Shown: one piece after another, positions 1 to 32,000 of the stretch | Position numbering within the stretch: position 1 is the stretch's first letter | How the letters are laid out: each line of letters opens with the position of its first letter | Position numbers and translations under genes: made by a program | The notes under the pieces: generated by a model | Seen by the model: the letters and a program-made list of their open reading frames with translations, nothing else | Database searches by the model: none | Told to the model about the DNA's origin: nothing | NCBI GenBank assembly: GCA_020160975.1 | Contig: JAIUPJ010000001.1 | Location: 930,001 to 962,000, forward strand | Length of the DNA stretch: 32,000 nucleotides | Reading direction: 5' to 3' | Source: Candidatus Saccharimonadota bacterium | GTDB lineage: Bacteria; Patescibacteriota; Saccharimonadia; Saccharimonadales; Saccharimonadaceae

Positions 1-2559
1 TTTATCAACTGGGGCAAAGACCAAGGTATTATTTTTGGCCCGGGTAGGGGTAGCGCCGCTGGTAGTATCATCGCTTATGCCCTTCATATTACCGACCTGG
101 ATCCATTGCGGTACGACTTGCTGTTTGAGCGATTTTTGAACCCAGATCGTATTTCGATGCCAGATATTGATATTGATATTCAAGACACCCGCCGCGACGA
201 AGTGATCGCCTATTGCGCCGACAAGTACGGTGATGCGCGTGTAGCGAATATCGTCACGTTCGGCAAGATGGCAGCGCGTGCGGCCGTACGCGATGTAGCG
301 CGTGTGCTCCAGGTGCCCTACGCCGAGGCTGATCGGCTCAGCAAGATGATCCCGCCACCAGTTCAAGGCCGGCATATTCCACTTTCGGTCAGCGTCAAGG
401 AAGATCAGGATTTGCGACGCGAGTACGAAGAGAATCCCACCGCCAAAGAGGTGTTTGATTTTGCGATCCGTCTCGAGGGGACGATTCGTAGCCATGGCGT
501 ACACGCGGCTGGTGTGGTGATTGCGCCTGATGACATTGTAAACTACGTTCCGCTCGAGATGGCCCAAAAAGGCGTGGTAGCCACGCAATATCCTATGGGC
601 CCGGTCGAGGAGCTTGGGCTGCTAAAGATGGATTTTCTCGGGCTCTCGAACCTCACAATCATCAAAAATGCGCTGCGTATCATCCGTAAAGTTTACAACG
701 TAGAGATCGATCTGTCGGCTATTCCACTGGATGACACGAAGGCTTACGAGTTATTCCAACGAGGAGACACGACGGGCGTATTCCAGCTTGAATCTGCCGG
801 CATGAAACGGTATTTGCGCGAGCTAAAGCCAAGCACCTTTGACGATATTATCGCCATGGTCGCGCTCTATCGGCCAGGCCCAATGCAATTTATTGATAGC
901 TTTATCAAGCGCAAACACGGCGAAGAAAAGATCACGTACTTGCACCCAGGCATGGAAAATTCGCTCAAAAACACATATGGGATTTTGGTCTACCAAGAGC
1001 AGTTTATGCAGATCAGTAAGGAGTGGTGCGGGTTTACCGGTGGGCAAGCAGACACCCTGCGAAAGGCCGTCGGTAAGAAAAAGATCGATCTCATGCGCAA
1101 AGTAAAAGTTGATTTTGTCAAAGGTGCCGTCGAGCATGGCGGTGCGACCCAAGAAGTAGCCGAGATGTTCTGGGGTCAGCTGGAAGAGTTTGCTAACTAC
1201 TGTTTTAACAAGAGCCACGCGGCGTGCTATGGACTGATTGCTTACTGGACAGCGTATCTCAAAGCGCATTACCCCGACGCATTTATGGCGGCGCTGATGA
1301 CGAGCGATGCCGATGACATTGACCGACTGGCGATTGAGATTACTGAGTGCAAGCATATGGGTCTGTCGGTGCTGTTGCCTGATGTCAATGATTCCTTTGT
1401 CGAATTTGCCGTTGTGCCAGGCAAGCAGCAAGTACGCTTTGGTATGGCAGCGGTCAAAGGGGTAGGAGTGGCGGCGGTCGAGGAAATTATCCGAGCTCGA
1501 GAGCTTGATGGCAAGTTCAAAAGCGTCGAAGATTTTGCAAAACGTGTTAGCACCAGCAAGGTAAACAAAAAAGCCTGGGAAGCGCTGATCAAAGCGGGCG
1601 GATTCGATACGTTGGGCGACCGAAGTGACTTGTTGTTCAACCTCGAAAATATCCTCGGTTTCGCGAGCAAGCTCCAAAAAGAAGCATTGAGCGGCCAGAC
1701 AGACTTGTTTGGTGCGCTCGTGGCCAGTGGCGGCGACGAATTGATGCCGTCGATTGAGCTCAAGTCTGCACCAGCCAAATATACCGACAAAGAACAGTTG
1801 ATGTGGGAGAGGGAACTTATGGGACTCTATATTTCTGCGCATCCGCTTGACAACTTTGAAGCCTTTTTCGAAGAACAAACCATCCCATTGCATAGCGTGG
1901 GCAAAAACATTGATGGTCAAAAAATCACAATTGGTGGCATCGTGACCACAATTCGTACTATCGTCACAAAAAGCGGTAGTAAAATGGCGTTTGTCGGCAT
2001 CGAGGACAAAACAGGCGAATGCGAAATCATTGTTTTTCCGAAATTATACGAGCAATTGGGTGACACGTTAAAGTCGGATGTTGTACTAAAAATCACTGGC
2101 AATGTTAATGCGCGTGACCGCGAAGGAAACATGGTCGATGAGACCAAGCTTATCGCTGACGAAATAAGTATCGTGACTGATCGTGAACTTTCACAGTATG
2201 AAAGTCACGGCCGTAAAATGGTGGCGCCGACGGGGCGCGCAACTGTCACGCGCAAGCGCTACCCAAGCAAGTCCGAGCCAGCCATTGCCAAGACCGTTTC
2301 CATGCCCGCCCCTATGCCCGAACCGGTGGCGTTAATCGCGAAGACGCTTTATGTGCAGGTCGCCAATCCAGACGATCACGCCGCCCTGATCGCTCTGAAA
2401 AAAGCTTGCAATACTTATCCAGGCGAGTCGGATGTAGTGCTGGTGCTTGGCGACAACAAGCAGTCTGCAGTGCGACTGCCATTTCGGGTGGAGACAAGCG
2501 ACGGGCTAGTAGCCCAACTAAGCGAACTGCTTGGTGCGGAAGCAGTTGCGGTTAAGTAG
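1..2559 (+). CDS. dnaE: DNA polymerase III alpha subunit DnaE, C-terminal ~850 aa; the 5' end lies upstream of the window
   Basis: Frame 1 is open from base 1 (FINWGKDQGIIFGPGRGSAAGSIIAYAL...), so the ORF-track start at 106 is internal. DnaE-type blocks appear in the expected order: MPDIDIDI, GVHAAGVVI, KMDFLGL, ALYRPGP, VYQEQ. An OB-fold segment follows (KITIGGIVTTIRTIVTKSGSKMAFVGIEDKTGECEIIVFP), then a C-terminal domain. Stop TAG at 2557-2559. Confidence 0.95.
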   Translation, partial: FINWGKDQGIIFGPGRGSAAGSIIAYALHITDLDPLRYDLLFERFLNPDRISMPDIDIDIQDTRRDEVIAYCADKYGDARVANIVTFGKMAARAAVRDVARVLQVPYAEADRLSKMIPPPVQGRHIPLSVSVKEDQDLRREYEENPTAKEVFDFAIRLEGTIRSHGVHAAGVVIAPDDIVNYVPLEMAQKGVVATQYPMGPVEELGLLKMDFLGLSNLTIIKNALRIIRKVYNVEIDLSAIPLDDTKAYELFQRGDTTGVFQLESAGMKRYLRELKPSTFDDIIAMVALYRPGPMQFIDSFIKRKHGEEKITYLHPGMENSLKNTYGILVYQEQFMQISKEWCGFTGGQADTLRKAVGKKKIDLMRKVKVDFVKGAVEHGGATQEVAEMFWGQLEEFANYCFNKSHAACYGLIAYWTAYLKAHYPDAFMAALMTSDADDIDRLAIEITECKHMGLSVLLPDVNDSFVEFAVVPGKQQVRFGMAAVKGVGVAAVEEIIRARELDGKFKSVEDFAKRVSTSKVNKKAWEALIKAGGFDTLGDRSDLLFNLENILGFASKLQKEALSGQTDLFGALVASGGDELMPSIELKSAPAKYTDKEQLMWERELMGLYISAHPLDNFEAFFEEQTIPLHSVGKNIDGQKITIGGIVTTIRTIVTKSGSKMAFVGIEDKTGECEIIVFPKLYEQLGDTLKSDVVLKITGNVNARDREGNMVDETKLIADEISIVTDRELSQYESHGRKMVAPTGRATVTRKRYPSKSEPAIAKTVSMPAPMPEPVALIAKTLYVQVANPDDHAALIALKKACNTYPGESDVVLVLGDNKQSAVRLPFRVETSDGLVAQLSELLGAEAVAVK

Positions 2560-3055
2560 CCAAGGCGTAAAGCGCGATACCCGTTGCAACCGAAACATTG
2601 AATGATTCTTTTTTGCCTTGCATAGGGATTTCGATAATATCGTCGCATTGAGCGAGGAGCGCTGGCTCGATACCATGGACTTCCTCGCCGAGCAGAAGTG
2701 CGATTTTTTGAGGGCGCGCGTAGTCCTGTAGACTGACTGAATTCACCGCTTGTTCCAACGCAACAATATGAAATTCCGCTAGATCTGGTGCCGCTAGATC
2801 TAGCGTTTCGCGGCGTTCAAAAGGCACGAGCTGCTCGGCACCGAGCGCGGTTTTATGGATTTGTTTTGTGATCTTCTCGGCCTCATGTGGCAGCCGCCCC
2901 TGCACAGGGTCGTTCTCATCAGCAAGGGGTACAGGAGTATACCCGCTCAAGATGATTTTTGACACACCAAATCCTTCGCAGGTACGAAAAATCGACCCCA
3001 CGTTATGGGTACTACGGATGTTGTGGGCGATGACGATGATTTCGGATTTTTTCAT
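2552..3055 (-). CDS. SpoU/TrmH-family RNA 2'-O-methyltransferase (167 aa)
   Basis: Three SPOUT motifs are present: HNVGSIFRTCEGFG, LLLGEEVHGI and IEIPMQGKKESFNVSVATGIALY. ATG at 3055. The stop TAA (2554..2552) lies inside the last codons of dnaE. Confidence 0.85.
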   Translation of the reverse strand: MKKSEIIVIAHNIRSTHNVGSIFRTCEGFGVSKIILSGYTPVPLADENDPVQGRLPHEAEKITKQIHKTALGAEQLVPFERRETLDLAAPDLAEFHIVALEQAVNSVSLQDYARPQKIALLLGEEVHGIEPALLAQCDDIIEIPMQGKKESFNVSVATGIALYALAT

Positions 3056-3062
3056 TACTAAT

Positions 3063-3137
3063 TGTTAACTGAAAACTTATTGTAAACTGAAACATGACAC
3101 CTGTAAACTGTTGAAACCACAAGCAGTTTGCTACACT
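3063..3137 (+). promoter_or_regulatory. Divergent control region: three TGTWAACTG direct repeats plus a -10-like TACACT 7 nt before the pilB ATG
   Basis: TGTTAACTG at 3063-3071, TGTAAACTG at 3081-3089 and TGTAAACTG at 3102-3110 (spacing 18 and 21 bp). Each is followed by a GAAAC-type tail. TTGAAA at 3111-3116 and TACACT at 3132-3137. Confidence 0.4.
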
Positions 3138-3144
3138 AGAGGGA

Positions 3145-4767
3145 ATGAACGAAGACGAAATCCAGCAGCGACGGCGCGAGCAAGATGAGCACTCCACACA
3201 GCAGCGCGCGGCACTTTTAGGGTTGCAGTATCTCGATACCCAGCAGATAGAAGAGAGTCTGCCGCTCGCGATCGGTATCATGACGGTCGAAGAGATGCAT
3301 AAGAACCGGATGGTGCCGCTCGTCAAAGGCGGCGCAGAGGTGGCGTATCAAATCGGCGTCACCACGCAGACCCCACAAACAGTCCTGCAGAAGATGAAGA
3401 TGGACTACACTGAGCGCGGTGAGATAGTGCAGTTCCTACTGATTAGTCTCAGCGGCTACCGAGCCTTTATGAATCGGTTTGACCCCCCCAAGAAAGTGGT
3501 TTACGATGATATCGAGATTGCCAAAGACGGCGACAGCGATACCATCAATCAAGTCAGTCAAACACTCAATACCGTCAGTAGCGAAGAGATTTTTGACTTT
3601 ATTATCAATCAAGCCGACAAGCTCGGCGCCAGCGACATTCACATCGAGAATGAGCGTGAAAGTATCCGGGTGCGTATGCGTGTCGATGGCGCGCTTCACG
3701 CCGTGGCACATCTCGAAAAAGATCGCTACCGCGTCATTATGGGAGAACTGGCTAGTCGCGCAGGTATCAGTAGTGCAGCACGCCAGTCGCAGTCGGGGCA
3801 TATGCAAAAAGAGATCACGAATGGCAGTGCGACTCATCTATTGAACCTTCGTGTCGAAACAGTACCGACTATGTACGGTCAAGACGCCGTGCTTCGTCTG
3901 TTTAACTTTGACGAGTCACTCTTGCAGCTTGATCGACTTTCCATTCCAGATAAACAGCGCGCCCAAATTGATGAAGTGATTAGCCACCCGCGCGGATTAG
4001 TACTGATGGTAGGGCCAACCGGGAGCGGTAAATCAACCACGCTCTACAGTATGCTCAATGCCCTCAACACTCAAGACCGTAAGCTCATTACGCTCGAGGA
4101 TCCGATTGAGTATGGGCTGACGGGCATTTCTCAGATTCCGATCGATACCACCGGTGGTCAGAGCTTTGCTGACGGACTTCGCAGTGTACTGCGACTCGAC
4201 CCTGATGTCGTCATGGTGGGAGAAATCCGCGATACCGACACGGCAAAGACAGCCATTCAGGCGTCTATCACTGGACACCTCGTGCTGTCGAGCTTCCACG
4301 CCAATTCTACGAGCGCAGCCTTTAGTCGTATGATTGACATGATTGGCGTCAACCCGATCTTCTCTAGTGCGGTGCGCCTGGTGATTGCTCAGCGCCTGGT
4401 ACGGCGGTTGGTGGACGACACCAAAGAAGAGTACGAGCCTGATGAAGCAACGCGAAATTACGTGCGCAGGATTCTTGCGAATGTGCCAGAGGGGACTGAT
4501 ATGCCAGACCTCGATCACTTTAAGCTTTGGCGACCAGTGCCGAGTGACGATGCGCCGTTTGGGTATAAGGGGCGTATCGTGATTATGGAGCAGCTGATTG
4601 TTGATGAGGAAATCCAAAAGTTCATCCGTGGTGACGTAGAAGAAGTGCACCCTGATGCGATTGAAAAAGTCGCCAAGAGTCGCGGCATGCTGACACTCGA
4701 GCAAGTTGGCGTACTGGCCGCTCTCAGGGGTGAAACAACTCTCGAAGAAGTCGGACGCGTGGTCTAG
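3145..4767 (+). CDS. pilB: Type IV pilus assembly / type II secretion ATPase (PilB/GspE family), 540 aa
   Basis: Walker A GPTGSGKST, Asp box and Walker B (LITLEDPIEY, DPDVVMVGEIRD), His box SSFHAN. N-terminal T2SSE_N-like region. Confidence 0.9.
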   Translation: MNEDEIQQRRREQDEHSTQQRAALLGLQYLDTQQIEESLPLAIGIMTVEEMHKNRMVPLVKGGAEVAYQIGVTTQTPQTVLQKMKMDYTERGEIVQFLLISLSGYRAFMNRFDPPKKVVYDDIEIAKDGDSDTINQVSQTLNTVSSEEIFDFIINQADKLGASDIHIENERESIRVRMRVDGALHAVAHLEKDRYRVIMGELASRAGISSAARQSQSGHMQKEITNGSATHLLNLRVETVPTMYGQDAVLRLFNFDESLLQLDRLSIPDKQRAQIDEVISHPRGLVLMVGPTGSGKSTTLYSMLNALNTQDRKLITLEDPIEYGLTGISQIPIDTTGGQSFADGLRSVLRLDPDVVMVGEIRDTDTAKTAIQASITGHLVLSSFHANSTSAAFSRMIDMIGVNPIFSSAVRLVIAQRLVRRLVDDTKEEYEPDEATRNYVRRILANVPEGTDMPDLDHFKLWRPVPSDDAPFGYKGRIVIMEQLIVDEEIQKFIRGDVEEVHPDAIEKVAKSRGMLTLEQVGVLAALRGETTLEEVGRVV

Positions 4768-4905
4768 CAATAAAAACCTGAGTCTAAAAAACTTCTCCAA
4801 TGTACCGTACAGCGGCTGCAGCCCCGTTCTCTCTGTAAGAGGTACCTGGCGCACAGCGGTGCTTAGTGGAAGGTTTTGAGATGTAGGTACAAAATACTTG
4901 CGCTT

Positions 4906-4982
4906 TTTGAAACAAAGCGTACAATAGTACTATTCACATTTGAAACAAACATATTGTAATTTAATCAAAAATGTGATATAAT
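4906..4982 (+). promoter_or_regulatory. Promoter with two 11-nt direct repeats upstream of the 4989 ORF
   Basis: TTTGAAACAAA at 4906-4916 and 4939-4949 (33 bp apart). -35-like TTGTAA at 4954-4959, 17-nt spacer, extended -10 TGaTATAAT at 4974-4982. The ATG is 6 nt downstream. Confidence 0.45.
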
Positions 4983-4988
4983 GTAATA

Positions 4989-5735
4989 ATGACTAGAGAA
5001 ACCATCGTTTCTTTAGGCTTTGCAAGCAGTCGCGAGCAAGCCGACTCAGTCGCCACATTACTCGAACAACATAGTGGCCTTCCATTTCGGGGGGTCAATT
5101 TTAGTTCGGCGATAAGCAATCCAGAGGCATTCGGCGAACATATCCATGACCGTGACGTGATTGCACACTCGGCGGGTGAATATGCGGTGAAGCTTGCCAC
5201 TGAATATGGTGCATTGCCGCGTAGTGCGACGTTTATTGCGCCGCCGATTCCTGAACGTGTACGACGTCTCGTCTGGCGTGGCGCCTTGATTGGCTATGAT
5301 GACCCGGCGACACGGTTTGACATGGATGAAAAAATCACCAATTTTTCTGCCAAGACCGAAATCAAACGGCATCCCATCCTCAACTTTGGTGCAATTGCAA
5401 AACTAGGGCATTTCGCGTCGCTCGACTATGCATTAGAGCTGCAAAAAAGCGGTGTACCAGTGACGATCGGGTTTATGGAGCACGACGGGCTATTTAACCT
5501 GTCAACAATCGACCCAGGCGCGATAACAGCCCTGCGTGGTGCTGGCGTGGTGGTCAAGCAGATACGCGGTACGCATACGCGCTTTACTGCCAATCCTGTC
5601 AATACCATGAATGAGATTGCGATGGCGCCCGAGCTCGTCGCACCGATTTCGACGCTTGATCCTTCTTTGAGTTTTCGTGGTACCGTGTTGCCTCATCTCG
5701 GGGCATTTGCTGCGCGATTGAGAAGCGCTGCTTAA
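4989..5735 (+). CDS. Hypothetical protein, alpha/beta-hydrolase-like (248 aa)
   Basis: Clean ORF with a good promoter. Nucleophile-elbow-like AHSAG, then later EHDGLF and GTHTRF could supply Asp and His of a catalytic triad. The family assignment is a guess. Confidence 0.6.
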   Translation: MTRETIVSLGFASSREQADSVATLLEQHSGLPFRGVNFSSAISNPEAFGEHIHDRDVIAHSAGEYAVKLATEYGALPRSATFIAPPIPERVRRLVWRGALIGYDDPATRFDMDEKITNFSAKTEIKRHPILNFGAIAKLGHFASLDYALELQKSGVPVTIGFMEHDGLFNLSTIDPGAITALRGAGVVVKQIRGTHTRFTANPVNTMNEIAMAPELVAPISTLDPSLSFRGTVLPHLGAFAARLRSAA

Positions 5736-6883
5736 CGAATAACCGCGGCGATGGCCGGTACGAGGCGTTCATCGAACACACTGGGTATCACTTCATCGGC
5801 GTTTGGATTTTCGACGAGTGCGGCGATCGTTTCGGCAACTGCGATTTTGTGCAGATCAGTGATCTGCTTGACGCCATTATCGAGTGCGCCACGGAAAATG
5901 CCAGGGAAGGCGATGGCATTGTTGACTTGGTTCGGGAAGTCGCTGCGGCCAGTAGCAACAACAGCCGCGCCGGCGCTTTTTGCTAGGTCGGGCATGATTT
6001 CGGGGGTTGGGTTTGACAGGGCAAATATAATAGGCTGATCAGCCATCTTGCGCACCATGTCCTCTGTCAACAAACCTGGTTTGCTGACACCGATGAAGAT
6101 GTCGGCACCGTCGATGGCATCGTCGAGTGTGCCGCTGCGCGAGCTGTCGACGTACTGAAGGAGGGCTTTTTTCTCATCGTTGAGGTCGGTACGGGAGTCG
6201 CCGACGATACCTTTGCTATCGACGGCGATGATGCTCGTTGCTCCATATTGATGGAGCAATTTCATGATGGCGGTACCGGCGGCACCTGCACCAATCGTGA
6301 CGATTTTGCAGTCGACGAGATTTTTGCCGGTGACTTTCATGGCGTTGATGAGCCCGGCCAGCACTACGATAGCGGTGCCGTGCTGGTCGTCATGAAAGAC
6401 TGGTATGTCGCACTCGGCCTTAAGCCGCTCTTCGATCTCAAAGCACTGCGGTGCTGCGATGTCTTCGAGATTGATAGCCCCAAAGCTTGGAGCGATGGCC
6501 TTGACGGTTGCCACGATTTCATCGGGTGTGTGCACGTCGAGGACGATGGGTACGCTGTCGATGCCCGCAAACTCTTTGAACAGAAAGGCTTTTCCCTCCA
6601 TCACAGGCATGCTGGCTTTTGGCCCAACATTACCGAGACCAAGCACTGCTGTGCCGTCAGAAATGACGGCTACCAGATTGTTTGTCCAGGTATAGATAGG
6701 CAGTAGTGATTCGTCAGCGGCGATTTGACGGCTGACTTCGGCGACACCTGGCGTGTAGTAGGCGCTGAGTTTATCACGGTTGAGTTCTGATTCGTCACGA
6801 AGTTTTGTGGTAATTTTACCCTTATGTTGTTTGTGAAGGTCGAGGGCGAGTTGATTATAGTCCATAAGTCTAGTATAAATCAT
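5732..6883 (-). CDS. NAD(P)-dependent malic enzyme, short bacterial form
   Basis: Malic-enzyme blocks YTPGVAEV, GTAVLGLGNVGPKASMPVMEGKAFLFKEFAGID and FHDDQHGTAIV, plus the Rossmann GAGAAG. The real start is possibly Met7 (ATG 6865), which has TATACT (6877..6872) exactly 6 nt upstream. Confidence 0.92.
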   Translation of the reverse strand: MIYTRLMDYNQLALDLHKQHKGKITTKLRDESELNRDKLSAYYTPGVAEVSRQIAADESLLPIYTWTNNLVAVISDGTAVLGLGNVGPKASMPVMEGKAFLFKEFAGIDSVPIVLDVHTPDEIVATVKAIAPSFGAINLEDIAAPQCFEIEERLKAECDIPVFHDDQHGTAIVVLAGLINAMKVTGKNLVDCKIVTIGAGAAGTAIMKLLHQYGATSIIAVDSKGIVGDSRTDLNDEKKALLQYVDSSRSGTLDDAIDGADIFIGVSKPGLLTEDMVRKMADQPIIFALSNPTPEIMPDLAKSAGAAVVATGRSDFPNQVNNAIAFPGIFRGALDNGVKQITDLHKIAVAETIAALVENPNADEVIPSVFDERLVPAIAAVIR

Positions 6884-7059
6884 TGTGAATATTCAGAAAA
6901 AGTGATGGAATATATATTTCAGATGTAGCAAGATTGGTCTATTCTACCGGTAGTGACGTGAGTTTCCACCTCCCAGCTCTTGCAAGCCTCTCTATAGCCT
7001 AGGTGGGGTGGGCGCGCTGTTTTAGCGGCCTTCCCAGCGACACAGCCTCTGATCTATGC

Positions 7060-7087
7060 AACTCTCTTGAAAAAGGAGAGTTTTTTT
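7060..7087 (+). terminator. Orphan intrinsic-terminator-like hairpin just upstream of the rplS promoter
   Basis: Stem 7060-7067 (AACTCTCT) pairs with 7075-7082 (GGAGAGTT): 8 bp including one G-T, 7-nt loop. A run of seven T follows (7081-7087). No annotated + strand gene lies upstream. Confidence 0.45.
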
Positions 7088-7135
7088 GATATAATCAACA
7101 GTTGATTGTAAATATAAGTAATAAGCGAGTAACAG

Positions 7136-7642
7136 ATGAGTTTTGCATTGATTCAGAAAGTCAACGACGAGCAGAAGAAAAAGCAAGTTGTCGACGTCCG
7201 TAGCGGTGATACCGTAAAGGTCTACCAGAAGATTAAAGAAGGTGCCAAAGAGCGTATTCAGATGTTTGAAGGCGTGGTAATCCGCACCGATAACAAGGGC
7301 CAACATACTAGCCGTATTACCGTGCGCAAAATTGCCAGCGGTGTTGGTGTCGAGAAGAGCTTCTTACTCCACAGCCCACTTGTCGAAAAAGTCGAAGTCG
7401 TGCGCCGTAGTAAGGTTCGCCGCAACTTCCTGAGCTTCCTTCGTCAGCGCAGTGGTAAGTCAGCTCGACTCACGGCCGTGCAGTTTGACCGCGAAGCCAT
7501 CAATGATGTGCATGATGCCAAGGCTGAAGCCGAAGCAGAACGCCTCAAGGAAGAAGCAAAAGCAGCCGAAAAAGCCGCAGCTGAGGCTGAGCTTGAGGCC
7601 AAACAGGCTGAGGTCGAAGCACGTCACGCCGACGCAAAATAA
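7136..7642 (+). CDS. rplS: 50S ribosomal protein L19 with a ~45 aa Ala/Glu/Lys-rich C-terminal tail
   Basis: L19 core: VRSGDTVKVYQKIKEGAKERIQMFEGVVI...ITVRKIASGVGVEKSFLLHSPLVEKVEVVRRSKVRRNFLSFLR. Extended -10 TGaTATAAT at 7087-7095. The palindrome AATCAAC-A-GTTGATT at 7093-7107 overlaps the -10 and the transcription start. Confidence 0.95.
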   Translation: MSFALIQKVNDEQKKKQVVDVRSGDTVKVYQKIKEGAKERIQMFEGVVIRTDNKGQHTSRITVRKIASGVGVEKSFLLHSPLVEKVEVVRRSKVRRNFLSFLRQRSGKSARLTAVQFDREAINDVHDAKAEAEAERLKEEAKAAEKAAAEAELEAKQAEVEARHADAK

Positions 7643-7664
7643 TTTATTGCCAAGAAATGCAAGT

Positions 7665-7699
7665 GCCCCGGCTGCTCCTTATGAGCGGCTGGGGCTTTT
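7665..7699 (+). terminator. Rho-independent terminator of rplS
   Basis: 12-bp stem, 7665-7676 pairing with 7684-7695 (two G-T pairs), 7-nt loop, then TTTT at 7696-7699. Confidence 0.8.
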
Positions 7700-7719
7700 C
7701 GTTGTGCTGGGGAGCGACG

Positions 7720-8136
7720 CTACTGGGCGGTTTGCGGCCGGTAGTTGACCTCGAACGTTAGCAGGTAGCGGGCCACCTTGCGCCCGGTCAACCGACGCCT
7801 CTTGGTATGCGTCATGAGACGCAAGAGCGCATAGTTGGCAATCGCAGGATAAATCATCTCCGCAAGCTCGGCCGCGTCCTCCCATACCAGATTAACCTTC
7901 ATCGACCCACTGTCGTCGCTATATAACTCGTCATGCAGCCAGTTACTAACGCTCGTACTAGTGTATGGCCGGTTGATCTTCATCTTCCGCACGCCGGAGA
8001 TGCTTGGGTACTGGTGCATCAGGTTAAGCATCACCTGCGAGCCATGGGTTGCACTTATCATTTGTGTCGGGCTGGTAGGTACAACGGATTGATATTTTAT
8101 AACAGATATATGAGAAATCACTACTTCCAGGAACAA
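7720..8136 (-). CDS. Hypothetical protein (ORFan-like; start uncertain, ORF-track start is TTG)
   Basis: Only the open frame supports it. I recognise no motif and see no convincing promoter, SD or leaderless signal for any in-frame Met. Confidence 0.35.
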   Translation of the reverse strand: MFLEVVISHISVIKYQSVVPTSPTQMISATHGSQVMLNLMHQYPSISGVRKMKINRPYTSTSVSNWLHDELYSDDSGSMKVNLVWEDAAELAEMIYPAIANYALLRLMTHTKRRRLTGRKVARYLLTFEVNYRPQTAQ

Positions 8137-8189
8137 GTGCGTACGAACATGTTGAATATTTAAAAATTAAATCATAGAATAAACCTATT

Positions 8190-8723
8190 ATGCTTAAGAC
8201 GCACAAGGCATTTACTATCGTCGAACTTCTCATCGTGGTTGTCGTAATCGCCATCCTTGCGGCAATTACAATTATTGGATACAACGGGATTACTACGCGT
8301 GCGGAAAATGCAAAAACGGTAAGTGGTGTCGCTGCAATAATTAAAGGACTCTCTATGTATGCACAACTCAACGGTGTCTACACTACCGATGCGTACGCAT
8401 GCATAGGATCAACGTCTTACGTGTGTGGCAATACAAACAGTGGGCCAGTATGCGTGGCTCAGGGGAGGGTCAATAGCACAGGCTCGCTTGCTTCTGACCT
8501 GAGCAGTACTATCAATAAAATTCCTGATTTAAGCTCACAACAGATCACTTGCTCAACTGGTGCGACGTATCGTGGGGGCTTCGTGTCCACCTCGAATAGC
8601 CGAAAGTCATCAACAGTGGTGTATTTTCTCAAGGGCAGCTCTACTCCCTGTGGCATAATTGGTACGAGTCGTTCTGTAGACGGAGGTCTTGTCGCATGCG
8701 AGTACGCACTGCCAAATCTATAA
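8190..8723 (+). CDS. Type IV pilin / prepilin with N-terminal cleavage-methylation domain (177 aa)
   Basis: Class III signal MLKTHKA|FTIVELLIVVVVIAILAAITIIGYNG with Glu5 (residue -1 is Ala rather than Gly). C-terminal Cys pair (TPCG...VACE) is typical of the pilin D-region. Promoter TTGAAT 8152-8157, 17 nt, TAGAAT 8175-8180. Confidence 0.88.
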   Translation: MLKTHKAFTIVELLIVVVVIAILAAITIIGYNGITTRAENAKTVSGVAAIIKGLSMYAQLNGVYTTDAYACIGSTSYVCGNTNSGPVCVAQGRVNSTGSLASDLSSTINKIPDLSSQQITCSTGATYRGGFVSTSNSRKSSTVVYFLKGSSTPCGIIGTSRSVDGGLVACEYALPNL

Positions 8724-8762
8724 TGATTTTTTGTTTGGCTCTTAGGAGCTTATAATACCTGC

Positions 8763-9728
8763 ATGATACTTGGGATTGACGAAGCGGGTCGTGGCCCATG
8801 GGCGGGGCCTTTGGTAGTGGGTGCGGTTGTGCTTGGCGGTGCTCGTATTGAGGGACTGAATGACAGCAAGAAGCTGACGAAGAAGCGTCGTGAGGAATTG
8901 TATAACCAAATCAAACAGCAGGCTACTTCGGCGGCTGGTTGGGTGAGCGCGCAGGAACTCGACGATATGGGCATGAGTGCCGCGCTGCGGCTGGCGACGC
9001 GGCGAGCGGTAGAAAAGATCGCTGTACCCTACCACGAGATCATCATCGACGGTACAATTAATTTCTTGGCAGATACAAGCAAGGGCGGCTACGTGACGAC
9101 GCTTCCAAAAGCAGATTCATTGATACCGAGCGTGTCGGCGGCGTCCATCGTGGCGAAGGTTGAGCGTGATCGGTATATGGCGGAGCTTGACGAGCGTCAT
9201 CCCGGCTATGGGTTTGCTAAGCATGCAGGCTATGGAGTGGCCGCGCATCGTGCAGCGATCGAAAGGCTCGGGGTGACGCCGGAACACCGGCTGAGTTTTG
9301 CACCGCTGCAGAAATATGCTTCGCGAGACTCGTCTCATTTGGGTGCAGCGGCTTCTGCTGGCGGTCGGCCTGAGGCAACCCCGACCACTCGTAGCATCGG
9401 TGATAGGAGCGAAACGGTCGCCGCCAACTATCTTGTGCGCTATGGTCACGAAATCATCGCTCGCAACTGGCGGACCAAATACTGCGAGATCGATATTATT
9501 TCCCGAAAAAACGACACACTCTACTTTACCGAAGTCAAGCATCGAAAGAACGGGAAAGCTGGTGATGGGATGGCGGCAATCACCACAAAAAAGCAAAACC
9601 AAATGGCATTTGCTGCAAAATTTTATGTGCATACGCAACTACGCGACTCGCCAGTGAATTTGCGCCTCTCCGCGATAGCGACCACAGGTGAGCAGCCAGA
9701 GGTGACCGACTATATTGTTATTGAGTAA
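8763..9728 (+). CDS. rnhB: Fusion protein: RNase HII (aa 1-~186) + YraN/UPF0102 PD-(D/E)XK nuclease-like domain (aa ~212-321)
   Basis: RNase HII: GIDEAGRGPWAGPLVVGAV, NDSKKL, SAASIVAKVERD. A Ser/Ala/Gly/Pro-rich linker follows. YraN: GDRSETVAANYLVRYGHEIIARNWRTKYCEIDIISRKNDTLYFTEVKHRK. It is one uninterrupted frame. Confidence 0.9.
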   Translation: MILGIDEAGRGPWAGPLVVGAVVLGGARIEGLNDSKKLTKKRREELYNQIKQQATSAAGWVSAQELDDMGMSAALRLATRRAVEKIAVPYHEIIIDGTINFLADTSKGGYVTTLPKADSLIPSVSAASIVAKVERDRYMAELDERHPGYGFAKHAGYGVAAHRAAIERLGVTPEHRLSFAPLQKYASRDSSHLGAAASAGGRPEATPTTRSIGDRSETVAANYLVRYGHEIIARNWRTKYCEIDIISRKNDTLYFTEVKHRKNGKAGDGMAAITTKKQNQMAFAAKFYVHTQLRDSPVNLRLSAIATTGEQPEVTDYIVIE

Positions 9729-9743
9729 TGCTATTATAATTCT

Positions 9744-10334
9744 ATGGACATAGCTAGTCTTGGTATTTATACACTCCTCCTTGTCGTTGTCACTTTGCTT
9801 GTTGTTTGGCTAGTAACGAACAAAAAAAGTGTGAAGGTATCAACAAAACATCTGGTACTCGGTGCCATCTTAATGTCGGCGCTTGGGCCTTTGGGGGAGA
9901 TTTTTGTTGGTACGGTTTATCAGTATGTTGCGGGCTTTCCCTTGTGGCAGTATCAGATATTTCCTGTTCATCACGCCTATACTTCGCTCTATGCACCGGT
10001 TATTTGGGCGGTAGGAGGGGTAGAGTTATGTCTGATGGACGCATATCTAAGGGGTAAAACTGCATCTCGGATGTGGCGGCACATCTTTCTTGCAGTCGAT
10101 ATCTTAATTGTTGAGCTTCTCATCAACATCGGTCTTGTTCTGGCTTTTGGACAAATGATCTTCCGCTATACTCCAGGCGATTTACTGCACTTTTCTTCAC
10201 TGCAAACCTTGCCATTTTATTTCATCGCAGGACTCGTTTTTACTGGCGCTTTCAAAATACTAAAACCAAATAGCTACCGCGCTGCATCATTATTTGGCTT
10301 TATAATGTTTGTCGTCGTATTTCTTGCAAACTAA
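9744..10334 (+). CDS. Hypothetical polytopic membrane protein (196 aa)
   Basis: Five to six hydrophobic segments. Extended -10 TGcTATTAT at 9729-9737 sits 6 nt before the ATG. Confidence 0.7.
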   Translation: MDIASLGIYTLLLVVVTLLVVWLVTNKKSVKVSTKHLVLGAILMSALGPLGEIFVGTVYQYVAGFPLWQYQIFPVHHAYTSLYAPVIWAVGGVELCLMDAYLRGKTASRMWRHIFLAVDILIVELLINIGLVLAFGQMIFRYTPGDLLHFSSLQTLPFYFIAGLVFTGAFKILKPNSYRAASLFGFIMFVVVFLAN

Positions 10335-10335
10335 G

Positions 10336-12852
10336 CTATAGCTGTTTTAGGCGCTCGCAGACAGCTTGCTGGTTCTTTTCGATGAGATCGACGCGGCCCT
10401 GAAGGTCGGTGATGCCCATTTCAATCACTCGCTTGAGGCCTATGTTGTGGAGCATTGGTGTGAAGAAATCGGTGTATTCCTGGAGCTGTCGGCGAGTCAT
10501 CAGGAATTGCCCGGCGTACCGGGGATAATAATCGTAGCTCTTGTCGCTGCCAAAAGTTTTTTCAATCCACGTCCAATTATCGCGTAGCCATTGCCAGGTA
10601 CGTTCCCGGGCATGCCGGTTGATCAGCATGTAAATAAACCAATAGGTTGTGTCTTGGGGGCGAATCAGCTCGGTGTTTGTCAGCATGCCAAGCACCCACT
10701 CGATGCTGGCTCTATCCTTGACGCAAGTAACCGCTCCGCGAATATCCTCTTTGAGATCGGGCGAAACTTCATGCTGGTAGCGCTCCATCAGCGAGGTCAG
10801 GAGCTCGGGGTTCTCACCATAGCGCACATCGACGCCAACCAGTAGCCCGCGCAGCTCGGGGTCAAGTGTCTCTAGTGGTTGGGCGCGAGCGCGGCGAATC
10901 GCTTCGGTGATTACCGCTTGATCCTCGCTGTAAATCATCTCGGTAATCATGCGAGTACGAAGTTTAATGTCGTTGTCCGATTCGTTGTCTCGCTTGTCCC
11001 AGCCGAGCCGCTCGAACTGCGTGCGAGCAAGTTCGCCGACAAAGGTTCGTAATTTTTTCTCTGCTACCTGGTCGTTCTCAATAAATTTCTTGAGTTCGTT
11101 GATTGCCATCACGATCGCATCCCAGACTTGCTCTTCAGATTCGTTTTGATACGCACCGAGGATGTCGATTAATGTCGAAGGATGAACCTCGCCGCCGCGA
11201 ACTAATAGAATCTGCTCGTTGAGGAGCTGGAGGCGTTGAGCGGTAGTGAGCTCGCCGCGTTGAAGTCGATCCAGTAGTGCCGCCAGAAGCGCTTCGTCAT
11301 AATGGGTGATAAAGTGTGCGCTATTGTGTTGGTTGAGGAGAAGCGAAGAGCCAGTATAAGTAACGACAGCTTCCCTAGTGTCGAGCAGAGTCGGAACTTC
11401 GGGGCTTTCGGCCTCGAGCGGAATCGGCCAGAGCTGGTCCCTAGAGTTGTGAGGCCCGATGAAGAACTGGGATTGGCGAAGCGTCAATTCATTGTTATCG
11501 AGATGGGCTGTCACAACCGGGTAGCCTGGTTGTGAAATCCAGGCTTTCATGAGGCTGCCAATCGCTTTGCCGCTGGCGGCATCGAGACAATCCCATAGAT
11601 CTGTTTCGTCGGTGTTTTGGTAGGCAAATCTGGTGAAATATTCTTTCAGCCCGGCGCGAAAGGCGTCTTCGCCAATGTACTCCATCATCATACGTAATAG
11701 TCGTGCGCCTTTGCTGTAAACAATCGCGCCATCAAAAATTGACTGAATCTCATCCGGATGGTGAACGTCGGTCTGCACTGATTGGACACCGTCAATCGCA
11801 TCACGGCGAGCTGCCATGACAGCCGAACCGGCATCAAAATCTAGCCAAACGTTCCAGTCTGGGTGAAGGGCGTTGGGTGCGATATTCTCCATGATACTGG
11901 CAAAACTTTCATTGAGCCAGAGGTTGTTCCACCATTTCATAGTGACGAGATTGCCAAACCACTGATGGCTGAGCTCGTGAGCGATGACAGCACTGACGTA
12001 TTGACGAGCATTGATACTGCTGTGGGTTTTGTCGACGATGAGGGCAGTTTCGCGGTAGGTGATAAGCCCCCAGTTCTCCATGGCGCCGGCACTAAAGTCT
12101 GGTACTGCCACATGATCAGCCTTGGGCAGCGGATACGGTACGCCAAAATAATCATCAAAAAACTCGATGATCTTGACAGCTTCTTCGAGGGCAAATTGCA
12201 GACTTTTACTTTTCTGAACGGGGGTGGCCCAGACTGTGACCTCGACTCCCTGCGACGTTGTTGCCGATGCTGACTGGAGCTCGCCCATGACGATAGCGAG
12301 TAGATAGGTGCTCATGCGGGGTGTAGTGTCAAAGGTCGTGACCAGCCTATCGTCGATAGTGTTTTGGCTTGTCGCCGGCATGTTGCCGAGCACGGCAATG
12401 CCGGTTTCTGTCGTGACGGTGACGTCAAAGGTGGCTTTGGCGGCCGGCTCATCGATACACGGAAACACTTCGCGCGCATAGTGGCTTTCAAACTGCGTTA
12501 CAAGCAATTCTTTCTTCTGCCCCTCATGCGTGAAGTAGCACGGGTACAGTCCATGCAGCGAGTCGGTGATGCTGCCGTGGTAGGTAATAGTGACCGTGTG
12601 GTCTCCTGGCGTCAGGCCATCCTGAGAAATCGTCACTTCGTCATCCTGCCCGTAGCTAAACTGTGCCGGCTGGTCGTCAATAGTAGTCTCTGTAATGCTG
12701 AGGTCGTGCGCGTGTACGGCTATCTGGCCATTGACAGACGATCCAGTGAGGATGACCGTACCTTGGAAGGTTCGCCCTGTGCGGTCGATCACGAGATTTA
12801 GATTGTAGTTGGTGGGGATAAATCGATCAAGGAGACGAGAAACTGTTTGCAT
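10336..12852 (-). CDS. pepN: Aminopeptidase N, M1 family (838 aa)
   Basis: GAMEN motif (GAMENWGLITYRE) and zinc site HELSHQWFGNLVTMKWWNNLWLNESFA (HEXXH-18-E). ERAP1-like C-terminal region. Confidence 0.93.
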   Translation of the reverse strand: MQTVSRLLDRFIPTNYNLNLVIDRTGRTFQGTVILTGSSVNGQIAVHAHDLSITETTIDDQPAQFSYGQDDEVTISQDGLTPGDHTVTITYHGSITDSLHGLYPCYFTHEGQKKELLVTQFESHYAREVFPCIDEPAAKATFDVTVTTETGIAVLGNMPATSQNTIDDRLVTTFDTTPRMSTYLLAIVMGELQSASATTSQGVEVTVWATPVQKSKSLQFALEEAVKIIEFFDDYFGVPYPLPKADHVAVPDFSAGAMENWGLITYRETALIVDKTHSSINARQYVSAVIAHELSHQWFGNLVTMKWWNNLWLNESFASIMENIAPNALHPDWNVWLDFDAGSAVMAARRDAIDGVQSVQTDVHHPDEIQSIFDGAIVYSKGARLLRMMMEYIGEDAFRAGLKEYFTRFAYQNTDETDLWDCLDAASGKAIGSLMKAWISQPGYPVVTAHLDNNELTLRQSQFFIGPHNSRDQLWPIPLEAESPEVPTLLDTREAVVTYTGSSLLLNQHNSAHFITHYDEALLAALLDRLQRGELTTAQRLQLLNEQILLVRGGEVHPSTLIDILGAYQNESEEQVWDAIVMAINELKKFIENDQVAEKKLRTFVGELARTQFERLGWDKRDNESDNDIKLRTRMITEMIYSEDQAVITEAIRRARAQPLETLDPELRGLLVGVDVRYGENPELLTSLMERYQHEVSPDLKEDIRGAVTCVKDRASIEWVLGMLTNTELIRPQDTTYWFIYMLINRHARERTWQWLRDNWTWIEKTFGSDKSYDYYPRYAGQFLMTRRQLQEYTDFFTPMLHNIGLKRVIEMGITDLQGRVDLIEKNQQAVCERLKQL

Positions 12853-12892
12853 ATATGTATTGTATCAGAGAAACACGGGGTATACTGGACTC
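12853..12892. promoter_or_regulatory. 40-bp back-to-back divergent promoter region for pepN and the nuclease gene
   Basis: Minus strand: TGaTACAAT (12867..12859), 6 nt, ATG at 12852. Plus strand: TATACT 12881-12886, 6 nt, ATG at 12893. Confidence 0.5.
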
Positions 12893-13627
12893 ATGAAACA
12901 ACGTCGCCGGCGAGTTCTGGGAGTGATATTGATTGCGATTGCAATCGCGCTGATGACGGTGAATTCTGGCCAGTCTCAGTTTGGCGCGCCAACAACGTCT
13001 ACGCGGCCGTCTGGTCCAAACATTACCGATGCGAGCCTGCCGAAAGAGAATCCCCCGCAACCAACACCGCTCGCGATCGTCGTGCTGGATACCATCGCCA
13101 TCAAGGGGCGTGCGCCCAAGACTGATTATCGACGGGTGCAATTTGGTGACGGATGGATACTGGTTGGAAACTGCGACACGCGCAACATCATTCTCAACCG
13201 CGATCTAACCGATGTAACGCTGACGGGCTGCAAGGTGGCGACAGGCAAGCTGACCGACCCGTACACAGGTAAGCTGATTGATTTTCAGCGCGGGCCCGAG
13301 GGGAGCACGTTGATACAGATTGATCATGTGGTGGCGCTGAGCAACGCTTGGCAAACCGGTGCGCAGTTGCTGACGCTTCAGCAGCGGATTGCCTTTGCTA
13401 ATGACCCACTCGAATTGCTGGCGGTTGATGGCAACGCCAATCAAGCAAAGGGCGATGGTGACGCCGCGACCTGGCTACCGGCAAACAAAGCCTTTCGCTG
13501 CCAATACGTCGCACGTCAAATTGCGGTGAAAGCTAAGTATAGTTTGTGGGTGACACAGGCCGAGAAAGAGGCTATGCAGCGGGTGCTCAGGGAATGTCCG
13601 GAGCAGACGGTACCGGGAGTGAGGTAG
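12893..13627 (+). CDS. Membrane-anchored/secreted DUF1524 (HNH-like) nuclease (245 aa from ATG 12893)
   Basis: N-terminus MKQRRRRVLGVILIAIAIALMTV (signal anchor), then a Pro/Thr-rich linker. Core IDHVVALSNAWQTG...AVDGNANQAKGDGDAATWLP matches the His-Me finger/DUF1524 pattern. The ORF-track start at 12809 (TTG) would overlap pepN and is unlikely. Confidence 0.8.
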   Translation: MKQRRRRVLGVILIAIAIALMTVNSGQSQFGAPTTSTRPSGPNITDASLPKENPPQPTPLAIVVLDTIAIKGRAPKTDYRRVQFGDGWILVGNCDTRNIILNRDLTDVTLTGCKVATGKLTDPYTGKLIDFQRGPEGSTLIQIDHVVALSNAWQTGAQLLTLQQRIAFANDPLELLAVDGNANQAKGDGDAATWLPANKAFRCQYVARQIAVKAKYSLWVTQAEKEAMQRVLRECPEQTVPGVR

Positions 13628-13775
13628 GGTTGGTCTTAGAGCTTAGAGCATAGCTAAACTGCAAAAATAACCCTTGGTTCTAAGTCTTAAGTCGTAAAAA
13701 ATTGTTTTTCGTCATTCCGGACTTGATCCAAAATTTAAAGATTCTGGTGTGCTTCTTCTCTAGAAAATCAAATCC

Positions 13776-14334
13776 TTTCTTTTGTCTCATCAAAAGAAAC
13801 AAAACCGACCACCTTTGGAGTCAAAGGTGGAGAAACCTCTGGGGCGGCTTCCCTCCGCCGGGAACAGCAACTACGACTTTCTTGGAAGACTGCGGAGTCT
13901 TTGTTCAGTGAGCAGGAACAAAGACGAAGTCCTCGTCTTGCCAGGAAAGCCGTAGTCACCGTGTCTCGGGTCAGTCCAGATGCCCCAGACCCCAGGACGC
14001 AGCAGAGCTGCTTATTTCAGCGGCTCTGCCGCAAAATACTGCAGTCACTCGTGACTGTACACCTAATGGGTCTTGGGAGCTCAAGAACCCAAGAAGACTG
14101 AGGATTGTCTTTTGGAGTCATTCACGACATTGTTTCCACTACAAACAATAGCGATACTGTAGTGGAATGCCCTTTAGGGCAGTATGTCGTGACCAAAAGA
14201 CAAGCAGAAGGCTTCTTGGCGTGAATGAGATATCCCAATGTCGTGTTTGGTTCTTTGATCGAAACAAAGAACTGTTTCCCTCGCTTTGCAGCAAAGCGAG
14301 TCGCTTTTTGCTTCTTTGGCGAAAGAAAAAGAAG
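13776..14334 (+). ncRNA. Candidate large structured RNA (class unknown; strand tentatively +)
   Basis: A dense series of perfect 6-10 bp hairpins plus nested long-range helices. No protein-like ORF. See findings for the coordinates of each helix. Confidence 0.35.
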
Positions 14335-14415
14335 TGGATTTATTCGGTTCTTTTGGATAAAGAGCTAGACTTACCCGTTTTGCAAAAAGGAGACGGCATA
14401 TAAATTTTTAATCCC

Positions 14416-14484
14416 AAAATGTCAAAACCCCACCCTCACCACACTGGCGGAGCGGGGCTCGACGCCGAGTGGGTGAGGGTGGGG
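14416..14484 (-). terminator. Very strong intrinsic terminator for a minus-strand transcript
   Basis: Extended hairpin 14428-14484. Thirteen contiguous bp (CCCCACCCTCACC 14428-14440 with GGTGAGGGTGGGG 14472-14484) plus three inner 4-bp segments. On the minus strand it is followed by TTTTGACATTTT (14427..14416). Confidence 0.7.
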
Positions 14485-14488
14485 TGAA

Positions 14489-14776
14489 TCAGAGGGCTGC
14501 TTGATACGCGCTGTCGGACGTCTTGATGAACCAAGGCCTCCAAAGCGGTAGTAGCGGTAGTTTCCTCAAGACAAGTGTCACTGGGTAGTGGCGGCTGTCA
14601 GCTGAGCTTGTCCCTACAGATCCCCACATGTGTCTTTGTCTGCGCTTGTAGATGAAGTGCACAGCAGGGCTCTTCGAGGTTCCTTTTGTGCGTTCATGCC
14701 GCTGCACTTGAGTGATCGTGCAGTTGGAGGCGACGACGACGACTTCCATTGTGCGAGTGATCACAGCATCTCCCAT
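14489..14776 (-). CDS. Doubtful 95-aa very basic ORF, or the body of a ~390-nt non-coding RNA, inside the minus-strand unit
   Basis: It is bracketed by a consensus promoter and the terminator. However, it lacks an SD, its composition is Arg/His/Trp/Cys-rich and unlike the neighbouring proteins, and I recognise no motif. Confidence 0.3.
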   Translation of the reverse strand: MGDAVITRTMEVVVVASNCTITQVQRHERTKGTSKSPAVHFIYKRRQRHMWGSVGTSSADSRHYPVTLVLRKLPLLPLWRPWFIKTSDSAYQAAL

Positions 14777-14811
14777 GATTGAGTGTCCAAAAACCAAAAA
14801 CTTCCATTTTA

Positions 14812-14840
14812 ATTATGACAAAACTAACTATATTTGTCAA
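14812..14840 (-). promoter_or_regulatory. Near-consensus sigma70-type promoter firing leftwards
   Basis: Minus strand reads TTGACA (14840..14835), a 17-nt spacer, then CATAAT (14817..14812). Predicted start is near 14805. Confidence 0.6.
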
Positions 14841-14860
14841 GTTTTGCGATGTTGTAACAG

Positions 14861-17842
<2,982 letters not shown>

Positions 17843-17864
17843 CAGATGTGTATTATACCAGCGA

Positions 17865-17893
17865 TTGACATTTTGCCACTTGTTTGCTATGAT
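17865..17893 (+). promoter_or_regulatory. nusA promoter
   Basis: TTGACA 17865-17870, 17-nt spacer, TATGAT 17888-17893. Confidence 0.6.
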
Positions 17894-17906
17894 CAATAAG
17901 TACAGA

Positions 17907-17930
17907 TCCGGCCGGCAGGTCGGACTTTTT
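17907..17930 (+). terminator. Terminator-like hairpin with a T-run inside the nusA 5' leader (possible attenuator)
   Basis: Stem TCCGGCC 17907-17913 pairs with GGTCGGA 17918-17924 (7 bp, one G-T), GGCA loop, then C TTTTT at 17925-17930. It lies between the promoter and the SD AAAGGAG of nusA. Confidence 0.45.
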
Positions 17931-17959
17931 CGTAGAAAATAACTGAAAGGAGTCTGACA

Positions 17960-19078
17960 ATGGAAGACTTAAACATTAAACAACTCACCCTCGCAGTGCG
18001 TACTATCGCAGAGGAAAAGAACCTGCCCGAAGAGACAGTGATGGAAGTCATCGAGCAGGCAATTGCGGCTGCATGGCGCCGTGACAATGGTGAGCGCGAG
18101 CAGGAAGTGCGCGCCGAGCTAAACGTCAATGACGGTACCGCTAAGGTATATGTACAGCGTGAAGTGGTCGAAGATCCGATCAACGACGCGACCGAAATCA
18201 GCCTGGCAGACGCCAAAAAGGTCAAAAAAGACGCCAAACTCGAAGATATCATCGAGGAAGAGCACACCGTGACGAGCTTCGGCCGTGTAGCGGCACAAAC
18301 AGCCAAGCAAGTGGTGCTCCAGCGCCTACGCGAAGCTGAGCGCGAAGTAGTGCTGGTGGAGTTTGAAGACAAAATCGGCACCGTGGTCAACGGTATGGTG
18401 CAGCGCGTCGAGCCACGCGTGGTGCGTGTCGAGATCAACAAAGCGGTCGGTATATTGCCGCAGAGTGAGCAGATTCAGGGTGAATTCTACTCTGTTGGAC
18501 AGCGTATCAAGGTCTTTATCAAGGATATCGAGCGCGACAACCGTGGCCCACAGCTCATCCTCAGCCGTGGTAACGAAGCCTTCGTCGAGTATCTCTTCCG
18601 CCAAGAAGTGCCAGAGATGGAGACAGGCGCGGTCGAGATTAAGGGTATCGCCCGCGAAGCTGGTCGTCGTACTAAATTGGCCGTAGCAAGCACAGTACCT
18701 GGTGTTGATCCAGTAGGTACCTTCGTTGGTGGACATGGCACGCGTGTCAATGCTGTTATGAATGAAATCGGAGACCAGGAGAAAATCGATATCGTTACTT
18801 TTGATGACAATGTCGATACCTACATCCGCAATGCGCTTTCACCGGCTGAAGTGGTGAAAGTAGAGATTGACGAAGAGGCCAAGCGTGCTAAGGTATTTGT
18901 GAGTGAAGACCAGCAATCAATTGCTATTGGTCGTGGTGGCCAAAATGTCCGCCTGGCAAGCAAACTGACCGGCTACGAACTTGATATTGAGACTGCAGTC
19001 GCTAAGCCAGCTGAAAAGAAGCCAAAAAAGAATATCGAAGAAGGCCTCTTCGCAGCTATTGAAGAGCAAGGCGAGTAG
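17960..19078 (+). CDS. nusA: Transcription termination/antitermination factor NusA (372 aa, no AR1/AR2 repeats)
   Basis: N-terminal domain, S1 domain (VVNGMVQRVEPRVVRVEI) and KH domains (IGRGGQNVRLASKLTGYELDI). SD AAAGGAG lies 7 nt upstream. Confidence 0.95.
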   Translation: MEDLNIKQLTLAVRTIAEEKNLPEETVMEVIEQAIAAAWRRDNGEREQEVRAELNVNDGTAKVYVQREVVEDPINDATEISLADAKKVKKDAKLEDIIEEEHTVTSFGRVAAQTAKQVVLQRLREAEREVVLVEFEDKIGTVVNGMVQRVEPRVVRVEINKAVGILPQSEQIQGEFYSVGQRIKVFIKDIERDNRGPQLILSRGNEAFVEYLFRQEVPEMETGAVEIKGIAREAGRRTKLAVASTVPGVDPVGTFVGGHGTRVNAVMNEIGDQEKIDIVTFDDNVDTYIRNALSPAEVVKVEIDEEAKRAKVFVSEDQQSIAIGRGGQNVRLASKLTGYELDIETAVAKPAEKKPKKNIEEGLFAAIEEQGE

Positions 19079-19097
19079 TCACTCTTCTGCAAAAAAG

Positions 19098-19122
19098 AAA
19101 GCCTCCAGATGGGGGCCTTTTT
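19098..19122 (+). terminator. nusA intrinsic terminator
   Basis: GCCTCC 19101-19106 pairs with GGGGGC 19111-19116 (one G-T), AGAT loop, flanking A/T pairs, then a T-run at 19118-19122. Confidence 0.7.
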
Positions 19123-19134
19123 GCTGATATTGAA

Positions 19135-19195
19135 GAGGGCACCCTCTCCAGAGATTTCTCTCCGGAGGGGTGCCCTCGTGTCGCCAGTGGCGACG
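19135..19195 (-). terminator. GC-rich hairpins in the 3' region of the flotillin-like gene
   Basis: Long hairpin 19135-19177 (GAGGGCACCC...GGGTGCCCTC arms with inner AGAGA/TCTCT pairing). Second hairpin 19179-19195 (GTCGCC AGT GGCGAC). No clear U-run follows on the minus strand, so terminator function is uncertain. Confidence 0.35.
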
Positions 19196-19202
19196 AGTTG
19201 AG

Positions 19203-21191
19203 TCAGGCCTCGTTGCTCGCTTCCGCAGAGCTCGGGGTCGACTCGGTGGTGCCTTGCGGCTTGCTGGTCGTGGCCTGAGCCACGAGCAGCTGCAGCAGCT
19301 CGAGCAGGTTGCCACCACCACCGCCGCCCGTGATGAGGGTCTGCGGCATGTACGGCGTCTGGCTCTTGCTCAGTGCATCGACGACGGCCACGGCAGCGGT
19401 CTGACCCGCACCGATGGCGTCACGCTGCGCCTGGTATCCAGCCGCCTGGCCCTCACCGAGGGCTCGGGCGGCGGAGCCGTTGGCTTCACCGATGGCACGG
19501 ATCTTGGCAGCCTCACCGGCACCGAGCTCCTCCAGGACCTTGCGGTCACCGGTCGCCTTGGCCACGGCAGCTTCGGCGTTCGCCCTGTTGATCTCGACCG
19601 AGACCTGGGCGGCGGCCTTCTGCTGCTGCATGTCAGCCTGACCCTTCATCGCCTCCATGTCGATGCGCGCGTTCTCGGCGTCCTTCTGGGCGCCGTACGT
19701 CTGCTTCTTCTGGTTGGCGATTTCTCGGGTTCTGAGAACCTCGGCGAGGTCATCGGGAAGTCTGACGTCCTGGATGTAGACGCCGCGCACCTCGACGAAG
19801 TACTCGTTGAGGTACTCCTTGATGTACTCGGTGGCCTTCTGCTGAACGCTGCTGCGGGTCTGGATGAAGTCCGTTGCCGCAAGCTTGGAGAGCGTGTCGC
19901 GGAAGTAGTTGCCAACCGCGGCCTGAAGGACCTCGTTCACCAACTTGGCGATCGACTCCACCGACCCGATCACCTTGGCGGCGTTCGTGTCGGGGATGTG
20001 GATCTGGACTTGCAGTTCGATCGCGAACTCGAACGCGTCGTTCGACTTCGCAACGATGGTGCTGAGCTCCCTGTCGAGGCCGTGCTCGGACTCGACGTTG
20101 TCGGCCCAGTTGAGCTGCAGGATGCTGGTGGGGACGATGATCGGCTGGTAGATGGTCTGGTTGAGACCCTTCTTGCTGGTGCGGATCACATCCGACCAGA
20201 TGCCTTCGTGACCGGGTGCCACGATGGATCCGAACTTGTACGTCTCACCGGACTTGTCCTCAGTCGGCAGGCCGACGTACGCCTTGATGACCGCGACCTG
20301 GCCCTGCTCGACCACCAGCATGGGCTGGAGGTCGACCTTGAACAGGAAGGGGTTGATGGCGTAGTCACCCGAACGCAGCACGTCATGCTGAAGGCCTCGG
20401 CGGCCTCCCGCATCCAGGAACGCCTGGGCGTCCTGGTAGTTGTTGTGCAGTGCGTTGTGGTCGCCGAGCACCGTCTGGATGACCTCATTCGAGGAAGCGT
20501 TGGACGCCTCCAACGAGCGGATGTCATCGAAGCTACCGATGCGGCCGGCAATCGTTCCCGGCTCGAGCGGCGGACCGTCGAGCGCGGTGAGGATGCCAAC
20601 CTGGTCGGTGGGGATGGTGACGTAGTGCAGGTCCTTGCTCTGTGCGAGCTGAACCATCTGCTCGGCGTCACGGTTGACGGGTCGCCCATAGGTACCGTTG
20701 ACCGTCACCACGATGAAGGCATCGGGGTGGATGGTGTAGGTACCCGGGGTGAGCACGTGACGCTGGACGCCCTGCTGGCCACCGTTGTCGACGAAGGACT
20801 TGACGTCCTGAAAGTTGCCGTACTCGGGCTTGTAGGCCGCGCTCGTCGCTCCCGTCGGAATCGGTGCTCCCACCTGGGAGATGACGATGCCGAAGGTCTT
20901 GTCCGGGATGCTGATGATCGGCACCTTGCGGTTGCTGAACATCGGCCACAGACGAAGGTGAGGGCCGGTCGCGAGGGCACCTGGCTGGATGCCGTTCTCG
21001 CCGTTGAGCGCGATGAAGCCGTTGTTTTCGAGCGACTTCCCGCCGAAGTTCTTCGTGAGAAAGGCGTTGTAGCCCTCACGTACGAACATGAAGCTCTTCG
21101 CGAAGACGAACAGGACGATGAGAACGACCAGTCCGATCACGATGAGCATCGGTGAGATGCTGATACCAAAGGGCACGAGAGTTCCTTTCAC
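19203..21191 (-). CDS. SPFH/band-7 (flotillin-like) membrane protein, ~660 aa, in a high-GC block
   Basis: N-terminal TM (MLIVIGLVVLIVLFVFA). SPFH-like core, then a C-terminal Ala/Glu/Gln-rich coiled coil with flotillin-type repeats (AEAAVAKATG..., EAAKIRAIGEANGSAARALGEGQAAGYQAQ). The start is GTG at 21191, or GTG at 21176, which has AAAGGA 6 nt upstream. Confidence 0.8.
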   Translation of the reverse strand: MKGTLVPFGISISPMLIVIGLVVLIVLFVFAKSFMFVREGYNAFLTKNFGGKSLENNGFIALNGENGIQPGALATGPHLRLWPMFSNRKVPIISIPDKTFGIVISQVGAPIPTGATSAAYKPEYGNFQDVKSFVDNGGQQGVQRHVLTPGTYTIHPDAFIVVTVNGTYGRPVNRDAEQMVQLAQSKDLHYVTIPTDQVGILTALDGPPLEPGTIAGRIGSFDDIRSLEASNASSNEVIQTVLGDHNALHNNYQDAQAFLDAGGRRGLQHDVLRSGDYAINPFLFKVDLQPMLVVEQGQVAVIKAYVGLPTEDKSGETYKFGSIVAPGHEGIWSDVIRTSKKGLNQTIYQPIIVPTSILQLNWADNVESEHGLDRELSTIVAKSNDAFEFAIELQVQIHIPDTNAAKVIGSVESIAKLVNEVLQAAVGNYFRDTLSKLAATDFIQTRSSVQQKATEYIKEYLNEYFVEVRGVYIQDVRLPDDLAEVLRTREIANQKKQTYGAQKDAENARIDMEAMKGQADMQQQKAAAQVSVEINRANAEAAVAKATGDRKVLEELGAGEAAKIRAIGEANGSAARALGEGQAAGYQAQRDAIGAGQTAAVAVVDALSKSQTPYMPQTLITGGGGGGNLLELLQLLVAQATTSKPQGTTESTPSSAEASNEA

Positions 21192-21291
21192 TCTACGTTG
21201 GGTGTCGGGATTGACACTGAAAATAAATTATAGCATTCTTTTCTAAATTATGCAATTTTATGTCACAGAATAAATATGAAATATACGTAAA

Positions 21292-21318
21292 TTAGCACTC
21301 GCACTTGACGAGTGCTAA
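21292..21318. promoter_or_regulatory. CIRCE element (HrcA operator) overlapping the clpC promoter
   Basis: TTAGCACTC (21292-21300), N9, GAGTGCTAA (21310-21318): a perfect match to the CIRCE consensus. Promoter TTGACG 21305-21310, 17 nt, TAAAAT 21328-21333. Confidence 0.85.
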
Positions 21319-21380
21319 TTTGTGCGTTAAAATCAGAGGTGACGTGGGCGATTAATGCCCAGAAACGGAGGGCAATTACT

Positions 21381-23852
21381 ATGATGCCAGAAGATTTTGC
21401 AGAGTTTATTTCACACCTATCTGATAATGCCAAGATGAGCGTGCAGCACGCTGACGCCATCGCGCGTGGCAACGGCAGCAACTATATTGGCACTGAACAC
21501 CTGTTGCTGGGCGTGCTTGCACAAGGTTCGAGTGCAGGTGCAAAAGTCATGGCAGATGCCGGAGTGACATTGGCAAAGGCTGAGCAACTACTAGACATTA
21601 AGCCGACGCAGATTGTCGTGAGCACTGGCGCCGTAGGCCTCAGTGACACCGCATTGCTGACGCTGCGTATGGGCTGGGAGACCGCCAAAGAGTTTAATCA
21701 CGAGCACCTAGGCACCGAACATATTCTTTACAGCCTACTTCGCCAGAACACGGCGCGTGCAACTACATTGCTACGCGATGAGATGAATATCGATATCGAT
21801 GATGTCGTGAGTGAATTGGAGAGTTACTTTGACCGCATCCGTGGCGAACATGGTGATGTCGCAACTGAGCCAAAGACACGTCCGGTCAAAGGTGGTGCGT
21901 TGAGTACATTCGGGATTGATTTGACTGCTAAAGCATTGACTGGTGAGCTCGATGCGATGATTGGCCGCGCCAAAGAAACTGAACGACTAGTGACAGTTCT
22001 AAGTCGCCGCACGAAGAACAACCCGGTGCTGATTGGGGAGCCAGGGGTTGGTAAAACAGCTATCGTAGAAGGGCTCGCGCAACGAATTGTGCACGAAGAA
22101 GTGCCCGATCACCTGCTCGACAAGCGGGTGATCATGCTTGATATGGCCGCGATGATCGCTGGTACAAAGTATCGCGGTGAGTTTGAAGATCGTCTCAAAA
22201 AAGTTGTCAATGAAATCAAGAAATCGGGCAATACGATTGTCTTCATCGACGAATTACACCTTCTTGTGGGCGCGGGGGCTGCCGAGGGTAGCATGGATGC
22301 GGCCAATATCTTGAAGCCAGCCCTAGCACGCGGCGAGCTGCATATGATCGGCGCGACTACGCTGGATGAGTATCGCAAGTATATCGAAAAAGACACTGCG
22401 CTTGAAAGGCGATTCCAGACAATTATCGTTAAGGAACCAAGTCTCAAAGAGACGCTCGGTATTTTAAAGGGCTTGAAGGGTTACTATGAAAAGCATCACG
22501 GTGTGGCGATGAGCGATGATATCCTCGAAGCGGCCGTGTACATGAGTGATCGCTACGTGGCGGATCGGTTCATGCCGGACAAAGCGATCGATGTGATTGA
22601 TGAAGCCGCGGCGTTAGTGCGAGTCAAACAAGGGCACAAGCCAAGCAAGCAGCGCGAGTTACTCAAGGAGCTCAAAAACCTTAACGAGCGTATGGAAGAG
22701 GCTGTGGCGGCTGAAGACTATGAACGAGCAGCGCTCTACAAGCAGCGCGTTAGCCAGATCCAAGAAAAACTGGAAGTGGTCCGCGAGACACAAGAGCGAA
22801 AGGATGCAATTGCCCTGAGCGAGGACGACATCTCGCATGCTATCGCTGTCATGACAAATATTCCTGCAGAAAAGGTGAAAACCAACGAAGCGGCGCTCCT
22901 AAAAACACTCGAGAAACAACTCGCTAAGTACGTGATTGGCCAGGAAGAAGCGGTCACAAAAGTAGCAAAAGCGATTCGCCGCAGCCGTAGCGGGGTGGCT
23001 AGCGAAAAGCGACCGATCGGTAGCTTTGTATTTATGGGTCCAACTGGGGTTGGTAAAACAGAGCTAGCGCGGGTCTTAGCTCGAGAGGTATTTGGAAGTG
23101 CCGATGCCTTGATCAAAATTGACATGAGTGAGTTTGGCGAAAAGCACACGACCAGCCGACTAATCGGTGCGCCTGCAGGCTATGTGGGATATGAAGACGG
23201 CGGCAAGCTGACCGATAAAGTGCGACGCCAGCCATATAGTGTGATTTTGTTTGATGAGATCGAAAAAGCACATCCTGAGGTGTTTCAGTTGATGCTACAG
23301 CTACTTGAAGACGGCACATTGACAGATGCAAAAGGTCGCGCGGTGAGTTTTCGCAACACCATAATCATCATGACGAGCAATCTCGGTGCCGATAAGATGA
23401 TGAAAGAATCGACACTTGGATTTGGTGGTACGACCAGTGAAAGTAAGCTAGAAGACATCCATGCTCGCAACGCCCGCGCGACGCAAGAAGAGTTGGAAAA
23501 GTTTATGCGCCCAGAGCTCATTAATCGTCTAGACGGCGTCGTCACTTTCCGGGCCTTGACTCGCCCTGAAGTCGGGAAGATATTTGATCTACTGGTCGAA
23601 GAGCTTCGCCAGAGGCTGGTGCGACAAAGTATCGGCATTCACGTGACGCCTGCAGCCAAAAAGTATTTGATCGGCAAGGGGTACAGTACGAAATTTGGCG
23701 CTCGTCCACTGAGGCGGACAATTGAGGACGAACTAGAGCATCGCATTGCTGAGGGAATATTGGGTTCTGAGTACCAAAAAGGCGCTATACTAGAAGTACG
23801 AATCGACAAGGGAGTGCTCCAGATTGAACCAAGAAACGAATCTGACAAGTAA
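21381..23852 (+). CDS. clpC: ATP-dependent Clp protease ATP-binding subunit, ClpC type (823 aa from ATG 21381)
   Basis: Two Clp_N repeats ([20 protein letters not shown]). Walker A GEPGVGKT and GPTGVGKT. Short middle domain with a UVR-like [15 protein letters not shown] tripeptide in the ClpP-docking position. SD GGAGGG lies 8-9 nt before ATG 21381. Confidence 0.93.
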
Positions 23853-23892
23853 TACCACCGTAGTAGCACCGCCACCGCGGCGCAAGAATTAT

Positions 23893-24858
23893 ATGTGGCG
23901 TGCTGTCCTATCGGCTGCCGCAGTGCTGGTGTTGTCTGGGTGTGGGATCCTGTATGGGCAGCAGGTTGTCGATGCTATAAAAGCTAGGTTGTATCATCCG
24001 ACAGGGCAGATTGAGAGCGTCACCACGCGTCTTCAGTTGACCGACAGAGGTAGAGATATCTTCTATGCCACCAACCCTTTGGTTGAGTCAAAACAAGAGT
24101 TCAATAACAATTGCCAAAGCGAGGAACGTACAGTCGCAATCTTGGGCTGCTACTACCGTGATCGCGTGTATTTGTACGCTATTGCCAACGAAAAGCTCGA
24201 CGGCACACTAGAGGTCACAGCAGCGCACGAGATGCTGCATGCGGCATACCAGCGGTTGAACTTTTTTGAACGAGCACGAGTTGACCAATTGATAAAAACG
24301 CAATATGCCGCGCTGAAAGACGACGCTTCTCTGAAAGAGATTATGCAGTATTATCAGCAAGCGGAACCGGGGGCTGAGATCAACGAGCTCCACTCGATCC
24401 TTGGCACTACTGTGGCAACACTTGATCCCGAACTCGAGCAGTACTACAATCGCTATTTTGGTGACCGGGCATCAATAGTGGCGCTTAATGCAACGTACAA
24501 CAAAGTGTTTGGTGACATCAAAAAGCAAACCGATGAACTGGAAGCTCGCATCAAGGTTACCGAGACGAGCCTCAAGGCAGACCTCGGGGTATACGAGGTC
24601 GACAGGCGACAGGTTGAGCTGGATATCAGCAACTTTAATGAGCAAGCAAGCACCGGTGCATTTGCGACACGTAGTGCATTTAATGCCGCGCGTAGTGCGC
24701 TAGTAGCTCGTGTGGATGCGCTAAACACGCGCCGTGATGAGATTAATCAGCGAGTGGCGGCCTACAACGCAGATGTGGCGGCGATCAATAAACTGGCAGT
24801 ACAAGCGAGTGATCTCTATAAGAGTATCAATGGTGCTGAGACGACGACGGGCGTGTAG
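23893..24858 (+). CDS. Hypothetical lipoprotein with an HExxH motif and a C-terminal coiled coil (321 aa from ATG 23893)
   Basis: Signal peptide with lipobox MWRAVLSAAAVLVLSGC. TAAHEMLHAAY is a possible zinc-peptidase motif. The C-terminal third is heptad-like and Ala/Glu/Arg-rich. Confidence 0.7.
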   Translation: MWRAVLSAAAVLVLSGCGILYGQQVVDAIKARLYHPTGQIESVTTRLQLTDRGRDIFYATNPLVESKQEFNNNCQSEERTVAILGCYYRDRVYLYAIANEKLDGTLEVTAAHEMLHAAYQRLNFFERARVDQLIKTQYAALKDDASLKEIMQYYQQAEPGAEINELHSILGTTVATLDPELEQYYNRYFGDRASIVALNATYNKVFGDIKKQTDELEARIKVTETSLKADLGVYEVDRRQVELDISNFNEQASTGAFATRSAFNAARSALVARVDALNTRRDEINQRVAAYNADVAAINKLAVQASDLYKSINGAETTTGV

Positions 24859-24860
24859 AG

Positions 24861-26213
24861 ATGGCAAAAGCAAAGTCACGTTTCGTTTGTCAACAATGCG
24901 GTGCGAGTTTTCCTAAATGGACCGGCAAATGTGAGAATTGCGGCGAGTGGAACAGCCTCGTCGAGCAAGTAATCGCCTCGACAGGCAACTCGGTTGTGGC
25001 GCGGAGTTCGCATAGCGGCAAACTACTCGTGCCTCAGACGATGCGCTCGATCAGTGCCGAAGCATCGACCGCGCGACTTACAACTGGTATCGGGGACTTA
25101 GACCTCGTACTTGGAGGTGGAGTCTTGCCGGGCGGGGTTATTCTCCTTGCAGGCCAGCCGGGAATTGGTAAGTCGACGTTACTGTTGCAGGTTGCAGCAT
25201 CAATCGCTGCAAAACACACAGTGCTCTATGCAAGCGGTGAAGAAAGCGCTAGTCAAGTCAAATTGCGAGCGGCGCGGCTGGGAGCAGAAGCGGGTGATGA
25301 TTTGCATTTTGTGGCCAGCACCAGCGCCGATGACATCGCCGCAACGATTCGCAGCGGTACGTATTCGCTCGTCATTATCGATAGTATCCAGACGCTAAGT
25401 CTTGATGAAATTTCGAGCGCACCGGGAACGGTTAGTCAGATTACCAACTCCTCGAATGTGATTATCCGAGCTGCAAAAGAATCAGGTGCGGCAGTCATAC
25501 TGGTAGGGCATGTGACCAAGGAGGGTTCAATTGCCGGCCCGAAAGTGCTCGAGCATTTAGTGGATGTCGTCTTGCAGTTCGAGGGCGACCGCTACGGCGG
25601 GTTCAAAGTAGTACGCGCGATCAAAAACCGCTATGGCTCAACCAGTGAGGCTGCGATCTTTGAAATGGGTGAGCGAGGGCTTGAATTGGTGGAAAATCCC
25701 TCGGCAGCGCTGCTTGCGGAACGGCAAATTACTGACGGGTCGGTGGTGCTGGCGACGCTTGAAGGCAATCGGCCTATTCTGGTAGAAATTCAAGCACTTG
25801 TCAATCACACGAATTTCGGGTATCCTAAAAGAACAGCAAGTGGGTTCGATCTCAACCGACTTAATCTCCTCATCGCGGTGCTGGAGAGGCGCACCAAACT
25901 GAATTTATCGGATAAAGATATCTATATCAATGTCGTGGGAGGACTTAAGCTTGCTGATCCAGCTGCCGATTTGGCGGTGGCTATGGCGATTGCTAGCGCT
26001 GCCGCTGGTCGCAAATTAGGTGATGAACTAGTGGTGTTTGGTGAGGTAGGTTTGGGAGGCGAAATTCGTTCGGCACAGCTGGCCGACAAACGTATCGCTG
26101 AGGCCAAGAAACTTGGGTTCACCAGGGCAATTGCTCCTGCAGGAGGCAGAAAAGATTCATTTATAACAGGCGTGCGCGACTTGCGACACGCATTAATCGA
26201 CTACCTGAAGTAA
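24861..26213 (+). CDS. radA: DNA repair protein RadA/Sms (450 aa)
   Basis: Zinc finger CQQCG...CENCG, Walker A GQPGIGKST, KNRYG motif, Lon-protease-like C-terminal domain. The ATG lies 2 nt after the upstream stop. Confidence 0.95.
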   Translation: MAKAKSRFVCQQCGASFPKWTGKCENCGEWNSLVEQVIASTGNSVVARSSHSGKLLVPQTMRSISAEASTARLTTGIGDLDLVLGGGVLPGGVILLAGQPGIGKSTLLLQVAASIAAKHTVLYASGEESASQVKLRAARLGAEAGDDLHFVASTSADDIAATIRSGTYSLVIIDSIQTLSLDEISSAPGTVSQITNSSNVIIRAAKESGAAVILVGHVTKEGSIAGPKVLEHLVDVVLQFEGDRYGGFKVVRAIKNRYGSTSEAAIFEMGERGLELVENPSAALLAERQITDGSVVLATLEGNRPILVEIQALVNHTNFGYPKRTASGFDLNRLNLLIAVLERRTKLNLSDKDIYINVVGGLKLADPAADLAVAMAIASAAAGRKLGDELVVFGEVGLGGEIRSAQLADKRIAEAKKLGFTRAIAPAGGRKDSFITGVRDLRHALIDYLK

Positions 26214-26302
26214 TTATCAGGAGATACGCGGAGTTCTACTTATTGGGAATTCTCTGAATGCACCTCACTGAGTGGGCTCCTGGTATCTATCGAAAGGAAC
26301 GT

Positions 26303-27244
26303 ATGGAAACAAAAGACATTATATTACTTGCTGTGACACTGCTGATACTTGGCGAAGTCACATATTTGTTGGCACGATTGCCAAAAACGTCAATTAAAGC
26401 TAAGGATCGTGCTGTGTTAGTCGATACCTCGGTGCTGATGGATGGGCGCATCACTGCTCTAGCACGAACAGGATTTATCGGCGGGACGCTGGTAATTCCA
26501 CGAAGTGTGGTTGGTGAGCTGCAGTTTTTGGCTGACAATGCAGACGCTGACAAGCGCGCCCGTGCGCGGCACGGACTCGATATCGTGACAGAATTGCAGC
26601 ATATGCCCGAAGTAGAAGTAGAATTGCTACAGGATGGTAGCCGTGCCACTGAAGGCGTGGATGAGCGGCTGCTTGCACTCGCTAAGAAGCACCAGGCGGT
26701 TATTTGTACGCTTGACTATAATCTCAACAAGGTTGCGGTTGTAGAGGGCATCACGGTACTCAATATCAATGAGCTGGCGCAGGCGCTTCGCATGGCGCAC
26801 TTGCCTGGTGAGGAATTGATGATCGAGGTCGTGCAAAAAGGTCAAGACAGCCATCAAGGCGTGGGGTACCTTCCTGACGGCACGATGGTAGTGGTTGAAC
26901 AAGCGAATAAGCTGATCGGACAAGCAGTACAGGTTGAGATTGTTCGCAGCCTCCAGACCGCTGCCGGCAAGATGATGTTTGCAAAGAGAGTTGGCGTTAA
27001 GCCAGTAGCTACCCAGGGAACAGCCGTGCTCAAGGCGGCCGTTTCATCGACGGGCGGAAGAAAGCAGGCGCAGACCACGCAACGTCAGAATTCGACTGAG
27101 CCCGAGAAACACGGACAGCAGAACCGCCGCACAAATGATACACCGAAACGCGCCTCTCAGCGACGAGCGTATCATGCCCAGCCAAAGCGGCAGAGCAGAG
27201 ATCGTGAGGATGCACTGCTCGATCTCGTGAATAACCAGAAGTAA
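26303..27244 (+). CDS. PIN/TRAM domain membrane protein, YacL-like, with a basic disordered C-terminal tail
   Basis: N-terminal TM, PIN domain (AVLVDTSVLMDGRI...), TRAM-like segment (GQAVQVEIVRSLQTAAGKMMFAK). SD AAAGGA precedes ATG 26303. The clpC-radA-PIN/TRAM order recalls the B. subtilis clpC operon region. Confidence 0.85.
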   Translation: METKDIILLAVTLLILGEVTYLLARLPKTSIKAKDRAVLVDTSVLMDGRITALARTGFIGGTLVIPRSVVGELQFLADNADADKRARARHGLDIVTELQHMPEVEVELLQDGSRATEGVDERLLALAKKHQAVICTLDYNLNKVAVVEGITVLNINELAQALRMAHLPGEELMIEVVQKGQDSHQGVGYLPDGTMVVVEQANKLIGQAVQVEIVRSLQTAAGKMMFAKRVGVKPVATQGTAVLKAAVSSTGGRKQAQTTQRQNSTEPEKHGQQNRRTNDTPKRASQRRAYHAQPKRQSRDREDALLDLVNNQK

Positions 27245-27257
27245 CGAGAAAAATAAT

Positions 27258-27281
27258 CCCCTCCGTAGAGGGGTTATTTTT
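27258..27281. terminator. Bidirectional intrinsic terminator shared by the PIN/TRAM gene (+) and the PBP gene (-)
   Basis: CCCCTC 27258-27263 pairs with GAGGGG 27268-27273, CGTA loop. An A-run lies upstream (27248-27256) and a T-run downstream (27277-27281). Confidence 0.75.
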
Positions 27282-27301
27282 AGCTAGTCGTTACTTCTTC
27301 T

Positions 27302-29980
27302 TCAGTGGCCATTATATGGAACAGGAGAAGCGCTGGCACTGTAGTACGCCACGTCAGTCACGGTTGCACCGAGATTACAGCTCGAGTTGACTTCTGACAA
27401 GCTAACCGGGAAACTGCCGCTTGCAGAGATAGACTGCGTAGAGATCGTCTGCGAACCACAGGTGACAGTCAGCTTCTGGAGTGCAAATCGACCATTGGTG
27501 ACGTTGACGGTGACGGACTTTGCGCTATTGTTTGGCGTACTGATCGTAACGGTGGGCTGCGCATCGCCGCACTGGTGTGTGTCGTCATTTTCGTTCGGGA
27601 GATAACCGTCGGGAGCAGTGACGATCTCTTTTTTGGTATACGGATCGATAGTTTTGCTAACAGCGATATCGATTTTTGCGCTAGCGGGCGTGCAGTCCGT
27701 CGCCTTTTTTTTGGAAGCTTTGTCGAAGGTCATCGTTGCATTGGTGATTGACTGCGTCTTGTTGTAGTACGACGGATATATCTCATTGCCGATTCGCTGA
27801 ATGCCACTTGGCGCAGTGAACCAGTCGCTGTACTGAGCTTTTCCTTGTTCGACGTAAAGCTTGGTGACATCAGCCATAGTTCGGTCAAAGAACATAGCCG
27901 GAATCAGCGAGTTGCCTTGCCGTAGCGGTGTGGTGTCAGGGTTGCCTAGCCATACTGCCATCGACAGATTTGGCGTGAAGCCAACTGTCCAGATATCTTT
28001 CGGTACGATCTTGCCATAGAGCTCACCATTGCTAGTGCCGGTTTTTGCCGCGGCCTTGACACGAAGGGCGTTGAGGCTAAACAGGTAGTCCTGATTCCAA
28101 CCAAGACCTGCGCGGGCGGCGGAGTCACCCATGATGTCTGCGACGATGTAGGCTGCCTGCGGGTCAATAACTTGTTTGGTTTCAGACTTGTAGCTTTTAA
28201 GGGTCTGCCCTGTGCTATTTGTGACTTTGAGGATGGTGGTTTGTGGCATATAGACACCCATGCGGCCAAGCGAGGCAAACGCATTGACGTGGTCAACAAG
28301 TCGCGTCCCGCAGCCGCCAATAGCGCTCGACAGGCCTGCCTGGGCGTCGGCACCTTGGGTGCAATAATAGGTGTCACCAAGATTGCGAACCGTCTCCCAG
28401 GTGCTGCCTTCTCGGTTTTTTTCGTTGATACCCATTGCCTTAATAGCAGGGATATTGCGCGAACGATCCAACGCAAGGCGAAGGTTGATATTACCCTGGA
28501 ACTTTCCATCGGCATTCTGTGGTTTGTACCCGCCAGGGAAAGTCGTAGCCGTATCGGCAAGGACTGACCCACTACCAAAGTTGGCATTGCCTTCTCCTTG
28601 GTTTTGGAAAAGTTGGGCATACACTAATGGCTTAATCGACGAGCCAGGCTGGATAAATCCAGTCGCCGCATTGTCTTGACCAAATCCAGGGTAGGCAAAA
28701 TCGCGGCTGCCGACCAGCGCAACCAATTGACCGGTCTTAGTGTCTTCAATTGCCGCCGCGCCGTTAGTAAAGCCGGCGTAGTTGGCGCAATTAATATACC
28801 CACAGTTACGATCGGTCATCTCACCGCTGAACATGGCAGTCATACTTTCTTCGAGCTTCGTCTGGACATCGTAGTCCAGCGTGGTTTTGACAGTGAGGCC
28901 ACCGTTGCCGACAACCGTTTTTCCGAGAGTTTTCTCTAGCTGGGTGCGCACCATCAGGACGAAATGCGGTGCTTTGATGCCAGCGAGCTGGTCAGCAAGC
29001 GGCTGAACAGTATCCATAATAGCGACTTTTTTGGCGGCCTCGGCTTCTTCCTTGGTGATGTATTTCATCTCTACCATACCATCGAGAACTTTATGCTGGC
29101 GTTCCACAAGTGCCTCGTGCCCTTCGACGTTATAGGGATTGTAGACCGATGGGTTGTTGGGGATTGCGGCTAGTAGCGCACATTCTGGGAGCGTCAACTC
29201 TTTTGAAGATTTGTGGAAGTAGGTTTGTGCCGCCGACTCGACGCCGTTGCGACGCCCACCGTAGGGTGATTCATTGAGGTAGAGGCCAAGAATTTGGTCT
29301 TTTGGATAGAGCCGCTCGACCTCGATCGCCAGAATCATTTCCTTAATTTTACGGGGAACACCTGCCAGACCGCGCTGCTGTGCTTCGTCGGCAAAGTAGA
29401 CTTGTTTTACCAACTGCTGTGTCAGAGTCGAACCACCCTGGACAGCATTGCCCTGTGAGTTACTGATGAAAGCACGCAGTAGGCCGCTTGGGCTAATGCC
29501 GTTGTGCTGATAAAATTCTTTATCCTCGATAGCGATCGTGGCCTTGCCCATGCAGGGTGAAATTGTTTTTGGATCAACGACAAGCGTGTAATCACCATCG
29601 CCCTTGTCTTCCCAGAGTAGTTTGTCGTTGCGGTCGTAGTATTTTGTGACCGTGGTCTTGACACGCTGAGACAGTGTGCCAGGCCGAATCGCATCGAGAT
29701 CTTTGCGGTAATAAGCAAATAACGCCAATACCATCAGGATGCTAATTGCTAGAAATACCCCGAGGCCCTTGAGTAGCGCCAACGCACCGCGACGGCTAAA
29801 CCAAAATGCAGCAACACGCTTTGGGTGGAGGCGATGAATGATTCGCTTAAGAGGATGCTTGGGGAGCGTGGCGAGATATTCGGCTTTCTTGCGCGCCTTG
29901 GTATCTTTTTTGGTGCGGCGCTTGGTCGCGAGATTTGAGTACACGCTAATGGCGCGTGAAGGCTTCTTCGTTTTTACCAC
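27302..29980 (-). CDS. Class A penicillin-binding protein (glycosyltransferase GT51 + transpeptidase) with a ~180 aa C-terminal extension
   Basis: GT51: EDKEFYQHNGI, GGSTLTQQLVKQ, RKIKEMILAIEVE. Transpeptidase: SSIK (SxxK) and KTGTS. Basic cytoplasmic N-terminus plus a TM segment. GTG start at 29980. Confidence 0.92.
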   Translation of the reverse strand: MVKTKKPSRAISVYSNLATKRRTKKDTKARKKAEYLATLPKHPLKRIIHRLHPKRVAAFWFSRRGALALLKGLGVFLAISILMVLALFAYYRKDLDAIRPGTLSQRVKTTVTKYYDRNDKLLWEDKGDGDYTLVVDPKTISPCMGKATIAIEDKEFYQHNGISPSGLLRAFISNSQGNAVQGGSTLTQQLVKQVYFADEAQQRGLAGVPRKIKEMILAIEVERLYPKDQILGLYLNESPYGGRRNGVESAAQTYFHKSSKELTLPECALLAAIPNNPSVYNPYNVEGHEALVERQHKVLDGMVEMKYITKEEAEAAKKVAIMDTVQPLADQLAGIKAPHFVLMVRTQLEKTLGKTVVGNGGLTVKTTLDYDVQTKLEESMTAMFSGEMTDRNCGYINCANYAGFTNGAAAIEDTKTGQLVALVGSRDFAYPGFGQDNAATGFIQPGSSIKPLVYAQLFQNQGEGNANFGSGSVLADTATTFPGGYKPQNADGKFQGNINLRLALDRSRNIPAIKAMGINEKNREGSTWETVRNLGDTYYCTQGADAQAGLSSAIGGCGTRLVDHVNAFASLGRMGVYMPQTTILKVTNSTGQTLKSYKSETKQVIDPQAAYIVADIMGDSAARAGLGWNQDYLFSLNALRVKAAAKTGTSNGELYGKIVPKDIWTVGFTPNLSMAVWLGNPDTTPLRQGNSLIPAMFFDRTMADVTKLYVEQGKAQYSDWFTAPSGIQRIGNEIYPSYYNKTQSITNATMTFDKASKKKATDCTPASAKIDIAVSKTIDPYTKKEIVTAPDGYLPNENDDTHQCGDAQPTVTISTPNNSAKSVTVNVTNGRFALQKLTVTCGSQTISTQSISASGSFPVSLSEVNSSCNLGATVTDVAYYSASASPVPYNGH

Positions 29981-30093
29981 GTTTATTTACTTCCCATAAG
30001 CAATATTACTTTCATTATATACCAAAACAGCCTGTGCGCGAATTGATTTTTCGTGGTACTATAACTACGATAAATAGAGAGAGGAAACAGCCC

Positions 30094-31305
30094 ATGACAC
30101 TTTCAGAAGAGCTCGCGTGGCGAGGGTTTATCAACCAATCGACCTTCGCTGATATCAAAGAATTGGACGAACAGACCCGGACTTTCTATTGGGGCGTTGA
30201 CCCAAGTGCAGATAGTATGACGATTGGCCACTTAGCGCCAGCGATGATGATTCGGCATTTTATGAACCACGGCTACAAAGCAATTTTACTGGCCGGCGGT
30301 GCTACGGGCATGATTGGTGACCCAGACGGCAAAAAACAAGAGAGAGACTTGAAGTCCCCTGAAGAAATTAGCCGCAATGTTGACGGATTAGTCGCGCAGT
30401 ACAAGACGGTGTTTGCTGGCCAAGAGTTTGATCTTGTGAACAACTACGACTGGTTCCATGAAATTGGCTTTTTGCAGTTTTTGCGTGAGGTTGGTAAGCA
30501 TATGAGTATGACACAGCTGCTCGATCGAGAGTTTATCAAGTCTCGTATCGGTGAAGGCGGCGAAGGGATTAGTTATGCTGAGTTTAGTTATGCGTTGATC
30601 CAGGGCTACGACTTCCTCCATTTATTCCGTGAAAAAGGCGCGACGCTACAGGTGGCGGGCGCCGACCAGTGGGGTAATAGTATCGCCGGCGTGTCACTAA
30701 TTCGCAAACTAGAAAGCGCAGAAGCACATGTCTTTACAACGCCCCTCATTATCAACAAGCAAACAGGAGTGAAGTTCGGCAAGAGCGAGGCGGGCGCCGT
30801 GTGGCTCGATCCTGCCAAGACCAGTCCCTACCAGTTCTATCAGTTTTGGTTGAACTGCGACGACGAGACCAGCGAAGATTTGATAAAAATTTACACTTTG
30901 CTTGGCAAAGATGAAGTAGAGGGTGTCATTGTGTCCCACAAAAGCAATCCCGGAGCACGCTTGTTGCAAAAAACCCTCGCACGCGAGGTTACTGAGCTCA
31001 TACACGGTCGTGAGCGCTGCGAATCAGTAGAGCGGGTCACCGCTGTATTGTTCGGCGGTGAGAACTTCCAGAGTTTGAGCGAAGCAGATATTGATGAGCT
31101 TGCTGCCGAAATCCCAACTGTCAGCAAGCAGACGGTTGTTACAGCTCTTGTCGAATCAGAAGTTGTCGCGAGCAATGGCGAAGCCAAGCGCTTGATCGAA
31201 GGAGGCGGCGTAAGTGTGAATGGTCAAAAAATTACCGATGACCACGATATAACAGAGACAAGTTTAGTCAAAAAAGGCAAAAATAGTTTTGTGCTCGTAC
31301 GCTAA
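30094..31305 (+). CDS. tyrS: Tyrosine--tRNA ligase (403 aa from ATG 30094)
   Basis: DPSADSMTIGHL (HIGH region), KFGKS (KMSKS), C-terminal S4-like domain (AKRLIEGGGVSVNGQKI). SD GAGAGAGGA lies upstream. The ORF-track start at 29956 overlaps the PBP gene and is unlikely. Confidence 0.95.
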   Translation: MTLSEELAWRGFINQSTFADIKELDEQTRTFYWGVDPSADSMTIGHLAPAMMIRHFMNHGYKAILLAGGATGMIGDPDGKKQERDLKSPEEISRNVDGLVAQYKTVFAGQEFDLVNNYDWFHEIGFLQFLREVGKHMSMTQLLDREFIKSRIGEGGEGISYAEFSYALIQGYDFLHLFREKGATLQVAGADQWGNSIAGVSLIRKLESAEAHVFTTPLIINKQTGVKFGKSEAGAVWLDPAKTSPYQFYQFWLNCDDETSEDLIKIYTLLGKDEVEGVIVSHKSNPGARLLQKTLAREVTELIHGRERCESVERVTAVLFGGENFQSLSEADIDELAAEIPTVSKQTVVTALVESEVVASNGEAKRLIEGGGVSVNGQKITDDHDITETSLVKKGKNSFVLVR

Positions 31306-31358
31306 CCTGTGTGATTATGTAGGCTGAGGCACTGATCATATATAACTTGGAGGTAAAA

Positions 31359-32000
31359 ATGAACGATTTGCAAAGCCATCTTTCCGAAGCGGCAGTCAAC
31401 AATATTGAAATATGGCTGACACTGCCGAAGTATGCCGAGTACAAGCAGGAGCTTCTAGCAATGATTGAGGCTAAACGATGGAAAGATCTTGAAGACTCAT
31501 TTTTTAAGGTTATAGAATTTGGGACCGGAGGACGACGGGGTGCAACAGGCGTGGGAAGTAATCGAATTAACCGCGTCACAATTGGCGAATCAACGCAAGC
31601 GCTCTGTCTCTATGCTGCACAAGCTGATTCAGAGGCGCCCACAAAAGGAGTCGTGATCGCCTGTGACACCCGACTAAGCTCACCGGAGCTTAGTCGTTAT
31701 GCAGCTCAGGTAGCTGCAGCCAACGGATTTAAGACATATATCTTCGATAGTTTTCGTGCGACACCCGAACTAAGTTTTGCGGTGAGAGAGCTGGGCTGTG
31801 CAGTTGGTATTGTCATCAGTGCTAGTCATAATCCCCCCGCTGATAACGGCTTCAAAGCGTATTGGAGTGATGGTGGACAGCTTGTCGCACCTCATGACAA
31901 AGGCGTACTTGAAGTAGCAGCAAAGGTCGAAATGATACAATCGCTCGACTCTTACGAAGAAGGTGTCGCTAGCGGGAAGATAACCATAATCTCTAGCGAG
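31359..32000 (+). CDS. Phosphoglucomutase/phosphomannomutase-family protein, N-terminal 214 aa (runs off the window)
   Basis: Not in the ORF track because there is no stop in the window. My own translation from ATG 31359 (SD TTGGAGG 31347-31353) is open to base 32000. It contains the active-site loop GIVISASHNPPADNGFK. Confidence 0.88.
   Translation, partial: MNDLQSHLSEAAVNNIEIWLTLPKYAEYKQELLAMIEAKRWKDLEDSFFKVIEFGTGGRRGATGVGSNRINRVTIGESTQALCLYAAQADSEAPTKGVVIACDTRLSSPELSRYAAQVAAANGFKTYIFDSFRATPELSFAVRELGCAVGIVISASHNPPADNGFKAYWSDGGQLVAPHDKGVLEVAAKVEMIQSLDSYEEGVASGKITIISSE

Follow-up and report, generated by a model that had tools for sequence, protein, structure and literature searches.

Two back-to-back structured modules, one with a hypervariable rod that keeps its fold, in a Candidatus Saccharimonas genome

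What does a compact genome keep in more than 1 kb of DNA with no obvious gene? The question is raised by the region 13628-14860 between a GmrSD_C nuclease gene and yhhQ in a 32,000-nucleotide stretch of the genome of a Candidatus Saccharimonadota bacterium, which is called the window below. In a preliminary description, these 1,233 bp were presented as a non-coding desert and a candidate locus for one large structured RNA, set among intergenic spacers that are otherwise short, and the other spacers of the window are indeed short. The locus consists of two modules, and not of a single 1.2-kb RNA: these are folded and RNA-like, and they are placed back to back in about 0.7 kb of DNA without genes. 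The structured core (13764-14345) comprises module A (13764-13995, about 230 nt) and module B (rod at 14066-14246, hairpins to 14334, about 280-350 nt), which lie about 70 nt apart.

The hairpin density is real and the structure exceeds chance. All of the 13 spans listed at the outset form hairpins at the positions given, 12 of them with 5-10 perfect outer Watson-Crick pairs, the exception being 13999-14032, which is imperfect and has two perfect outer pairs. Perfect hairpins (stem >=7, loop 3-8) number 6 in the 861 nt of 13628-14488 vs. 15 in the other 31 kb, an enrichment of about 14-fold, and shuffles of the region gave a mean of 0.28 and a maximum of 3. The minimum free energy (MFE) z-scores, computed in 200-nt windows on both strands, lie between -4 and -7.5 in the majority of windows from 13800 to 14600 and are mostly within +/-2.5 in the flanking genes. 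The hairpin loops of the region measure 1-14 nt. The claim that all the stems differ and do not form a repeat family is partly right: the region has three hairpins with a TTCTTT..AAAGAA stem (0.04 expected), a pattern absent from the rest of the window and from 41 related loci, and one two-hairpin module recurs in opposite orientations at the two ends of the element.

The outer parts of the region do not belong to this core. The spacer located 3' of the stop codon of the nuclease gene (13628-13763, no strand assigned) is AT-rich, weakly structured (z-scores of about -1.2 to -1.6) and outside the conserved element, and nhmmer detected homologs of it in near-identical strains only. No canonical terminator directly follows the nuclease stop codon in the window; the related locus L008 carries one at this position instead. 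At the other end, the idea of a non-coding desert fails in the right third (14489-14840), where we found a small minus-strand ORF with its near-consensus promoter, beside a conserved terminator hairpin (14427-14485). The product of the ORF (14489-14797) would be 95 aa long if translation starts at the ATG at 14776 and about 86 aa long if it starts at an ATG conserved in L050, where the frame is open without indels at 81% nucleotide identity and the substitutions are distributed 14:14:26 over the codon positions. Judging from this pattern, it is probably a real gene, although a homolog search matched one protein cluster alone, its own, so that the coding status depends on the comparison with L050. 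It has no Pfam match, and it occupies a cassette slot in which L008, L013, and L051 carry unrelated small ORFs. The 200-nt windows within 14600-14900 have z-scores between -1.1 and +1.7.

Upstream of this ORF, the promoter scan detected two divergent promoters (14812-14872): TTGACA-17-CATAAT on the minus strand (14840-14812), matching sigma-70 at 11 of 12 positions, for the small ORF, and TTGCGA-17-TATACT on the plus strand (14844-14872) for yhhQ. The block 14833-14860 is conserved in L013 and L015. The long GC-rich hairpin HP (14427-14485), identified as a repeat pair, is followed on the minus strand by TTTTGACATTTT and is therefore likely to be the terminator of the small ORF. Its core CACACTGGCGGAGCGGGGCTCGACGCCGAGTGGGTG is conserved even in relatives lacking A and B: nhmmer and blastn matched HP in L008, L013, L016-18, L020, L050, and L051, the identity of the core being 97-100% (100% to L008 vs. 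77-81% for the coding genes). Between module B and HP lie degenerate AT-rich hairpins (14346-14426, no strand assigned), which alignment and fold energies show to be poorly conserved in L008.

Module A reads best on the minus strand. Its 3' end module (13764-13835), delimited by a terminator scan, verification of the hairpins, alignment of A(-) with B(+), and pattern counts, consists of hp1 (13776-13799), which has a TTCTTT..AAAGAA stem, and hp2 (13809-13830), with a CTTTG..CAAAG stem. Neither hairpin has a T-tract after it on the plus strand; as a minus-strand pair, the two make up a tandem terminator, in which hp2 is followed by TCGGTTTTGTTTC, giving an intrinsic-terminator-like site. The body of the module (13838-13995) is closed by the pairing of CTGGGGC at about 13840 with GCCCCAG at about 13984, and this stem encloses the hairpin 13843-13859 and a long imperfect hairpin at 13869-13957. 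Across the four copies available, the model comprises 54 pairs with 94.4% of the cells paired; 25 of these pairs are changed on both sides, as compared with 13.5 +/- 2.3 in shuffles (0 of 500 reaching the observed value) and 2-8 when the partners are slid. The MFE is lower on the minus strand in all four copies, and the RNAalifold result for the A1 pair contains 15 G-U cells for the minus strand vs. 3 for the plus strand. Two divergent versions, A1 and A2, occur with the same B, and L008 has an extra solo copy of module A, which is inverted and located on the other side of the small ORF.

The central segment between the modules (13999-14057, no strand assigned) carries three hairpins that are helices of the four-allele RNAalifold model. 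In this model, the span 13999-14032 forms two 5-bp hairpins instead of one, H1a (13999-14011, GCAGC-AGA-GCTGC) and H1b (14019-14031), the first of which covaries, becoming GCAGT/ACTGC in L019 and GCAAC/GTTGC in L008. The stem sequence of H2 (14042-14057) is wholly replaced in other alleles, with three pairs changed on both sides, and the hairpin is kept. Neither scanning nor reading of the sequence revealed any sigma-70-like promoter in this segment.

Module B reads best on the plus strand, and its rod (14066-14246) was characterized by covariation, a covariance model, allele identities, and strand MFE. The closing helices are invariant (TTGGGA/TCCCAA and CTCA/TGAG). Next come helix P3 (CCAAGAAG/CTTCTTGG), an internal loop whose sequence is not conserved, the variable helix P4, and helix P5 (CACGACAT/ATGTCGTG), and the tip carries two hairpins, P6 (14134-14167) and P7 (14168-14181). 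A candidate pseudoknot would pair 14118-14124 with 14222-14228. Taken as a whole, rod and flanking hairpins, module B has 101 pairs with 96.8% of the cells paired, and 27 pairs are changed on both sides, vs. 13.2 +/- 2.4 after shuffling (again 0 of 500 reaching this value) and 1-5 with slid partners. Whole helices have been swapped for unrelated complementary sequence: P4, whose arms are about 85 nt apart, is GTCTTTTGG/CCAAAAGAC in the window and GTACCAATCCAG/CTGGATTGGTAC in L019, and in three alleles it measures 9, 12, and 8 bp of unrelated sequence. The covariance model of the rod (R1) detected an allele it had not seen, L052, with E = 4.6e-37. Conserved secondary structure with many compensatory changes in homologous loci, which was expected if the hairpins were functional, is thus borne out for both modules, and these data show that the folds of A and B are under selection for pairing, the comparison being based on 4-5 alleles from one narrow clade.

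The rod is also hypervariable. Its alleles are 69-75% identical, whereas the flanks are 95-100% identical over 5 kb, and the rod still pairs; strains differing by about 25% in the rod are otherwise about 98% identical. Within one species, these approximately 180 nt diverge about 10 times as much as the surrounding genome with the fold kept, and indels of 1-4 nt are tolerated between alleles. The interior of the rod is replaced between strains, and the fold and the flanking sequence blocks are retained. The 3' end module (14250-14345), established from the terminator scan, the covariation of H9, and conservation, consists of H8 (14250-14272), H9 (14280-14300), and H10 (14311-14334), the last followed by GGATTT. 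H9 is followed by TCGCTTTTTG, which makes it a plus-strand intrinsic-terminator-like site, and its stem covaries in L008 (CTTCCTTT/AAAGGAAG). The H8-H10 block is more conserved than the neighboring protein genes: its identity is 98-100% within the species and 89% with L008, as compared with 77-81% for the coding genes.

The two end modules are related and inverted with respect to each other: 13764-13835 is an inverted copy of 14275-14345, each being about 70 nt long with two terminator-like hairpins. Since each module ends on its own strand in the same hairpin pair, the two ends of the element are inverted repeats. The hairpins with T-tracts, hp2 (minus strand) and H9 (plus strand), point outward, and both end modules have retained T-tracts on their outer side. 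Local alignments of A(-) with B(+) score 27-44, as compared with 17 +/- 2 for shuffles and 15-24 for A(+) with B(+), and the B-rod model gives weak matches to three copies of A, in the A(-)/B(+) orientation only. Most of this similarity comes from the terminator module, and the two rods may therefore be unrelated by descent. As regards the strand of B, the MFE favors the plus strand in 3 of 3 alleles and the one-sided changes produce G-U pairs if read on the plus strand but A-C if read on the minus strand; the RNAalifold energy of the minus strand (-124.2 kcal/mol) is as good as that of the plus strand (-120.4 kcal/mol). Three lines of evidence, namely MFE with G-U pairs, the outward terminators, and the A(-)/B(+) alignment, agree that A and B are opposite in sense, these strand calls being based on modest G-U counts and a few partly non-independent alleles, with perfect palindromes scoring equally on both strands. 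The weak initial preference for a plus-strand RNA consequently holds for module B but not for module A, and the strand is not uniform.

The searches recovered the element from one narrow Candidatus Saccharimonas group only. It is present in the window, L008, and L019, with A and B adjacent and in the same order in all three lineages and beside the same right-hand neighbors in every case, and it is absent at the same site in L010 and L049 (71-bp gap) and in L016. It is also absent from 29 other Saccharibacteria yhhQ loci reached by scanning genome contigs through YhhQ, and a metagenome scan with a 19-mer returned a single contig, L019. Alleles of the rod coexist in one population. No second copy was detected in the 32-kb window or in at least 41 related loci (about 400 kb from roughly 35 genomes, a small part of each), and neither a target-site duplication nor a clean empty site could be defined. 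The fact that the same site holds 71 bp or other cassettes in close relatives indicates that the element is accessory, and shows that it is optional among them; it also weakens the argument that a compact genome retaining more than 1 kb must do so for a function. A Y1 (IS200-like) transposase occupies the same slot in L013, L014, and L050; on either side of it are 39-nt palindromes with outer arms resembling hp2. The palindromes of L013 and L014 are absent from the window even when three mismatches are allowed, and no Y1 gene lies near the element there.

The Rfam scan proposed in the preliminary description, which had matched the region to none of several known signature blocks, was performed, and no family matched. 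With Rfam 15, no match reached the gathering threshold anywhere in the window, the families below it including 6S, RNase P, tmRNA, SRP, group I and II introns, and preQ1 riboswitches. At E <= 10, the interval 13400-15100 gave chance-level miRNA, snoRNA, and IRES hits only (9-22 bits vs. thresholds of 40-88), and the 6S, OLE, ROOL, GOLLD, HEARO, and raiA models gave nothing. ARAGORN identified no tRNA or tmRNA. The six-frame translation of 13995-14346 was compared as a concatenated query with 5.8 billion proteins and had no match at E <= 10, and Pfam was likewise without a match for the ORFs; this excludes a decayed protein gene for the part tested, in line with the earlier view. Four exact or degenerate pattern scans for conserved blocks in IMG/VR viral contigs and blastn searches of phage and plasmid collections yielded no match. 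No complementary target of at least 13 nt exists elsewhere in the window, where the longest exact match is 12 nt (shuffle range 11-15).

Several specific candidates were also rejected. A preQ1 or other riboswitch or leader for yhhQ is ruled out because the promoter-like site of yhhQ (14844-14872) is situated 3' of the entire element; the element is also missing from relatives in which 71 bp separate the nuclease gene from yhhQ. A retron ncRNA (msr-msd) is ruled out by the lack of any reverse-transcriptase-like ORF within or beside the region, and a REP/REPIN system with its RAYT is ruled out for the window, which has no Y1 gene near the element and none of the Y1 palindromes. TIGR-Tas arrays, which occur in CPR bacteria, are series of variable, consistently palindromic stem-loops whose units carry box C (RUGAUGA) and box D (CUGA) and two 8-12-nt spacers in large loops, with a Tas protein bearing a Nop domain as neighbor (Faure et al., 2025, PMC12045711). 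Such an array is ruled out here by the lack of box C and of a Nop-domain protein and by the small loops: the RTGATGA motif is absent between 11692 and 19329 on either strand, no Nop domain was found in the Pfam annotation of neighbors within 10 kb or in unannotated ORFs of the window, and the hairpins, with loops of 1-14 nt, nest into two domains instead of forming equal tandem units.

The explanation that we put first, with confidence somewhat short of even, is that the locus holds two genes for structured non-coding RNAs, which are accessory and restricted to this lineage, and not one giant RNA. Module A would be sense on the minus strand and module B on the plus strand, head to head, each forming a long irregular rod closed by a G-rich/C-rich helix, and the tandem hairpins and U-tract located 3' of each module would stop transcription and protect the 3' end. 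The modules might act as stable trans-acting RNAs, the invariant blocks (the base of the rod and H8-H10) would form a common scaffold or a protein-binding surface, and the hypervariable helices may be either the part determining specificity or a freely drifting spacer. A scan and inspection by eye across the alleles found no sigma-70 promoter, and nothing conserved or convincing, ahead of either module on its sense strand, so that the RNAs may be cut from read-through transcripts, which could come in on the plus strand from the nuclease gene and on the minus strand from the strong promoter of the small ORF. A more speculative and doubtful extension is that this episymbiotic CPR bacterium uses RNA for recognition, with the B rod as the swappable part that sets specificity; such a system might serve, for example, in immunity, incompatibility, discrimination of kin or host, or a guide-like role. 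Balancing or diversifying selection would then maintain ancient alleles in one population on a nearly invariant scaffold (rod base and H8-H10), A being a paralogous partner or an older copy.

The main rival, which we consider rather unlikely, is that 13764-14345 (about 580 bp) constitutes a mobile DNA element, non-autonomous and of the foldback or MITE-like kind, with imperfect terminal inverted repeats of about 70 bp, the hairpins of which would matter as single-stranded DNA during transposition or replication, the palindromes being kept by template switching or arm-to-arm conversion and not by selection on an RNA. The inverted ends (13764-13835 and 14275-14345) suit this explanation, but can be read equally well as two outward-facing terminators. 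The presence or absence of the element at one site (window, L008, and L019 vs. L010, L049, and L016), the solo inverted copy of A in L008, the Y1 transposase in the same slot of three relatives with its hp2-like palindrome arms, the failure to find a promoter, and the perfect Watson-Crick pairing of many stems also speak in its favor. It is opposed by the single occurrence of the element in the sequence searched, by the constant right-hand neighbors without any definable target-site duplication or clean empty site, and by the absence of the Y1-associated palindrome from the window. The retention of outward T-tracts on both end modules and the conservation of H8-H10 beyond that of coding genes argue against it as well, and coexisting rod alleles in one population are a poor fit for a recently spreading repeat. 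Comparison with REPIN/BIME, BOX, and Correia-type or MITE-like repeats leads to a similar balance: the element shares with them its modular, hairpin-forming, intergenic character, inverted ends, presence/absence pattern, and compensatory stem changes, along with the Y1 transposase in sister lineages; however, it is found at a single locus, is much longer than REPINs, and has highly divergent alleles instead of forming a population of near-identical repeats.

It is unlikely that no dedicated RNA gene is involved and that terminators, RNA-stabilizing 3' structures, and insulators have accumulated between the converging nuclease gene (+) and small ORF (-), where they would be kept to prevent read-through or antisense interference. 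The features required of a rho-independent terminator (a GC-containing hairpin and an immediate T-tract) are found in three correctly oriented sites, H9 (+), hp2 (13830-13809, -), and HP (14485-14427, -); the nuclease gene of the window lacks a canonical terminator directly after its stop codon, and the near-consensus promoter of the small ORF makes read-through pressure plausible. Terminator identity accounts for individual hairpins, but not for the rods: a terminator requires no multi-helix rod of 180 nt whose long-range pairs are maintained by 27 compensatory pairs, and no invariant blocks of 30 nt, a 71-bp spacer suffices in relatives, and L008, which has a separate canonical nuclease terminator, still has modules A and B.

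A single large (0.7-1.2 kb), ornate plus-strand RNA of the OLE, ROOL, or GOLLD kind, as originally proposed for the whole 1.2 kb, is also improbable. Taken over the whole region, the plus strand has the lower MFE (-464.7 vs. -446.9 kcal/mol), B favors this strand, a plus-strand terminator is located at 14280-14310, and the order A-B is the same in all three lineages. The proposal was not borne out, since about 350 bp on the right are accounted for by the small ORF with its promoter and terminator, 14489-14860 being an ORF and promoters, and the core consists of two opposite-strand modules with outward-facing terminators: A favors the minus strand in all copies, hp1 and hp2 lack a plus-strand T-tract, A stands alone and inverted in L008, and the divergent A1 and A2 occur with the same B. 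The element resembles OLE, ROOL, GOLLD, HEARO, and raiA in having several hundred nt, multiple covarying helices, and a patchy distribution; it differs from them in its two smaller opposite-strand modules and its restriction to one Saccharimonas clade, and the models of these families detect nothing in it. A frameshifted remnant of a protein-coding gene is highly improbable, because although gene callers place ORFs of 149 aa and 118 aa here in L001, the six-frame query of 13995-14346 and the Pfam search of the ORFs gave no match, substitutions track base pairing and not codons, and the short indels are tolerated.

If the modules are RNAs, the known system that the B rod loosely resembles in shape is that of 6S RNA and the Ms1-type rod sRNAs: it is irregular and about 180 nt long, with a closing stem, an internal loop of about 10 x 10, and a distal stem. 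6S RNA binds the RNA polymerase holoenzyme and templates a product RNA from its central bubble, and Bacillus has two 6S RNAs, to which the occurrence of more than one module copy per locus may be likened. Here, however, the tip is bifurcated into two hairpins, the sequence of the internal loop is variable, and there is no Rfam 6S match; the absence of the element from close relatives and its hypervariability within a species are unlike what is expected of a housekeeping 6S RNA. ColE1 RNA I, R1 CopA, and P1/P7 c4 are antisense or immunity RNAs whose helices and loops diverge, creating new specificities. The preservation of structure along with a sharp divergence in sequence between otherwise similar replicons or strains is shared by the present locus, at which, unlike in those systems, no overlapping target transcript, replicon, or partner gene was identified.

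To our knowledge, based in part on a full-text literature search, few non-coding RNAs have been described in Saccharibacteria or other CPR bacteria apart from the universal ones. The locus adds to these a covariation-supported structured element outside every curated family, and its unusual trait is a fast-diverging segment of about 180 nt that keeps its fold beside blocks that have changed less than protein genes have. Should the element be an RNA, this pattern points to a scaffold-plus-variable-module design; if it is a foldback DNA element, it would constitute a recombination hot spot beside the queuosine-salvage genes of these reduced genomes.

The structured region lies between the gene of a membrane-anchored GmrSD_C (DUF1524) nuclease (12809/12893-13627, plus strand) and yhhQ (14861-15556, plus strand), after which come tgt, queA, and nusA. 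The genome is that of a Saccharibacteria (TM7) member close to Candidatus Saccharimonas: MAGs of Candidatus Saccharimonas are the closest species genomes in GTDB, and the source records label the YhhQ homologs Candidatus Saccharibacteria. Several metagenome assemblies contain the region in identical form. Within the 861 nt of 13628-14488 there are 6 perfect hairpins (stem at least 7 bp, loop 3-8 nt), versus 15 in the other 31 kb and a mean of 0.28 in the shuffled region. All the hairpins listed in the preliminary description are present at the positions given there, and 12 have 5-10 perfect outer pairs; the one at 13999-14032 is imperfect, with only 2. Most 200-nt sliding folds of 13800-14600 gave z scores of -4 to -7.5 on both strands, those of the flanking genes being mostly within +/-2.5 and those of 14600-14900 near 0. 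The longest perfect hairpins elsewhere (21289-21321 and 31671-31696, with 13-bp and 11-bp stems) may be terminators; a 328-aa ORF with PIN and TRAM domains is located at 26258-27244. The Rfam scan of the region gave zero matches at gathering thresholds and only chance-level miRNA/snoRNA matches at E <= 10; no tRNA or tmRNA genes were found. TIGR-Tas stem-loop arrays have been reported from CPR bacteria (PMC12045711), and were rejected as a candidate since the locus does not fit the definition in that paper.

Homologous loci were collected from contigs encoding homologs of YhhQ or of the nuclease, and their comparison resolves the structured part into a pair of modules. Module A (13764-13995) comprises the short hairpins hp1 and hp2 and a domain closed by CTGGGG/CCCCAG enclosing a long hairpin; two types of it, A1 and A2, have diverged from each other. 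Three small hairpins (13999-14057) separate it from module B, whose 180-nt rod (14066-14246) runs from invariant closing helices through helix P3, an internal loop, the variable helix P4, and helix P5 to a pair of hairpins at the tip; the hairpins H8, H9 with a T-tract, and H10 (to 14334) follow. In the related contig L008, A2 precedes B, and an additional solo A1 adjoins yhhQ in inverted orientation. A candidate pseudoknot or alternative helix pairs 14118-14124 with 14222-14228 (TCATTCA/TGAATGA), both sides being altered in the L052/L062 allele (TCACTCA/TGAGTGA); it competes with a CTCA/TGAG helix, and ATGTCGTG, present twice (14183 and 14236), gives two possible partners for CACGACAT (14123).

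Many pairs have changed on both sides in the homologs. In four alleles of B, 101 consensus pairs have 96.8% of cells paired, and both sides changed in 27 of the 101; column shuffles gave 13.2 +/- 2.4 (0/500 reaching the observed value), and sliding the partners gave 1-5. In four copies of A, 94.4% of the cells of 54 pairs are paired, and 25 of the 54 changed on both sides (13.5 +/- 2.3 in shuffles, 0/500; 2-8 with partners slid). These statistics, drawn from 4-5 alleles, are indicative, not final. Whole helices, including long-range ones, are replaced by unrelated complementary sequence: P4, the arms of which are about 85 nt apart, has 9, 12, and 8 bp of differing sequence. A covariance model built from three rods recovers the L052 allele, which was absent from it, with E = 4.6e-37. 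The locus is a real, selected, structured non-coding element outside all curated families; its architecture and extent differ from those first proposed.

The plus-strand fold of B is better by 4-6 kcal/mol in the three alleles tested, and its one-sided substitutions mostly give G-U on the plus strand, where the minus strand would read A-C. The minus-strand fold of A is better by 3-15 kcal/mol in all four copies, and the A1 pair has 15 G-U cells on the minus strand versus 3 on the plus. The terminator-like hairpins are strand-specific, hp2 on the minus strand only and H9 on the plus only. The 3' modules (about 70 nt) of A(-) and B(+) are alike (CTTTG..CAAAG hairpin, TCGSTTTTTG, TTCTTT..AAAGAA hairpin, GGATTT), with local alignment scores of 27-44 versus 17 +/- 2 in shuffles, so that the 580-bp core is bounded by inverted repeats; the B-rod model weakly matches three A copies, solely in this relative orientation. 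Each element carries three copies of the TTCTTT..AAAGAA hairpin, which is absent from the rest of the window and from 41 other loci. Together with the inverted ends, this means that the statement that the stems are not a repeat family holds only in part. The strand data, from independent lines, are consistent, if modestly, with two head-to-head, outward-terminated units. On the best-supported reading, which we hold tentatively at somewhat under even chances, the locus is accessory and would encode two paralogous structured RNAs, each capped by a terminator; both would have an invariant scaffold, B additionally having a variable rod interior. No promoter was recognizable upstream of either module.

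L008 (YhhQ identity 83%; 1.48-kb gap) has the structured part, as do the JGI contig L019 (recovered by a 19-mer scan) and several strains of the window's own species (L052, L057, L061-L067). To the left of the element, L019 (950-1367, minus strand displayed) has the end of a non-GmrSD_C ORF with its own terminator and then an AT-rich stretch, so the left junction differs there; the right side is identical to the window. At the same site, L010 and L049 have a 71-bp gap, L016 only the GC-rich hairpin HP, L012 padR and another gene, and L013, L014, and L050 a Y1 (IS200-like) transposase gene lying between 39-nt palindromes; the element was found in 0/29 further Saccharibacteria yhhQ loci by nhmmer or covariance model. 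The element is therefore accessory and narrowly distributed, so its persistence in a compact genome is a weaker argument for an essential role. The Y1 protein (205 aa, possibly RAYT-like; L013 383-1143, also L014) occupies the slot of modules A and B, a remnant persists in L050 (1-40), and the perfect palindromes CACCCTTTGCTATCGGGTCGTACCCGATAGCAAAGGGTG have outer arms resembling hp2 (CCACCTTTG/CAAAGGTGG).

As the main rival, the locus could be a DNA element of the foldback or MITE-like kind. Its inverted ends, its presence in some strains and absence from others, the solo copy of A, and the Y1 transposase that sister lineages have in this slot favour that reading; we consider it unlikely, since there is a single locus in all the sequence available, the T-tracts face outward, and blocks are conserved beyond the coding level. 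If the hairpins were simply terminators or insulators clustered passively, the rods would be left unexplained, and this reading is improbable. The single large plus-strand RNA first envisaged is slightly more doubtful still, being contradicted by the minus-strand signals of A and by its occurrence alone and inverted. A decayed protein gene is scarcely credible, a remnant having been excluded for the part tested (six-frame protein search with 13995-14346; ORFs against Pfam).

The right third of what was described as a 1.2-kb non-coding desert is outside the structured element: fold z is near 0 across 14600-14900, and a near-consensus minus-strand promoter (TTGACA-17-CATAAT, 14840-14812), opposing that of yhhQ (14844-14872, plus strand), is predicted to drive a small ORF (14489-14797, minus strand). 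This ORF is open with zero indels in the 81%-identical L050 (substitutions by codon position 14:14:26, a mild third-position excess), has no Pfam match, and is an orphan matched by one protein cluster. The long hairpin HP (14427-14485, with a T-tract after it on the minus strand) lies 3 nt from the ORF end. HP also occurs in L013 (1160-1232), L016 (4863-4921), L050 (about 58-135), and L051 (about 123-179). Its core CACACTGGCGGAGCGGGGCTCGACGCCGAGTGGGTG is 97-100% identical across lineages with protein genes about 80% identical, including a species in which these are 77-81% identical, and persists even where both modules are missing. Being conserved beyond a terminator's need, it may serve recombination or the binding of a protein. 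The same slot (window 14489-14860; L008 4271-4700; L013 1230-1520; L051 180-470) holds unrelated small minus-strand ORFs of 95-102, 100, 61, and 73 aa, each terminating at HP with its stop 0-3 nt away and starting beside a conserved block TTTGTCAAGTTTTGCGA that contains the -35 box of each of the two divergent promoters, which suggests that these cassettes are exchanged by recombination via conserved flanks.

Contigs with a nuclease identical to that of the window carry two rod alleles only about 75% identical to each other, within surroundings (10393-15700, 150-nt bins) of 95-100% identity. Over 1.3 kb, 66 of the 75 differences between the window and L052 fall inside 13995-14245, 63 of them in 14045-14245. 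The L019 rod, a third allele, has 73% identity, while 14228-14708 is 100% identical; for the adjacent H8-H10 block, identity is 98-100% among strains of the species and 89% to L008. Alleles are mosaic: in L052, P4, P5, and P7 are shared with L008, and the loop of P6 is shared with the window. Inside tgt (15800-16100), identity to L062/L065, otherwise 95-100% identical strains, drops to 91% and then 79%, so mosaic recombination extends beyond the rod. The fold is retained in every allele, and this fold-preserving, within-species hypervariable rod is the most unusual feature of the locus and the best handle for experiments.

Follow-up and report, generated by a model that had tools for sequence, protein, structure and literature searches.

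What does a nested, mismatch-free three-way junction do in a Candidatus Saccharibacteria (CPR) chromosome: does it act as RNA, does it serve a mobile DNA element, or is it a by-product of DNA replication and repair? To our knowledge, CPR genomes such as those of Saccharibacteria are tiny and gene-dense, and almost nothing is known of their ncRNAs or mobile DNA. The junction occupies 95 nt (14107–14201, + strand) of the window, the whole 32-kb stretch of DNA analysed here. We conclude that it is a new structured single-strand element, with a slight preference for a structured RNA carried by a foldback, MITE-like module over a purely DNA-level reading.

The junction and its enclosing domain

A sequence-only reading of this DNA had drawn four helices within the 95 nt, and re-reading of the sequence places all four where they had been drawn, with zero mismatches. 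The inner 9 bp of helix P2 join GTCTTTTGG (14107–14115) to CCAAAAGAC (14193–14201); a 6-nt bulge, AGTCAT, separates P2 from P3, in which TCACGACAT (14122–14130) pairs with ATGTCGTGA (14184–14192); and within P3 lie the hairpins hp1 (TTCCACTACA, 14134–14143, with TGTAGTGGAA, 14158–14167) and hp2 (TGCCC-TTTA-GGGCA, 14168–14181). The 33 Watson–Crick pairs of this drawing are exactly those of the minimum-free-energy RNA structure. Its energy is -40.5 kcal/mol, and none of 200 dinucleotide shuffles (-18.7 ± 3.3 kcal/mol) folds as well (z = -6.7); the opposite strand reaches -42.4 kcal/mol (z = -7.4 against dinucleotide shuffles).

The 95 nt are the inner part only of a larger structure: they form the heart of domain J (14073–14238, + strand), which has five helices over 166 nt and itself lies inside a 579-bp non-coding, hairpin-dense module. 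At full length P2 comprises 11 bp (14105–14115 with 14193–14203) and is enclosed, across an internal loop, by P1 (CCAAGAAG, 14089–14096, with CTTCTTGG, 14212–14219); also outside P2 are P0b (CTCA with TGAG) and P0a (TGGGA, 14074–14078, with TCCCA, 14233–14237).

Four natural sequence versions share this architecture, namely those of the window and of loci L021/L022, L034 and L041, and each adopts it when folded independently. RNAalifold applied to J (five sequences) returns the same architecture with double compensatory changes in 20 of 58 pairs, in a sample of four versions only that are related by recombination. In J, 92.8% of pair cells are paired; shuffles reach 82.6 ± 1.2%, with none of 500 as high, and all controls with slid partners fall lower, at 35–40%. 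P2 and hp1 have been swapped wholesale between versions with pairing still perfect; three unrelated P2 sequences occur, and the size of the bulge and the order of the helices are unchanged. Between the window and L041 the B region (13983–14485) is only 73% identical, and the pairs of J survive. The five non-Watson–Crick pairs in the manual helix table are all G.U in the + sense and none in the - sense. Junction strands and loops in J show little conservation across versions. The fold and its conservation are established: no relative was seen that conserves the sequence and breaks the pairings. A covariance model of J matched only the window and homologous places in L021, L022, L026, L034 and L041.

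Two further pairings were noticed in J. The 5' arm of P3 has an alternative downstream partner, ATGTCGTG being present at both 14184 and 14238, and the 6-nt bulge can pair with 14220–14228 as a pseudoknot or alternative, with one compensatory change in L021 that is not kept in L041.

The first reading had also taken the region to be non-coding. This holds: no ORF in it has homologues, the lengths of the indels that separate the versions are not divisible by three, and the neighbouring 95-aa ORF is an orphan. A coding explanation was rejected, the ORFs of the region being short and without homologues.

A module with inverted-repeat ends in a variable slot

The module spans 13766–14344 and ends in ~55-nt terminal inverted repeats built of hairpins. 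The left repeat (13766–13830, + strand) consists of AATCAAATCC (13766–13775), hairpin h1 (13776–13799), the spacer CAAAACCGA (13800–13808) and hairpin h2 (13809–13830); the right repeat (14280–14344, + strand) consists of hairpin h2R (14280–14300), then TCGCTTTTTG, hairpin h1R (14311–14334) and GGATTTATT (14336–14344). These boundaries are established, save for the exact ends, which are uncertain. Positions 13766–13818 align with the reverse complement of ~14292–14344 (~56 nt, roughly 75%), and the AAATCC-plus-hairpin motif has exactly two occurrences, oppositely oriented.

Three further structures lie between the repeats. Domain A1 (13838–13989) is a long branched hairpin with the closing helix TCTGGGGCG / TGCCCCAGA and a conserved internal-loop motif, CTGCGGA / AGTCCTC. 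Domain B1 (13991–14077, + strand) is a small three-way junction in which CCCAGGAC / GTCTTGGG surround hairpins at 14002–14029 and 14040–14059; because its closing helix overlaps P0a of J, the two are mutually exclusive, and its support is weaker than that of J since variant changes in it are partly wobble and partly disruptive. To the right of J, the hairpin GTTCTTTG-ATCGAAA-CAAAGAAC (14250–14272, + strand) is conserved in all versions. In L041 the homologue of A1, 79% identical, has been inverted and moved beside the gene Vut_1; compared with A1 of the window it carries double changes in 5 of 35 pairs, and the helices have changed and the fold and internal-loop motifs have been kept. In L034 and L041 a different, A2-type domain occupies the position of A1.

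In a GC-regressed MFE scan, no other strongly structured stretch of the window is as long as ~13750–14500. The interval 13628–14500 has z = -8.4 on the + strand and -12.1 on the - strand, and the better-folding strand differs by domain, A1 folding better on the - strand and J and the right part on the + strand. Genome-wide richness in hairpins was rejected as an explanation, the sole other strongly structured spot (19000–19500) being an ordinary convergent terminator pair.

The module has an HNH/GmrSD_C nuclease gene on one side and, on the other, a small orphan ORF that lies upstream of yhhQ/Vut_1; the wider context is one of chromosomal housekeeping genes (RNase HII, M1 peptidase, tgt, queA and nusA). 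The orphan ORF (95 aa; 14489–14776, - strand) is the cargo of a variable slot and has a strong promoter, TTGACA-17-CATAAT, at 14840->14812; it has no homologues beyond copies of 99–100% identity and no Pfam match. At least nine related lineages have the same synteny and lack the module, and a scan of a genome collection by way of the Vut_1 protein, which reached eight related Saccharibacteria species and two distant taxa (L009 and L011), found it in none. Syntenic gaps in relatives are short (7–65 nt in L003, L004, L007 and L010), which makes the retention of ~600 nt of non-coding DNA in this CPR genome unusual. A metagenome scan with an invariant 26-mer recovered one contig, L034; contigs at strain level, retrieved through exact protein look-up, were 100% identical and so gave no information. 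The module is a previously undescribed insert restricted to one clade of wastewater Saccharibacteria. An origin or terminus of replication was rejected for this region, cumulative GC skew being monotonic, and no tRNA, tmRNA, or tandem or direct repeat array (CRISPR, type III antitoxin) was found.

Whether the helices are selected is less straightforward than the sequence-only reading had proposed. Its claim of selection for RNA or ssDNA structure is supported by the z-scores, the covariation and the pairing controls; as strict proof of selection it does not stand, because template-switch mutation can both create and maintain such hairpins (Monttinen & Loytynoja 2022, PMC8794818). A neutral origin would go further, treating the module as junk DNA in a recombination hotspot, functionless as RNA or DNA, whose palindromes were made and kept perfect by template switching and arm-to-arm conversion during replication and repair and were shuffled between lineages by natural transformation. 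Template switching yields apparent compensatory changes in one event, and the helices here are almost purely Watson–Crick, mismatch-free and G.U-poor, with whole helices exchanged between flanks otherwise ~99% identical. Moreover, the locus is a mosaic produced by recombination (L021, L045, L035), its slot cargo is unrelated from lineage to lineage, and Saccharibacteria are naturally competent (PMC10187176). Against this, however, a multi-helix architecture has been kept, down to bulge size and helix order, over the 27% divergence between window and L041 and across the three P2 sequences; unpaired motifs are conserved beside changing helices; conservation is much stronger in the right flank of the module than in the adjacent protein gene; and streamlined ~1-Mb CPR genomes rarely retain 0.6 kb of useless DNA. 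On balance we consider a functionless by-product improbable.

Regulation, mobility and transcription

The position of the module, upstream of Vut_1 and on the same strand, raises the possibility of a cis-regulatory leader, a riboswitch-like aptamer with a terminator, for this queuosine-precursor transporter (Vut_1/YhhQ). Genes of the yhhQ type are often regulated by preQ1 riboswitches, which favours such a role, as do a + strand terminator-like hairpin after J and the alternative partner of the P3 arm. Yet the module lies outside the 5' UTR: Vut_1 has its own promoter-like site directly at the gene (TTGCGA-17-TATACT at 14844–14872, with the counterpart TTGCAC-17-TATACT in L041), and the convergent ORF cassette, with its own terminator, separates J from it. 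In that predicted intrinsic terminator of the small ORF (14427–14485, - strand), ACCCCACCCTCACC and GGTGAGGGTGGGGT form an outer stem of 14 bp, after which TTTTGACATTTTG comes on the - strand. The terminator does not belong to the module but is an ancestral feature of the locus, and L001, L041 and L051 conserve its inner part. Relatives with identical gene order lack the module, and the junction nucleotides are not conserved. In a test against Rfam 15 that covered riboswitches, ribozymes, OLE/GOLLD/ROOL/HEARO, group I/II introns, 6S and preQ1, there were no matches at gathering score in the whole window, L041, L034 or L021, and at E <= 10 (13300–15000) there was only sub-threshold miRNA/snoRNA noise, with no riboswitch.

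Two other known motifs were tested. A hammerhead ribozyme carries CUGANGA ... GAAA as its conserved core where three helices meet, along with a cleavage-site triplet. The window version has a CTGAGGA in its P1/P2 internal loop, but this loop is two-way, no Rfam match was found, and L021, L034 and L041 lack the motif; a hammerhead was rejected. An ssoA-like single-strand origin or priming site is suggested by TAGCGA in the hp1 loop, which resembles the CS-6 box TAGCG(T/A) of ssoA, a terminal-loop box conserved among members; the RSB box (e.g. TTATGCCGAGAAAATTT) belongs to the stem region of ssoA (PMC4598088). TAGCGA is found in the hp1 loops of the window, L021 and L022 and is absent from those of L034 and L041, and the TAGCGW hexamer occurs at chance frequency (27 observed, 29 ± 5 expected); RSB has no match in the window at up to 3 mismatches. 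Nor does the setting suit a rolling-circle replicon, which would carry a Rep gene and a dso: the context is chromosomal, without a Rep gene, a BLAST search with the module in distant mode found no match in 50,697 phage and 72,556 plasmid records, and exact anchors found none among IMG/VR viral contigs. A leader or an ssoA-like site is accordingly largely refuted, and we regard either as very unlikely.

Several features of the module look like mobile DNA. Its ends are inverted repeats of the kind expected of a MITE; A1 is inverted and relocated in L041 together with h2 and h1; L034 has a different left neighbour gene; and in the sister lineage L051 the same slot is filled by a gene for a RAYT-like Y1 transposase, on either side of which stand inverted copies of a hairpin with a perfect 18-bp stem. 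The L051 transposase scores 28 bits against Pfam Y1_Tnp (above the cut-off of 23) and 44 bits against NCBIfam REP_Tyr_transpos (below the cut-off of 80). The outer stem and flank of its hairpin (AACAAAACC...CACCCTTTG...CAAAGGGTG) resemble h2 of the window (AACAAAACCGACCACCTTTG...CAAAGGTGG). Among themselves the palindromic stems share only a CTTTG...CAAAG core, and three of the four window matches to it lie inside the module.

These observations could be accounted for by a DNA-level, non-autonomous mobile foldback element, of the REP/BIME-cluster or IS200/RAYT-dependent type, in which an HUH Y1 transposase would use the hairpins, as ssDNA, for substrates or landing sites and the nested stems would arise from palindromic units inserted into hairpin loops; an RNA function would not be needed. 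Besides the ends, the rearrangements and the L051 slot, the presence of the module in some lineages and absence in others, the nearly exclusive use of Watson–Crick pairs, and the folding of the 166-nt domain as strongly with DNA parameters (-43.9 kcal/mol, z = -9.9) all fit this account. It meets several difficulties, however. Neither the window nor any module-bearing locus has a Y1 gene, and tblastn found no remnant of the L051 transposase in the window or in any of the loci; the hairpin similarity is short and could reflect a shared ancestral flank; and no second copy of the module was found in the 32-kb window and ~200 kb of loci. No target-site duplication was seen as a direct repeat outside the repeat ends when the flanks were read directly, a weak observation as the exact ends are uncertain. 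The ends do not suit a non-autonomous IS200/IS605 derivative: elements of that type have subterminal LE/RE hairpins in one orientation and no terminal inverted repeats, whereas the module ends in true inverted repeats whose asymmetric AAATCC flank is inverted as well. REP/BIME palindromes, which are near-identical and 20–40 nt in length, are dispersed in large numbers through extragenic regions; no dispersed copies were found in the window and loci. Finally, conserved internal-loop motifs and covarying helices over an interior of ~450 nt exceed the needs of end recognition by a transposase. We regard an element acting at the DNA level as quite possible, though doubtful.

Three hairpins, h2, h2R and that at 14427–14485, have the stem-loop and T-run of a Rho-independent terminator and are predicted as such. 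Left h2 (13830–13809) is an outward-facing terminator-like site because it is followed by TCGGTTTTGT on the - strand, and a terminator scan finds h2R with TCGCTTTTTG to be one on the + strand; in L041 the h2R stem differs (CTTCCTTTA / TAAAGGAAG) and the T-run is retained. No promoter-like site was found within the module on either strand. In the window no terminator stands on the + strand between the nuclease gene and the module, whereas in L041 a strong one does.

The explanation towards which we lean, with confidence somewhat short of even, is that the foldback, MITE-like module of this one wastewater clade of Saccharibacteria yields a structured non-coding RNA of ~540–580 nt. Transcription would enter from a flanking gene, in the window probably by + strand read-through from the nuclease gene, and the transcript would traverse A1, B1 and J and end at the far-end hairpin and U-run (14280–14310); the mirror-image hairpin at the left end would likewise stop - strand transcripts. 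Within this RNA, J may offer through its helices a geometric scaffold for which nothing but pairing counts, so that P2, P3, hp1 and hp2 would be free to change sequence, while the few conserved unpaired motifs, such as that of domain A, would be contact sites for a partner.

Such an RNA is supported by the significant fold, the covariation of J, the G.U polarity in the + sense, the retention of the domain A fold and of the T-run at 14280–14310, and the unusual length retained. On the other side, no promoter-like site was found in the module, which in L041 is cut off from the nuclease gene by a strong terminator; near-pure Watson–Crick helices swapped wholesale are what DNA-level template switching or arm-to-arm conversion would produce; G.T polarity is equally expected of a strand-specific ssDNA substrate; and the 'terminators' are no more than the two inverted-repeat copies. 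The strand signals also disagree across domains, conservation is low in J's junction strands and loops, unlike in ligand-binding RNAs, and the comparison comprises just the four versions linked by recombination.

A bolder form of the RNA explanation, which we consider rather unlikely, is that the module represents a new class of large (~0.55 kb) structured ncRNA, specific to a CPR/Saccharibacteria clade and carried on a self-contained mobile cassette bounded by inverted repeats, in which helices such as P2 and hp1 are rewritten freely and the junction geometry and a few loop motifs kept. If true, this would suggest a scaffold or decoy RNA working with a protein, possibly tied to the small-ORF cargo or to an HUH transposase.

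Comparison with known systems

The module resembles ncRNAs of the OLE, GOLLD, ROOL, raiA and HEARO type in being several hundred nucleotides long, multi-branched, covariation-supported, intergenic and lineage-restricted and, like GOLLD, ROOL and HEARO, it is associated with mobile DNA. Unlike these orphan large ncRNAs, it has no Rfam 15 match and no identified promoter, was seen only as a single copy and in one narrow clade, and has unusually perfect, G.U-poor helices with very few conserved unpaired positions.

With MITEs and foldback elements it shares a length of ~580 bp, the absence of coding sequence, ~55-nt terminal inverted repeats, strong fold-back, presence that varies among close lineages and rearranged parts. 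It differs from MITEs in that no target-site duplication, no second copy in the DNA scanned and no identifiable parent transposase were found, and in an interior that keeps a specific multi-helix fold by compensatory change, a fold that MITEs are not known to need. Similarities with REP/BIME clusters include short perfect, extragenic, terminator-like palindromes between convergent transcription units and, as for REP/BIME–RAYT systems, the RAYT-like gene between inverted hairpins in the L051 slot and the common stem core. The hairpins of the module, however, differ from each other and from that of L051, are nested in a three-way junction rather than arrayed, and are unrepeated elsewhere in the window or loci, and no RAYT is present in the module-bearing contigs.

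The elaborate fold kept through dozens of compensatory changes, the recombination between lineages and the slot held in common with a hairpin-dependent, Y1/RAYT-like transposase therefore point to a new structured RNA class or to a new type of foldback mobile element. Like hairpins formed by template switching, the module has perfect stems, multi-base 'compensatory' differences clustered in a single helix, and replacement of whole arms between near-identical flanks; such a mechanism explains the origin of the helices, but not the persistence of the five-helix architecture, the bulge and the conserved internal-loop motifs across deeply diverged versions. The module also offers a clean natural test case for the long-standing question of how much 'covariation support' stems from template switching or arm-to-arm conversion at the DNA level and how much from selection on RNA.

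Genomic setting and anatomy of the module

The window comes from a bacterial chromosome and carries housekeeping genes; these include an RNase HII–YraN fusion, an M1 aminopeptidase, a GmrSD_C/HNH nuclease, yhhQ/Vut_1, tgt, queA and nusA. In the fusion, RNase HII and a UPF0102 (YraN-like nuclease) domain form one 321-aa ORF (8763–9728). A GC-corrected sliding scan of minimum free energy (MFE) places the longest strongly structured stretch of the 32 kb at ~13750–14550. The sole other strong spot, 19000–19500, is a normal convergent terminator pair. Searches for tRNAs, Rfam families and tandem or dispersed repeats came back empty. A GC-rich segment (19170–21191; 62% versus about 51%) carries a long ORF in each direction (661 aa, forward; 662 aa, reverse). 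One gene caller chose the forward strand (633 aa, no Pfam match), while L019, a related contig, encodes a Band_7 protein of 657 aa there on the opposite strand; the segment could be a gene that varies between strains or was acquired.

Domain J lies in the 1.23-kb gap between the nuclease gene (end 13627) and Vut_1, whose layout was read jointly with that of L041, a better-preserved relative. The structured module (13766–14344) ends in inverted repeats of about 55 nt, each comprising, in order, AAT(C)AAATCC, hairpin h1, the spacer CAAAA(C/G)CGAC and hairpin h2. The inner hairpins, h2 (13809–13830) and its right-hand counterpart h2R (14280–14300), carry a T-run on the outward side only, so that, to a transcript leaving the module, each end would look like an intrinsic terminator. 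Between them lie domain A1 (13838–13989), the small three-way junction B1 (13991–14077), J (14073–14238) and a hairpin (14250–14272). Only the module carries the AAATCC-plus-hairpin motif and the CTTTG...CAAAG stem core. A1 (13885–13905) and J (14093–14113) have GAAGACTG(C/A)GGA..GTCTTT in common, and the pentamer pair GTCTT/AAGAC is repeated in many module stems (13630–14640); this hints at an origin of the domains by internal duplication, or at a recognition motif common to them.

To the right, a reverse-strand promoter (14840→14812, strong) precedes a 95-aa orphan ORF (14776→14489), whose database relatives are only 99–100% copies, and its terminator (14485→14427), the inner part of which is kept even in the related loci L001, L041 and L051. 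Non-homologous small reverse-strand ORFs occupy this slot by lineage—95 aa in the window (14489–14840), 100 aa in L041 (2771–3160), 134 aa in L008 and 61 aa in L051—and are preceded by a similar strong promoter. A 5'-UTR hairpin, GCGG..CCGC-GAACC, is similar in L002, L008, L041 and L051, and the same terminator hairpin follows the ORF in the window, L041 and L051. The slot looks like a cargo-exchange hotspot. Vut_1 has its own promoter (TTGCGA-17-TATACT, 14844–14872) and probably starts at ATG 14882 rather than 14861, because its relatives are 224 aa; with the promoter-like site ending at 14872, its mRNA would be nearly leaderless. A role for the module as a Vut_1 leader or sso-like origin is largely refuted and very improbable.

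Fold of domain J and its maintenance

The four helices that the sequence-only reading had proposed for the 95-nt junction (14107–14201) are exact in position and free of mismatches, and the nested three-way junction as drawn is both the MFE and the centroid structure. It folds at −40.5 kcal/mol, whereas 200 shuffles that preserve dinucleotide content gave −18.7 ± 3.3 (z = −6.7). Folding of the complementary strand is just as strong (−42.4 kcal/mol, z = −7.4), and with DNA parameters domain J reaches z = −9.9. Pairing extends beyond the 95 nt: P2 has 11 bp, and P1 (14089–14096/14212–14219), P0b and P0a close around it to give the 166-nt domain J. P0a and the B1 closing helix (14070–14078) are mutually exclusive, since both use bases 14074–14077. 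ATGTCGTG occurs at 14184–14191 and again at 14238–14245, which gives the P3 5' arm an alternative downstream partner (10 bp, 14123–14132 with 14236–14245); this could be a switch or mere duplication.

Relatives recovered with Vut_1 as the query protein were without exception Candidatus Saccharibacteria, and thus CPR bacteria; several source contigs were from metagenomes of wastewater or sewage. Where the flanking proteins were identical, the contigs matched at 100% and so were uninformative. Variants came from short contigs of other samples, reached through a 99% variant of the orphan ORF, from a metagenome scan (L034) and from a Vut_1 homologue of 83% identity (L041). Contigs L021 and L022 match the window at about 99% on either side of an island, about 14007–14225, within which roughly 40% of positions differ; the adjacent Vut_1 coding sequence of L021 is about 11% different. 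L034 has the window sequence right of about 14222 and a third J version, its left half strongly diverged yet collinear. L041 is 73% identical across 13983–14485.

That relatives should keep the pairings was borne out in all four J versions, which, folded independently, have the same architecture: P0a, P0b, P1, an internal loop, P2, a 6-nt one-sided bulge, P3 and two hairpins. P2 is TTGTCTTTTGG/CCAAAAGACAA in the window, AAGACTGG/CCAGTCTT in L021 and L022, AAGGCTGG/CCAGTCTT in L041 and GTACCAATCCAG/CTGGATTGGTAC in L034. P3 is TCACGAC/GTCGTGA or TCATGAC/GTCATGA; hp1 is TTCCACTACA/TGTAGTGGAA, TCCCGCCAC/GTGGCGGGA, CCTGCTGT/ACAGCGGG or CCCGTTGT/ACAGCGGG; and hp2 is TGCCC/GGGCA or TGACCC/GGGTCA. The RNAalifold consensus recovers this architecture, with double compensatory changes in 20 of 58 pairs across five sequences that represent four versions related by recombination. 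A pair count finds 20 pairs changed on both sides, whereas shuffles give 11 ± 2.2 (0/500 as high) and slid partners 3–6. Paired cells amount to 92.8%, compared with 82.6 ± 1.2% in shuffles (again 0/500) and 35–40% with partners slid 1–3 columns.

The A1 fold is likewise kept between the window and L041, with 5 double changes, a replaced apical hairpin and a conserved internal-loop motif (CTGCGGA / AGTCCTC), and the A2-type domains of L034 and L041 carry an identical apical motif over covarying helices. The fold is real and maintained. The helices are, however, almost purely Watson–Crick, and whole helices differ between near-identical flanks, the signature expected of DNA-level template switching (PMC8794818). 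That the stretch is only a palindrome-rich hotspot with no function, preserved by template switching and recombination, is nevertheless unlikely: unpaired motifs are conserved and a specific five-helix geometry persists through 27% divergence, which points to a folded single strand with a function, RNA and ssDNA fitting equally well.

Signs of mobility and exchange at the locus

The order M1 peptidase, nuclease, Vut_1 is kept in eight other species, with a nuclease–Vut_1 gap of 7–742 nt. No homologue of 13650–14415 was found in these gaps, an absence that a covariance model of J confirms. The inverted-repeat ends and the absence of the module in close relatives are consistent with a DNA-level mobile foldback element whose hairpins would act as ssDNA for an HUH transposase. 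So are two variant loci. In L041, A1 lies in inverted orientation, together with its h2 and h1, on the far side of the small-ORF cassette, and its position on the left is filled by an A2 domain. In L051, the slot of the module (380–1140) is taken by a RAYT-like Y1/HUH transposase of 205 aa, which scores 28 bits with Pfam Y1_Tnp (above cut-off) and 44 bits with NCBIfam REP_Tyr_transpos (below cut-off) and has the HUH motif 'HFH' and 'YIHLNP'; on its two sides stand inverted copies of a hairpin with a perfect 18-bp stem, CACCCTTTGCTATCGGGT-CGT-ACCCGATAGCAAAGGGTG. The outer stem and flank of this hairpin are like those of h2, but the similarity is short; module-bearing DNA has no transposase or remnant, and neither a second module copy (32-kb window and about 200 kb of loci) nor a target duplication was found. 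Mobile DNA is a serious but doubtful candidate.

A different left neighbour gene in L034 is a further sign of mobile DNA, and so is the mosaic make-up of the locus: in L045, the nuclease gene is window-like but the 3' end is of L041 type. Natural competence is a trait of Saccharibacteria (PMC10187176). The non-coding right flank, orphan ORF and first ~140 nt of Vut_1 (14225–15050) are 98.9–100% identical between the window and L021, L035–L040 and L034, beside 11–13% divergence in the remaining Vut_1 sequence, a pattern that suggests recent exchange of a recombination tract. Breaks at 13971, 14250 or 14305 in many metagenome contigs fit strain variation at the junction island.

Transcript or single-stranded DNA

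A structured non-coding RNA borne on a foldback, MITE-like module is tentatively preferred, ahead of mobile DNA, the functionless hotspot and, last, the leader or origin. The module would be transcribed by read-through, with termination at the far-end hairpin; its helices would form the scaffold, with contact sites at a few loop motifs. All five non-Watson–Crick pairs of J are G.U in the forward sense (none in the reverse), the right part of the module folds better on that strand, and the 14280–14310 hairpin keeps its T-run in L041 although the stem differs; together these favour a forward-strand transcript ending near 14310. In the window, no terminator stands between the nuclease gene and the module. 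Several points speak against such a transcript: a promoter could not be detected inside the module, the nuclease gene of L041 is directly followed by a strong terminator, both A1 versions fold better on the reverse strand, a strand-specific ssDNA substrate would fit the G.T polarity equally, and the 'terminators' are no more than the inverted repeat's two arms. The almost purely Watson–Crick helices noted above count against it as well.

No record of the module was found in the literature or databases. The claim is limited by narrow distribution and a small sample; within those limits it describes a new structured element from a poorly explored phylum. To our knowledge, REP/RAYT-type elements are undescribed in Saccharibacteria. 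The module stands outside every described family, and is unusual in joining RNA-like covariation with a mobile-DNA-like organisation.

What the first reader, a model, noticed from the sequence alone, without database searches (positions are those of the whole stretch)
14416..14840. Self-contained minus-strand unit with a consensus promoter and giant terminator, whose only ORF does not look like a protein
The promoter is TTGACA-17 nt-CATAAT (14840..14812), with a predicted start near 14805. About 390 nt later lies the 57-nt GC-rich hairpin 14428-14484, followed by UUUUGACAUUUU. The enclosed ORF runs from ATG 14776 to TGA 14491..14489 (95 aa) and stops 4 nt before the hairpin. It has neither an SD nor the 6-nt leaderless spacing seen elsewhere. 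Its product is extremely basic with several Trp and Cys residues (…FIYKRRQRHMWGSVG…WRPWFIKTSDSAYQAAL). It is therefore either a novel small basic protein or a stable RNA of about 390 nt. It lies antiparallel to, and directly abuts, the hairpin-rich + strand region, so the two may form one system.
Basis: partly seen in the sequence, partly recalled or inferred. Interest (0 to 1): 0.6.

Follow-up and report, generated by a model that had tools for sequence, protein, structure and literature searches.

The report
Orphan promoter-to-terminator cassette in Saccharibacteria
This is a real, self-contained transcription unit with a strong promoter and a giant terminator, unique to one wastewater Saccharibacteria species, that sits in a slot where related species carry different small genes; it is not a folded stable RNA, and whether its 95-codon frame is translated remains open.

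Summary
TTGACA-17-(TG)CATAAT lies at 14840..14812. A 57-nt hairpin (about -50 kcal/mol, z about -7) with a U-tract lies at 14484..14416. One 95-codon frame fills the space between them.

One correction: an in-frame GUG (14764) is preceded by GGGAG at the genome's commonest SD spacing.

The stable-RNA reading is not supported. There is no Rfam hit. RNase P and tmRNA lie elsewhere. The 318-nt body folds no better than shuffles (z +1.4).

The "one system with the + strand region" idea is not supported either. That region is a multi-copy, MITE-like repeat of about 570 nt with terminal inverted repeats, and it occurs elsewhere without this unit.

New context: the DUF1524-nuclease|yhhQ junction is 2-23 nt in 17 of the 30 genus loci examined. 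In 6 of the 30, including this one, it carries a positionally conserved minus-strand consensus promoter. That promoter drives unrelated cargo, and each unit closes with a hairpin terminator, mostly a giant one. This unit is the cargo specific to this species.

Whether it codes is unresolved.
- For: the frame fills the unit (chance about 7.5%), the SD-led start, and the stop abutting the hairpin, as in cargos that are conserved between relatives.
- Against: it is a strict ORFan, its hexamer usage is non-genic, pLDDT is 46, and one population variant has lost the stop codon.

My estimates: orphan small protein about 0.45, function-less transcript about 0.3, regulatory RNA about 0.15. Interest is modest.

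Earlier scan notes list similar orphan cassettes elsewhere in this genome.

The parts
14812..14840 (-). Sigma-70-type promoter: -35 TTGACA (14840..14835), 17-nt spacer, extended -10 TGT-CATAAT (14820..14812). Predicted start is near G14805.
   Evidence: Genome-wide enrichment is 35 TG-bearing near-consensus sites against 1 in the control. The promoter is positionally conserved, back-to-back with the yhhQ promoter, in G055, G014, G002, G043 and G115.
14777..14805 (-). U-rich, unstructured 5' leader of about 29 nt. It lacks the hairpin found in the leaders of the relatives' units.
14770..14774 (-). Shine-Dalgarno-like GGGAG, 5 nt upstream of the in-frame GUG at 14764..14762.
   Evidence: sequence; spacing 5 is the commonest SD spacing, and GTG makes up 23% of SD-led starts; an SD-led in-frame start is found in 6.5% of chance ORFs and 28.7% of long ORFs.
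14489..14776 (-). ORFan frame of 95 codons from AUG 14776 (91 from GUG 14764) with stop TGA 14491..14489. The product is basic (pI 10.7).
   Evidence: The only match is a 97-100% identical cluster of 6 sequences. Hexamer score is -0.13. AlphaFold2 pLDDT is 46.5.
14416..14484 (-). Intrinsic terminator: a 57-nt GC-rich hairpin (14484..14428) plus the U-tract UUUUGACAUUUU (14427..14416).
   Evidence: A homologous hairpin terminates an unrelated SD-led 99-aa ORF in G006 (L003), with compensatory stem changes. At the syntenic, promoter-less site of G006 the hairpin is decayed.
13770..14342 (+). Neighbour, not part of the unit: a MITE-like repeat of about 570 nt with terminal inverted repeats (13773-13832 and 14278-14340), convergent with the unit.
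   Evidence: A paralogue lies at G000 637.4-637.96 kb. It is patchy and multi-copy in 13 of 104 genus genomes. Flanks differ between copies.
14844..14884 (+). Divergent yhhQ promoter (TTGCGA-17-TATACT 14844..14872) and the probable leaderless yhhQ start at ATG 14882.
   Evidence: The 224-aa form of the protein is the one carried in the NCBI record of the 971,550-bp contig.

Best explanation
The unit is this species' own occupant of a hypervariable cargo slot between the DUF1524/GmrSD_C nuclease gene and yhhQ, in a Candidatus Saccharibacteria genome of about 0.97 Mb.

A near-consensus extended -10 promoter fires away from yhhQ. Relatives carry a promoter at the same position. It gives a transcript of about 390 nt that ends at a very stable intrinsic terminator. 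Both transcription and termination are inferred from sequence.

Most likely the transcript is the mRNA of an orphan, recently acquired or recently arisen, basic protein of 91-95 aa. Translation would start at GUG 14764 (SD GGGAG) or at AUG 14776.

The function of the product is unknown. Its high positive charge makes nucleic-acid binding the simplest guess.

The adjacent + strand repeat is an unrelated mobile element that landed next to the terminator.
For: Shown:
- The promoter is of a class that is 10- to 35-fold enriched over control in this genome.
- The terminator is intact in G000 and in the G006 copy that still closes a gene (L003), with compensatory stem changes. In the syntenic G006 copy, which has lost its promoter and cargo, it is decayed. 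This indicates selection for termination wherever transcription arrives.
- The slot is ancestrally 2-23 nt wide: 17 of the 30 loci examined have gaps of 2-23 nt, and 2 more have 72-78 nt.
- In G055, G014, G002, G043 and G115 the slot carries a promoter at the same position. It is followed by unrelated cargo and a hairpin terminator, a giant one in G002, G043 and G115.
- The G014, G002 and G115 cargos are SD-led ORFs. The G002 and G115 ORFs are homologous (40% identity, E 1e-16), so cargos in this slot can be real genes.
- As in G002 and G115, the stop codon here abuts the hairpin.

For translation:
- A single frame fills the whole body (chance 7.5%).
- There is an in-frame GUG with GGGAG at 5 nt. 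An SD-led start like this occurs in 6.5% of chance ORFs against 28.7% of long ORFs.
- All six population variants keep the frame free of internal stops.
- Other orphan ORFs behind consensus promoters in this genome also have negative hexamer scores. That weakens the codon-usage objection.
Against: - Strict ORFan. phmmer against 1.84 billion representatives found only its own cluster plus two short spurious stretches. The word-index search found only 6 sequences at 97-100% identity.
- Nothing was found in 104 genus genomes by DNA or by six-frame protein search, nor in genome contigs, phages or plasmids.
- No hit in Pfam, PHROGs or PADLOC.
- The hexamer coding score is -0.13. That is below all 300 sampled real-gene windows (minimum -0.11) and inside the chance-ORF distribution (-0.30 +/- 0.31).
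- AlphaFold2 gives mean pLDDT 46.5.
- One population variant on 4 contigs has TGA changed to TGG, so the frame reads through into the hairpin.
- The listed sources of the ORF's cluster do not include NCBI. The 105-aa ORF beside the paralogous repeat does have NCBI among its sources.
- The AUG at 14776 has no SD.
- No transcript or protein data exist.
Confidence: 0.45

Rival explanations
1. The transcript has no function. The conserved slot promoter still fires and the terminator still insulates the neighbours, but the 310-nt body is decaying or junk cargo. It could be a remnant of cassette turnover or a proto-gene at most. Its open frame is fortuitous and either untranslated or under no protein-level selection.
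For: - Cargo in this slot visibly decays. The G043 unit has no ORF longer than 7 codons. The G055 ORF is frameshifted. G006 has lost promoter and body and keeps only a decayed hairpin. G119 has lost everything.
- The hexamer score lies in the chance-ORF mode.
- ORFan status.
- The stop-loss allele.
- Low pLDDT.
- An open frame this long arises by chance in 7.5% of randomisations.
Against: - The open frame, the SD-led in-frame start and the stop at the foot of the hairpin together are jointly improbable by chance: roughly 0.075 x 0.065, if the two are independent.
- If the body is as old as the hairpin shared with G006, a neutral frame should have acquired stops. This is inference, and the age of the body is unknown.
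- The promoter and terminator are both in perfect condition.
Confidence: 0.3
2. The unit encodes a regulatory RNA with little structure, either purely non-coding or dual-function. It would be made from the strong promoter and stabilised by the 3' terminator hairpin, and would act by base pairing or protein binding.
For: - The orphan promoter-plus-terminator architecture is the classic signature used to find bacterial sRNAs (established knowledge).
- 15 of the 71 near-consensus promoters in this genome have no ORF of 50 aa or more within 120 nt downstream.
- Earlier scan notes report strongly promoted ncRNAs in this genome (unchecked here).
- 6S RNA is not detected by Rfam in this genome.
Against: - The body has no excess folding (z +1.43). 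The whole unit reaches z -2.1 only because of the terminator. 6S-like or other stable RNAs are therefore unlikely.
- There is no Rfam hit.
- There is no conservation beyond the species, so it has no conserved targets.
- blastn found no extended complementarity to any other part of the genome.
Confidence: 0.15
3. The unit and the adjacent hairpin-rich + strand region are two halves of one system. Examples would be a mobile element with its cargo, or an RNA and its partner gene.
For: - Both copies of the repeat in this genome are followed by a convergent ORF of about 100 aa that has a strong promoter and a large hairpin terminator.
- In G006 the homologous hairpin (L003) is followed by a sequence resembling the left end of the repeat.
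Against: - The two convergent ORFs are unrelated, and their hairpins differ in sequence.
- The repeat occurs in 12 other genus genomes, at up to 10 places each, without the unit.
- The right flanks of full copies differ from copy to copy.
- The syntenic G006 site has the hairpin but not the repeat.
- Landing next to terminators is a common habit of small mobile elements (established knowledge) and explains the adjacency.
Confidence: 0.05

Closest known systems
Lineage-specific orphan (ORFan) small-protein genes, carried as single-gene cassettes in reduced CPR/Saccharibacteria genomes
   Same: It has its own promoter, about 90-110 codons, its own terminator, atypical and slightly GC-rich composition (54% against a genome value of 49.6%), and a narrow distribution. 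Similar orphan cassettes behind consensus promoters occur elsewhere in this genome (earlier scan notes).
   Different: Homologues exist only within one species-level population. Coding statistics are non-genic and a stop-loss allele circulates, so even its status as a gene is unproven.
Intergenic sRNA genes defined by an orphan promoter plus a Rho-independent terminator (the E. coli-type sRNA search criterion), and dual-function RNAs such as SgrS/SgrT or RNAIII
   Same: The architecture matches: a strong sigma-70 promoter, a few hundred nt, an intrinsic terminator, and an embedded ORF of uncertain use.
   Different: There is no conservation, no significant secondary structure outside the terminator, and no detectable target complementarity. 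At 390 nt filled by one frame, it looks more like an mRNA.
Hypervariable insertion hot spots and gene-cassette arrays expressed from a resident promoter (integron Pc plus cassettes, as a functional analogy only)
   Same: A positionally conserved promoter is followed by exchangeable, unrelated small cargos, each ending in a large imperfect palindrome.
   Different: No integrase was seen beside the slot (not searched genome-wide). No attC-type R'/R'' core sites are visible by eye in the hairpin. There is one cargo per genome, and the palindromes carry U-tracts and look like ordinary terminators.

Membership tests
Known stable RNA families (RNase P RNA, tmRNA, 6S RNA, any Rfam 15 family) | A covariance-model match at or near the family's gathering score | tested here: not met
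   There are no matches at gathering score in the window. At E<=10 over 13400-15100, only one weak hit (sR53, 15.3 bits against a gathering score of 49) overlaps the unit. RNase P RNA lies at 349452-349817 and tmRNA at 346173-346549 of the genome. ARAGORN finds nothing in the window.
Structured non-coding RNA (generic) | Folding energy clearly better than that of dinucleotide shuffles | tested here: not met
   Body 14489-14806 (-): -88.3 kcal/mol against a shuffle mean of -96.0, z +1.43. The antisense strand gives z -0.90.
Structured non-coding RNA (generic) | Covariation-supported helices across homologues | not testable with these tools
   No homologue exists outside copies that are 97-100% identical.
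Intrinsic (Rho-independent) terminator | A GC-rich stem-loop immediately followed by a U-rich tract on the transcribed strand | tested here: met
   About 22 bp of stem, -50 kcal/mol, z -6.8, followed by UUUUGACAUUUU. The homologous hairpin follows a bona fide SD-led ORF in G006.
Sigma-70-type promoter | -35 and -10 hexamers at 17-nt spacing, with an extended -10 TG | tested here: met
   11 of 12 positions plus TG. Genome-wide enrichment over control is shown. Promoter activity itself cannot be tested here.
Protein-coding gene | An open frame with a plausible ribosome-binding or start context | tested here: met
   A frame of 95 to 106 codons, and GGGAG followed by 5 nt and an in-frame GUG.
Protein-coding gene | Native coding statistics (hexamer and codon usage) | tested here: not met
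   The score is -0.13. Real-gene windows average 0.57 with a 5th percentile of 0.18. Chance ORFs average -0.30.
Protein-coding gene | Homologues under purifying selection | tested here: inconclusive
   Only six near-identical protein variants exist, with 5 amino-acid changes and one stop loss. No DNA of the variants was obtainable, so dN/dS could not be computed.
MITE-like repeat of the + strand (membership of the unit in that element) | The unit lies inside the terminal inverted repeats and travels with the element's copies | tested here: not met
   The TIRs end at about 14342, which is 74 nt before the unit's U-tract. Other copies of the repeat lack the unit.
Type I toxin-antitoxin locus | A small hydrophobic membrane peptide with an overlapping antisense RNA | tested here: not met
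   The product is hydrophilic and basic (GRAVY -0.26). Within the unit the scan finds no promoter-like site on the + strand. The only nearby one (14844..14872) faces away, towards yhhQ.

The most novel reading that the evidence does not exclude
The DUF1524|yhhQ junction of this Saccharibacteria clade may be a dedicated expression platform: a resident consensus promoter (with a conserved 5' leader in most genomes) and portable giant-hairpin terminators, between which unrelated small cargos are swapped by recombination. ORF95 would then be a newly captured or de novo born protein caught at the earliest stage of gene birth.
Probability: 0.12. Interest if true: 0.6.

Novelty: new member of a known kind. 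Interest (0 to 1): 0.3.

Why it matters
On its own this is one more unannotated orphan cassette in a CPR genome.

The context is what gives it some value. Within one genus, the same junction and the same promoter position carry cargo in every state:
- a gene family conserved between two genomes (G002 and G115);
- other SD-led ORFs (G014);
- a frameshifted ORF (G055);
- an ORF-less transcript (G043);
- an orphaned, decaying terminator (G006);
- this intact ORFan (G000).

That makes a compact natural series for studying how small accessory genes are gained, expressed and lost in ultra-small symbiotic bacteria. It is also a warning that strong promoter-plus-terminator pairs in these genomes do not by themselves indicate a stable RNA.

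Tried and rejected
- Known RNA families: searched Rfam at gathering score and at permissive E-values, and ran ARAGORN. Nothing was found.
- RNase P, tmRNA or 6S identity: RNase P RNA and tmRNA map elsewhere; 6S is not detected anywhere in the genome. A 6S-like rod is excluded by the folding result.
- Frameshifted pseudogene of a known protein: all six frames were inspected. tblastx and blastn against the slot cargos of 14 relatives found no match to the unit body.
- Homology to the two other small ORFs that sit next to the repeat or to the homologous hairpin (105 aa in G000, 99 aa in G006): none by BLASTP or by Smith-Waterman with shuffles.
- Phage, plasmid or defence origin: no DNA hit in the phage or plasmid collections, and no PHROGs or PADLOC hit.
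- ESM Atlas look-alikes: no usable hit.
- Leaderless 37-aa peptide from ATG 14807: rejected as the main product. The ATG lies only 4 nt after the -10 hexamer, whereas the first-stage scan note on seven leaderless genes in this window reports 6-7 nt (not re-measured here). The yhhQ starts of the relatives lie 7-9 nt after their -10.
The single metagenome contig recovered (L049) is identical over 14212-14709 and otherwise a hybrid with the paralogous repeat.
- Split alleles: a search for shorter forms found none.
- Literature: searches for Saccharibacteria leaderless mRNAs and small RNAs gave nothing relevant to this unit.

Full report
**Where it lies**

The window is bases 930001-962000 of a single-contig genome of 971,550 bp with 49.6% GC. 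A cluster member of the neighbouring YhhQ protein is named by its source as a queuosine precursor transporter of Candidatus Saccharibacteria.

The local gene order is:
- pepN (-)
- a DUF1524/GmrSD_C nuclease gene (+, 12809-13627)
- a gene-free gap of 1.23 kb
- yhhQ/Vut_1 (+)
- tgt (-), queA (-), nusA (+)

The finding occupies the right third of the gap, on the minus strand.

**Checking the observation**

The promoter is TTGACA (14840..14835), a 17-nt spacer, then CATAAT (14817..14812), with TG in the extended -10 position. In the whole genome I count 71 sites scoring at least 11/12, 35 of them with TG. The reversed, non-complemented sequence gives 7 and 1. Sites like this are therefore overwhelmingly real promoters.

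The hairpin at 14484..14428 folds at about -50 kcal/mol with z about -7. UUUUGACAUUUU follows it.

The only long frame runs from ATG 14776 to TGA 14491..14489 and ends 4 nt before the hairpin.

1. GGGAG (14774..14770) lies 5 nt upstream of an in-frame GUG at 14764. Five nt is the commonest SD spacing in this genome, and 23% of SD-led starts are GTG. An SD-led in-frame start like this is present in 6.5% of chance "shadow" ORFs and in 28.7% of long ORFs.
2. A sense frame of at least 106 open codons arises in 7.5% of Markov-1 randomisations of the body. The ORF by itself is only mildly unexpected.

**Is it a stable or known RNA? No evidence for it.**
- Rfam gives nothing at gathering score. At E<=10, only one weak hit (sR53, 15.3 bits against a gathering score of 49) overlaps the unit.
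- ARAGORN finds nothing.
- RNase P RNA and tmRNA are found elsewhere in the genome with strong scores.
- The whole unit has z -2.1, but that comes entirely from the terminator. The 318-nt body alone folds worse than its shuffles (z +1.43; 91 of 100 shuffles fold at least as well).
- blastn finds no extended complementarity between the body and any other part of the genome.

**Is it a protein gene? Unresolved.**

Against:
- The product is a strict ORFan. The word-index search of 5.8 billion proteins finds one cluster of six sequences at 97-100% identity.
- phmmer against 1.84 billion representatives adds only two short spurious stretches.
- Nothing turns up in 104 genomes of the genus by DNA or by six-frame protein search. 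Nothing turns up in genome contigs, phages or plasmids, Pfam, PHROGs or PADLOC, or the ESM Atlas.
- The hexamer coding score is -0.13. That is below all 300 sampled real-gene windows (mean 0.57) and within the chance-ORF distribution (-0.30 +/- 0.31).
- Among non-overlapping ORFs of 70-150 aa the score is bimodal, and this ORF sits on the shoulder of the lower mode.
- AlphaFold2 gives mean pLDDT 46.5.
- One allele, carried on 4 contigs, has lost the stop codon and reads on into the hairpin.

For:
- The frame fills the unit.
- It has an SD-led in-frame start.
- Its stop abuts the terminator, exactly as in the conserved cargos of G002 and G115.
- All six alleles keep the frame free of internal stops.
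- Several other orphan ORFs behind consensus promoters in this genome also score negative. Atypical usage is therefore not disqualifying here.

A rough combination of these likelihoods gives a probability of coding somewhere between 0.1 and 0.7. I settle on about 0.45.

**Context, the most informative result**

I located yhhQ and the nuclease gene in 30 genomes of the genus. The distance between the two genes is:
- 2-23 nt in 17 loci; that they form one operon is my inference from the spacing;
- 72-78 nt in 2 loci;
- 270-1255 nt in 11 loci.

In G000, G055, G014, G002, G043 and G115 the expanded slot starts, on the yhhQ side, with a minus-strand promoter (TTGAC[A/T]-17-TGnTATAAT). It sits at the same position in each genome, back-to-back with the leaderless yhhQ promoter.

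Downstream of that promoter the cargo differs from genome to genome:
- G014: an SD-led 77-aa ORF.
- G002 and G115: homologous SD-led ORFs of 111 and 134 aa (40% identity, E 1e-16).
- G055: a frameshifted ORF.
- G043: no ORF at all.

Each unit ends in a hairpin terminator, a giant one in G002, G043 and G115. Other clades carry a NUDIX gene or a weak, sub-threshold CarD-like match (PF02559, 19.0 bits against a cut-off of 23) in the slot.

G000's body matches none of these cargos.

The closest relative, G006 (yhhQ about 80% identical), keeps only a decayed copy of the same hairpin (-30 kcal/mol, z -2.4), about 55 nt from yhhQ. G119 keeps nothing. A second, intact copy of the hairpin in G006 terminates an unrelated SD-led 99-aa ORF, and it carries compensatory stem changes.

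The "self-contained unit" is therefore a recurrent architecture of this slot. The terminator is maintained where it is used and decays where it is not. The cargo turns over quickly.

**Relation to the + strand region**

Bases ~13770-14342 are one copy of a repeat of about 570 nt.
- Its terminal inverted repeats are at 13773-13832 and 14278-14340.
- A paralogue lies at 637.4-637.96 kb of the same genome. It is 73% identical over a 296-nt blastn match (77% mean column identity in the pairwise alignment), and its hairpins are kept by compensatory changes.
- It is patchy and multi-copy in 13 of 104 genus genomes.
- Its right flanks differ from copy to copy.
- The unit is absent beside the other copies.
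- The syntenic G006 site has the hairpin without the repeat.

The adjacency is best explained by insertion of a mobile element next to a terminator, not by one shared system.

In both G000 copies the repeat is followed by a convergent, strongly promoted ORF of about 100 aa with a big hairpin. The two ORFs and the two hairpins are unrelated.

**Limits**

The single metagenome contig recovered (L049) is identical to the window over 14212-14709. Upstream of that it is a hybrid with the paralogous repeat, which could be a chimeric assembly or a recombinant.

**Verdict**

The unit is real, autonomous and probably strongly transcribed. It is the species-specific cargo of a hypervariable slot.
- Orphan small basic protein gene: 0.45.
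- Function-less or decaying transcript: 0.3.
- Unstructured regulatory RNA: 0.15.
- Part of one system with the repeat: 0.05.

It is a new member of a known kind, and interest is modest. The earlier scan notes I consulted describe similar orphan cassettes and the leaderless norm in this genome. They agree with this picture, but I did not re-test them.

Noticed in passing
window 13770-14342 (+); paralogue at G000:C1:637400-637960 (L009:3400-3960): A MITE-like repeat of about 570 nt. Its terminal inverted repeats are about 60 nt long, and each contains a terminator-like hairpin. Conserved blocks alternate with variable helices that keep their pairing through compensatory changes. It is present in 13 of 104 genus genomes, at up to 10 places per genome.
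   Followed up: partly
L009:4012-4466 (-) = G000:C1:638011-638466: A second convergent unit beside the paralogous repeat. It has a TTGACT-17-TATAAT promoter with TG, the SD GGAGG, a 105-aa ORF (hexamer score 0.21; NCBI is among the sources of its protein cluster) and a 40-nt hairpin. The protein has no Pfam, PHROGs or PADLOC hit. It is known only from a cluster of 5 sequences at 97-99% identity.
   Followed up: partly
window 14844-14884 (+): yhhQ probably starts at ATG 14882 (the 224-aa form carried in the NCBI record), 9 nt after a TATACT -10 box, so its mRNA would be leaderless. In relatives the -10 box lies 7 nt before the ATG. Where the slot is empty, the -10 box lies inside the 3' end of the nuclease gene.
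   Followed up: partly
L057 (G043), L053 (G055), L042 (G014), L055 (G002), L061 (G115): slot between the nuclease gene and yhhQ: The same promoter position drives unrelated cargos. Four of these genomes share a conserved 5' leader (a GCGG...CCGC hairpin, then CGAAC, then an SD) in front of different ORFs. G043 has the promoter and a perfect 29-bp hairpin but no ORF. In G055 the ORF is frameshifted at an A-run.
   Followed up: partly
L003:1175-1570 (G006:C1:54119-54514): An SD-led 99-aa ORF of unknown family is closed by a terminator homologous to the one in this unit, with compensatory stem changes. A sequence resembling the left end of the repeat follows it.
   Followed up: partly
G000 genome-wide (e.g. 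30463+, 55645+, 143851+, 357977+, 788079+, 904184-, 797236-): 15 of the 71 near-consensus promoters have no ORF of 50 aa or more within 120 nt downstream. They are candidates for RNA genes or long leaders. Several orphan ORFs behind perfect promoters have clearly negative hexamer scores: 915059- (147 aa), 175568- (158 aa) and 458888+ (194 aa).
   Followed up: no
L049 (metagenome contig Ga0102832_1035198): This contig joins the left part of the paralogous repeat copy (99.6% identical to 637403-637890) to this locus (100% identical to 14212-14709). It is either a chimeric assembly across the repeat or a recombinant strain.
   Followed up: partly
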